The notes beneath the pieces are model-generated. The model searched no databases, had not been told where the DNA came from, and saw only the letters and a list, made by a program, of their open reading frames with translations. This document shows positions 1 through 12,726 of a stretch of DNA of 12,726 bases, piece by piece. Location of the stretch: IMG/VR virus record IMGVR_UViG_2585427728_000005, one strand, 5' to 3'. The stretch comes from a virus. Its lineage: Duplodnaviria; Heunggongvirae; Uroviricota; Caudoviricetes. Made by a program: the position numbers and the translations under genes. Every line of letters starts with the position of its first letter. Within the stretch, counting starts at the first letter, position 1.

Positions 1-53
1 GGTATCCGTTCTGCTGAAGTGTCATGGCGTTGATTTTACGGTGACTCTTCGAC

Positions 54-83
54 AGTGAAAAGAAAAAAGGCCGCAGAGCGGCC
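54..83 (-). terminator. Rho-independent terminator downstream of the 209..646 gene
   Basis: Perfect GC stem GGCCGC (69-74) / GCGGCC (78-83) with a 3-nt loop; on the minus strand the hairpin is followed by a T-run (plus-strand A-run 63-68). No T-run follows it on the plus strand. Confidence 0.5.
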
Positions 84-208
84 ATAAACACAAGTAAAAA
101 TCAACAAGTTAGATAATTATCAAAGACTTACAGACACACAAAAACACAGCCAACCACAACAAATAACAGGGATGTGGTCACTTTGTGGATCATATCGCCG
201 CCATAAAT

Positions 209-646
209 TTACTTAATAACAGTAACCACAGCCACAAGCACGGCCATCGCAGACAGGACAATACCTGTGAGTAACCAAGTCTGATTTGCAAATGATTTCT
301 GAAGTTCAGTACGATGCTCAGCCATCTCAACTTTCAGAGACTGGCGTAAATCAGCCATCTCAGACTTCAGGGATTGGCGCGATTCTGCCATCTCAAGCCT
401 CAACCCTTCGCGAATCTCCAGTACATCAGATTTGGTAGCAAAGGATTCGCTTCTTGTGGTGAGAGTAATCAGGTTGTTTTTGATTTCAGTCACATCACTT
501 TCCAGGCAACTGACCCGCCGTTCAAGGTCGTCATTCATGCCATCACCTCCATCATTACCACTTCCTGTTACTTGGTTGTTGGATACATTATAGGCATTCT
601 CTTTCTTTTTTCTGAACCGCGAAATATGTGCAACATTCTCTGCCAT
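209..646 (-). CDS. Hypothetical protein with an 11-residue-repeat coiled coil and a C-terminal transmembrane helix; sits where a tail-fibre assembly/chaperone gene would be expected, but is not recognisable as one
   Basis: Open frame of 146 codons from a GTG at 649; the first ATG is at 646. Three 11-aa repeats (EMAESRQSLKS / EMADLRQSLKV / EMAEHRTELQK) and a hydrophobic C-terminus (WLLTGIVLSAMAVLVAVVTVIK). Lies directly downstream of the tail-fibre cassette on the same strand and is followed by the terminator at 54..83. Confidence 0.55.
   Translation of the reverse strand: MAENVAHISRFRKKKENAYNVSNNQVTGSGNDGGDGMNDDLERRVSCLESDVTEIKNNLITLTTRSESFATKSDVLEIREGLRLEMAESRQSLKSEMADLRQSLKVEMAEHRTELQKSFANQTWLLTGIVLSAMAVLVAVVTVIK
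318..416. repeat. Three imperfect 33-bp tandem repeats inside CDS 209..646, encoding the 11-residue coiled-coil repeats
   Basis: Copies begin with tcagccatctc at 318 and 351 and with tctgccatctc at 384; the period is exactly 33 bp. Confidence 0.7.
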
Positions 647-677
647 CACTTCTCATCACCCTGCTTGCCTACCCAGT

Positions 678-1100
678 TCATAAAGGCCCGGGCCGAGTAA
701 CGATGAACAAACCCACATCTGTTACAGGTAAGTCGGAATTCATAGTTATGGATATTTTCCCGATCATGTCCCTCATATCCCGGATATCCCAATTCCATCC
801 AACGGATGTATCACCATTAACAGTATTACCTGTTTGTCGGAGTGCAAATGCATTGACATTTTTGGCACTAATTGAAATATCGCTAGAACCATCAAAACCA
901 ACTCCAGCAATTTTTCGTGCTGTTTTCAGCTTTGTTGCAGTAGCGGCATTGCCGGACAGCTCCCCAGAAAGGCCACCGCTGAATGTTTGTCGATTGGTCC
1001 AGGTATTCGCTGTACTGAGTAACGGTATTTTCTCCCCGCTTGTGCCGAGTTCTCGTAAACCGAGGTTTTGGATAATGGCCGTTTCCGGCCTGCATGGCAT
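678..1100 (-). CDS. Tail-fibre protein C-terminal (variable) cassette with no N-terminal constant domain of its own; probably the invertase-proximal alternative cassette of an invertible segment
   Basis: Contains the conserved tail-fibre motif ATATKLKTARKIAGVGFDGSSDISI that I recall from P2 H, Mu S and P1 S type fibres. The frame is open upstream only to a stop at 1125-1127, so no constant part is encoded on the invertase side. The gix-like site at 1050..1075 lies inside its 5' end. Confidence 0.6.
   Translation of the reverse strand: MPCRPETAIIQNLGLRELGTSGEKIPLLSTANTWTNRQTFSGGLSGELSGNAATATKLKTARKIAGVGFDGSSDISISAKNVNAFALRQTGNTVNGDTSVGWNWDIRDMRDMIGKISITMNSDLPVTDVGLFIVTRPGPL
1050..1075. other. 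gix/hix-like recombination (crossover) site for the adjacent serine invertase
   Basis: TTCTCGTAAACC-GA-GGTTTTGGATAA: two 12-bp imperfect inverted half-sites (9/12 symmetric) around a central GA dinucleotide, about 55 bp upstream of the invertase start. It differs at only two positions from the Mu gix sequence as I recall it (TTCCTGTAAACCGAGGTTTTGGATAA). Confidence 0.65.
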
Positions 1101-1129
1101 GATTTGCGCTTTTGGACGGGAGATTCAGC

Positions 1130-1729
1130 GTGCTGATTGGCTATGTAAGGGTATCAACAAATGACCAGAATACAGACTTGCAACGAAACGCTCTTGTTTG
1201 TGCAGGATGCGAACAAATATTTGAAGATAAATTAAGCGGGACAAAGACAGACCGACCGGGATTAAAACGCGCTTTAAAGCGCCTTCAAAAAGGTGACACG
1301 CTGGTTGTCTGGAAACTGGATCGCCTCGGGCGAAGCATGAAACATCTGATTTCTCTCGTCGGGGAACTACGGGAGCGAGGGATTAATTTTCGCAGTCTGA
1401 CCGACAGCATAGATACATCTTCTCCAATGGGGCGTTTTTTCTTCCACGTGATGGGTGCCCTGGCTGAAATGGAACGTGAATTAATTGTTGAACGTACACT
1501 GGCCGGACTGGCGGCAGCGCGCGCACGGGGGCGCACAGGCGGACGTCGACCGAAGCTGACAAAAGAACAGCATGAGCAAATAGCAAGGCTAATCAAAAAC
1601 GGGCACGACAGAAAACAACTGGCAATAATTTACGGCATTGGCACATCGACGATTTATCGTTATCACCCTGTAGGCGATATACAGACTGAAGAAACAACCG
1701 GGCAGACTCAGGAAAATGAAAACCGCTAA
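1130..1729 (+). CDS. Serine recombinase DNA invertase of the Gin/Pin/Cin/Hin family
   Basis: From the GTG at 1130 the product is 199 aa and begins VLIGYVRVSTNDQNTDLQRNAL, the hallmark N-terminus of Gin/Pin with the catalytic Ser in YVRVST; it also has the GDTLVVWKLDRLGRS and MGRFFFHVMGALAEMERELI blocks and a C-terminal HTH region. A GGGAGA Shine-Dalgarno lies 6 nt upstream of the GTG. The ORF track begins at a TTG at 1112, which is probably not the real start. Confidence 0.9.
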   Translation: MLIGYVRVSTNDQNTDLQRNALVCAGCEQIFEDKLSGTKTDRPGLKRALKRLQKGDTLVVWKLDRLGRSMKHLISLVGELRERGINFRSLTDSIDTSSPMGRFFFHVMGALAEMERELIVERTLAGLAAARARGRTGGRRPKLTKEQHEQIARLIKNGHDRKQLAIIYGIGTSTIYRYHPVGDIQTEETTGQTQENENR

Positions 1730-1749
1730 TCTGACCATTAGCGGTTTTT
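1719..1749. terminator. Bidirectional intrinsic terminator between the convergent invertase and gpU genes
   Basis: Perfect 12-bp inverted repeat aaaaccgctaat (1719-1730) / attagcggtttt (1737-1748) with a 6-nt loop, and A/T runs on both sides giving a U-tract in either direction. The invertase stop codon lies in the left arm. Confidence 0.5.
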
Positions 1750-1757
1750 GTGTAAAA

Positions 1758-2252
1758 TCAGAACAGCCCTTTAACTGAACTGGCCGCGCTGTTAAGAGAT
1801 GATGTCACCTTATCTTTGAAGCCGGACAGCATATCACTGAACGATGAGGATTGCAGGCGCTCCCGCAAATCCTCATCACAGCGTTCAAGGGTCAGTGAAA
1901 ATTCTATCTTTTTCGCCTTACCGTAGCGATCAAACTCGGAACGGGTCGTATTCGTTTCAGTCAGCACATACATGCCGTAAATCTGCCCGACGCCATCAAT
2001 CAGAGGCCAGGGTCGTCCTGTATACGCCTGCGTGGTCAGCAGCGACAGCGATACTTCGCCACCTGTAATTTCAGGATAAAGCACACCAGAAAGAACGATG
2101 CGATCATCTCCTGCACCGATATACTGCCAGCTTGCTGAACGGTTAACGCGTTCATTTTTCACATGCCGCCAGCTTTTGTTTTGCTGTAACTGCTGATGCG
2201 GCAGCGTGCGCAGCTCAAAAACAAACATGCCGTAGATCATCATCATGGCCAT
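1758..2252 (-). CDS. U: P2-type tail protein gpU
   Basis: About 160 aa, immediately downstream of the tape measure gene on the same strand, matching P2 gene order T-U. The N-terminus (MMMIYGMFVFELRTLPHQQLQ) fits my recollection of the gpU family. A GAGGAG Shine-Dalgarno lies upstream; the true start may be the second or third Met. Confidence 0.75.
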   Translation of the reverse strand: MAMMMIYGMFVFELRTLPHQQLQQNKSWRHVKNERVNRSASWQYIGAGDDRIVLSGVLYPEITGGEVSLSLLTTQAYTGRPWPLIDGVGQIYGMYVLTETNTTRSEFDRYGKAKKIEFSLTLERCDEDLRERLQSSSFSDMLSGFKDKVTSSLNSAASSVKGLF

Positions 2253-2258
2253 GACTCC

Positions 2259-5075
2259 TCAATCTTTATCGTAAAAACTGCCACGCCCGGCACGGGCGCG
2301 CCGTTCCATTTCTGCCCTGACCATTTCACCTACCAGTTTCGCAAGTTCGCGGGGATTCTGCGTAACAACGTTATGCAGATGAACATGAATTTCACCGCCA
2401 AATCCGGAGGCAACCGGCTCCCGATTACGGGAAGCTGCAGGAACTGATGCCACTGGCGATCGTATGGCCTCCGCCACCGGGCGGGAGCTGGCCGCAACAA
2501 CAGGGACCAGCGCCGGAGGCAGCGGAGCCGGGACCACGGGTGTGATATTAATTGCGGGGGCAGGCTTACTGACCTGCGCAATCTTCCGCTCCTGCCACTC
2601 CCCACGAACGGCAAGTGCGCGGGGCAGGTTCTTAAAGACAATATCGCCGGGGCCAATGCGTTTTTTCGTCTCATCAACCAGCTTACCTGTGTTATCAGCA
2701 ATTTTGCTGAGTCTGCGCAGCGTACCGGTATTGCTGTCTGTGAGCGGTTTATTGTCTTTGGGGTTATCACCTCCGGTACCATTGCCATTTTCCACAGGCT
2801 TCGGCGGATTGATTTTCGCCAGGTCCCCCTGAAGCAAGGCAACCTTGTCCTGAAGAATGGCCGCACGCTGTGCGTCTTCGATTTTCTTGCGCGCCCTTTC
2901 CGCTTCATCCGGAAGGACGCCAAGTTTTTCAAGTATCCACGCCAGCGTATCCAGCAGCATTTTTGCAGGTGTCAGAACAAGCTGTAACGCACCGCCAAGA
3001 ACGTTACCGAATATCTCGCCAGCACTGGTACATTTATCCAGCGTTTCCTTGCTGGACTCCATCGGTGACAGCAGCGATTTAAACCAGTTAAACACCTGGC
3101 TGATCCCGCTCCCGATTGCGTCAAAAACAGGACCAAACCGTTCAAAAGTTTCGCGCAACGGGGTCAGCCTTTCCATAATCCCGCTGAACACCCCGGCAAA
3201 AAATGCCCTGATGGGATCCCAGTATTTCCAGATAAGAACGGCAGCTCCGGCAAGCGCAGCCACGATAAGACCAACCGGACTGAACAACGCCCCGATAGCG
3301 CCTCCCAGCAAAGAAACGGACCCCGTCACCATTCCCCATAGTGCTGGCAGGACCCTGACAGCATTCATTGATCCGGTCAGGAGAGAAAAACCAAGACGCA
3401 GTTTTGCCAGCGGACCAGCAAGCACACCAATAGCCAGCGACAACGAGCCAACCGTTGCAGTCATTGCCAGCAACGCACCGCCTGCTATCAGTAGCTGGCG
3501 CGTCAGTGCCGGATGGGCCTGCGCCAGCGCCGTCACCCTTGATACCACCCGCGTGAGCCACTGCGTGACAGAACGCAGCGGACCGTCAATCAGATCTGCA
3601 ATGCGGATGCGCAACCCTTCCCATGCACTGCCGAGTGATTTCAGATCGCCGTCAAGGTTGTTGGCCATAACCTTTGCTGTGCGTTCAGCCTCACCGCGCG
3701 CGCCTTCAAGTTCTTTTCTCAGTTTGGGTAAGGAACCGTCACCCGCTGCATCAACGAGCGCCATAAACGATGTGAAAGCCTCTTCTCCGGCAATGTCCTT
3801 AAAGAACGATACCCGGTCAACTTCCCCGTATTTGCGGGTGGCTTTATAAAGGTCGGCCAGCACATCCTCCATCGGGCGCATTTTGCCCCCGGCATCCGAG
3901 ACGGACACGCCCAGCTCTTTCAGAGCTTCTGCCCCCGCCTTTGGCGGTGATGCCAGACGAGCCAGGCTGGCACGCATTGCCGTCCCGGCATCACTCCCTC
4001 TGATGCCCATATTCGCCAGCACGCCAGCCATCGCTGCGGCCTGCTCCAGCGATATTCCCAGCTTCCCCGCCACCGGACCTGCATATTTCATGGTTTCGCC
4101 CAGTGCGCGAAGGTCAGTGTTGGTACGGGTAAACGCTGCGGTGAGTGTGTCACCGACCCGGTCCATCTGGTCAGCAGAAAGGCCGAACTGCGTCAGGATA
4201 TTTGAGCCAATATCTGCCGTCTCGCCGAGATCCATACCGCCAGCCGTTGCCATGCTCAGCACGCCGGGAAGCGCAGCCTGAATGGCCTGCGGAGTGAAGC
4301 CAGCCATTGCAAGAAATGCCTGTCCACTGGCGGCATCGCCTGCGGTGAACTGCGTTTCAGAGCCAAGTTTTAACGCCTGCTCACGCAGCGCTTTAAACTG
4401 CGGGCTGTTCTGGTCGATTCGCGTCAGTGCCTGAACGCGGGACATCTCTTTGCCGAACCCGATCGCAGGCTGCAAAAAACGCCCGGCAGCATAGCCGCCC
4501 GCCGCTGCCGCACCAATTGCCAGCGCACCACCTGTTTTCAGTTTTCCCGCTGTTTCCTGCGCGCGCGAATACCGCTCACGCGCCCGCGTTACACGCGCAA
4601 GCGCCTGCCGTTCGCGTTCAAGCTGGTTGTTGTACTGTTCGGTGCGTCTGATGGCCTGCTGGATGGTGTTATCGCTGCCTGTCAGGGAAATGCCGTGGCG
4701 TTTCAGCTCTCCGCCAAGTTCCCGCATTTTCTGAATTTCCCGTGTGCGCGATTCATTCAGGCGTTCAAGCCGGGTGCTTAACTGCCGCATCAGCTTTTGT
4801 TGTTTTTCGCTGAGCACTGTACCCGTGCGTTGTAACTGATTAAGGGCGTTAAGCTGGCGTCGTGCTTTCAATATGCCAGCATCCGCTTTACTGACAGCGT
4901 CACGGGCGCGCTCAAATGAACGCGCCTGACGCTCGAGATTTTTGATCGCCCCCTGCGTTCGCTGGATGGAGTCACCAAGCTGCCCCATCAGGCGGCGGGC
5001 GTTTTCGGCAGGCCGGGTCAACCTGTCAACGGCGCTGAAAGCGACCCGGATATCAAGAGTCTTCATTATCTGCAT
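2259..5075 (-). CDS. T: Tail tape measure protein (gpT-like)
   Basis: 938-aa ORF with a long coiled-coil N-terminal region and Gly/Ala-rich hydrophobic segments typical of tape measure proteins. It lies between the chaperone gene E/E' and U. The start may be the internal Met at 5066. Confidence 0.85.
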   Translation of the reverse strand: MQIMKTLDIRVAFSAVDRLTRPAENARRLMGQLGDSIQRTQGAIKNLERQARSFERARDAVSKADAGILKARRQLNALNQLQRTGTVLSEKQQKLMRQLSTRLERLNESRTREIQKMRELGGELKRHGISLTGSDNTIQQAIRRTEQYNNQLERERQALARVTRARERYSRAQETAGKLKTGGALAIGAAAAGGYAAGRFLQPAIGFGKEMSRVQALTRIDQNSPQFKALREQALKLGSETQFTAGDAASGQAFLAMAGFTPQAIQAALPGVLSMATAGGMDLGETADIGSNILTQFGLSADQMDRVGDTLTAAFTRTNTDLRALGETMKYAGPVAGKLGISLEQAAAMAGVLANMGIRGSDAGTAMRASLARLASPPKAGAEALKELGVSVSDAGGKMRPMEDVLADLYKATRKYGEVDRVSFFKDIAGEEAFTSFMALVDAAGDGSLPKLRKELEGARGEAERTAKVMANNLDGDLKSLGSAWEGLRIRIADLIDGPLRSVTQWLTRVVSRVTALAQAHPALTRQLLIAGGALLAMTATVGSLSLAIGVLAGPLAKLRLGFSLLTGSMNAVRVLPALWGMVTGSVSLLGGAIGALFSPVGLIVAALAGAAVLIWKYWDPIRAFFAGVFSGIMERLTPLRETFERFGPVFDAIGSGISQVFNWFKSLLSPMESSKETLDKCTSAGEIFGNVLGGALQLVLTPAKMLLDTLAWILEKLGVLPDEAERARKKIEDAQRAAILQDKVALLQGDLAKINPPKPVENGNGTGGDNPKDNKPLTDSNTGTLRRLSKIADNTGKLVDETKKRIGPGDIVFKNLPRALAVRGEWQERKIAQVSKPAPAINITPVVPAPLPPALVPVVAASSRPVAEAIRSPVASVPAASRNREPVASGFGGEIHVHLHNVVTQNPRELAKLVGEMVRAEMERRARAGRGSFYDKD

Positions 5076-5289
5076 TCCCGCTGCGAAGTGCCGCCCGCTC
5101 GCGCCAGCTAACCACTTCGCCGGGCGTCATCATGAAGATTTCGGCGGGCGACCAGTTAAAAATGGCGGCAATATCCGCCACCAGATCTTCGATGTGCTCA
5201 AAGCACACCAGGGTGATTACGCTGCCGTCTCCTGCACGCTCTTCGCGCCAGAGTCTGGCTCGCTCATAAAATTTACAGCCACAGCGCAC
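5053..5289 (-). CDS. gpE' extension: the -1 frame part of the tail assembly chaperone fusion E+E', reached by programmed frameshift from gpE
   Basis: A -1 frame relative to gpE is open from 5319 to a stop at 5053 and overlaps both the 3' end of gpE and the 5' end of gpT, the conserved arrangement of tail chaperone frameshift genes. The slippery heptamer is at 5268..5274. Confidence 0.6.
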   Translation of the reverse strand: MRCGCKFYERARLWREERAGDGSVITLVCFEHIEDLVADIAAIFNWSPAEIFMMTPGEVVSWRERAALRSGNADNEDS

Positions 5290-5591
5290 AACTGAATAAA
5301 ATCGCGTGACGACATTTTTTTAATCATCACTTCATCCAGTCGTGGCGAGGTCACGCGAGGCAACAGCGTGAACATGGTATCCGCTTTCAGATTCAGCACA
5401 TCAGACAGCGACAGACCACGCAGGGATCCAGCCTGCTCAATAGCCCCGGTGATCTCCACATACGTGATTTTTTCGCCACCACGCTCAATTGGTCGGGTCA
5501 GTTTTACGCCACGTTCGACAGCCATATCCTCACCTGCCGTCACATCATCCGCCACGGTGTTATTCCGGGTTTCAGTATCGATGTCTTTCAT
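5217..5591 (-). CDS. E: Tail assembly chaperone gpE (0-frame product)
   Basis: 124-aa ORF between the tube gene and the tape measure gene, with an AAGGAG Shine-Dalgarno 7 nt upstream of the ATG at 5591. Position and the overlapping -1 frame match the P2 E/E' arrangement. Confidence 0.7.
   Translation of the reverse strand: MKDIDTETRNNTVADDVTAGEDMAVERGVKLTRPIERGGEKITYVEITGAIEQAGSLRGLSLSDVLNLKADTMFTLLPRVTSPRLDEVMIKKMSSRDFIQLCAVAVNFMSEPDSGAKSVQETAA
5268..5274 (-). other. Candidate -1 programmed ribosomal frameshift slippery heptamer A_AAT_TTT in gpE
   Basis: In the gpE frame the minus strand reads GTA AAT TTT ATG (V N F M). The heptamer A-AAT-TTT fits the X_XXY_YYZ pattern, and a -1 slip gives AAA TTT TAT (K F Y), which is exactly the sequence of the overlapping frame. 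Confidence 0.4.
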
Positions 5592-5646
5592 CAGTTGTCT
5601 CCTTTTCAGTCAGAGGCGACGCACTGCGCCGCCTGCATATTATTTA

Positions 5647-6159
5647 TCAGCCAAGCCCAAGCGCGGAACGGATACGGTCAGGCACAATGTCCTTGCCGTC
5701 CTTCCGGTAGATGTGGTTCAACAGGTCGATTTCCCACAGCGGGCGATCGTTAACGCTCAGCTTGTAGTAGGTGTTTTTGACAGCGTAAGTGTGTGATGTG
5801 GCTTCACCCTGTTTGGCTTCCCCCATATCAATTTCCGTCACACGCCCGCGCATCTCGATTTCATACAGATCACTTTCTGCATCGGTGTAGTATTCACCCG
5901 CAAAACGCAGCAGCGTGCCGTCAATCGTGCCGCCATATTTAAGGAACAGCTCACGAACTGCGCCCCCCATGACAAAGCTCGCATCAAGCGCGGAGTCGTC
6001 CAGACCGAGATCAATACTTACCGCCCCCATCATGCCACCACCCCGGTAGCTGTCGGTTTTGCGCGTCAGCTTAGGCAGAGTGACGGACGTCACCTTACCC
6101 ACTTCGTTTTCACCATCCACAAACAGCGTAAAAAAGCGAAGATGTTTTGGCACAGCCAT
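5647..6159 (-). CDS. FII: Tail tube protein (gpFII-like)
   Basis: 170 aa, immediately downstream of the sheath gene; the sheath stop and tube start overlap as TGATG at 6157-6161. Size and position match the P2 FI-FII pair. Confidence 0.85.
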   Translation of the reverse strand: MAVPKHLRFFTLFVDGENEVGKVTSVTLPKLTRKTDSYRGGGMMGAVSIDLGLDDSALDASFVMGGAVRELFLKYGGTIDGTLLRFAGEYYTDAESDLYEIEMRGRVTEIDMGEAKQGEATSHTYAVKNTYYKLSVNDRPLWEIDLLNHIYRKDGKDIVPDRIRSALGLG

Positions 6160-7343
6160 CAGGCACCTCCCAGCACCGCAAATGCGGGTTCAAAGTATTC
6201 ATCAGTAAACGTCTGGTAAAGCTCCATGTCTTCCAGTGGCGGAACGGGCGTATATTTGTAGCGAATGCGCACACGCCCCTGACGTAAATCCGTGGTGCTG
6301 TTATCCACCACGTCATACCAGCACTCCGCACCAATCAGTTTCCCGGCAGTAACCAGTGAATCCAGTTTTGCCCTGATGGCACTGATAACATCCTTCACGT
6401 TCGCAGGCGTCAGTGGACTGTCGATGGTTTCAAACTGCGCTTCCGCAATTGAATCAGCCAGCACCTGTGCGGTTCGGGTATACACCTCAAAGATGTAGGC
6501 GTTCGTTTCCGGTGTGCGGTTGCCCCAGAAGCGGAACCCGTTGCGACGAATAATGGTCGTGATTTCTTTGTTGTTGAGGCTGTTGGCATCACTGTCTTCG
6601 GCCTGCAACGACCAGAACACATGCCTGGACATCCCCAGCACATTTTTAACCGGAACGTTGGACAGCGATTTGTGCCAGCCCTGCTCATGGTCAATGTACG
6701 CACGAAGGCCGCACGCATAAGCAGGCGCGGGGAACGTTTCGTTTTCGCCACTTTTCGGGTTGTAGGCGATGAAGTCCGGCCATAAGAGCATCACTTCACG
6801 TTCGTTGAATTTCTGGCGGTAGGTAATCGCTTCAGCCATCGTGTTACAGCCGTGACATGAGGCATACACAAACGCACGCAGTTTACCCGCAATCACGCAC
6901 AGGGATTTTGTCACCGCCTCCGTGTCCAGCTCCGGCGCGGCCAGAATACGCGGACGGTATCCGATGCTTTCATCCTGCTCTGCAACAAGCAGCGCATACA
7001 TCCCCGTATAGCTGCCGTCATCCTCAGAACCACCGATAACCAGTTGATCCTGCGTCTTTTCGTCTTCTTCTTTGTGTTCAGCCACGCGAACGACGATCAC
7101 CTTTGTGCTCACCTGGTCTGCGATGGCCTTAAGCGCACGATAAAGCGTCCCCGTTGTCCCGCATTTTCCCAGCACGTCATTGACGCGGGTCAGCAGTGTG
7201 GGCTTGTTCAGCGGGAACAGCTTCGCGTCCGCATCATCCGCCGTTGCCACGATACCGATAACACTGGAATCAACATCATTAATCGCTGTTACCAGGTCGG
7301 TATTTTCCGTAACACGGGCACCATGAAAACGAGTTTCACTCAT
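6159..7343 (-). CDS. FI: Contractile tail sheath protein (gpFI-like)
   Basis: 394 aa (P2 FI is about 396 aa), first gene of the FI-FII-E-T-U block, with an AAGGGG Shine-Dalgarno upstream of the ATG at 7343. Confidence 0.9.
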   Translation of the reverse strand: MSETRFHGARVTENTDLVTAINDVDSSVIGIVATADDADAKLFPLNKPTLLTRVNDVLGKCGTTGTLYRALKAIADQVSTKVIVVRVAEHKEEDEKTQDQLVIGGSEDDGSYTGMYALLVAEQDESIGYRPRILAAPELDTEAVTKSLCVIAGKLRAFVYASCHGCNTMAEAITYRQKFNEREVMLLWPDFIAYNPKSGENETFPAPAYACGLRAYIDHEQGWHKSLSNVPVKNVLGMSRHVFWSLQAEDSDANSLNNKEITTIIRRNGFRFWGNRTPETNAYIFEVYTRTAQVLADSIAEAQFETIDSPLTPANVKDVISAIRAKLDSLVTAGKLIGAECWYDVVDNSTTDLRQGRVRIRYKYTPVPPLEDMELYQTFTDEYFEPAFAVLGGA

Positions 7344-7500
7344 AGCTTCAGCCCCTTGTATCCGTTAAATGATTCGGCAACAATCATCACCCACCACGCG
7401 CGTAATCTCACCCCTGCGCCGTTCTCCCGACCCGGCGACAACAAAAAGCAGTAACCCCCTCCGCACGCACATGCGACCATGCCACACAGGGAGGGAACAG

Positions 7501-8610
7501 ATGACCGATACCACCATGCAATTGCTCAGTCAGGGCACAGACCCCGTGAAAATGCCGGATTTTGATATTCTCGCGGAGGGTAAAACGCTGTCAGGCGTGG
7601 CAGAGCGCCTGATGACCCTGTCACTGACCGACAACCGGGGATTTGAGGCGGACCAGCTCACCATCACGCTGGATGATGCGGATGGTCAGTTGCAGCTACC
7701 GCAACGGGGCGCGCGCCTGACGGTTCTCATTGGCTGGAAAGGCGAACCGCTGACAGAAAAAGGCACTTACATTGTTGATGAAATCGCACACGAAGGACCG
7801 CCGGACAGGCTGACTGTTTCAGCCAGAAGCGCAGATTTTCGGGATGAATTTAACGTTAAACGTGAGGTGTCCTGGCATGATGTGACCGTTGAGCGTGTGG
7901 TATCCGCCATCGCTCATCGGTATGGTCTGAAACCGCAAATCAGCGAAATGCTGATGGATATCGAAATCGACCACGCCGACCAGACCGAAGAAAGCGACAT
8001 GTCCTTCCTTACGCGCATGGCGGAAATGCTGGGCGCAATCACCACGGTAAAAAGCGGTAATCTGTTATTCATCATGCCCGGTGGTGGCGTGAACGCACAG
8101 GGCCAGCCGTTGCCCTCGTTCGCCATCACGCGCAGCAGTGGCGATCGCCATCAGTTCCGCATTGCTGACCGCGAAGCGTATACGGGTGTACGCGCCTACT
8201 GGCTTGATCTTAATTACGGGAAAAAGAAAAAAGTCAGCGTGAAACGCCGCAAACCGCCAAAACCCAAAAAGGAGAAAAGCAGCAGCCGTGAAGGTGATTA
8301 TATGGAAGGCGCGGAAGGAAATGTGTTTGTGTTACGCAAGACTTATCAGAACGAGCAGGCAGCAAGACGCGCAGCGGCGGCAAAGTGGCAGCAGCTACAA
8401 CGCGGAGCCGCATCATTCTCCATCACACTGGCTCGTGGACGCGCAGAACTCTACCCCGAAATGCATGGCACGGTAACAGGATTTAAAAGCGAGATTGATA
8501 ATCAGGACTGGATTATTGCGAAAGCCGATCACACCATTGATAACAGTGGCTTTACCACGCAGCTTGAGCTTGAGGCAAAAATCCCGGAATGGATAGCGGA
8601 AACAGAGTGA
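7501..8610 (+). CDS. D: P2 gpD-like tail protein (late control D family)
   Basis: 369 aa from the ATG at 7501, which has a strong GGGAGGG Shine-Dalgarno 5 nt upstream; the ORF-track start at 7369 is probably too far upstream. Size and sequence character fit the gpD family, and it lies upstream of ogr as in P2. Confidence 0.8.
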   Translation: MTDTTMQLLSQGTDPVKMPDFDILAEGKTLSGVAERLMTLSLTDNRGFEADQLTITLDDADGQLQLPQRGARLTVLIGWKGEPLTEKGTYIVDEIAHEGPPDRLTVSARSADFRDEFNVKREVSWHDVTVERVVSAIAHRYGLKPQISEMLMDIEIDHADQTEESDMSFLTRMAEMLGAITTVKSGNLLFIMPGGGVNAQGQPLPSFAITRSSGDRHQFRIADREAYTGVRAYWLDLNYGKKKKVSVKRRKPPKPKKEKSSSREGDYMEGAEGNVFVLRKTYQNEQAARRAAAAKWQQLQRGAASFSITLARGRAELYPEMHGTVTGFKSEIDNQDWIIAKADHTIDNSGFTTQLELEAKIPEWIAETE

Positions 8611-8657
8611 GCAACTGGGATGCATTAGTTCAGACACGGGCTAGCATGCTTACGTAC

Positions 8658-8700
8658 GGCACAGAAGCAAACCTAATTGGAGTTTTGCTCTGTGCCTTTC
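8658..8700 (+). terminator. Possible terminator hairpin downstream of gpD
   Basis: Imperfect 14-bp inverted repeat ggcacagaagcaaa (8658-8671) / ttttgctctgtgcc (8683-8696) with one bulge, followed by only a short TTTC tract. Confidence 0.3.
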
Positions 8701-8820
8701 ACCGATTGGCCAAGTGTAACCCGCCTTACACCAAGACGAATTATAATTGGCAACAATGTCAGTAGTTACTATAAATGTTTATAAACAAAGATTTATTTCT
8801 CCGAAGCTACAAGCACTACA

Positions 8821-11613
8821 CTAAATCTCAGCAATCTTTTTTTTACTGTGCTGTTCTATTATCAACTCTGCTTCCGCTTGGTATTCATGAGCTAACTCTC
8901 GAAGAATTCGGGCAAATCGATGAAAGCCTAGAAGTTCCATTGCATCAGACTTAGTGTGATATTGTTGGGCTAACTCCAATTCCGGTTTACCTTCTGGGTC
9001 AACAATGTAGACACCACGCGAATTTATTATCGCATTCTTATAACCAGTACGCACTTTATCAAGTTCACGTCTATTCAAAAACTCGGCCAGTTCTGGAAGT
9101 ATCCAATGCTCGTCATTTGCAGGGCTAAAAATTAATATGCTTCCAATCCTATGATAAGCAAAATCTAAATGGCCTGACTTTTCGCATTCTGTTTGGACAA
9201 AATCAAACCAGTTATTAAACGCCTTGACATCAAACTTGCCTTCAGCATCAACACCCGGAATCTTTTTCCAATCATCAAGTAAATAGAGTGAGTTTTTGGC
9301 AATATTTATTTCACTTTCAGATAGTTCTTTACTTGCTTTTTGAAATTCTGATCGATACGCATATTGAATGACTTCACAAAAAAAACTGGGTTCACTTGCA
9401 AGTTTTTTCTCTAATACTTGAGGATGCAACGAATCATTAGCCCCCCTGTTAATTACAGGTAGGTATGCCCATTCAATCTTTACTAAGTCGTCATCTGAAA
9501 CAGTGTTATCATTTTGAATATAATTCACAAGTTCATTAAATGAGTGAATATCAAACCGCTCAATATTTTCTGTGGTTCTAATTGATTGCAATAGAGCAAG
9601 CACAACCTTACTGCTATCAACTGAATTATCGATATGCAAAATTTTAGATAAACAATCTATTGCCATCAAGGGACGGTCTACTTTAATCAAGCAGTCTATA
9701 GCAAAATAAATTTCTTCCGTTGAATCACAGCTGTATGCATTAACAAGAGTATTTTTCCAATACTCGAAAGGAAAATCATCAAATGAAGCGTTTAATGCAT
9801 CCCATGTTTCTTTTTTAAACGGTAACAAAAGAAAAAAAGCAATCTTTTCTTGAGCACTCCAGTCATTAATAACTGTCAACACCCATGATTTTCCTTCTCT
9901 GTAGTTTTTAGCCTGTACATAACCAGAAGCAAGAGAATTTTCCTTTTTAATATCACTAACAATAAGTTTTTTCAGTATATCTAAAGGAATTTCTAGATCT
10001 TCTGCGACCAGGCTACTACCAACAAACTCAGGCCTTTCAATAGATAGAGAGAATTCTAAGACTCCATCAATACCATTAATAGCATATATTTCGCATATTG
10101 ATTGCCCTCGTTCTTTTGTCAACCTTTCTTCTTGGTCCCGCCAGTTTCCATTTTCATCAAATAGGAAGTAATTGTTTTGTGCAAAAAGTCGCTTGCTATA
10201 AAGCATAGGATCTTCGGGCTTCAAGACTGTAGAAACATCTTTGATTTTTTCATTTTGTTCTGGTTGCATTGCCCAATAAGCACCTGAGAATCTTTTGTTT
10301 TTGTTATAAACTTCTAAACATTTTTCCCACACCGCTAACTTCAATTCAGCACTATCTGTTTTTTTAGAAAAATCATACAATAGTTTAATTGCATCATCGA
10401 ATTTAAATGGCGCTAAACTACCAATATTTTCAACTAAATCAACAAGTCTTAATGATGATTTACTTGCCAATTCAATTGTTAATTGAGTGTATATTTCAAT
10501 CTGAGTACGGCACTCATCACCCGATGGCCTTTTATTAAAACCGTTAGGAATAAAGTTTCTAAAAGTTGGAATATGTGTGCCAGATGTTACTTGCGTGTTG
10601 TTGGGTAGCAACTGAACTAAAACACGCCATGCTGTATCGGGCCACTCCCTTGCCAATGCGTTGAAAGCAGCAATACGTCTATCTATATCAGCTGTAGTAT
10701 GAGGAAGCCATGGTAACAATATGTTGATTATCGAGTTAAGTGGCCTGTTAGCCCAATTGCCACCAGGATCATGGCTATCCAGCTCCCCTAATATTACTAA
10801 AGAGCGAGATAAATAGTTAGGCGCCCAAGCTAATCCTTCAATAGCCCATAGCAGTCCTGTCATATAATTCCGACCTGAAATTCCACCGATACCTTCCTGT
10901 GCAAAAAGTGAATCAAATGGCTTGTCTTGGTGAGATGCAGCATTTTCCACTTCGTCGATAAAACAGTCAGGAGCACTTTCCGCAAGCATAACTTGAATAT
11001 CTTGCGTACTAGCCCATAATTGCCAGCTAGAAGCCGAAAAAACCTCTTTAACCACACTTGAGGCGCAATATTGCCCTTTATATTTTGAGCAATTAGTAAG
11101 TAACTCTTGCTTTGTTGCAACTAATGCCAACCCTTCGGATAGTCCTTTCCTTATTAATCGGCTGTGTGGTAAAACCTTCCCATAAATTACTGCTGCATAA
11201 CGCTCTTCAGGTGCCAGTTCAAATTGTGGGTCGATAGTTTTAAAAACGGATACAACAGTCGTCCGAAACAAATCCAAATGATCATCGAATAATCTTGACG
11301 ATACCGTTTGAAATGTTTGTATTCTATCTTTAAAACTCCAAGAACCTCTCTCATGAATCAAAGGACTATCTTGCATCCCTTCAATTATTCTTAATTTTCG
11401 AATCCAACTGTCATATGACTCGCTAATAAGGCTTGTAATTATATCAATATCACCATTATTTTTTTCATCCCAGCAACCGACTAAAACAGCAATCGCTAAC
11501 TCAGTCGCATAATCAACATTATCACTATTGTATACAATTAAGTTACCAGCAACATTATGGCCTGTTCCGGTATGATTTTGACTAATTGAACTGCAGCTAT
11601 GAATGTTATCCAT
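8821..11613 (-). CDS. Large (~930 aa) protein of unknown function; second gene of the AT-rich cargo operon between D and ogr
   Basis: Uninterrupted 2.8-kb ORF in AT-rich DNA, where long open frames are unlikely by chance. ATG at 11613 with a GAGG Shine-Dalgarno 8 nt upstream; the ORF track starts at a GTG at 11619 that overlaps the upstream stop. I see no Walker A, HExxH, HNH or RT motif and cannot assign a family. Confidence 0.85.
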   Translation of the reverse strand: MDNIHSCSSISQNHTGTGHNVAGNLIVYNSDNVDYATELAIAVLVGCWDEKNNGDIDIITSLISESYDSWIRKLRIIEGMQDSPLIHERGSWSFKDRIQTFQTVSSRLFDDHLDLFRTTVVSVFKTIDPQFELAPEERYAAVIYGKVLPHSRLIRKGLSEGLALVATKQELLTNCSKYKGQYCASSVVKEVFSASSWQLWASTQDIQVMLAESAPDCFIDEVENAASHQDKPFDSLFAQEGIGGISGRNYMTGLLWAIEGLAWAPNYLSRSLVILGELDSHDPGGNWANRPLNSIINILLPWLPHTTADIDRRIAAFNALAREWPDTAWRVLVQLLPNNTQVTSGTHIPTFRNFIPNGFNKRPSGDECRTQIEIYTQLTIELASKSSLRLVDLVENIGSLAPFKFDDAIKLLYDFSKKTDSAELKLAVWEKCLEVYNKNKRFSGAYWAMQPEQNEKIKDVSTVLKPEDPMLYSKRLFAQNNYFLFDENGNWRDQEERLTKERGQSICEIYAINGIDGVLEFSLSIERPEFVGSSLVAEDLEIPLDILKKLIVSDIKKENSLASGYVQAKNYREGKSWVLTVINDWSAQEKIAFFLLLPFKKETWDALNASFDDFPFEYWKNTLVNAYSCDSTEEIYFAIDCLIKVDRPLMAIDCLSKILHIDNSVDSSKVVLALLQSIRTTENIERFDIHSFNELVNYIQNDNTVSDDDLVKIEWAYLPVINRGANDSLHPQVLEKKLASEPSFFCEVIQYAYRSEFQKASKELSESEINIAKNSLYLLDDWKKIPGVDAEGKFDVKAFNNWFDFVQTECEKSGHLDFAYHRIGSILIFSPANDEHWILPELAEFLNRRELDKVRTGYKNAIINSRGVYIVDPEGKPELELAQQYHTKSDAMELLGFHRFARILRELAHEYQAEAELIIEQHSKKKIAEI

Positions 11614-11618
11614 AGACA

Positions 11619-11939
11619 CTACCTCGTAATTTTATTTCCACCAATATTATCACCAGTGCCACTATGGTTTTGAATAATGACAGTTGCTGCATGAGGTTTT
11701 ATAGACGAGAGTATTTTTTGAATTTCACTACTATCCAATAGTTTTCTTTCAATTGCTATTTCACTCATTTCATCGTTCAAAGACAGTTTTTCAAGCTCTT
11801 TAGCTAAAGCAGGGGCTACAGCCTCATCAACAACCCAATTTTTTAACTTTTCTTTTATTGAAGTTGCAGTAATCGAAACATGATGTTTAAGCATGTCATA
11901 AACTATGCCAGAAAGTATCGTCGAAGATAAAAAATCCAT
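11619..11939 (-). CDS. Small (106 aa) predicted helical protein of unknown function; first gene of the cargo operon
   Basis: ATG at 11939 with an AAGGGA Shine-Dalgarno 8 nt upstream. Its TAG stop (11619-11621) lies 6 nt from the ATG of the large gene, suggesting translational coupling. The C-terminus carries the motif QNHSGTGDNIGGN, which is also present at the N-terminus of the large protein. Confidence 0.75.
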   Translation of the reverse strand: MDFLSSTILSGIVYDMLKHHVSITATSIKEKLKNWVVDEAVAPALAKELEKLSLNDEMSEIAIERKLLDSSEIQKILSSIKPHAATVIIQNHSGTGDNIGGNKITR

Positions 11940-12075
11940 AACAATTTTCCCTTAACGTAAGATATTTACTATCAAGATACATTTTAAATCGAAGAAAGAG
12001 CTTTTACCACGTATATTTATTGGCTAATAACATGATAATTCGACTGTCTGCTATTCGCTTAAAACGAAGAGTTTG

Positions 12076-12104
12076 TTGGAATTATAGCCAGCACGACCTA
12101 GAAT
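12076..12104 (+). promoter_or_regulatory. Candidate sigma70-type promoter for ogr
   Basis: TTGGAA (12076-12081), a 17-bp spacer, then TAGAAT (12099-12104), about 30 bp upstream of the ogr ATG. The region is AT-rich, so this could be a chance match. Confidence 0.25.
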
Positions 12105-12134
12105 AACATCAGCACTGCGTTAAGGGAGGTCGCT

Positions 12135-12395
12135 ATGTTCCGTTGCCCGCTTTGTGGCGCATCTGCCCGCATCCGTACCAGTCGTCCGGAAAATGATTCA
12201 AATACCGTGCGGCAAAAGTATTACCAGTGTAACAACTTGGAATGCGGCGTCTGCTTCTCAACACTGGAAGCTTTCCATAAGTTCACATCAAAACACGCCT
12301 CAAGTGTTCACTCTTCAGAGGGTATCCCGTGGCATGCTCTGCCTGCTTCACACAGGGGAAACAGTCAGATGAGTTTGCCCTTACCTCAGGATTAA
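12135..12395 (+). CDS. ogr: Ogr/Delta-family zinc-finger late gene transcription activator
   Basis: N-terminus MFRCPLCGASARIRTSR...YYQCNNLECGVCF carries the C-x2-C...C-x4-C zinc finger and aligns with P2 Ogr as I recall it (MFHCPLCQHAAHARTSR...YHQCQNVNCSATF). A GGGAGG Shine-Dalgarno lies 5 nt upstream of the ATG. It lies downstream of D as in P2. Confidence 0.85.
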   Translation: MFRCPLCGASARIRTSRPENDSNTVRQKYYQCNNLECGVCFSTLEAFHKFTSKHASSVHSSEGIPWHALPASHRGNSQMSLPLPQD

Positions 12396-12455
12396 CAAGC
12401 AGAATTGCCGGAGTAACAAAAAAGCGATAGATTACGCGCGGGTGCCTTTCGGCTG

Positions 12456-12719
12456 ATGGTCGGAGGGAATACCCGAAGGCCAGATGTGGAAAGGCCCCGG
12501 AAAACATTTCTGTTTAACCGAGGCCCTAACCGCATTACCTTGACAAGTGAAAGGTTAGCGCCTCTCCGGAAAAGGAGCAAGTGCTATGTCGCAAAAATCG
12601 CTTACGGCCATCACGTTCTGCGTGACGGCAATCCTCATCATCTGGATGCTGCACGGTTCGCTGTGCGAAATACGGATGAGCTTCTGGGGAGCGGAGTTTG
12701 CGGCGTTCTTACAGTGTAA
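12456..12719 (+). CDS. mok-like overlapping leader ORF of the hok locus
   Basis: An 87-codon frame that begins upstream of the hok-like gene and overlaps almost all of it in a different frame, as mok does in hok/mok/sok loci. Assigned by position only. Confidence 0.3.
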   Translation: MVGGNTRRPDVERPRKTFLFNRGPNRITLTSERLAPLRKRSKCYVAKIAYGHHVLRDGNPHHLDAARFAVRNTDELLGSGVCGVLTV

Positions 12720-12726
12720 GCAGTAA
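12586..12726 (+). CDS. hok: Hok/Gef-family type I toxin (small membrane peptide)
   Basis: 46-codon ORF, too short for the ORF track: MSQKSLTAITFCVTAILIIWMLHGSLCEIRMSFWGAEFAAFLQCKQ, ending in TAA at the last base of the window. It has an N-terminal TM helix, the conserved SLCE(I/L) block and an E-x-AAFL-x-CK tail that resemble HokA as I recall it. An AGGAG Shine-Dalgarno lies 8 nt upstream. Confidence 0.75.
   Translation: MSQKSLTAITFCVTAILIIWMLHGSLCEIRMSFWGAEFAAFLQCKQ

Follow-up and report, generated by a model that had tools for sequence, protein, structure and literature searches.

A probable P88-like prophage remnant with an orphan Gin-type invertase and a single gix site at the ihfA terminator of Escherichia coli

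Results

Overview of the window

The DNA analyzed here, referred to as the window, was the complete 12,726-nt viral record IMGVR_UViG_2585427728_000005. Window positions 84-12726 are very probably what a deletion has left of a P88-like (Xuanwuvirus, P2-related) prophage integrated at the ihfA terminator, in which a Mu-type tail fibre switch was reduced to a dead half with one crossover site. Compared to the intact prophage of strain 19AR1724, 24,202 bp were absent at an internal junction. The prophage parts left were a right arm of approximately 11.9 kb and 0.7 kb of the left end. The features of the window were as follows.

1-83, no strand: host chromosome, ihfA-btuC intergenic region, 83/83 bases identical to K-12 MG1655
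69-83 with T-run 68-59, minus strand: ihfA intrinsic terminator hairpin and prophage att core, from the terminator scan; GGCCGCTCTGCGGCC
84-785, minus strand: attL-proximal end of a P88-like prophage, 99.7% to NZ_CP195804 38064-38853, beside int and btuC
209-649, minus strand: 146-aa coiled-coil/TM ORF within the attL-proximal end
649-789, minus strand: C-terminal 47 codons of a 120-aa ORF, which in full adjoins int in intact relatives
678-1100, minus strand: chimeric 140-aa ORF, not a real gene, from its translation compared to both parents
785..786, no strand: internal deletion junction, from a three-way comparison of the window and the parental flanks and from BLAST coordinates
786-1064, minus strand: stub of the silent fibre C-terminal cassette (H'v), first 93 of 236 codons, PHROG 454
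1050-1075, plus strand: single gix-type crossover site, equivalent to gixR, central dinucleotide GA at 1062-1063
1130-1729, plus strand: intact Gin-type DNA invertase, GTG start, 199 aa, from Pfam, Gin identity and PDB matches
1719-1748, no strand: hairpin with a 12-pair stem, probable bidirectional terminator between the convergent invertase and gpU genes, from a terminator-like scan
1758-2252, minus strand: gpU (ORF/Pfam, as for the features below)
2259-5075, minus strand: tape measure
5647-6159, minus strand: tube
6159-7343, minus strand: sheath
ending at 8610, plus strand: gpD
12135-12395, plus strand: ogr

Host chromosome and prophage left end

The window began in host DNA. Its position 1 abutted the start codon of btuC, which lies to the left on the minus strand, and some part of window 1-800 was matched in all 5426 complete E. 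coli genomes. The terminator scan detected the hairpin GGCCGC-TCT-GCGGCC followed by TTTTTTCTTT at 83-69 on the minus strand. Because 1-83 is the K-12 ihfA-btuC intergenic region at 100% identity, this hairpin is the ihfA terminator. In K-12 the same hairpin stands 3' of ihfA, and the intact 19AR1724 prophage repeats it at the junction on the ihfA side; this repetition at the other prophage junction identifies it as the att core. The ORFs of the attL-proximal end matched PHROG 9415 and PHROG 4293, both families of unknown function.

The content to the left of position 1 was deduced from the first 83 bp of the window and from near-identical contigs of other samples. Four contigs (L006, L007, L012, and L013) showed 99.99-100% identity to the window and extended leftwards by up to 9.3 kb through btuC, btuE, btuD, nlpC, ydiV, selO, hemP, aroH, ppsR, and ppsA. 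The right flank of near-identical relatives contained ihfA, pheT, and pheS, on to thrS. The initial annotation had read a terminator at 54..83 as the mark of the centre of an invertible segment, and had expected a partner cassette, a second gix site and a constant fibre gene to the left of the window. The hairpin is real, but it is the ihfA terminator on the minus strand in host DNA, and the 9.3 kb to the left hold btuC to ppsA instead, with no site. The annotation had itself stated that its reading would fail if the first few kb to the left held no inverted partner; extension along the near-identical contigs gave none.

Deletion junction at 785/786

In a megablast search of 5,426 complete E. 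coli genomes, two separate blocks were resolved at the left end of the window. Block 785-2300 matched many intact prophages at approximately 99%, and block 1-791 matched the opposite prophage end, which in 19AR1724 lies beside int and btuC, 24.2 kb from block 785-2300. Window 1-791 (99.7%) and 785-12726 (99.3%) corresponded to two places of the NZ_CP195804 prophage that are 24.2 kb apart. The exact overlap at the junction was TA (2 bp), within a loosely similar ATA(T)CCCA motif.

The 785/786 junction was found by megablast in 0 of the 5,426 complete E. coli genomes. An exact-protein look-up found the exact chimeric ORF on 56 contigs from JGI, ENA, and Logan. Since no complete RefSeq E. coli genome contains the junction, all evidence of the lineage comes from metagenomes and read-set assemblies.

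Lost with the deletion were int and the genes for replication, head, and baseplate, along with the constant fibre gene H, the partner gix, and both chaperone genes; of the silent cassette, 61% was lost and 39% kept. With the stretch from int to G' absent, the window does not hold a complete P88-like genome able to excise and form virions. Compared to 19AR1724, the remnant displayed 78 differences in 11,942 nt, and all genes that remain were intact. From its sequence, the deletion looks recent.

Relationship to P88-like phages

The window ORFs and their Pfam matches gave a P2-type tail gene set, and both nucleotide identity and gene order placed the remnant among the P88-like phages (Xuanwuvirus). 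Identity to P88 was 95.8% (window 1055-8616) and to P884B11 98.7% (window 800-2300). Across P88, Xuanwuvirus P884B11, PhiSM, and the intact prophages of UTAK-3, 19AR1724, and SE11, identity was approximately 96-99% over window 785/1055-8616. The P88-like phages (Peduoviridae) share with the window the order invertase, U, T, E, FII, FI, then D and ogr, and the prophages of 19AR1724 and SE11 are likewise integrated between ihfA and btuC. These intact phages carry a further 24.2 kb, which starts at the int-proximal gene, ends in the middle of H'v, and is missing from the window.

The reversed FI-U tail block (1758-7343) was considered as a second invertible segment and rejected, as it had no flanking inverted repeats or gix-like sites. 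The FI-U order is the same in functional phages; therefore, it is a fixed gene order and not a second switch.

A cargo region containing GapS6a was located between D and ogr. It was also present in 19AR1724 and absent from P88 and UTAK-3. PADLOC gave no match on the cargo proteins.

Invertase gene and protein

The invertase gene encodes a small serine recombinase, with Ser9 as the catalytic residue and a helix-turn-helix at the C-terminus. Pfam detected a Resolvase domain (E 1.4e-50) and an HTH_7 domain (E 4e-13), and the top solved-structure matches were Gin (3UJ3/4M6F, E ~1e-100). Protein identity to Mu Gin was 85%, and just two of the first 120 residues differed. The resemblance to Gin was lost in the diverged C-terminal DNA-binding domain, and a mosaic breakpoint was placed near nt 360. 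At the nucleotide level, the first 360 nt were 94% identical to Mu gin, including 175 of the first 180 nt. This 5' part of the gene (5' 180 nt) is where we take the Fis-dependent enhancer of Mu gin to lie, and we infer that the window invertase is also dependent on Fis and the enhancer. Met114 was kept as well as Ser9; the roles of S9 and M114 in Gin, where M114 is the Fis-dependent wild-type residue, have been described (PMC3575834).

The protein was the same at 199/199 residues as in intact, flipping prophages, and the gene differed from that of 19AR1724 by 5 nucleotides, all synonymous. The identical 199-aa invertase is very common in E. coli (13,761 collection blocks), where it is paired with several different cassette combinations. 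The remnant invertase may still be expressed and active.

Single gix site

The sequence TTCTCGTAAACCGAGGTTTTGGATAA at 1050-1075 consists of two imperfect inverted half-sites around a central dinucleotide and occurs once in the window. It is identical to Mu gix at 24/26 positions, and 0 of 200 shuffles gave a match at <=3 mismatches. In the Mu record NC_000929, TTCCTGTAAACCGAGGTTTTGGATAA occurs twice in inverted orientation, and the centres coincide with the annotated G-segment boundaries. Therefore, the 26-mer of the window is a gix site with 2/26 changes. Window 1055-1509 showed 92-95% nucleotide identity to gixR plus gin of Mu and D108.

No second gix-like site was detected in the 12.7-kb window at <=7-8 mismatches in 26, and none leftwards at the same threshold in up to 9.3 kb on the near-identical contigs. 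Rightwards, none was present in the flank of near-identical relatives through ihfA, pheT, and pheS to thrS. Searches for weaker partners in the window and flanks, one using the core AAACCNNGGTTT and one allowing <=8/26 mismatches, returned the known site only. Two inverted sites are present in each of UTAK-3, 19AR1724, and phage P88, compared to one in the window and its flanks.

Fibre stub and chimeric ORF

The H'v stub displayed 0 nucleotide differences from the 19AR1724 cassette over 786-1061, and it matched PHROG 454 tail fibre proteins (E 3e-30, internal region). The receptor-binding end of H'v was deleted. Apart from this stub, nothing of the alternative cassettes, their chaperone genes, or the constant N-terminal fibre gene was present, H, Hv, G, and G' all being deleted. 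The stub occupied the silent, invertase-proximal position, as in intact relatives.

The ORF at 678-1100 was composed of three parts. Residues 1-12 came from translation running through the spacer between gix and invertase, residues 13-105 (window 1064-786) were the first 93 codons of H'v, and residues 106-140 were out-of-frame sequence of the int-proximal 120-aa gene past the junction. In relatives with the gix variant TTTTAAATAA, an internal TAA closes this frame upstream of the cassette.

Several claims of the initial annotation can be judged from these data. Its serine invertase at 1130..1729 and its 26-bp gix-like site at 1050..1075 were confirmed, and its cassette in the unexpressed position agrees with the fibre sequence being invertase-proximal. 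It had also described a minus-strand fibre ORF extending over gix; the fibre sequence is real, but the ORF is a chimera. The Mu-G-type architecture that it proposed was right in its components and wrong as a live switch, which the 24.2-kb deletion has halved.

Switch in intact relatives

The intact prophages showed the order H and G (+), G' and a partial H' (-), recombinase (+), U, T, E, FII, and FI (-), then D and ogr (+). A second inverted site was located inside H at approximately codon 421, 2.65-3.05 kb from gixR. The flipped junction was built in silico by inversion at the central dinucleotide of gix. It was predicted to stay in frame (...EYLGL/RELGTSG..., with the slash at the junction) and to encode a fibre of approximately 661 aa. 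Complete E. coli genomes contained this flipped junction in 159 cases at 99.7-99.8% identity, including SE11 with the same btuC site, and the parental junction in 356 cases. Thus, both orientations of the segment were observed in intact relatives, and in the remnant nothing was left to invert. The protein cluster with the chimeric ORF included 661-aa E. coli tail fibre proteins, and 661-aa fibres bearing the H'v stub sequence exist.

The 159 flipped and 356 parental junctions, the 661-aa fibres, and the same invertase with varied cassettes together indicate that the Mu-type fibre switch of the intact P88-like prophages, a family that is very common in E. coli, is active. P88 and Citrobacter PhiSM are functional temperate phages (PMC5285337, PMC6456863). 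Inversion is not mentioned in the P88 paper.

Discussion

Proposed origin of the half-switch

In intact members, the switch runs from H-constant through gixL, Hv, G, G', H'v, and gixR to the invertase. The invertase, probably together with Fis and an enhancer in its 5' coding region, inverts the segment of 2.7-3.1 kb and fuses either Hv or H'v in frame to the constant N-terminus of fibre H. In intact phages, each inversion thereby swaps the C-terminal receptor-binding part of H. For Gin, the described mechanism involves dimers on two inverted gix sites, activation by Fis and the enhancer, cleavage by Ser9, 180-degree rotation, and religation (PMC3575834). In the ancestor of the remnant, an illegitimate deletion of ~24.2 kb, whose ends share 2 bp of exact microhomology and do not lie at gix, took out the whole stretch that begins with the gene beside int, continues through H, gixL, Hv, G, and G', and ends with the distal 61% of H'v. 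Of the switch, gixR, 93 codons of the silent cassette, and the intact invertase gene remain. As there is one crossover site and the constant fibre gene is gone, neither inversion nor fibre switching can occur at this locus.

Comparison with known systems

One of the closest known systems is the Mu G segment with Gin, whose kin are those of D108, the P1 C segment with Cin, the e14 P segment with Pin, and Salmonella Hin. The catalytic domain is nearly identical to that of Gin, and the silent fibre cassette, gixR, and invertase stand in the same layout as in Mu. The window differs from the G segment in having one site, no constant fibre or chaperone genes, and 39% of one cassette, and its carrier is a P2-type prophage compared to a Mu-type carrier for the Mu switch. 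A similar loss is the defective PhiSM-like prophage CRPr20 of Citrobacter rodentium, in which a central deletion leaves the invertase beside the integrase end (PMC6456863). As described, CRPr20 represents an independent event in another species with other breakpoints.

Alternative explanations

Four other readings of the window were weighed. The invertase, the gix site, and the fibre orientation do match the right-hand border of the G segment in Mu and its counterpart in intact P88-like prophages, which would suit a live invertible segment whose centre lies close to the start of the window and whose partner cassette, second gix, and constant gene lie to the left. This is scarcely credible, because window 1-83 is host intergenic DNA abutting btuC, the near-identical contigs continue for 9.3 kb into chromosomal genes with no gix-like site, and the fibre frame breaks at 785/786 after 93 codons. 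Hardly any weight can be given to an assembly chimera at 785/786 either. The lack of the junction in every complete RefSeq E. coli genome would fit such an artefact, but the exact ORF recurred on the 56 contigs from independent JGI, ENA, and Logan assemblies, one of them 170 kb long, with consistent flanks on both sides. It is also very unlikely that the invertase itself made the deletion via a pseudo-gix near int. The deletion ends only 264 bp from gix, and the CRPr20 deletion also joins the invertase to the integrase (PMC6456863). However, the junction at 785/786 differs from the gix central dinucleotide at 1062-1063, and no 26-mer within <=7 mismatches of gix was present in either parental flank. 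In addition, inversion between inverted sites on the same molecule is the strongly preferred reaction of wild-type Gin-family enzymes.

A further reading, rather unlikely but deserving some weight, is that the orphan invertase has been kept for action in trans on gix or pix sites of other prophages, or for recombination of the lone gix with them. The protein is 100% identical to the invertase of flipping relatives, its gene has accumulated only the 5 synonymous differences from 19AR1724, and both Ser9 and Met114 are retained. Gin, Cin, Pin, and Hin cross-complement, and the extreme abundance of this invertase in E. coli (13,761 blocks) makes resident partners plausible. Against this, the whole remnant is undecayed; therefore, the intact invertase needs no selection to explain it. 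Moreover, no other gix was located within ~9 kb to the left on contigs identical to the window, or to the right in near-identical relatives. Judged on sequence, there is a slim chance that the orphan invertase and lone gix are not inert and that, in the E. coli lineage with this remnant, the enzyme might switch the fibres of other resident prophages in trans or, by recombining the lone gix with gix or pix sites of distant prophages, cause large reversible chromosomal inversions.

Implications

The deletion remnant of a P88-like prophage remains the preferred reading. Accordingly, the appropriate annotation for the locus is a defective P88-like prophage remnant that carries an orphan Gin-family invertase, and the label of phase-variable host-range switch should be avoided. 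One half of a live switch can be mimicked by a single window, and a search for the partner site to the left settles the question. The locus is a relic of an already known switch, with no departure from known biology.

Reversed tail gene block

The gene order of the tail module was compared with that of P2 and related phages, including the following regions:

1758-7343, FI-FII-E-T-U tail block; D, ogr and the fibre genes run the opposite way
7344-8610, stretch considered together with the reversed tail block

In P2, all genes from FI through D, together with ogr, lie on one strand, whereas in the window FI-FII-E-T-U is reversed relative to D and ogr. The reversed FI-U order was also found in P88, PhiSM and P884B11, with 13 phage records in total. 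In these records, as in the window, one end of the reversed block lies exactly at the invertase gene's 3' end. A search for inverted repeats or gix-like sites flanking the FI-U block found none. The reversal looks like an ancestral inversion that became fixed in the P88-like phage group. Because the block is reversed relative to D, D must have its own promoter in the divergent FI/D spacer of 160-210 bp.

Invertase gene and crossover site

The Gin-type invertase gene (1130-1729) is a mosaic. Over nt 1-360 it shares 94% identity with Mu gin; beyond nt 360 this figure drops to approximately 55%. For the C-terminal DNA-binding domain, that of Hin (1HCR) was a further match. By sequence, this drop indicates that the C-terminal DNA-binding domain and the Gin-like catalytic domain differ in origin.

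The right half of the gix crossover site (1066-1075; compared with 12282-12291 of the comparison sequence L001) reads GGATAA, the same as in Mu. Among the closest intact relatives, it reads AAATAA in the E. coli prophages of UTAK-3 and 19AR1724, and AGATAA in P88. With the AAATAA variant, the minus-strand frame contains a stop codon directly upstream of the silent tail-fibre cassette.

Cargo and end-proximal genes

Accessory genes were located at three positions:

209-649, minus strand, 146-aa protein ORF (PHROG 9415, function unknown)
8821-11939, minus strand, cargo genes between D and ogr
12586-12726, attR-proximal end, hok/gef-family toxin gene (46 aa)

The cargo block (8617-12095) is missing in P88 and UTAK-3 and was found in 19AR1724. 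It encodes a GapS6a-family protein of 106 aa (Pfam HetE-N; NCBIfam NF047935, E 5e-40), whose gene shares a one-base overlap with that of a 932-aa protein. The latter had no match in Pfam, NCBIfam or PADLOC. This partner may be a different effector, because the published GAPS6b partner is described as TPR plus PIN (bioRxiv 10.1101/2023.03.28.534373).

At the attL side, the 146-aa protein has a coiled-coil region based on a tandem repeat of 33 nt (318-383); its C-terminus carries a hydrophobic segment. In the intact relatives, this ORF and a 120-aa ORF (PHROG 4293) are located between int and attL, a typical moron position.

The 46-aa toxin showed a weak NCBIfam HokA match below the cut-off, and its counterpart in relatives is annotated Hok/Gef. 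The invertase-side arm was likewise kept in CRPr20, an independent defective PhiSM-like prophage remnant of Citrobacter rodentium. A toxin-antitoxin module at the attR end might favour the survival of deletions that retain the right arm.

Follow-up and report, generated by a model that had tools for sequence, protein, structure and literature searches.

A globular N-terminal head domain is the defining feature of the DUF1640 family of membrane coiled coils. Proteins of this family and of DUF3782 carry the β-layer consensus [aliphatic]-A-T-K-[polar]-[DE], which in the integral membrane proteins of DUF1640 is prominent where the C-terminal stalk starts (Hartmann et al., eLife 2016, PMC4786415). 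All crystal structures in that work that contain the consensus are parallel trimers, and β-layer coiled coils also occur in phage fibres (PMC4786415). On the phage side, P2-like phages are reported to have a minor defence hotspot in their int-att interval, which holds 3% of P2 defence systems (PMC13586616). Here, we define a conserved, uncharacterised two-gene cassette that combines a putative zinc-ribbon protein with a headless, DUF1640-like coiled coil bearing a predicted tail anchor.

The coiled-coil gene lies in the window, by which we mean the whole stretch of 12,726 nucleotides that was analysed (IMG/VR record IMGVR_UViG_2585427728_000005). An earlier note on this DNA had taken it for a tail-fibre-associated gene standing where a fibre assembly chaperone is normally found. 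Our main result corrects that picture: what looked like an odd fibre chaperone belongs to the accessory genes at the opposite end of a prophage and was moved beside fibre DNA. The open reading frame list gives the gene as 209..649 on the minus strand with a GTG start, and an ATG lies one codon further in, at 646. In intact prophages, the RefSeq annotation has this CDS of 438 nt as well, with a 145-aa product from ATG 646, a start codon that shares bases with the stop of the ORF upstream (TGATG). The gene at 209..646 (-) is real, and its product is a membrane-anchored coiled coil of variable length. Its parts follow one another in the order MAENVAHISRFRKKKENAYNVSNNQVTGSGNDGGDG-MNDDLERRVSCLESDVTEIKNNLITLTTRSES-FATKSD-VLEIREGLRL-EMAESRQSLKS-EMADLRQSLKV-EMAEHRTELQK-SFANQT-WLLTGIVLSAMAVLVAVVTVIK. 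The sole strong family match of the protein is PHROG 9415 (E 1.3e-42). The features of the locus are collected in Table 1.

Table 1 Features of the coiled-coil gene and its surroundings in the window
Feature	Position	Strand	Remarks
Chromosomal flank, btuC-ihfA intergenic DNA, attL side	1..83	.	Up to the prophage boundary
Intrinsic terminator hairpin, GGCCGCTCTGCGGCC then TTTTTTCTTT	69..83	-	Terminator scan; chromosome/prophage boundary
Coiled-coil protein CDS	209..646	-	145 aa, 438 nt; stop codon 211..209; last gene of lysogeny operon
C-terminal transmembrane helix (predicted tail anchor), residues 124-145	212..277	-	One residue (K) after it
Three 33-bp units, EMAESRQSLKS, EMADLRQSLKV, EMAEHRTELQK	296..394	-	Hendecad stalk; copy number variable
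β-layer motif FATKSD, residues 69-74	425..442	-	Consensus match and AF2 helix break
Heptad coiled-coil segment, residues 37-68, MNDDLERRVSCLESDVTEIKNNLITLTTRSES	443..538	-	AF2 helix, pLDDT above 90
Internal Met37 with SD-like run	536..550	-	Met 538..536; GGAGG at 550..546
N-terminal extension, residues 1-36	539..646	-	Disordered, basic, fast-evolving; ends in Gly-rich run GSGNDGGDG
3' remnant of 120-aa zinc-ribbon partner gene	646..791	-	Last ~48 codons, second CxxC included; 19AR1724 alignment
Deletion junction	785..791	.	About 7 nt or less common to both sides
Truncated alternative (invertible) tail-fibre C-terminal segment	785..1064	-	19AR1724 match
Putative invertase crossover site TTCTCGTAAACCGAGGTTTTGGATAA	1050..1075	.	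Read from sequence; just upstream of invertase gene
Serine invertase (Pin/Gin/Cin type)	1112..1729	+	Pfam Resolvase 1.5e-50, HTH_7 4.4e-13

We located the native position of the gene by comparison with intact prophages. Window positions 1..791 correspond, at 99.6-99.9% identity, to an end of a P2-like prophage that 86 of 5426 complete E. coli genomes carry. Positions 1-83 find a 100% match in essentially every sampled E. coli genome, the match ending at 83 in those without the prophage, and in SE11 btuC ends directly left of the window. The prophage insertion site lies between btuC and ihfA. In both SE11 and 19AR1724 the order is btuC, att, coiled-coil gene, 120-aa zinc-ribbon ORF, integrase and HTH repressor, the four prophage genes being co-oriented with gaps of -1, 2 and 49 nt from the coiled-coil gene outward. 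The terminator hairpin follows on the same strand, about 125 nt past the stop codon of the coiled-coil gene. P2 transcribes C and int together. In these two prophages, the tail-fibre genes lie about 24 kb from the coiled-coil gene, with two ordinary 'tail fiber assembly protein' genes adjoining the fibre gene, and the holin, endolysin, DUF2570 protein and LysC of the intact prophage are likewise encoded elsewhere.

The window departs from this arrangement at a single junction. At 785-791, the alignment with 19AR1724 leaves the 120-aa ORF within its 3' part and enters the middle of a partial, alternative tail-fibre segment; in the 19AR1724 prophage, the DNA matching 785..12726 is some 24 kb distant. 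The absent ~24 kb comprises the integrase, repressor, replication, portal, terminase, capsid, lysis, baseplate and tail-fibre genes as well as two fibre-assembly genes. On the far side of the junction, 785..1064 matches a 19AR1724 feature annotated as 'phage tail protein, incomplete, missing N-terminus', beside the invertase. None of 5426 complete E. coli genomes has the junction, and among the related loci compared it occurs only in the entry of the window itself (IMG/VR UViG_3300029458_000135). Hence, the gene adjoins tail-fibre DNA in the window because about 24 kb of prophage is missing, and the fibre chaperones were not replaced but lost, since their genes lay in the deleted DNA. The adjacency is an accident of deletion, or possibly of metagenome assembly. 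With its partner gene cut to the last ~48 codons and the operon promoter region gone, the window copy probably has no function or, at best, poor expression. The putative crossover site at 1050-1075 is one that we take to resemble gix/cix/hix-type sites; an invertase-mediated origin of the deletion was rejected, as the junction lies about 260 nt from that site.

These comparisons bear directly on the view that the product is a tail-fibre-associated protein, possibly part of the virion or fibre, that replaces a Mu U or P2 G-type assembly chaperone. In the window, the gene does lie about 140 nt downstream of the truncated tail-fibre segment on the same strand, and phage fibres are known to contain β-layer coiled coils (PMC4786415). 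However, this contig alone has the ~24-kb deletion that brought the two together. The gene natively follows the integrase at the att end and stands beside a fibre gene in 0 of 13 other contexts; it is co-oriented and coupled with the repressor and integrase rather than with late genes; and intact prophages retain two normal fibre-assembly genes. The Pfam, PHROG, NCBIfam and PADLOC matches of the 145-aa protein include no tail-fibre-assembly family. We therefore rejected a tail-fibre chaperone on synteny and missing homology, and regard a fibre role as very unlikely indeed. Of what the earlier note had claimed, the fibre-chaperone position falls away, and its remark that no recognisable chaperone is present agrees with the lack of any Tfa-family match in Pfam, PHROG and NCBIfam.

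We utilized AlphaFold2 (AF2) to predict the structure of a single chain, with a 75-sequence family alignment. Residues 1-36 are disordered in the model (pLDDT about 53, without secondary structure), followed by a helix at 37-68, a 3-residue break at F69-A70-T71 and a second helix at 72-144, with pLDDT above 90 from residue 40 onward, the C-terminal helix included. A globular N-terminal domain is absent from this model, in which the residues ahead of the break form only the disordered stretch and the heptad helix. The C-terminal helix reads WLLTGIVLSAMAVLVAVVTVI-K, that is, 21 hydrophobic residues and one Lys. Two features given in the earlier note thus hold in both sequence and model, namely a coiled coil with 11-residue repeats and a C-terminal membrane anchor, the hydrophobic helix of 22 residues being modelled as a helix at 124-145 with pLDDT above 90. 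Among relatives, residues 37-68 form the best-conserved block of the family. The N-terminal extension varies, with a reading frame that is always open and a loose hydrophobic-x-F-P/R-basic motif. FATKSD fits the consensus [aliphatic]-A-T-K-[polar]-[DE] with Phe69 replacing the aliphatic residue, and the close alignment shows no variation at K72 or D74. A Foldseek search with the coiled-coil model gave no informative match, as expected for a single long helix.

The protein has no signal peptide and just one residue beyond the transmembrane helix, which points to a C-tail-anchored inner-membrane protein with its stalk in the cytoplasm. Since the β-layer motif is present and every solved β-layer construct is a trimer, the stalk is, by analogy, likely to be a parallel trimer. 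This topology matters for a possible role in lysis, in which an XhlA-like, holin-associated or spanin-like coiled coil would disrupt the envelope late in the lytic cycle. A coiled coil followed by a C-terminal transmembrane helix is indeed XhlA-like architecture; one of 75 relatives weakly matches Pfam XhlA (PF10779) at 8.9e-5, and there are weak PHROG matches to an Rz-like spanin (E 0.035, for the 145-aa protein) and to a 'hemolysin' family. Nevertheless, XhlA was not listed for the 145-aa protein itself in a Pfam search at E up to 10, and a transmembrane helix at the C-terminus should leave the coil in the cytoplasm. In i-spanins, the anchor is N-terminal and the coil periplasmic, and their genes lie in the lysis cassette with an o-spanin. 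The gene studied here is never in a lysis cassette and belongs to the lysogeny operon rather than the late operon, in a prophage already equipped with a holin, an endolysin, a DUF2570 protein and LysC. A lysis accessory is accordingly an improbable identity for the product.

We then searched for relatives among 1.84 billion representative proteins with a family profile and obtained 851 clusters at E below 1e-3, 74 of them below 1e-10. Nearly all matched clusters are 100-200 aa long with a transmembrane helix at the extreme C-terminus, and the most hydrophobic 19-mer lies 0-6 residues from the C-terminus in nearly all family representatives. The motif [FLIVMY][AS][TS]K.[DE] is present in 101 of 145 representatives. 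Pfam PF07798 (CCDC90-like, formerly DUF1640) matches 20 of 75 relatives at E below 1e-3 (best 3.7e-8), and the window protein scores 10.9 bits against it (E 0.42), below the gathering cut-off of 33.5 bits. The family profile also matches the trimeric β-layer structures 7o92 (1.2e-7), 6h9l (5.3e-6) and 5apz (1.5e-5). Because its PF07798 score is below threshold and the globular head is missing, the window protein is best described, from sequence comparison, as a headless divergent relative of DUF1640-like membrane coiled coils and not as a certified member. Membership would in any case yield no mechanism, since the bacterial members are without assigned function.

The stalk consists of tandem 11-residue units encoded by 33-bp repeats, which in the phase of the protein occupy 394..362, 361..329 and 328..296. 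Tandem Repeats Finder (TRF) reports a 33-bp period at 318..396 with 2.4 copies, 81% matches and a score of 98. The three tandem repeats that the earlier note placed at 318..416 are this same array and the same 11-residue units, set in another phase. In their DNA, only units 1 and 2 closely resemble each other (24/33 positions identical); the remaining pairs agree at 15-16/33. The hydrophobic-moment spectrum of the stalk peaks at 2.75-2.8 residues (about 11/4), which fits an 11-residue period with no clean 11/3 signal, and we gave it no weight.

Copy number was compared among relatives, a comparison that supports the suggestion, made from the window alone, that the repeats allow length variation. 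Close relatives that are otherwise near-identical differ by whole 11-residue units, having 1, 2, 3 or 4 of them. One unit is present in P0035 (Salmonella, 123 aa) and P0038; two are found in P0009 (Shigella flexneri, 134 aa), P0039 and P0041; three in the window protein and most E. coli copies; and four in P0014 (Shigella dysenteriae) and P0033 (156 aa). Remoter family members have other hendecad arrays, from none to five or six units. The sequences thus support stalk length as the variable feature of the protein, and this in-frame variation by 33 bp amounts to a natural experiment on the length of a coiled-coil stalk.

A second source of length variation may lie at the N-terminus. Met37 is invariant in the close alignment, and its codon is preceded by GGAGGTGATGGC, with 7 nt from GGAGG to ATG. 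A Gly-run followed by Met (GGxGGGxM) occurs in 62 of 145 family representatives, and an SD-like G-run precedes the corresponding Met in 13 of 13 cassettes. Many database entries begin at Met37, for example P0015 (109 aa), which is found on at least 1000 contigs. Met37 is therefore a possible second start, giving a 109-aa form. The 36-codon extension upstream of it is probably translated too, as it is always open, is coupled to the stop of the partner gene and carries the loose motif. Long and short isoforms, starting at M1 and M37, are thus conceivable.

The gene directly upstream is its regular companion. The stop codon of the partner, TGA at 648..646, shares bases with the start codon ATG of its neighbour, and a CxxC...CxxC partner gene overlapping the coiled-coil gene start was present in 13 of 13 cassettes and in 13 of 14 contexts. 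The partner proteins are 117-172 aa long, with four invariant Cys residues (CxxC...CxxC) and a VTPELFAEFL-like motif. The partner matches Zn ribbons weakly; Pfam has no family for it, a sequence search of the PDB found nothing, and its best Foldseek hit in the PDB has E 0.94. One Erwinia chromosomal relative of the coiled-coil gene appears without a partner, and a single narrow peptide-pattern scan of genome contigs returned two Erwinia loci only. Searching cultured phages with the coiled-coil protein by tblastn gave no match, probably owing to the low-complexity filter; a search with the partner protein did match cultured phages.

The pair occupies four kinds of location. It follows the integrase at the att end in P2-like prophages of E. 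coli, Yersinia and several further assemblies, and lies between CI and int in 186-like prophages; Citrobacter has it in one of these two positions. Pectobacterium carries the pair among late genes, in a moron island and on the opposite strand. The two genes are gp24 and gp25 of SPN3UB, a cultured Salmonella siphophage, which holds them in an arc/ant island flanked by the major tail protein and tape measure genes, and related Salmonella prophages carry the pair in the same arc/ant island. Judging from these placements, the pair is a mobile accessory ('moron') cassette in temperate enterobacterial phages.

This distribution also weighs on the idea that the gene regulates the life cycle of its own prophage, through integration and excision, immunity or control of induction. 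The coupling to int and C is tight in most P2-like contexts, and a zinc-ribbon partner, if the weak matches are a guide, could bind nucleic acid. Yet the cassette is also found away from int and the repressor, in the late-gene moron island and the siphophage ant island, and most P2-like prophages are without it, the present copy occurring in only 86 of 5426 E. coli genomes. Since it occurs away from int and the repressor and is missing from most P2-like prophages, the cassette has no core life-cycle function, and a regulatory role of this kind is unlikely.

Taken together, these findings suggest a lysogeny-operon gene whose product is a trimeric, tail-anchored stalk, coupled in a cassette to its partner, expressed in the lysogen and most probably devoted to phage exclusion or defence; we assign this reading as a whole a probability of about 0.55. 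The cassette would be transcribed in the lysogen with the repressor and integrase, with the coiled-coil gene translationally coupled to the CxxC...CxxC partner. The FATKSD β-layer and the heptad coil would produce a parallel trimer, and the tail anchor would hold the protein at the inner membrane with its entire stalk on the cytoplasmic side. This stalk becomes longer or shorter as 33-bp units are gained or lost, and it could keep the N-terminal peptide, the zinc-ribbon partner or both a fixed distance away from the membrane. Its most probable purpose would be the exclusion of, or defence against, other phages. We favour this purpose because the operon is presumed to be lysogen-expressed, the cassette moves among the islands of unrelated phages and its P2-like location is a reported minor defence hotspot. 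That location is guilt by association, and morons there also encode non-defence traits.

The main rival, drawn by analogy with MCUR1 and CCDC90B, is a lysogenic-conversion or host-physiology factor unrelated to defence, in which a tail-anchored scaffold would recruit a host complex and alter host fitness. Kinship with DUF1640/CCDC90-like proteins, whose eukaryotic members are described as membrane scaffolds, is in keeping with such a role, as are the location in a lysogen-expressed operon and the Flk_N-type tail-anchored protein that 186-like relatives carry in the same operon. The protein presumably also resembles ElaB/YqjD-type tail-anchored E. coli proteins, a likeness that is not a homology result. 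On the other hand, the cassette stays within phage accessory islands and passes from one phage to another, unrelated one, a pattern more typical of phage-versus-phage functions. We consider a host-physiology scaffold possible, though well short of probable.

If exclusion or defence is indeed the purpose, how does the cassette relate to described systems? Neither cassette protein had a significant match in PADLOC-DB 2.0 (2023), where chance-level matches were to LmuB (E 0.0075, over the coiled-coil stretch) and Cas12a (E 0.03), and a known defence system was rejected on this basis. Full-text searches of the literature returned nothing on either cassette protein. We tentatively propose that the zinc ribbon and the trimeric, length-variable coiled coil could form an unrecognised two-gene anti-phage system, acting by superinfection exclusion or abortive infection and carried by P2-like, 186-like and lambdoid phages of Enterobacterales. 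If this is true, stalk length (1-4 or more hendecads), and perhaps the M1 and M37 isoforms, would tune activity at the inner membrane. Overall, the cassette may reasonably be considered a candidate for a new function in phage exclusion or lysogenic conversion, and it offers a small, genetically tractable E. coli entry point to the bacterial and phage branch of DUF1640.

Among the closest known systems are the DUF1640/CCDC90-like proteins (PF07798; MCUR1, CCDC90B and prokaryotic homologues), with which the coiled-coil protein shares a β-layer-initiated stalk, a single C-terminal transmembrane helix and small size. The window protein differs from them in being headless, with a disordered N-terminal peptide and a heptad coil in front of the stalk, and in scoring below the Pfam cut-off; unlike them, it also has tandem hendecads in variable number and a genetic coupling to a putative zinc-ribbon partner. 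With the Tcar0761/DUF3782-type α/β coiled coils (5apz, 7o92), it shares an ATK-type β-layer within a heptad coiled coil, and the solved structures of that type are parallel trimers. Those proteins are soluble or endonuclease-fused and built of nonad repeats, whereas the window protein combines a single β-layer with hendecads and a membrane anchor. XhlA, from the PBSX-type lysis cassettes of Bacillus, is likewise a small phage protein with a coiled coil followed by a C-terminal transmembrane helix, but the window gene belongs to a lysogeny operon and its product has no significant PF10779 match. The likeness to tail-fibre chaperones (P2 G, Mu U, lambda Tfa) is an accidental nearness to fibre DNA in this contig only, and these differ from the window protein in sequence, architecture and native locus. 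Accessory genes of the P2 int-att interval occupy the same interval as the cassette, which itself matches no known defence family. What is new, then, is a headless, partner-coupled variant of DUF1640-like β-layer membrane coiled coils; the broader kind is already known.

Relative to the classical P2 gene order, the FI-U tail block of the window is inverted, as its genes run opposite to gpD in the window and likewise against V-W-J-I-H in 19AR1724, an E. coli strain carrying an intact copy of the prophage. gpD itself is full length in the window (413 aa), whereas in 19AR1724 it is truncated by annotation. The FI-U block directly adjoins the invertase gene, beside which lies a putative gix/cix-like crossover sequence (about 1050-1075). 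The interval 1050-1729, together with the fibre segment, is a remnant of an invertible host-range switch.

The window is identical to IMG/VR contig UViG_3300029458_000135. Compared with intact prophages, it lacks approximately 24 kb, comprising the integrase gene int, the repressor gene C and the replication, head, lysis, baseplate and fibre genes. The resulting junction was absent from all complete E. coli genomes searched (0/5426), and it may reflect either a genuine loss of DNA or an error of metagenome assembly.

Features located in the window and in related loci.
Feature	Locus	Position	Strand	Remark
Promoter-like match, sigma-70-like	window	587-616	-	TTCAGA-18-TATAAT, 10/12; inside 5' extension of coiled-coil gene
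Apparent deletion junction	window	785-791		<=7 nt common to both sides
Truncated alternative tail-fibre segment	window	785..1064	-	
Serine invertase	window	1112..1729	+	Pin/Gin-type
Tail genes U, T, E, FII, FI	window	1758..7343	all -	
gpD	window	7369..8610	+	
HetE-N-domain protein (106 aa) and 932-aa protein	window	within 8821-11939	-	between gpD and ogr
ogr/Delta-like zinc-finger late activator	window	12135..12395	+	right end
Hok/Gef-family toxin gene	window	12586..12726	+	right end
Flk_N-type protein, 186-like relatives	L003	5002-5631		
	L029	2486-3532		
	L030	2119-3204		
Zinc-ribbon and tail-anchored coiled-coil cassette, Salmonella phage SPN3UB	L043	5001-5670		gp24/gp25
Coiled-coil protein relative, Erwinia phyllosphaerae	L044	2429-2899		adjoins methionine aminopeptidase gene

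The HetE-N-domain protein carries the RefSeq annotation 'GapS6a family', and its 932-aa neighbour gave no match in Pfam and PADLOC comparisons. The pair has the look of a two-gene defence-type insertion at another accessory site of the prophage. Further right, the contig end coincides exactly with the end of hok.

Within the coiled-coil gene, the promoter-like match is placed upstream of the internal Met37 start and could drive a short-form transcript; two sigma-70-like consensus matches were seen against 1.8 expected, so that one alone is not above chance.

The Erwinia phyllosphaerae relative of the coiled-coil protein contains a FATHAD motif and four LRGELKxDIxS hendecads. Neither a zinc-ribbon partner nor an integrase was recognisable at this locus, and the gene is possibly an orphan or domesticated copy. 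The 186-like relatives encode a tail-anchored membrane protein of the Flk_N type (about 210 aa) between the CI repressor and the cassette, and the motif SG..NR.AGRD[FY].EN at the CI C-terminus is repeated at the N-terminus of this protein.

The zinc-ribbon partner gene was also matched in Klebsiella and Enterobacter phages, and every record with annotation labels the genes 'hypothetical'. The cassette occurs in the cultured temperate siphophages SPN3UB, S107, S135, S137 and 29485, and these phages provide an experimental system.

Follow-up and report, generated by a model that had tools for sequence, protein, structure and literature searches.

The strand switch that separates the tail genes FI to U from D in a 12,726-nucleotide stretch of tailed-phage DNA (the window) is the normal gene order in a clade of P2-related Enterobacterales phages. 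With a probability of about 0.8, we attribute this order to a single ancestral inversion of the late promoter pF together with FI..U, with FI and D now expressed from a bidirectional, Ogr-dependent promoter. According to this reading, one ancient inversion of pF and the FI-FII-E-E'-T-U segment would have taken place in the ancestor of the clade, uncoupling D, and the read-through into ogr, from the F operon; D expression would then have been restored by a bidirectional Ogr-dependent late promoter in the 157-bp spacer between FI and D.

Genes were called from the open reading frame listing and PHROG matches, and ogr was identified by Pfam (Table 1); the coordinates of the small GpE-family ORF were carried over from an E. 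coli prophage with an offset of 8441. The strand split described in the first-pass annotation is real, as these data placed FI-FII-E-E'-T-U on the minus strand (7343 down to 1758) and D and ogr on the plus strand. The 157-bp region from which FI and D diverge (7344-7500) was confirmed as well, and the palindromic terminator on which U and the invertase were said to converge was found as a hairpin flanked by T-runs (1719-1748/1749), lying between the stop codons of both genes. The P2 order used there as reference agreed with the P2 GenBank record, which assigns D to the F operon and gives a single strand for FI, FII, E, E', T, U, D and ogr. A longer D ORF starting at 7369 (413 aa) was rejected: homologues and PHROG models aligned only from about residue 43, which corresponds to the ATG at 7501, and the stretch before it shows no conservation at the protein level; the start was set at 7501, with GGGAGGGA just upstream. 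A 932-aa cargo protein gave no match by Pfam or PADLOC.

Table 1. Genes, recombination site and predicted regulatory elements in the window.
Feature	Position	Strand	Basis
gix recombination site TTCTCGTAAACCGAGGTTTTGGATAA	1050-1075		Right boundary of invertible tail-fibre segment; 92% match to Mu G-segment boundary plus gin
Invertase, Gin/Hin-type serine DNA invertase	1130-1729	+	phrog_125 DNA invertase, E 1e-96; DNA 92-97% identical to gin of Mu, D108 and SfMu
Bidirectional intrinsic terminator	1719-1749		12-pair stem, 6-nt loop, T-runs on both sides; common to convergent invertase and U
gpU tail protein	1758-2252	-	phrog_76, E 5e-75; 46% identity to P2 U
gpT tape measure protein	2259-5075	-	phrog_28, E 2e-216
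GpE-family small ORF, E' part of chaperone pair	5053-5208	-	Annotated as GpE family phage tail protein in a 99.9%-identical E. coli prophage
gpE tail chaperone	5217-5591	-	phrog_103, E 1e-36
gpFII tail tube	5647-6159	-	phrog_55; 44% identity to P2 FII; RefSeq name major tail tube protein
gpFI tail sheath	6159-7343	-	phrog_23, E 3e-127; 46% identity to P2 FI
Predicted -10 hexamer GATGAT of FI-ward late promoter	7383-7388	-	Centre 46 nt from dyad centre; clade consensus GATTAT; putative function
Ogr-type activator dyad TCT-N12-ACA, extended GTTCT-N12-ACAACAAAAA	7423-7440, centre 7431.5		Motif and conservation; predicted binding
Predicted -10 hexamer GACCAT of D-ward late promoter	7475-7480	+	Centre 46 nt from dyad centre; clade consensus AATCAT/GACCAT; putative function
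gpD, late control D / VgrG-like tail protein	7501-8610	+	phrog_52, E 1e-165; 49% identity to P2 D
ogr, Ogr/Delta zinc-finger late activator	12135-12395	+	Pfam Ogr_Delta 52.4 bits (cut-off 26.3); four cysteines, CX2C-X24-CX4C

Judged from its sequence, the window comes from a P88-like (Xuanwuvirus, Peduoviridae) prophage, of which it covers the tail region. It was colinear with P88 and P884B11, with identities of 95.6% and 97.5%, values that refer to the shared 64-67% of the 12.7-kb window and not to whole genomes. From the invertase through ogr, it was colinear with Citrobacter phage phiSM, P884B11, 520873, P88 and 500465-2, with a DNA identity of 93-98%. In the annotation of these phages, D lies on the strand opposite to U..FI, the arrangement of genes and strands is identical to that of the window, and the spacing between the FI and D starts is likewise 158 nt. 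The left 800-1050 bp of the window, the variable part of the tail-fibre segment, is unlike the P88-like phages and phiSM. A 3.5-kb GAPS6 insert between D and ogr is present in the window but not in P88, other Xuanwuvirus phages or phiSM. Functional phages among these relatives are P88, which can be induced and is lytic, and phiSM, which shows spontaneous activity (PMC5285337; PMC6456863). The comparison with P2-like phages and prophages suggested by the first-pass annotation therefore found the divergent FI/D arrangement as the normal one in related functional phages.

The same order was observed beyond this group, in SEN4 (Senquatrovirus), Kp4848-1 (Reipivirus), Kp4877-2 (Reginaelenavirus) and Serratia KSP20, and was present in four Peduoviridae genera plus KSP20. 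A scan of GTDB genomes (one genome per species with peptide-word seeding, so that rare exceptions could be missed) returned 23 prophage loci in 13 enterobacterial genera whose FI reached an identity of 69% or more; FI and D were on opposite strands in all 23, with their starts 158-319 nt apart. The 31 loci with an FI at most 49% identical were all colinear like P2; three loci were cut by contig ends. Within E. coli, the observed FI/D junction was found at a coverage of at least 80% in 1195 of 5426 complete genomes (about 22%). Chimeric queries representing the un-inverted junctions were also built, and since the invertase-to-FI junction must change together with the U-to-D junction, only the latter was searched; it was found in none of the 1414 E. 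coli genomes matching either half. Collectively, the order is fixed in E. coli and conserved across the clade. Of the three explanations originally offered, a lineage-specific arrangement was thus borne out by P88, phiSM, SEN4, the Klebsiella phages and KSP20; the suggested link to the invertase was not supported.

The first-pass annotation had reasoned that D would need its own promoter within 7344-7500, and this gained support at the sequence level from an Ogr-type dyad with mirror-image hexamers. It had also reported no clean Ogr box; there is indeed no exact TGT-N12-ACA in the spacer, but the TCT-N12-ACA dyad had been missed. This dyad differs from the consensus TGT-N12-ACA, as cited in PMC3931495, by one mismatch (TCT for TGT), and a cognate Ogr/Delta activator gene is encoded in the window. 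At the aligned position, a perfect TGT-N12-ACA was found in KSP20, Kp4877-2, SEN4 and one prophage locus (L025), and most clade members have TGT-N12-AGA. A TGT-N12-A(C/G)A dyad with a variable N12 spacer lies 81-88 nt upstream of the FI ATG (82 in P2 pF) in 26 of the 30 loci with the opposite order, and the remaining four retain a TTGTTGT half-site. When the sequences were aligned on the dyad, -10-like hexamers were conserved 46 nt from its centre on both sides, as was the intervening block on the D side. A dyad match with up to one mismatch is expected by chance in roughly one in five windows of 40 nt; the case for a promoter therefore rests on conservation among sequences related by common ancestry. 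As a control, the pF dyad was sought in colinear loci and was detected only in P2 itself and Yersinia aldovae, two enterobacterial P2-type loci; it was not found in 27 distant colinear loci, which limits the value of the test to Enterobacterales. Scanning positions 7250-7600 for a sigma-70 consensus gave no hit in the spacer, as would be expected if the promoters depend on an activator and lack a -35 element.

The dyad and both hexamers are thus conserved, and their arrangement suggests a single bidirectional late promoter for FI and D, in which one dyad-symmetric Ogr site, centred about 55 nt upstream of two divergent starts, would serve both FI..U and D. Ogr binding and Ogr dependence are predictions, as are the start sites, placed at about 7376 on the minus strand for FI..U and about 7487 on the plus strand for D; the predicted D leader, which contains GGAGGG, would be only 14 nt long, a point that speaks against the model. 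A precedent is found in P2: one shared feature of its record, the 'activator binding site; pO, pP promoters' at 3057-3087, covers both promoters, whose start sites are given as 3016 and 3127. A rule placing the hexamer at 46 nt and the start at 55.5 nt reproduced these annotated pP/pO starts exactly. In both P2 pP/pO and the FI-D spacer, a single dyad with one imperfect half-site lies midway between divergent late genes, with hexamers 46 nt to each side and start sites, annotated in P2 and predicted in the window, 111 nt apart. The P2 pF and pP/pO sites are also one mismatch from the consensus, both being TGT-N12-CCA, and the P<>O spacer of P88 contains the same variant motif as the window, GTTCT-N12-ACAACAAAA. 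In phage Smp131 one 18-mer was assigned to both PP' and PO' (PMC3931495). The two systems differ in output, as P2 pP/pO drives packaging and head genes whereas the FI-D site would drive tail genes (FI..U and D).

A competing explanation is that the dyad is an ordinary pF for FI..U only, and that D has a separate, possibly Ogr-independent promoter or low constitutive expression. On the D side, the hexamer GACCAT is indeed a weak -10, and the failure to detect a sigma-70 consensus promoter in the spacer is also counted on this side. Nevertheless, D, annotated in P2 as essential and as a late tail gene, must be expressed late, the D-side hexamer is conserved at the exact mirror distance of 46 nt along with the dyad-hexamer block, and the design of one site with two promoters is annotated for P2 pP/pO and fits the P<>O spacer of P88. 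We therefore regard a separate D promoter as rather unlikely. As for the origin of the shared promoter, we lean slightly towards the view that, after the inversion had brought pF and FI..U beside D, the symmetric Ogr site was co-opted in both directions, independently re-creating the pP/pO design for tail genes.

Next, the history of the inversion was considered. The window and the P2 F operon (pF-FI-FII-E-E'-T-U-D, then ogr) share the same genes in the same internal order, with protein identities of 35-49%; in both, ogr follows D and an Ogr-type dyad precedes the FI ATG by 82-88 nt. In P2, all genes of the F operon, which ends with D, share a strand with ogr, whereas in the window pF-FI..U is inverted and lies between the tail-fibre genes and D, so that D is cut off from U and faces away from FI. 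The first-pass annotation had left open whether FI..U or the D-cargo-ogr block was inverted relative to P2. The baseplate and tail-fibre genes V-W-J-I-H-G share a strand with D and ogr in P88, P884B11 and a near-identical E. coli prophage, and this points to FI..U, and not D..ogr, as the inverted block. In neighbour-joining trees of both FI and D, the opposite-order loci formed a single clade (27/27, with no intruders). The loci are thus monophyletic, and a single event is the parsimonious reading of these trees, from which the uniqueness of the inversion, like its direction, is deduced.

Instead of an inversion in place, the ancestor could have acquired FI..U as a foreign cassette in reversed orientation. 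Phage genomes are mosaic, and two parts of the window are clearly of recent mosaic origin, namely the GAPS6 insert and the invertase cassette, which matches Mu at 92-97% identity. However, divergence from P2 is about equal for FI (46%), U (46%) and D (49%), and the P2 pF spacing is retained on the FI side, with the dyad 82-88 nt from the ATG. Moreover, the FI and D trees gave the same clade, and there is thus no sign of separate histories for FI..U and D. Modular uptake was accordingly judged clearly improbable, and the inversion in place was retained.

The first-pass annotation had also raised the possibility of a recombinase-mediated rearrangement, given the invertase nearby. In this case the Gin-like enzyme would recently have flipped, or could flip, the 5.6-kb FI..U block through gix-like pseudo-sites near 1730-1760 and 7344-7500. 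A serine invertase gene does abut the U end of the block, and the window contains a genuine gix: searched along its full length, the 26-mer of this site gave a 26/26 match at 1050-1075, the sole gix-like site found. At the FI..U junction zones, the best gix similarity was 12-13/26, below the shuffle maxima of 15-18, and no inverted repeats with arms at about 1730-1760 and 7344-7500 were found. The block therefore lacks inverted 26-bp sites at both ends. Neither do close relatives show both orientations, as the flipped junction was found in 0 of the 1414 E. coli genomes, against 1195 with the observed one. Nor does the invertase accompany the segment wherever it occurs: it is missing next to U in SEN4, Kp4848-1, Kp4877-2, two 97%-identical prophages of the same order (L009 and L010) and most other same-order loci, and KSP20 has the inverted order without any invertase. 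Conversely, one colinear prophage (L032) carries an invertase directly upstream of FI. A flip by the invertase is thus very remote. The window invertase and gix match Mu/D108 gin and the boundary of the G segment at 92-97% identity, and so resemble the Mu G segment/Gin system among the Hin-Gin-Cin-Pin tail-fibre switches. The switch acts leftward of the invertase, on the tail-fibre segment, with alternative tail-fibre and assembly genes encoded by the minus strand (209-1100); FI..U, on the right, has no gix and is not invertible. The gene order is unrelated to the Gin-like invertase, which is part of a separately acquired, Mu-like tail-fibre switching cassette.

An assembly artefact near the 1730 and 7400 junctions, also raised earlier, is of negligible probability: nothing was found in its favour, and phage genomes sequenced independently share the identical FI/D junction, as do 1195 complete E. 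coli genomes.

The divergent FI/D gene order itself is already known from P88-like phages. A text search of the P88 and phiSM papers (PMC5285337, PMC6456863) found no discussion of gene order, inversion or orientation, the titles and abstracts found by searches on Xuanwuvirus and on P2-like synteny held nothing relevant, and the rescue of an inversion-orphaned gene by a dyad-symmetric activator site was not described in the papers searched. The U/D strand switch should not be misread as a recent rearrangement, an assembly error or a product of the invertase. Present in about 22% of complete E. coli genomes, the switch reliably marks a large clade of P2-related prophages by its synteny. The new point is a modest one, the predicted bidirectional Ogr-dependent promoter between FI and D, which would explain how late control of D was kept after this gene left the F operon. 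If true, this would be a natural example of an inversion-orphaned gene rescued by a dyad-symmetric activator site.

The window was annotated from an ORF listing with PHROG and Pfam matches, and the strands, coordinates, spacer length and terminator of the first-pass annotation were all correct. In the P2 GenBank record, a single strand carries FI, FII, E, E', T, U, D and ogr, and an 'F operon' start site is annotated for FI through D. In P88, P884B11 and the prophage of E. coli strain 19AR1724, the latter 99.9% identical to the window, the head, lysis, baseplate and tail-fibre genes (M ... V W J I H G) share the strand of D and ogr. Relative to P2, it is therefore FI to U that has been reversed in situ, between the tail-fibre genes and D.

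Features of the window and their coordinates
Feature	Coordinates	Strand	Remark
Alternative tail-fibre assembly gene	209-649	-	
Alternative tail-fibre C-terminus	678-1100	-	promoterless
gix site	1050-1075		
Gin-like invertase	1130-1729	+	
Hairpin terminator	1719-1749		
gpU	1758-2252	-	
gpT	2259-5075	-	
gpE'	5053-5208	-	
gpE	5217-5591	-	
gpFII	5647-6159	-	
gpFI	6159-7343	-	
FI-D spacer	7344-7500		157 bp
FI-side -10-like hexamer	7383-7388	-	GATGAT; consensus GATTAT
D-side -10-like hexamer	7475-7480	+	GACCAT; consensus AATCAT
gpD	7501-8610	+	
Low-GC insert	8821-11939	-	
GapS6a partner	8821-11619		932 aa; no match in Pfam or PADLOC
GapS6a-family protein	11619-11939		NCBIfam NF047935, 136 bits (cut-off 90); Pfam HetE-N
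ogr	12135-12395	+	Ogr/Delta family, downstream of D
hok/gef-type gene	12586-12726	+	

In a megablast search of phage genomes, the window had colinear matches from the invertase to ogr with 93-98% identity, among them Citrobacter phage phiSM, Xuanwuvirus P884B11 and phages 520873, P88 and 500465-2, and the annotations of these phages repeated its strand pattern. P88 is a functional phage, induced from E. coli K88 and able to lyse other strains, and phiSM is temperate and spontaneously active (PMC5285337; PMC6456863). The divergent order is thus normal in related functional phages, as expected if it were lineage-specific, one of the options first put forward; this outcome had been named beforehand as one that would refute a rearrangement. 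When FI and D were searched by tblastn against all phage records, both genes were adjacent on opposite strands wherever FI was at least 55% identical, including 520873, Klebsiella Reipivirus and Reginaelenavirus phages, Salmonella SEN4/SEN5 (Senquatrovirus) and the Serratia KSP20 fragment; below 50% identity, FI and D were colinear (P2, L-413C, pro483, and Burkholderia, Ralstonia and Mannheimia phages). A scan of bacteria, with one genome per species, gave 57 loci, sorted by local tblastn, three of them cut by contig ends. The opposite order was seen in every one of the 23 loci whose FI was at least 69% identical, the starts of FI and D lying 158-319 nt from each other; all 31 with FI at most 49% identical were colinear. 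Opposite-order loci came from Salmonella, Citrobacter, Edwardsiella, Enterobacter, Kosakonia, Symbiopectobacterium, Pantoea, Mixta, Erwinia, Izhakiella, Kluyvera, Trabulsiella and Serratia. Under a Gram-positive label, 'Vagococcus sp. WN89Y' (NZ_JBQPOM010000071.1), one contig carries a prophage (L010) whose FI, U and D share 96-98% identity with this E. coli/Salmonella-type phage; that assembly is likely to be contaminated or to bear the wrong label.

Simple neighbour-joining trees, one for FI and one for D, without support values, placed all 27 opposite-order loci that passed the length filters in a single clade with no colinear intruder. Since all distant relatives in the Alpha-, Beta- and Gammaproteobacteria are colinear, this order is taken as ancestral, and a single inversion in the ancestor of the enterobacterial clade would be the simplest history. 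Among P88-like phages, the opposite order is conserved and ordinary. It is visible in every public genome of the clade, including four ICTV genera, and is therefore already known as data; the KSP20 GenBank record (2008-2009) has a gpD-like orf2 annotated opposite a gpFI-like orf3. We found no discussion of the FI/D order in the literature that could be searched.

The proximity of the invertase had led to the suggestion that it produced this order, which the data did not support. The true FI/D junction (window 6850-7995) was covered to at least 80% in 1195 of 5426 complete E. coli genomes, and a constructed P2-like U-to-D junction reached this coverage in none of the 1414 E. coli genomes matching its halves, counts that depend on the tool merging adjacent pieces into one 'place'. 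No inverted repeats with arms at both junctions of the block were found. Scanning the whole window with the gix 26-mer gave 26/26 only at the gix site; the best similarity in the junction zones was 12-13/26, against 15-18 in shuffled sequence. Moreover, SEN4, two Klebsiella phages, KSP20 and the L009 and L010 prophages have no invertase beside U, yet show the opposite order, the last two being 97% identical, and one colinear prophage (L032) carries an invertase immediately upstream of FI. Together, these results ruled out that FI to U can be switched or was turned by the invertase. The invertase and gix form a tail-fibre switching cassette that was recently exchanged; the left end of the window falls inside its Mu-type invertible segment, and 1-1729 holds the alternative fibre genes, gix and the invertase. 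With gin of Mu, D108 and SfMu, the invertase and gix share 92-97% DNA identity; no phage outside the genus comes nearly as close to the remainder of this phage as Mu-type gin does to the invertase, which suggests that Mu-like and P88-like phages exchanged it recently.

On the other side of D, a 3.5-kb insert, with a GC content of 0.32-0.38 where the tail genes have about 0.54, separates ogr from any D read-through. Its gene pair matches GAPS6, an anti-phage system of two genes that was reported from GMT islands (bioRxiv 10.1101/2023.03.28.534373). Of 5426 complete E. coli genomes, only 7 contain the insert as a whole. In P88 and P884B11, which lack it, ogr comes 43 nt after D, and a further genome carries a DUF2971 gene in this position, so the D-ogr junction looks like a cargo hotspot in the clade. 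RefSeq gives D of 19AR1724 only 801 nt plus a pseudogene fragment (L066 16198-17051); the 369-codon ORF is intact there, indicating a start-site quirk of annotation and not a defect. A Hok/Gef-type toxin ORF of 46 codons, annotated as Hok/Gef or MokW-like in P88, P884B11 and RefSeq, begins 191 nt downstream of ogr and stops exactly at the window end.

The FI-D spacer of the window itself has no clean TGT-N12-ACA, as first reported; a one-mismatch form overlooked at that stage, TCT-N12-ACA, lies at 7423-7440 (extended form CGTTCT-N12-ACAACAAAAA). The P2 pF and pP/pO sites are likewise one mismatch off (TGT-N12-CCA); the dyad consensus and four-promoter scheme are summarised in PMC3931495. Such a dyad alone is weak evidence, about 0.2 being expected per 40-nt window. 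In an alignment of seven phages, TTGTTGT was invariant amid poorly conserved spacer sequence, and KSP20, Kp4877-2 and SEN4 had a perfect TGT-N12-ACA at the aligned position. In 26 of 30 opposite-order loci, a TGT-N12-A(C/G)A dyad has its centre 81-88 nt before the FI ATG, with varying N12 spacers, and the other four retained the TTGTTGT half, a conservation that is partly inherited among related sequences; in P2 pF, this distance is 82 nt. As an internal control, the P88 spacer between P and O (terminase/scaffold; L067 5153-5306) contained a single dyad midway between both genes, GTTCT-N12-ACAACAAAA, sharing the variant motif of the window.

Anchored on the dyad, 25 distinct sequences showed -10-like hexamers conserved exactly 46 nt from its centre on both sides. 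The P2 record has one 'activator binding site; pO, pP promoters' (3057-3087) with divergent starts at 3016 and 3127, and placing the hexamer centre at 46 nt and the start at 55.5 nt from the dyad centre (3071.5) gave both exactly. The same rule predicts starts at about 7376 (-) and 7487 (+) in the window. Based on the dyad, the mirrored hexamers, the likeness to P2 and P88 and the ogr gene, we propose the FI-D spacer as a candidate bidirectional, Ogr-dependent late promoter of the pP/pO type, where Ogr bound at one dyad would fire both FI to U (-) and D (+). The expectation that D needs its own promoter in 7344-7500 is supported by these sequence elements.

In the E. coli prophage, baseplate gene V starts only 11 nt after S (L066 3198-3210), so that it seems to lack the separate pV promoter region known from P2. 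With one dyad in each of the P-O and FI-D spacers and pV apparently missing, the late genes of this clade may be expressed from two bidirectional promoter regions. If true, the FI-D promoter would be a further instance of the one-site, two-promoter design of P2 pP/pO, also described as PP'/PO' in Smp131 (PMC3931495), and no new type of element.

Follow-up and report, generated by a model that had tools for sequence, protein, structure and literature searches.

A P2-family tail chaperone gene pair with a putative -1 frameshift site one codon upstream of the P2 heptamer

Introduction

A -1 frameshift is a conserved trait of the tail assembly chaperone genes of dsDNA phages (Xu, Hendrix and Duda 2004; reviewed in PMC5009743). 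In phage lambda these chaperones, G and GT, are encoded by two overlapping open reading frames located between the major tail protein and tape measure genes, and a low-frequency -1 slip on a heptamer of the form X_XXY_YYZ produces the short and the long chaperone at a fixed ratio (PMC5009743). This pair and the E and E+E' proteins of phage P2 form the basis for the chaperone role ascribed to such products (PMC5009743). Passages of PMC3091744 and PMC3931495 report T_TTT_TTG (T6G) as the P2 slip site, present the E' frame of P2 as an extension of E that is expressed by frameshifting, and describe T6G, T7G and T7C as conserved in P2-like phages; the absence of RNA structure at the P2 site is likewise reported in a passage of PMC3091744.

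The present work examines a related locus on the minus strand of a 12,726-nt stretch of DNA from a tailed virus, referred to here as the window. The locus shares with P2 the place of the pair between the tube (FII) and tape measure (T) genes, the homology of both the E and E' sequences (38% identity by tblastn and PF06528, respectively), an E' frame in the -1 register which has no start of its own and overlaps the start of T, and a predicted slip on the homologous Phe codon close to the 3' end of E, with no downstream RNA structure. It differs from P2 in its heptamer, since P2 has T_TTT_TTG while the window has T_TTT_ATG at this place and its sole canonical heptamer, A_AAT_TTT, one codon upstream. 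The gpE of the window is also longer (124 aa versus 91), as are the predicted fusion (179 aa versus 142) and, at 51 nt, the part of the E/E' overlap that lies beyond the site. Christie et al. reportedly found in 2002 that E' is essential in P2, and are also said to have put the efficiency of the P2 frameshift at ~10%. The likeness to lambda G/GT lies in the arrangement of the two overlapping frames, in the predicted production of a short and a long chaperone by a rare -1 slip, and in that neither product is expected in virions. Unlike P2 E and E', the lambda proteins G and T show no sequence similarity to those of the window; lambda slips on G_GGA_AAG, and the function of the window pair is assigned by homology.

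Results

Gene order on the minus strand of the window is sheath (7343..6159; PF04984), tail tube (6159..5647; FII-like, PF04985, E=4.3e-46), E, E', tape measure (5075..2259; PF10145, E=1.1e-57) and gpU (2252..1758; PF06995). Directly downstream of the tube gene lies the gpE-like tail assembly chaperone ORF, which encodes 124 aa in the 0 frame (5591..5217, from ATG 5591 to TAA 5219..5217), so that the pair is positioned between the tube and tape measure genes on the same strand. The E' frame, -1 relative to gpE (5053..5319), is limited by a TAA at 5322..5320 upstream and a TGA at 5055..5053 downstream, which confirms the description in an earlier note, made from the letters alone, of a -1 frame open from 5319 to 5053 and running over the tape measure start. 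The end of this frame overlaps the tape measure ATG (5075..5073), and the E/E' overlap amounts to 100 nt, 51 nt of which are situated downstream of the predicted slip site.

The 0-frame ORF matches phrog_103 (E=1e-36) and exhibits 38% identity to P2 E (tblastn, E=2e-15, at a place matched in two frames); its match to PF10109 is weak, at 20.6 bits, under the cut-off of 25. The -1 extension matches PF06528 (Phage_P2_GpE, the E' domain) over residues 47-82 with 46.3 bits (cut-off 23, E=2.9e-12), and phrog_1756 with E=4.8e-42. Neither the 0 frame nor the -1 frame has a match in NCBIfam. When the hypothetical fused protein is used as query, tblastn yields two-frame matches to 403 phage records, those of P2, phiCTX and KS14 among them, and in the KS14 and Menos records the fusion is entered as a joined CDS. 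The PF06528 domain, the position between tube and tape measure and the two-frame match to P2 all support the proposal, made in the earlier note, that gpE/E' is the conserved frameshift pair of tail chaperones; judged by these comparisons, the E/E' pair is real.

Frame conservation and stop codons were compared in 12 representative lineages. Upstream of one Phe codon, conservation is higher in the 0 frame (mean amino acid identity of 0.40, versus 0.27 in the -1 frame); downstream of it, conservation is higher in the -1 frame (0.50 versus 0.35 in the 0 frame), which carries the peptide motif G.W..ER.GDG. Stops in the -1 frame occur at most 20 codons upstream of the Phe codon in nine of the 12 representatives; in one of them (L116) a -1-frame TAA abuts the codon itself, and in P88 a -1-frame TGA upstream shortens the overlap to 82 nt. 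The frame switch is thus pinned to the Phe codon, both by the flip in conservation at this point and by the -1-frame stops that precede it.

In the window, this codon is TTT (5270..5268) and, together with the Asn codon AAT (5273..5271), it forms the predicted slippery heptamer A_AAT_TTT (5274..5268, minus strand), which stands in the X_XXY_YYZ phase of gpE. An in-phase scan showed it to be the sole canonical in-phase heptamer within the 100-nt overlap, in agreement with the earlier claim that nothing else there fits the pattern. That this is a different heptamer from that of P2, as had also been remarked, holds as well: P2 and most of its relatives have T_TTT_TTG one codon downstream, and the homologous heptamer of the window (5271..5265, minus strand) is the degenerate T_TTT_ATG, with an A on the minus strand at 5267, and hence lacks the P2-specific T6G. 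The heptamer by itself proves little, because an in-phase canonical heptamer is not rare by chance. In the long ORFs of the window their frequency is 0.0039 per codon, which gives an expectation of 0.13 for the overlap, and in 8.7% of gpE codon-order shuffles one or more fall within the final 34 codons. The presence of A_AAT_TTT alone is therefore not beyond chance (~10%), and its weight comes from its position at the conserved slip codon of the family and from its invariance in relatives.

The region around the site is 99.4% identical to that of Citrobacter phage Shae_phiSM and 99.1% to that of Xuanwuvirus P884B11, and has 87-88% nucleotide identity to Escherichia phages P88 and Chuche (Peduoviridae, genus Xuanwuvirus). 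A wider survey comprised 80 diverse loci found with the E' profile plus named phages (about 100 related loci); the heptamer calls cover all of the named phages except Menos, ENT90 and YenM_56.17. In all of the 80 loci and the parsed named phages the canonical heptamer falls on a single homologous Phe codon; in enterobacterial lineages this codon precedes the E stop by 51-57 nt. Every intact locus in both sets has kept at least one canonical heptamer. P2 reads GGT TTT TTG at the slip site, phiT5282H and 3LV2017 read CCT TTT TTG, and phiCTX, KS14 and a Ralstonia phage have T_TTT_TTG too. The heptamer of a Mannheimia phage is G_GGA_AAG; in the other surveyed lineages a tRNA-Phe slip on U_UUY is the only element common to all.

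P88 and Chuche, which form the nearest lineage that retains the ancestral allele, have the same gene order as the window and share its GTA AAT TTT context, yet loci of the P88 type read GTA AAT TTT TTG, in which A_AAT_TTT overlaps T_TTT_TTG, so that both heptamers are present. In the window the sequence is GTA AAT TTT ATG, with the upstream heptamer only: the T-to-A change at 5267 (TTG to ATG) breaks T_TTT_TTG, and the upstream register remains. All 120 of the close viral contigs have GTA AAT TTT without variation, and the codon that follows is ATG in 63 of them and TTG in 57; two contigs combine P88-type flanks with ATG. A scan of genome contigs gave 2 loci, both of the P88 type. A similar state is found in the Reipivirus-type phages of Klebsiella (e.g. 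Kp4846-1), another host genus, which read GTC CCT TTC TTG: T6G is broken by the change of TTT to TTC, and the upstream heptamer, here C_CCT_TTC (C_CCU_UUC in the RNA), is kept alone. An NJ tree of the E+E' sequences places each of the two upstream-register-only lineages as sister to a both-heptamer lineage, and the downstream-register-only lineages as basal. On this tree the upstream-register-only state arose twice, independently, in the window clade and in the Reipivirus-type phages, and redundant overlapping heptamers would have allowed the loss of the ancestral T_TTT_TTG.

The slip competence of these heptamers in E. coli can be gauged from the -1 frameshift reporters of Sharma et al. 2014 (PMC4066793; Table S3 for heptamers, Table S2 for tetramers). 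Frameshifting on AAAUUUU amounts to 0.070% with no stimulator; the IS911 stimulators raise it to 0.355% and the IS3 pseudoknot to 11.4%. The corresponding values for UUUUUUG are 0.118%, 0.247% and 0.765%, such that AAAUUUU is near background without a stimulator and outranks UUUUUUG with one (PMC4066793). C_CCU_UUC reaches 23% with the IS3 pseudoknot; in general, H_HH.U_UU.Y is among the best E. coli motifs and UUY is highly shifty in the A site, and AAAUUUU is under-represented in slip phase in E. coli genes (z=-9.1; PMC4066793). From these reporter data it is therefore plausible that in an enterobacterial host the upstream register serves as a slip site, at least as plausibly as T6G.

A stimulatory hairpin or pseudoknot 5-9 nt downstream of the heptamer had been suggested in the earlier note, and neither folding nor an Rfam search revealed one. 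Folded from the site onward, 131 nt of the window give z=-1.56 and offer no stimulator, and 60-nt downstream windows from the 12 lineages range in z from -1.2 to +1.3. When 100-nt windows from these lineages are considered, P88 and P2 reach z of ~-2.1, with folds that differ. The Rfam scan of 4950..5650 at E<=1 returned three chance-level matches, all away from the site. Two small hairpins of the window (GCCAG-ACU-CUGGC and CUCUGGCGCG...CGUGCAGGAG) were considered as stimulators and rejected, both being broken in P88. The stretch ~10-14 nt upstream of the heptamer, CAGTTGTGCGCTGTGGCTGT, contains no SD-like element (GGAG, AGGA or GAGG). The window thus displays neither the downstream structure nor the upstream SD of stimulator-dependent -1 frameshifting of the dnaX, IS911 and IS3 type. 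The lack of structure matches what is reported for the P2 site (PMC3091744).

Taken together, the locus is probably a P88-like (Xuanwuvirus) chaperone pair of the P2 family in which a -1 slip on A_AAU_UUU yields a 179-aa E+E' protein, a reading in which considerable confidence is placed. According to this model, most ribosomes would end gpE (124 aa) at the stop 5219..5217, and a minority would slip back by 1 nt at 5274..5268. During the slip, tRNA-Asn on AAU (5273..5271) would occupy the P site and tRNA-Phe on UUU (5270..5268) the A site, both would re-pair, with AAA and UUU respectively, and decoding would resume in the -1 frame at TAT (5268..5266) and proceed to the TGA at 5055..5053. The predicted product consists of 108 aa of gpE and 71 aa of E' (71 codons, 5268..5056), 179 aa in total, with ...CAVAVNF joined directly to YERARLW... 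and the conserved E' domain at the C-terminus. The predicted tryptic junction peptide is DFIQLCAVAVNFYER, expected both for Phe in the A site and for a P-site-only slip. A slip of tRNA-Phe alone on U_UUU gives an identical protein, and sequence cannot separate it from the tandem slip. In evolutionary terms, the register would have moved one codon upstream of the homologous P2 site, the overlapping heptamer of the P88 type taking over its function. By homology with the pairs of lambda and P2, the short and the long protein would both be expected to act as chaperones of the tape measure and to bring in tube subunits.

The slip may instead have stayed in the P2 register, where tRNA-Phe on UUU (5270..5268) would slip on U_UUU from the P site, either with tRNA-Met on AUG in the A site, resulting in a junction of ...NFM with ERARL... 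(peptide DFIQLCAVAVNFMER), or with an empty A site, resulting in the junction of the main model. In its favour, this register, T_TTT_TTG, is the one attributed to P2 and to most relatives, the UUUU run is kept in the window, and a UUUU tetramer alone supports 0.139% frameshifting in E. coli without a pseudoknot and 0.80% with one (PMC4066793). Such a slip is nevertheless considered unlikely. T_TTT_ATG is not a slippery heptamer, because tRNA-Met would face UAU after the slip and would not re-pair, and both lineages that have lost T6G possess a perfect heptamer in the upstream register, a coincidence of ~1/16 if that register were irrelevant.

A second alternative dispenses with frameshifting and has E' made alone, as a 51-aa protein, from the GTG at 5208..5206 (minus strand), the RefSeq/PGAP start of a 'GpE family phage tail protein'. 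PGAP places a 156-nt CDS of this name here in identical E. coli prophages, and P88 and Chuche are annotated likewise, with a separate E'. This GTG is the sole start codon before the E' domain, yet it has no SD-like motif 3-16 nt upstream, and six of 12 relatives have no ATG, GTG or TTG at all in the stretch from the slip site to the E' domain; separate initiation of E', which has no initiation signal of its own, was rejected on these grounds. The -1 peptide upstream of the GTG (G.W..ER.GDG) is moreover conserved across lineages of 45-60% identity, and the P2 E' frame is expressed as an extension of E in the passages of PMC3091744 and PMC3931495 mentioned above. The GTG start is therefore judged to be an annotation artefact, and production of E' by this route is very improbable.

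A still slightly smaller probability is given to a shift at the A-run ATT AAA AAA ATG (5321..5315, minus strand), by a ribosomal -1 slip on AAA_AAA or by transcriptional slippage, which would join ...VMIKK to NVVTRFYSVVRCGCKFYER.... The run was the second candidate of the earlier note, which rightly termed it non-canonical and placed it at 5314..5320, coordinates that are replaced here by 5321..5315. The -1 frame of the window clade opens at 5319, just inside the run, and runs of seven A are prone to shifts and less common than expected in E. coli genes (PMC4066793). The run, however, reads T_AAA_AAA in phase, and the A_AAA tetramer is near background (0.125 / 0.256%; PMC4066793). Most relatives have -1-frame stops between the A-run and the Phe codon, which speaks against the run as a slip candidate; relatives of the P88 type keep the run itself, yet have a -1-frame TGA in this interval. 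Seven of the nine codons in the interval that differ between the window and P88 are synonymous in the 0 frame, and it is the -1 frame that is poorly conserved there (0.27 versus 0.40 identity). Seven A residues are also short for efficient slippage by RNA polymerase. On comparative grounds the A-run is excluded as the conserved slip site; it may provide a minor alternative junction in the window clade, where the -1 frame opens from the run. GAT TTT ATT (5304..5296) was also considered as a slip site and rejected, as it is non-canonical and the GAC of P88 at this place creates a -1 TGA.

Hardly any credence is given to the idea that the change of TTG to ATG inactivated frameshifting and that the element is a decaying prophage without E+E': the textbook T6G heptamer is indeed destroyed in the window, which is a 12.7-kb metagenomic fragment, but 63/120 viral contigs carry the ATG allele and 525 complete E. 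coli genome records have it in its exact 65-nt context, both ORFs being intact in these, and it also occurs in isolated phages, namely Shae_phiSM (L001), where it was read directly, and P884B11, 520873 and 503458, by 97-99% identity. The 561-nt region as such was found in 1370/5426 complete E. coli genomes. Since phiSM is a fully functional phage which forms plaques and lysogenises (PMC6456863), and since the allele is widespread in E. coli, the loss of T6G is not a dead-prophage lesion.

Discussion

The locus is an ordinary member of a known recoding system, and the understanding of the mechanism is unchanged by it. Its one distinctive feature is the replacement of the textbook heptamer of the family by an overlapping neighbour, which is a modest evolutionary point. 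The window clade may be regarded as a natural experiment, in which an essential recoding signal appears to have moved by one codon via a two-heptamer intermediate, twice independently. It thereby offers a system for asking what each register contributes, and how the ratio of the chaperones is set without RNA structure.

A more far-reaching proposal is that the signal of the P2 family is a two-register decamer, X_XXU_UUU_UUG. This is regarded as doubtful. If it were true, the textbook T6G assignment would, for part of the family, be incomplete or even refer to the wrong register, and lineages could switch registers and thereby retune the ratio of E to E+E'. Nature would then have supplied single-register mutants in the window clade, which has A_AAU_UUU only, and in Reipivirus, which has C_CCU_UUC only.

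There is also a practical consequence for annotation. Of the complete E. coli genome records, about 10% (525 exact) list E' as a free 51-aa ORF starting at GTG, as do related phages, and a search for the P2 T6G motif would miss a site of the window type; the model which the present analysis favours as correct is a 179-aa E+E' joined at 5268.

Outside the phages, the predicted site falls in the same heptamer class as A_AAU_UUU and A_AAU_UUA, the sites at which eukaryotic RNA viruses frameshift: the P site holds tRNA-Asn and the A site a UUN codon. The slip site of RSV is A_AAU_UUA. Those sites differ in that they operate on eukaryotic ribosomes and need a downstream pseudoknot or hairpin, whereas no structure was detected here. 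The heptamer AAAUUUU itself appears in papers on roniviruses, umbraviruses and insect nidoviruses.

Slip-site variants among related phages

The slip site of the tail assembly chaperone pair E/E′ varies in sequence, and perhaps also in length, among the relatives of this phage. In P2 and most related phages the heptamer is T_TTT_TTG, containing a run of six T residues, yet in two IMG/VR loci (L118, at ~690, and L120, at ~689), which were compared with L119 on near-identical contigs, this run is T7 or T8 rather than T6. A T7 run places E and E′ in one frame, resulting in a constitutive fusion, and a T8 run places E′ in the +1 frame. These runs represent either homopolymer sequencing errors or true variants in the length of the slip site. 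The Mannheimia phage lineage (Peduoviridae) differs from the rest in both the heptamer and its position in E: Mannheimia phage vB_MhM_2256AP1 (L295) carries G_GGA_AAG, ~21 nt upstream of the E stop, a heptamer on which the depositors themselves remarked in the record.

In two additional cases the recorded source is questionable. In a Firmicute assembly ("Vagococcus sp. WN89Y"), a contig of 226 kb (L011, NZ_JBQPOM010000071.1) bears a P88-type gpE gene, in a locus that is almost identical to one from Salmonella (L010), with the slip-site context in common; this assembly is probably contaminated or mislabelled. "Bacillus phage vB_BpuM-ZY1" (L300, OR820920.1), for which Bacillus pumilus is the recorded host, exhibits the slip site GGT TTT TTG and a typical proteobacterial P2-type E/E′ pair, and its host assignment looks doubtful.

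Annotation and gene order of the tail module

In public records E′ is presented as a separate 51-aa ORF with a GTG start, named "GpE family phage tail protein", as in the identical E. coli locus (L172, 693..848, corresponding to 5208..5053 of the window) and in L002 (2083..2238). RefSeq phage records name the tube "head closure", and that of Shae_phiSM gives the sheath (L001, 1..1142) as "late control gene D protein". The separate E′ ORF and both of these labels are annotation problems. The virions of phiSM are described as siphovirus-like with non-contractile tails (PMC6456863), whereas its genome, 99% identical to the window, codes for a P2-type sheath and tube.

The gene order also departs from that of the P2 FETUD operon, in which gpD follows gpU. 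In the window, the gpD-like baseplate hub gene (7369..8610, plus strand; PF05954) is instead divergent from the sheath gene, on the opposite strand.

Genes adjoining the tail module

A 106-aa protein (11939..11619, minus strand) consists over its whole length of a Het-E N-terminal domain (PF20701, E=7e-39), and the stop of its gene overlaps, at position 11619, the start of a 932-aa ORF (11619..8821, minus strand). The latter matches phrog_18693, of unknown function, and gave no hit in either Pfam or PADLOC. The two may form a cargo or defence-like pair adjoining the tail module.

Further in-phase slippery heptamers occur within long minus-strand ORFs of the window, at 4479, 4548, 8842, 9385 and 9838; the tape measure gene contains in-phase T_TTT_TTG and G_GGA_AAA, and the 932-aa ORF contains A_AAA_AAG and two copies of T_TTT_TTT, likewise in phase.

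Follow-up and report, generated by a model that had tools for sequence, protein, structure and literature searches.

Amyloid-signalling gene pairs and the gpD-ogr cassette

Among described systems, the closest to the locus analysed here is Bab/Agp of E. coli ECOR25 (Ibarlosa et al., 10.1101/2024.11.07.622273; structure PDB 9h9v), where, as here, the small gene comes first and its partner adjoins it. Bab and Agp are each non-toxic alone at moderate levels and toxic when co-expressed; strong overexpression of Bab alone is also toxic, and Agp is needed for tag assembly upon infection (10.1101/2024.11.07.622273). GAPS6, from Vibrio GMT islands, was tested for phage protection and is counted only when both of its proteins are present (Mahata et al., 10.1101/2023.03.28.534373). 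In the tested Bab/Agp and GAPS6 systems, Bab is the component that kills the cell, and anti-phage activity of the Bab/GapS6a family has been described in two experimental reports (10.1101/2024.11.07.622273; 10.1101/2023.03.28.534373). On comparison, GAPS6 is a pair of the Bab/Agp type: GAPS6a and Bab share 65% identity, and a fragment of GAPS6b matches the TGP (TPR-GreA/B-C-PIN) PIN model and the GapS6b model NF047936 (1.7e-45). To our knowledge, Bab/Agp is so far the single worked bacterial example of amyloid templating as an immune signal. Its sensor was reportedly picked because it had already been predicted to read RNA polymerase.

We analysed a 12,726-nt stretch of a P2-like prophage (IMG/VR record IMGVR_UViG_2585427728_000005), referred to below as the window. 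Two intact, closely spaced minus-strand genes, the small one first, lie between gpD and ogr (Table 1). As judged from sequence comparison, they probably join a known effector to a new sensor.

The first-pass annotation had read this region as AT-rich, foreign-looking DNA separating gpD from ogr, horizontally acquired at a prophage accessory position. Both flanking genes were correctly named, and the comparison with the tail genes bears out the foreign composition: GC content is 36.2% in the cassette (8697-12074) against 53.2% in the remaining window, and GC3 is 0.28 and 0.23 in its two genes against 0.58-0.60 in tail genes. Acquisition as cargo is further supported by relatives with differing contents. 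Homology of the window to three related E. coli prophages holding different cargo ends at 8639, 8677 and 8696 and resumes at 12050, 12067 and 12075 (blastn); the cassette edges are hence approximate (left 8640-8696, right 12050-12075). Within the same breakpoints related E. coli prophages carry a DUF2971 protein, a PIN-domain protein or a GmrSD endonuclease. The D-ogr interval is a variable cargo site of P2-like prophages whose contents are often defence-related. The pair is not core to related P2-like phages, being carried by 7 of the 1,552 E. coli genomes with the same flanks, and no cargo-free D-ogr junction was seen among the 30 best related genomes listed. A hok/gef toxin gene adjoins the pair in the prophage. 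Other copies are found on plasmids and beside a probable relaxase gene. The GenBank phage collection gave no DNA match, and no Rfam family reached its gathering threshold anywhere in the window.

Table 1. Features of the gpD-ogr cassette and its flanks (window coordinates)
Feature	Position	Strand	Basis or remark
gpD (tail/baseplate hub), left flank	7369..8610	+	Pfam Phage_GPD 5e-17, phrog_52 1e-165
Inverted repeat, 15-nt arms, 9-nt loop, just past gpD stop	8658..8696	.	Repeat search
Variable cargo cassette, gpD to ogr	8697..12074 (approximate)	.	blastn breakpoints and GC
Large gene, 930 aa, disordered N-terminal tag and all-alpha solenoid body	8821..11613	-	Proposed sensor or scaffold
Large-protein N-terminal tag, aa 8-26, SSISQNHTGTGHNVAGNLI	11536..11592	-	Likeness to small-protein C-terminus
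Small gene, 106-aa Bab/GapS6a-family effector	11619..11939	-	Pfam, NCBIfam and PDB matches; ATG start
Small-protein C-terminal tag, aa 86-104, TVIIQNHSGTGDNIGGNKI, BASS11-type	11628..11684	-	Motif conservation and GAPS6a alignment
Tentative extended -10 element TGgTAAAAG, candidate promoter of the cassette	12001..12009	-	Citrobacter conservation
ogr, late-gene activator, right flank	12135..12395	+	Pfam Ogr_Delta 5e-14, phrog_603

Both cassette ORFs lie where they were first placed. The large one is 930 aa from its ATG; the program-made ORF list extends it to a GTG at 11619 (932 aa). The close spacing of the genes was correctly noted, but not the gap of 6 nt: 5 nt separate the TAG stop (11621-11619) from the ATG at 11613. 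A GAGG Shine-Dalgarno sequence is present at 11625-11622, 8 nt ahead of this ATG, and the spacer between the small gene and ogr is 195 bp (11940..12134), as annotated. A promoter scan brought out no clear sigma-70-like promoter in the spacer and no enrichment of promoter-like sites (9 against 11.5 expected). A Citrobacter copy, which adjoins a large ORF read as a relaxase, keeps about 130 bp of the sequence ahead of the small gene. This copy has TGgTAAAAT in place of the window's TGgTAAAAG, a tentative candidate for the cassette promoter that the scan did not call. At the other end, the inverted repeat is probably the gpD terminator, although a terminator scan called none, this repeat included; it coincides with the left edge of the cassette, where homology to the other-cargo prophages stops. 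The palindrome TGTTTATAAACA (8776-8787) noted downstream of the genes is real but not a meaningful feature, the window containing 7 perfect palindromes of 12 nt (3.0 +/- 1.8 in shuffled sequence). Both family matches of gpD (Pfam Phage_GPD and phrog_52) begin at aa 43, and its true start is probably near 7501.

The small protein and the shared tag

The small protein is, by sequence, a clear Bab/GapS6a homolog. It comprises an N-terminal 'Babybell'/HetE-N helical domain and a C-terminal BASS11-type tag. Pfam HetE-N (7e-39) and NCBIfam GapS6a (NF047935; 5e-40, 136 bits against a cutoff of 90) match its full length, and PDB 9h9v 'Babybass' matches aa 1-83 (1.2e-18). Identity to Bab is 52% across the first 82 residues, and the Bab residues reported essential, D2, G11, Y14 and D15, are kept. 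Comparison with Citrobacter gives a dN/dS of ~0.35 for the small gene. In RefSeq, an identical locus has the small gene annotated gapS6a and the large protein as 'hypothetical'; PADLOC matched neither window protein. The earlier view that neither protein belongs to a characterised family thus fails for the small one, whose family includes a solved structure, and stands for the large one. Since the small protein is a Bab/GapS6a homolog, and anti-phage activity of this family has been reported twice, the system is not wholly undescribed.

The tag QNHSGTGDNIGGN at the C-terminus of the small protein returns as QNHTGTGHNVAGN at the N-terminus of the large one. Between the last ~20 residues of the former and residues 5-26 of the latter, 12 of 22 positions are identical (pairwise E = 3e-6), and the sub-threshold NCBIfam GapS6a match of the large protein falls on this tag. 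The likeness had escaped the first-pass annotation. The small-protein tag also aligns with the GAPS6a tag NIGSVTQNHKGSGDNIVGN. Its residues Q90, D97 and N98 correspond to Bab Q92, D99 and N100, and N20 of the large protein corresponds to Agp N12. When Bab carries Q92P, D99A or N100P, foci formation or function is lost (10.1101/2024.11.07.622273).

Conservation of the pattern Q.H.G.G.N extends to 45 of 46 homologous small proteins and 37 of 42 short-form homologs of the large protein. One difference is systematic: effectors carry Asp (G-D-N, 45/46) where large proteins carry His (G-H-N, 37/42). The tag is shared in 13 homologous pairs whose large proteins are 45-81% identical. For this BASS11-class tag, identity is only slightly higher in true pairs (0.49) than in mismatched pairs (0.45), too small a difference to demonstrate fine-scale co-evolution of the two tags. 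In the AlphaFold model of the large protein, residues 1-24 have pLDDT below 50, which points to a disordered tag.

The large protein and its relatives

The large protein gave no match to Pfam or to PDB sequences (single sequence and profile), and none to NCBIfam besides that at the tag. PADLOC 2.0 contains no model for it. The first-pass reading that P-loop, HExxH and YxDD motifs are missing was confirmed, a motif search finding no Walker A, HExxH, YxDD or DEAD. Its AlphaFold model is an all-helical solenoid matching only generic HEAT/ARM repeats. No ligand- or nucleotide-binding site can be recognised in the body, and unlike NLR partners it lacks an NTPase that could drive assembly. Homology to phage structural, replication or housekeeping proteins was not found: the sole PHROG match is a family of unknown function, viral structures (BFVD) gave no match at E <= 1e-3, and tblastn gave none in 50,697 GenBank phage records. 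As far as the databases and literature searched show, the partner protein is undescribed; the novelty first claimed for the whole system thus holds for the large partner and not for the small effector, which belongs to the known Bab/GapS6a group.

Relatives of the large protein form a large unannotated family; at 50% identity it comprises 6,808 clusters. Members of the body family come from both bacteria and archaea, and most lie in settings other than phages. In long relatives a fused effector domain replaces the tag at the same position. These domains include a SIR2 of the short-pAgo type (PADLOC 6e-122, Pfam SIR2_2 4e-13), an LmuA/Cap4-like nuclease (3e-32), SLFN_AlbA_2 and HTH. A further one has alpha-beta-beta-beta-alpha-beta topology and is read as a restriction-endonuclease core, with E22, D62-D63 and Q82 invariant and K84 near-invariant. 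PADLOC on long relatives detected the fused effector domains only, apart from a sub-threshold match within one body (that of L045). Avs3 was the top Foldseek PDB match of the long form, a weak one (TM 0.14) that we do not take as kinship.

A Vibrio/metagenome subgroup carries a different tag motif, SQNVGDNSTALQVGDNAQ, on the large protein. Its upstream gene encodes a 64-aa protein with one hydrophobic stretch, read as a transmembrane segment, and ending in the matching motif VQKVGNNSSANQFGDNAN (13/26 and 15/26 identical to the large-protein tag). New tag and matching new small protein occur together, and tag and effector therefore appear to swap jointly on a conserved body. On this sequence evidence, the layout of the family is that of a putative sensor with exchangeable outputs.

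Proposed mechanism, alternatives and related systems

We propose, with a probability of roughly 60%, that the cassette encodes a two-component system for abortive infection, of the Bab/Agp (GAPS6) type but with a different protein in place of the sensor. This reading follows from a Bab-family small protein and a tag shared with a large helical-repeat protein. The 930-aa alpha-solenoid protein would sense a phage cue and assemble, gathering its disordered N-terminal BASS11-type tags. The gathered tags would adopt a cross-beta (amyloid-like) fold and template the C-terminal tag of the 106-aa Bab-like protein, whose N-terminal helical domain would then attack the membrane. The infected lysogen would be killed or arrested ahead of completion of the phage cycle. 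For this pair we infer the anti-phage activity, amyloid formation, signalling direction and trigger; what the sequences and models show is effector homology, the shared tag, purifying selection on the pair, the unrelated partner fold, effector fusions and the hotspot context. Points against the proposal are the body's lack of an NTPase or a recognisable binding site, the barely raised tag identity in true BASS11 pairs, the weak promoter evidence and the absence of relatives of the large protein from the GenBank phage collection. Of the undescribed defence or abortive-infection module initially suggested, the makings are thus supported by effector homology, shared tag and variable cargo site, but not the novelty of the whole.

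The shared tag could act instead in restraint, the large protein keeping the small one inactive by tag-tag binding in a toxin-antitoxin-like manner until infection destroys or titrates it and frees the killer. The Asp/His difference between the two tags (45/46 and 37/42) could favour such a stable heterotypic contact, some distant body relatives are annotated as HigA-type antitoxins or HTH regulators, and Bab alone is toxic when strongly overexpressed (10.1101/2024.11.07.622273). We nevertheless consider restraint unlikely, as Bab/Agp is toxic on co-expression and not as single proteins at moderate levels, Agp is needed for tag assembly, and effectors fused in cis at the tag position fit cis-control better than sequestration. 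Less probable still is a role outside defence, in lysis timing, superinfection exclusion specific to P2 relatives or prophage addiction, with the tag a gene-fission remnant that does not signal. The membrane-active type of the small protein and the neighbouring hok/gef gene would suit such a role. Against it stand the rarity of the pair (7/1,552), which argues against a core phage function, its presence on plasmids and beside a probable relaxase gene, and a body family found mostly in non-phage contexts of bacteria and archaea with SIR2 or nuclease effectors. The tag is moreover kept across large proteins of 45-81% identity and swapped in concert in the Vibrio subgroup, and viral proteins offer no structural match to the large protein.

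Gene order, a GapS6a-like partner gene and the N-terminal tag would equally be expected if the large protein were a very divergent GapS6b/Agp and the locus an ordinary GAPS6. This we regard as highly improbable. The GapS6b model NF047936 gives no match to the large protein at E <= 1 and scores 879 and 1276 bits on control TGP proteins; Pfam PIN-TPR-GreABC and GreA_GreB do not match either. The hhalign probability is 0.3%, and BLASTP likeness to a TGP/GapS6b protein is limited to the tag (9/15 identical). The AF2 model has few, very short strand stretches, and no beta-containing domain of PIN or GreA-C type is seen. Divergent-TGP identity was rejected on these grounds (BLASTP, hhalign, family models and fold). 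The locus has a small protein above the GapS6a cutoff but no GapS6b component, and is therefore not GAPS6 under the both-protein rule of its authors.

A sensor-swapped Bab/Agp-type system would attach a Bab-type effector and tag to an unrelated, enzyme-free helical-repeat protein, whose family elsewhere exchanges the tag for fused NADase or nuclease domains. Whether the ~900-residue alpha-solenoid body defines a large unrecognised immune-sensor family, with an exchangeable output that is either a fused domain (SIR2, nuclease or HTH) or an amyloid-type tag of ~20 residues recruiting a separate membrane killer, we judge to be an even bet. If it does, amyloid signalling would be a portable connector in prokaryotic immunity, serving at least three unrelated receptor classes (NLR, TGP and alpha-solenoid), with at least two tag/effector sets on the alpha-solenoid body alone. 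Should the pair protect against phage, a widespread sensor family would join the known defence repertoire, and the tag would be a modular plug linking sensors and killers. It would also offer a compact 3.4-kb E. coli system, in its native prophage context, for amyloid-switch nucleation by a receptor that lacks an NTPase. Present annotation tools would give an orphan gapS6a gene here and overlook the system.

Like Bab/Agp, the pair is E. coli prophage cargo with a BASS11-type tag at the effector C-terminus and the partner N-terminus. The Bab/Agp partner is a TGP protein, whereas the 930-aa alpha-solenoid has neither a PIN nor a GreA-C domain and outside the tag is not detectably homologous to Agp-type proteins; the cue it would sense must therefore differ from that of Agp. 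Avs and DSR2 are effector-plus-repeat sensors. Compared with these, the large protein has no STAND module and no specific match to any solved defence sensor. TGP systems likewise combine a constant C-terminal body with varied N-terminal effectors (REase, SIR2, others, or HetE-N; Kaur et al. 2021, PMC8195603), on a body from a family different from the unannotated one here. In bacterial Bell/BASS-NLR pairs, known mostly from multicellular bacteria, the receptor is a STAND NTPase (NACHT/NB-ARC) carrying TPR or WD repeats, whereas the large protein is without an NTPase and its hosts are unicellular Gammaproteobacteria and their mobile elements. Fungal HET-S/NWD2 and Bell/BASS-NLR pairs (Dyrka et al., 10.1101/2020.01.06.895854) nonetheless follow the same logic as proposed here, in which the C-terminal motif of a membrane-targeting effector is matched by the N-terminal motif of an adjacently encoded receptor.

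The small protein and the shared tag

The small protein matched Pfam HetE-N over its full length (7e-39), the NCBIfam model 'antiphage GapS6a' (5e-40, over cutoff) and the crystal structure 9h9v 'Babybass' (1.2e-18). The first-pass annotation had assigned it to no characterised family; judged by sequence, it is an effector of the known Bab/GapS6a family. HetE-N was presented as an uncharacterised effector domain joined to TPR-GreA/B-C-PIN ('TGP') proteins (Kaur et al. 2021, PMC8195603). Bab (109 aa) and Agp (a 1094-aa TGP protein), of E. coli prophage origin, are reported to have the amyloid-forming motif BASS11 in common and to confer abortive infection protecting against T5 and some other phages. 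BASS11 assembly upon T5 infection depends on Agp, and function is abolished by the beta-breakers Bab N100P and Agp N12P and by N-terminal helix mutations G11K, D2A, Y14A and D15A (Ibarlosa et al., bioRxiv 10.1101/2024.11.07.622273). Bab residues D2, G11, Y14 and D15 were retained in the small protein, and Q90, D97 and N98 of its tag (a short BASS11-type motif) occupy the positions of Bab Q92, D99 and N100. Mahata et al. (bioRxiv 10.1101/2023.03.28.534373) give the cloned GAPS6 sequence in their Supplementary Table S3, from which it was taken. GAPS6a was 65% identical to Bab and a GAPS6b fragment matched the TGP-specific PIN model (6.8e-8) and NCBIfam GapS6b (1.7e-45), indicating that GAPS6 and Bab/Agp are the same kind of system.

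Residues 83–104 of the small protein (HAATVIIQNHSGTGDNIGGNKI) aligned with residues 5–26 of the large protein (HSCSSISQNHTGTGHNVAGNLI), with 12/22 positions identical (E = 3e-6). In the structure model, residues 1–24 of the large protein are disordered. Of 46 homologous small proteins, 45 have the core pattern Q.H.G.G.N, as do 37 of 42 short-form (~930-aa, tagged) large proteins. Thirteen further gene pairs were assembled: 12 have a ~930-aa partner (Citrobacter, Sedimenticola, Psychromonas, one other genome, plus eight contigs from metagenomes), the remaining one has a TGP partner, and in every case the tag is on both proteins. Within this class, tag identity was only marginally higher for true pairs (0.49) than for mismatched pairs (0.45), so no claim of fine-scale co-evolution is made. 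In nearly all cases effector tags have G-D-N where sensor tags have G-H-N, including in the TGP pair (L002). The position corresponds to small-protein residue 97 (about 11649–11651) and large-protein residue 19 (about 11557–11559). This Asp/His difference may carry some meaning, perhaps as a charge-complementary ladder favouring hetero-stacking.

A variant subgroup, to which one Vibrio cyclitrophicus genome and one metagenome contig belong, was also found. Here the large protein starts with a different motif, SQNVGDNSTALQVGDNAQITLYE, and the gene directly upstream encodes a 64-aa protein with a single hydrophobic stretch, probably a transmembrane segment, and the C-terminal end VQKVGNNSSANQFGDNANVTINKK. 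This ending was identical to the large protein's motif at 13/26 and 15/26 positions in the two loci. Since tag and small protein swap together, the conserved body (the ~900-residue remainder of the large protein) bears whichever tag the neighbouring small protein bears. This concerted swap is stronger evidence for tag pairing than identity within the tag class.

Features of the window and of related loci (positions are those of each locus)
Feature	Position	Strand	Remarks
Recombinase/invertase gene	about 1130-1729	+	just upstream of tail block, as are tail-fibre-assembly fragments
Tail operon FI-FII-E-T-U	1758-7343	minus	
gpD	7369/7501-8610	+	two possible starts
Large gene	8821-11613	minus	930 aa; 932 aa from GTG overlapping upstream stop
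Small gene	11619-11939	minus	ORF, 106 aa, between gpD and ogr
ogr	12135-12395	+	
hok/gef-family toxin gene	12586-12726	+	after ogr at prophage end; region 12456-12726
Variant pairs	L087 5001-7823 and 4835-5029; L088 2338-5341		~940-aa homolog and 64-aa protein
Distant body relatives	L092 2136-6200; L093 152-4264		Rhizobium and Shewanella plasmids; 1354-1370 aa

The large protein and its relatives

The large protein matched nothing in Pfam; a control TGP protein adjoining another HetE-N gene matched PF20698 and GreA_GreB. NCBIfam GapS6b, against which TGP proteins score 879–1276 bits, likewise returned nothing. BLASTP against a TGP protein aligned the tag alone, and profile-profile comparison with TGP gave 0.3% probability. 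The AlphaFold model (pLDDT 80.3, pTM 0.74) was nearly all helical with few very short strands, and therefore no PIN or GreA-C domain was seen. Pfam, NCBIfam, BLASTP, profile-profile comparison and predicted fold together rule out Agp/GapS6b. Single-sequence and profile searches of the PDB found no solved relative, and BFVD no viral structural match. A motif check bore out the earlier reading by eye that Walker A, HExxH, YxDD and similar motifs are absent.

In this large, unannotated family, clustering at 50% identity leaves 6,808 representatives, of which 3,804 have E ≤ 1e-30, and there are 387 species-level genome loci from bacteria and archaea; the source names seen were all 'hypothetical'. 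The body always lies at the C-terminus, behind a variable N-terminus. The N-terminus is extended at 70 species-level loci, of which 57 carried a ~285-aa domain of modelled alpha-beta-beta-beta-alpha-beta topology, with E22, D62–D63 and Q82 invariant and K84 near-invariant, which we read as a putative restriction-endonuclease core. The others carried a ~380-aa domain for which no family was named (7), a ~184-aa domain just under the Pfam cutoff for DUF4145 (5), or SLFN_AlbA_2 (1; 2.6e-15). Other relatives of the body bear a SIR2 domain of short-pAgo type (PADLOC 6e-122) or an LmuA/Cap4-like nuclease (3e-32). In more distant, plasmid-borne relatives (~25% identity over full length) an XRE-type HTH domain sits at the N-terminus, and their annotations read 'HTH transcriptional regulator' or 'HigA family antitoxin'. 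From these architectures, the predicted layout is a module for sensing or regulation whose outputs can be exchanged. The short form has the tag in place of the output domain, and its effector is a separate gene.

The D–ogr interval

Both minus-strand ORFs described in the first-pass annotation are present. The TAG of the small gene is followed after 5 nt by the ATG of the large gene, with GAGG 8 nt upstream of that ATG. The foreign, AT-rich composition proposed for the cassette holds, at 36.2% GC versus 53.2% outside and GC3 of 0.23–0.28 versus 0.58–0.60 for tail genes. A 12-nt palindrome to which attention had been drawn (8776–8787) exists but is not unusual (7 in the window versus about 3 expected). 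Relative to the Citrobacter copy, dN/dS values of about 0.22 (large) and 0.35 (small) point to purifying selection on both genes. Comparison of copies showed ~130 bp of upstream DNA accompanying the pair, within which lies a possible extended -10 element.

Searching 5,426 complete E. coli genomes for gpD/ogr/hok recovered these flanks in 1,552, only 7 of which carried this cargo, all at ≥99% identity. Other genomes held DUF2971, PIN-domain, GmrSD endonuclease or another hypothetical gene at the same breakpoints; in these prophages homology to the window stops at 8639–8696 and restarts at 12050–12075. D–ogr is a variable cargo site. The pair is thus not core to all relatives, in keeping with its proposed accessory status. 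The left cassette edge coincides with an inverted repeat (8658–8696, 15-nt arms) directly after the gpD stop; the repeat is probably the gpD terminator, although a terminator scan did not call it. Defence hotspots of P2 were surveyed in 2026 and placed at GpA-GpQ, downstream of GpL and on the integrase side; D–ogr is not named in the passages covered. The pair is also plasmid-borne elsewhere, and a large ORF adjoining another copy was read as a putative relaxase. An unrelated genome carries a Bab-like and 931-aa pair (L005/L006, 6001–9134) just downstream of tail sheath, tube and tape-measure genes; the pair therefore recurs as cargo near tail modules.

The window is a section of a P2-like prophage tail module. 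Canonical P2 gene order is FI..U-D-ogr; here the FI-FII-E-T-U block (within 1–7343, minus strand) is inverted with respect to gpD (7369–8610, plus strand). The recombinase/invertase gene and tail-fibre-assembly fragments resemble the arrangement of invertible tail-fibre segments. At its N-terminus the gpD ORF is extended by 44 residues (7369–7500) without homology, and RefSeq gives only 267 aa ('VgrG/Pvc8 family') in near-identical genomes, with a pseudogene fragment upstream; in this lineage gpD may start at another position and may not be intact. A mok-like ORF overlaps the hok/gef-family gene, at which the window stops, and no hok/sok RNA came up in an Rfam scan of the window at gathering threshold. 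The prophage of one complete genome terminates shortly past ogr and a hok/gef gene, adjoining ihfA-pheT-pheS. The Vibrio variant copy likewise adjoins pheT-pheS.

Proposed mechanism and comparison with known systems

We favour (probability about 0.6) a model in which the large protein would detect a phage cue and assemble. Its clustered tags would then form a cross-beta template converting the tag of the Bab-like protein, whose helical domain would damage the membrane and cause abortive infection. We infer every step beyond the shared tag from Bab/Agp and HET-S/NWD2. That the large protein instead acts in restraint, or like an antitoxin, seems unlikely, and a role outside defence, the tag being vestigial, is more improbable still. 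That it is a divergent GAPS6b is effectively refuted.

The effector half of this locus is already known; for the family of the large partner, no description was found in PADLOC 2.0, Pfam, NCBIfam, PHROG annotations or the literature covered. Joining the amyloid tag to a third and very widespread class of receptor would be of interest to specialists, and E. coli allows a direct test of it. Bab/Agp and GAPS6 share effector, tag and predicted mode of working with this locus but differ in the second component, the partner here being neither TGP nor GapS6b. Bell/BASS pairs are distinguished by their NLR, which this locus lacks. The large-protein family as a whole has a parallel in TGP (Kaur et al. 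2021, PMC8195603), likewise a constant module with exchangeable outputs.

Follow-up and report, generated by a model that had tools for sequence, protein, structure and literature searches.

The hok/mok/sok (parB) locus of plasmid R1 is the paradigm of type I toxin-antitoxin systems. In R1 the mok Shine-Dalgarno GAGG lies at 104-107 and the mok AUG at 116-118, and translation of mok up to the hok Shine-Dalgarno is required (PMC9841398). Among prophage systems, hokW-sokW of the Stx2 prophage Sp5 from E. coli O157:H7 Sakai functions as a toxin-antitoxin system of type I, with HokW aiding lysis and the release of phage upon mitomycin C treatment (PMC8621323). A 2026 preprint by Escalera-Maurer et al. 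compiled 32,532 hok loci, counted 6290 copies of hok among IMG/VR phages, and found hok to be four-fold enriched in prophages (bioRxiv 10.1101/2025.08.07.668861).

The locus described here lies at the end of a viral DNA stretch of 12,726 nt, the whole of which was analyzed and is referred to as the window. It was deduced to be, very likely, a hok/sok-type type I toxin-antitoxin cassette that follows ogr and forms the terminal gene in a P88-like, P2-like E. coli prophage. With R1 it shares a small single-helix Hok toxin, a predicted sok promoter inside the leader and opposite the hok Shine-Dalgarno, and the 3' order of protective stem-loop, fold-back element (fbi) and terminator. The likeness extends to features that are predicted here, namely a cis-antisense Sok RNA some 60 nt long, made up of an unpaired 5' tail and a single long hairpin, a full-length mRNA closed by a 5' tac and a 3' fbi element, and alternative ucb/Shine-Dalgarno and Shine-Dalgarno/dcb pairings. 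The differences from R1 are a toxin of 46 rather than 52 amino acids with a shorter N terminus, a leader shorter by about 27 nt (hok AUG at +147 rather than +174), and residence in an integrated prophage rather than on a plasmid. Furthermore, while in R1 the GAGG is followed by an AUG and mok, neither an AUG nor a conserved overlapping frame is present here, and the DNA similarity to the leader model of Rfam falls below the curated threshold. The K-12 loci hokB/mokB/sokB and hokC/mokC/sokC belong to the same Rfam leader family and have Sok on the same model positions. The hokW-sokW pair is also prophage-borne and is the namesake of PHROG 251 ('MokW-like host killing'), which the protein described here matches, but HokW has 51 amino acids and belongs to a lambdoid Stx phage, whereas the present cassette is P2-like.

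The Hok protein and its prophage setting

The hok gene was placed at 12586..12726 (+) from Pfam, PHROG and RefSeq data. It has 46 codons, from ATG 12586 to TAA 12724-12726, and translates to MSQKSLTAITFCVTAILIIWMLHGSLCEIRMSFWGAEFAAFLQCKQ; the last base of the window is the end of the hok stop codon. The ORF listing thus agreed with the original prediction of a 46-codon ORF ending exactly at the window edge. The assignment of that ORF to the Hok/Gef family, for which a Pfam profile search had been suggested, was borne out by HOK_GEF (PF01848) at 29.9 bits (gathering cut-off 22, E=4.1e-7), with residues 7-44 aligned on profile positions 5-42 of 42, and by a full-length match to PHROG 251 (E=1.3e-22). 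The closest NCBIfam model was the HokA equivalog (NF007290), at 34 bits against a cut-off of 89; judged by these scores, HokA is the nearest named relative but the protein is no HokA orthologue. No PADLOC model matched Hok, and the RefSeq (PGAP) entry for the identical protein is WP_000078916.1, 'Hok/Gef family protein'.

The peptide has an N-terminal hydrophobic helix plus the conserved C..T...LCE...E residues. Residues C12, T14, L26, C27, E28 and E37 correspond to C16, T18, L30, C31, E32 and E41 of the preprint logo, and at this offset of -4 the peptide has each of the seven residues that are conserved in >80% of Hok peptides (bioRxiv 10.1101/2025.08.07.668861). The identical peptide is entry 72_1621 of Table S2 in that study, where it belongs to identity cluster 72, a high-abundance cluster, and to the toxicity-assay set; 42 of the 45 Hok constructs were toxic, and 72_1621 was not one of the three nontoxic ones (bioRxiv 10.1101/2025.08.07.668861). 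These assays were arabinose induced and used the coding sequence alone behind a foreign promoter and Shine-Dalgarno (bioRxiv 10.1101/2025.08.07.668861). The cluster 72 study differs from the present analysis in covering the coding sequence only, with Mok, Sok and the mRNA ends stated as not analyzed, and it makes no mention of 'ogr', 'P2-like' or 'Peduoviridae' (bioRxiv 10.1101/2025.08.07.668861). The median pairwise dN/dS was 0.24 for the hok frame, compared to 0.68 for the +1 frame and 1.88 for the +2 frame, which points to purifying selection on the Hok peptide, and frameshifts or truncations were limited to about 3 copies out of more than 125. The assignment of hok as encoding a 46-amino-acid, single-helix membrane toxin of the Hok/Gef family is strongly supported by these comparisons.

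Directly upstream of hok is ogr (12135..12395), which encodes an Ogr/Delta zinc-finger protein (Ogr_Delta, 52.4 bits). The remainder of the window carries a P2-type tail module, in which gpD is encoded on the plus strand and gpU, the tape measure, E, the FII tube and the FI sheath on the minus strand. E. coli 19AR1724 (NZ_CP195804.1) matches the ogr-hok stretch at 100% identity, and 1158 of the 5426 complete E. coli genomes searched had this stretch when at least 80% of the query had to be covered. The same arrangement, at 93-95% identity and with hok labelled 'MokW-like host killing', occurs in P88-like phages (Xuanwuvirus, Peduoviridae). In the source genome the next gene past hok is the chromosomal ihfA, convergent with hok, and in a BLAST comparison with K-12 the 100% identity begins at L001 6891, 264 bp past the hok stop and at the ihfA terminator. 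From these two observations it was deduced that hok is the last prophage gene. The original prediction had allowed that the locus could mark the prophage/chromosome junction; a prophage edge next to ogr was indeed found, but by the K-12 comparison the junction itself lies about 264 bp beyond the window.

The hok cassette alone was detected in 1757 genomes, about one-third of complete E. coli genomes, and a single genome may carry as many as nine copies. BLAST retrieved ten cassettes, which lay next to ogr, between the lambdoid J/lom and tail-fibre genes, or beside ykgM in O157:H7. In all ten, similarity ran from the hok -35 hexamer to a terminator about 120 nt past the hok stop, and these shared limits mark out a mobile unit of about 440 bp. 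The cassette appears to behave like a self-contained moron. Loci that carry it in settings other than that beside ogr are L009, L010, L007, L150 (4422 and 5146) and L233 (5544-5909 and 6002-6367). Two viral contigs carried the cassette as two tandem diverged copies, 460-720 bp apart.

More than 10 IMG/VR contigs end at the same point as the window, with the pattern match 162 nt from the contig end. The end of the window at the hok stop suggests that the provirus boundary was trimmed back to the last gene called. Such trimming costs the prophage about 264 bp of its end and hok its 3' untranslated region, with stem-loop, fold-back element and terminator, and the practical consequence is that provirus callers cut the cassette and lose these elements.

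Leader, fold-back elements and Sok

The candidate hok promoter lies at 12406..12433 (+), with a -35 hexamer TTGCCG (12406-12411), a 16-nt spacer and a -10 hexamer TAGATT (12428-12433) that ends 6 nt upstream of the homology-defined +1, G12440. Both hexamers, which had been proposed from the sequence alone, were found where predicted and are consistent with the conserved 5' end at G12440. A consensus promoter scan returned no sigma-70 site anywhere in the hok locus, and for the hok promoter this is explained by each hexamer matching the consensus at just 4 of 6 positions. The hok and sok promoters were both placed by homology, their hexamers being weak consensus matches at 3-4 of 6 positions each. 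In hok cassettes from unrelated contexts (P2-like, lambdoid and chromosomal), similarity starts at the -35 hexamer, and the variants keep TTGnnn and TAnAnT.

The Rfam model RF01794, which carries the name 'sok' but models the hok mRNA leader, aligned to 12440..12599 (+) over all of its positions 1-157. The score of 49.4 bits (E=6.7e-10) was below the gathering score of 59, compared to 118 bits for K-12 hokC and 110 bits for hokB, and it was deduced that the sok gene and hok mRNA elements of this subfamily are unannotated because of this shortfall. Model position 1 falls on G12440, as it falls on the 5' ends of hokB and hokC in their alignments. K-12 hokA was dropped as a leader reference, even though it is the nearest protein relative, since IS150 interrupts it 32 nt upstream of hokA, and hokB and hokC were therefore used.

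The 5' end of the mRNA was assigned from Rfam position 1 and the folds as a tac-like element, GGGUGCCUUUCGGCU (12440..12454, +). In the predicted folds it has two alternative partners, the fbi element in the full-length RNA and AAAGGCCCC (12490-12498) in the 3'-shortened RNA. The ucb-like box GGCCCCGG (12493..12500, +), whose alignment columns are invariant or nearly so, has CCGAGGCC as its pairing partner in the closed form and the mRNA 5' end in the open one. The segment CCGAGGCC (12518..12525, +) includes GAGG 12520-12523 and was identified from the Rfam alignments with hokB and hokC as the positional homologue of the mok Shine-Dalgarno. Further downstream, GCCUCUCC (12560-12567) and the hok Shine-Dalgarno GGAG (12574-12577) were assigned as a pair from the predicted folds (12560..12577, +). 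The remaining elements lie downstream of the window end and comprise a strong stem-loop, GACGGGGGAGCAAUCCCCCGUC (L001 6637-6658), the fold-back element AAGGCACCC (L001 6686-6694), which sits about 60 nt beyond the window end and is complementary to the mRNA 5' end GGGUGCCUU, and an intrinsic terminator (L001 6714-6750).

Folding of the full-length 410-nt transcript gave -178.1 kcal/mol (z=-6.8). In this minimum free energy fold, nucleotides 1-15 pair with nucleotides ~340-355 (L001 ~6680-6695), GGCCCCGG forms a helix with CCGAGGCC, and CUCC masks the hok Shine-Dalgarno GGAG. When the fold-back element was left out, the 5' end instead paired with AAAGGCCCC (the tac stem), GAGGC paired with GCCUC, and the hok Shine-Dalgarno was largely unpaired. 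This is the alternative form that the R1 model predicts and the Rfam consensus depicts. In an alignment of 58 sequences, the closed structure was 91.0% paired, against 38-44% with the partners slid, and the open leader structure was 92.5% paired, against 28-54%; structures taken from one member favor themselves in such slid-partner controls. The individual helices were 91.6% (5' end/fbi), 95.7% (tac stem), 93.7% (Shine-Dalgarno masking) and 98.6% (GAGGC/GCCUC) paired. Compensatory changes were confined mostly to the small hairpins and the 3' stem-loop, the switch helices being nearly invariant. This near invariance, which leaves little covariation evidence, is to be expected where the same bases serve two pairings plus the antisense gene. 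The leader and 3' untranslated elements were conserved at or above the level of hok codon positions 1 and 2. These data support the prediction of a hok mRNA of about 405 nt that is closed by pairing of its 5' end with the fold-back element downstream of the gene.

The predicted Sok RNA, of about 57-61 nt, was placed at 12484..12544 (-) through the Rfam alignment with the annotated K-12 RNAs, its 3' end being approximate. The RefSeq-annotated sokC and sokB of K-12 span RF01794 positions ~44-106, which correspond to window positions 12484-12544. The RNA starts with the single-stranded 5' tail GUCAAGGUAAUGCGGUUAG, continues into the hairpin GGCCUCGG..CCGGGGCC and ends in a tail of UUUCC, and its predicted fold had -24.1 kcal/mol (z = -4.0) with the 5' tail unpaired. 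The antisense promoter, which the earlier reader had failed to place, was predicted by homology with sokB/sokC at 12552..12580 (-). It consists of a -35 TTGCTC (reverse complement of 12575-12580), a 17-nt spacer, a -10 TAACCT (reverse complement of 12552-12557) and a further 7 nt to the +1, G12544. The geometry is identical to that of sokB (TTGCCG-17-TAAGAT-7-G versus TTGCTC-17-TAACCT-7-G), and promoter and hairpin of sokB and sokC align with those found here almost base for base. In both sokB and the present RNA, a tail of 16-19 nt precedes the hairpin GGCCUCGG...C(C)GGGGCC, which is followed by a short U-rich stretch at the end. The segment AGGTTAGCGCCTC, which contains the sok -10 box, was invariant in 10 of 10 loci retrieved by BLAST, down to 74% identity, and the sok -35 overlaps the hok Shine-Dalgarno. 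A constitutive antisense gene opposite the leader, with promoter geometry and hairpin like those of sokB/sokC, is strongly supported by this homology. The expectation that a sok-type antisense gene and the fold-back elements of the hok mRNA would lie in roughly 12400..12590 was accordingly upheld.

The target of the predicted Sok tail (12526-12544) was the least conserved segment of the locus, with a mean column identity of 0.79 compared to 0.83 at hok third positions. It occurred in 29 variants among the 58 sequences, including indels, with invariant blocks on both sides. This variability fits a specificity determinant that would let several copies share one genome, and it may reflect diversified antitoxin specificity among co-resident copies.

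The overlapping frame and the control of Hok translation

An 87-codon frame at 12456..12719 (+), in the +2 frame relative to hok, had been noted in the original prediction as overlapping hok in the manner of mok. The open frame is present, but the mok role was not upheld, as no start is conserved and phage P88 carries a stop. The frame matched no Pfam or PHROG family, and its ATG at 12456 has no Shine-Dalgarno and falls within the tac stem, 17 nt from the 5' end of the mRNA. Among 70 distinct relatives, most of them close and some retrieved with a pattern that fixed the sok -10 block, 36 had no upstream ATG, GTG or TTG ORF reaching the hok Shine-Dalgarno, and no single upstream start position was found in more than 13. 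In most relatives the +2 frame is stopped at -43 (as in P88), -28 or -16 or is broken by frameshifting indels, and in all of them it is stop-free from at least -16 to +83. When the 16-nt pattern AGGTTAGCGCCTCYCY was scanned over genome contigs, almost only chance matches in unrelated phyla were returned, with the exception of Salmonella L053; a longer pattern scanned over viral contigs retrieved hok loci successfully.

The position corresponding to the mok start was also compared. In K-12, the AUGs of mokB and mokC are annotated at the homologous model position, which reads CAUUA here (12533-12537) and provides no start. The GAGG at 12520-12523 is invariant across the family with no start codon following it, and its conservation was attributed to the part that it plays in the Sok hairpin and in the two mRNA conformations. 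Other candidate starts were considered and set aside. The near-invariant AUG at 12484 was rejected because the ORFs that it opens range from 1 to 79 codons with scattered stops, and its conservation was ascribed to the tac stem. Near-cognate codons after the GAGG (AUU 12534 here, AUC or AUA in relatives) were rejected because, on inspection of the alignment by eye, position and frame vary; L005, for example, reads AUC-UAA and P88 runs six codons to UGA. Stops at 12541-43 and 12553-55 excluded that Hok is extended in frame at its N terminus in the way annotated for mokC. From the unconserved starts, the stops in relatives and the dN/dS of 1.88, the 87-codon frame was deduced to be lineage specific, with no conserved mok; a function as mok is not supported, and the frame appears to be a local accident. 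Despite the missing canonical start, initiation at a near-cognate codon may occur in some members.

The alternatives differ in what they make of these observations. In a canonical three-gene hok/mok/sok system, the 87-codon frame or a shorter version of it would be translated and would open the hok ribosome-binding site as in R1, where mok translation is essential (PMC9841398). The uninterrupted frame from 12456 to 12719 with its in-frame TTG 12540 and AUU 12534, the stop-free interval common to all relatives and the invariant mok Shine-Dalgarno homologue speak for such a system. It was nevertheless deemed unlikely, given the 36 of 70 relatives that lack a canonical start with an ORF to the hok Shine-Dalgarno, the best start position being held by 13 at most, and given the stops at -43, -28 or -16 in P88 and many others. 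Moreover, the segment after the GAGG is the least conserved in the locus (0.79 identity, with frameshifting indels), the ATG at 12456 is buried in the tac stem close to the 5' end with no Shine-Dalgarno, and the retention of GAGG is accounted for by the Sok hairpin and the two mRNA conformations.

The missing mok start could also be a symptom of decay, the locus being a silent relic like the five chromosomal hok loci of K-12 described as inactivated. The weakness of both promoters would agree with this, as would the IS elements that flank or interrupt hokA and hokC in K-12. The low dN/dS of Hok and the scarcity of frameshifted or truncated copies argue against decay, as do leader and 3' elements conserved at least as well as codon positions 1 and 2, the spread of the cassette over several phage types and about one-third of complete E. 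coli genomes, and the presence of the identical peptide among the toxic constructs of the preprint (bioRxiv 10.1101/2025.08.07.668861). A relic is consequently thought improbable, to about the same degree as translation of a mok. In favor of a chance ORF that is not a gene are its shortness, at 46 codons, and its place at the window edge; the Pfam score above threshold, the strong PHROG match, the linked leader with its homology to hok leaders, selection favoring the hok frame over the other two and the curated RefSeq annotation were taken to have refuted it already.

A bolder reading, held tentatively and with somewhat less than even confidence, is that the 46-amino-acid Hok subfamily of cluster 72, common in P2-like and lambdoid prophages, is altogether mok-free. 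The tac/fbi switch would then act on the hok Shine-Dalgarno itself, with GCCUCUCC exchanging GGAG for GAGGC, while Sok would only trigger decay or block a vestigial ribosome loading site that has no start. In the absence of a conserved mok frame, Hok translation is probably controlled directly by Shine-Dalgarno masking and mRNA decay, without coupling to a leader ORF, unlike in R1. By analogy with R1 and from the predicted folds, the full-length hok mRNA would be inert, with GGCCCCGG masking the GAGG and CUCC masking the hok Shine-Dalgarno. Slow 3' trimming would strip the fold-back element, and the 5' end would then capture GGCCCCGG. GAGGC would thereby pair with GCCUC, exposing the Sok target loop and the hok Shine-Dalgarno. 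The refolding suggests a mok-free route to Hok activation in which GCCUCUCC would release the hok Shine-Dalgarno once GAGGC becomes available. For as long as Sok is made it would pair through its 19-nt tail and the duplex would be destroyed; once Sok synthesis stops, the stable pool of hok mRNA would be translated and the membrane depolarized.

The type I system tisB/istR-1 has a ribosome standby site, its antisense RNA binds far upstream of the masked toxin ribosome-binding site, and it has no leader ORF; its toxin and RNAs are unrelated to hok/sok. A hok locus without mok would resemble this layout, and the idea of a standby mechanism here is speculation by analogy. If the mok-free reading is true, cluster 72 would be a natural simplification of the hok/mok/sok circuit known from textbooks, and the hypervariability of the Sok-tail target, with 29 variants in the 58 sequences, would let up to nine copies per genome coexist without cross talk. 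The cassette may serve to retain the prophage, to exclude other phages or to help in lysis; the prophage stabilization or abortive infection by hok/sok put forward in the original prediction stands as conjecture.

The hok cassette is ordinary and already known, being RefSeq annotated, with its exact peptide catalogued and assayed and its prophage enrichment reported, and little changes for the field. The apparently mok-less subfamily seems to be the only mildly new point of the analysis, and in the literature collection searched no paper was found that describes such a subfamily or a hok position adjoining ogr. That a common subfamily apparently lacks mok would be a small, testable refinement of the R1 paradigm. 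It follows for annotation that an open overlapping frame should receive no mok label without comparative support.

Neighboring genes of the window

A two-gene insert separates gpD from ogr at 8821..11939 (-). Its GapS6a-family protein (11619..11939, -) scored 136 bits with NCBIfam and matched Pfam HetE-N, while no Pfam, NCBIfam or PADLOC match was obtained for the 932-amino-acid partner (8821..11619, -), and no PADLOC model matched this candidate GapS6 pair. GAPS6 was shown to be an anti-phage system in Vibrio GMT islands, its second protein being described as TPR and PIN (bioRxiv 10.1101/2023.03.28.534373). In phage P88 the end of gpD and the ogr gene are 43 bp apart, and the insert was thus deduced to be cargo in a P2-type hotspot. 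The ogr homologue of P88 itself (3036..3296), situated between gpD and hok and at 93.5% DNA identity to the window, is unannotated in the RefSeq record (L002, NC_026014).

RefSeq annotates gpD at L001 1658..2511 (window ~7757..8610) as an 801-nt VgrG/Pvc8-family coding sequence plus an upstream pseudogene fragment. A 413-codon open frame at 7369..8610 carries the Phage_GPD domain, and the start or integrity of gpD may be misannotated. Beside the tail genes, at 1112..1729 (+), lies a serine resolvase/invertase (Resolvase and HTH_7, E=1.5e-50), which is probably a Gin/Cin-type tail-fibre invertase.
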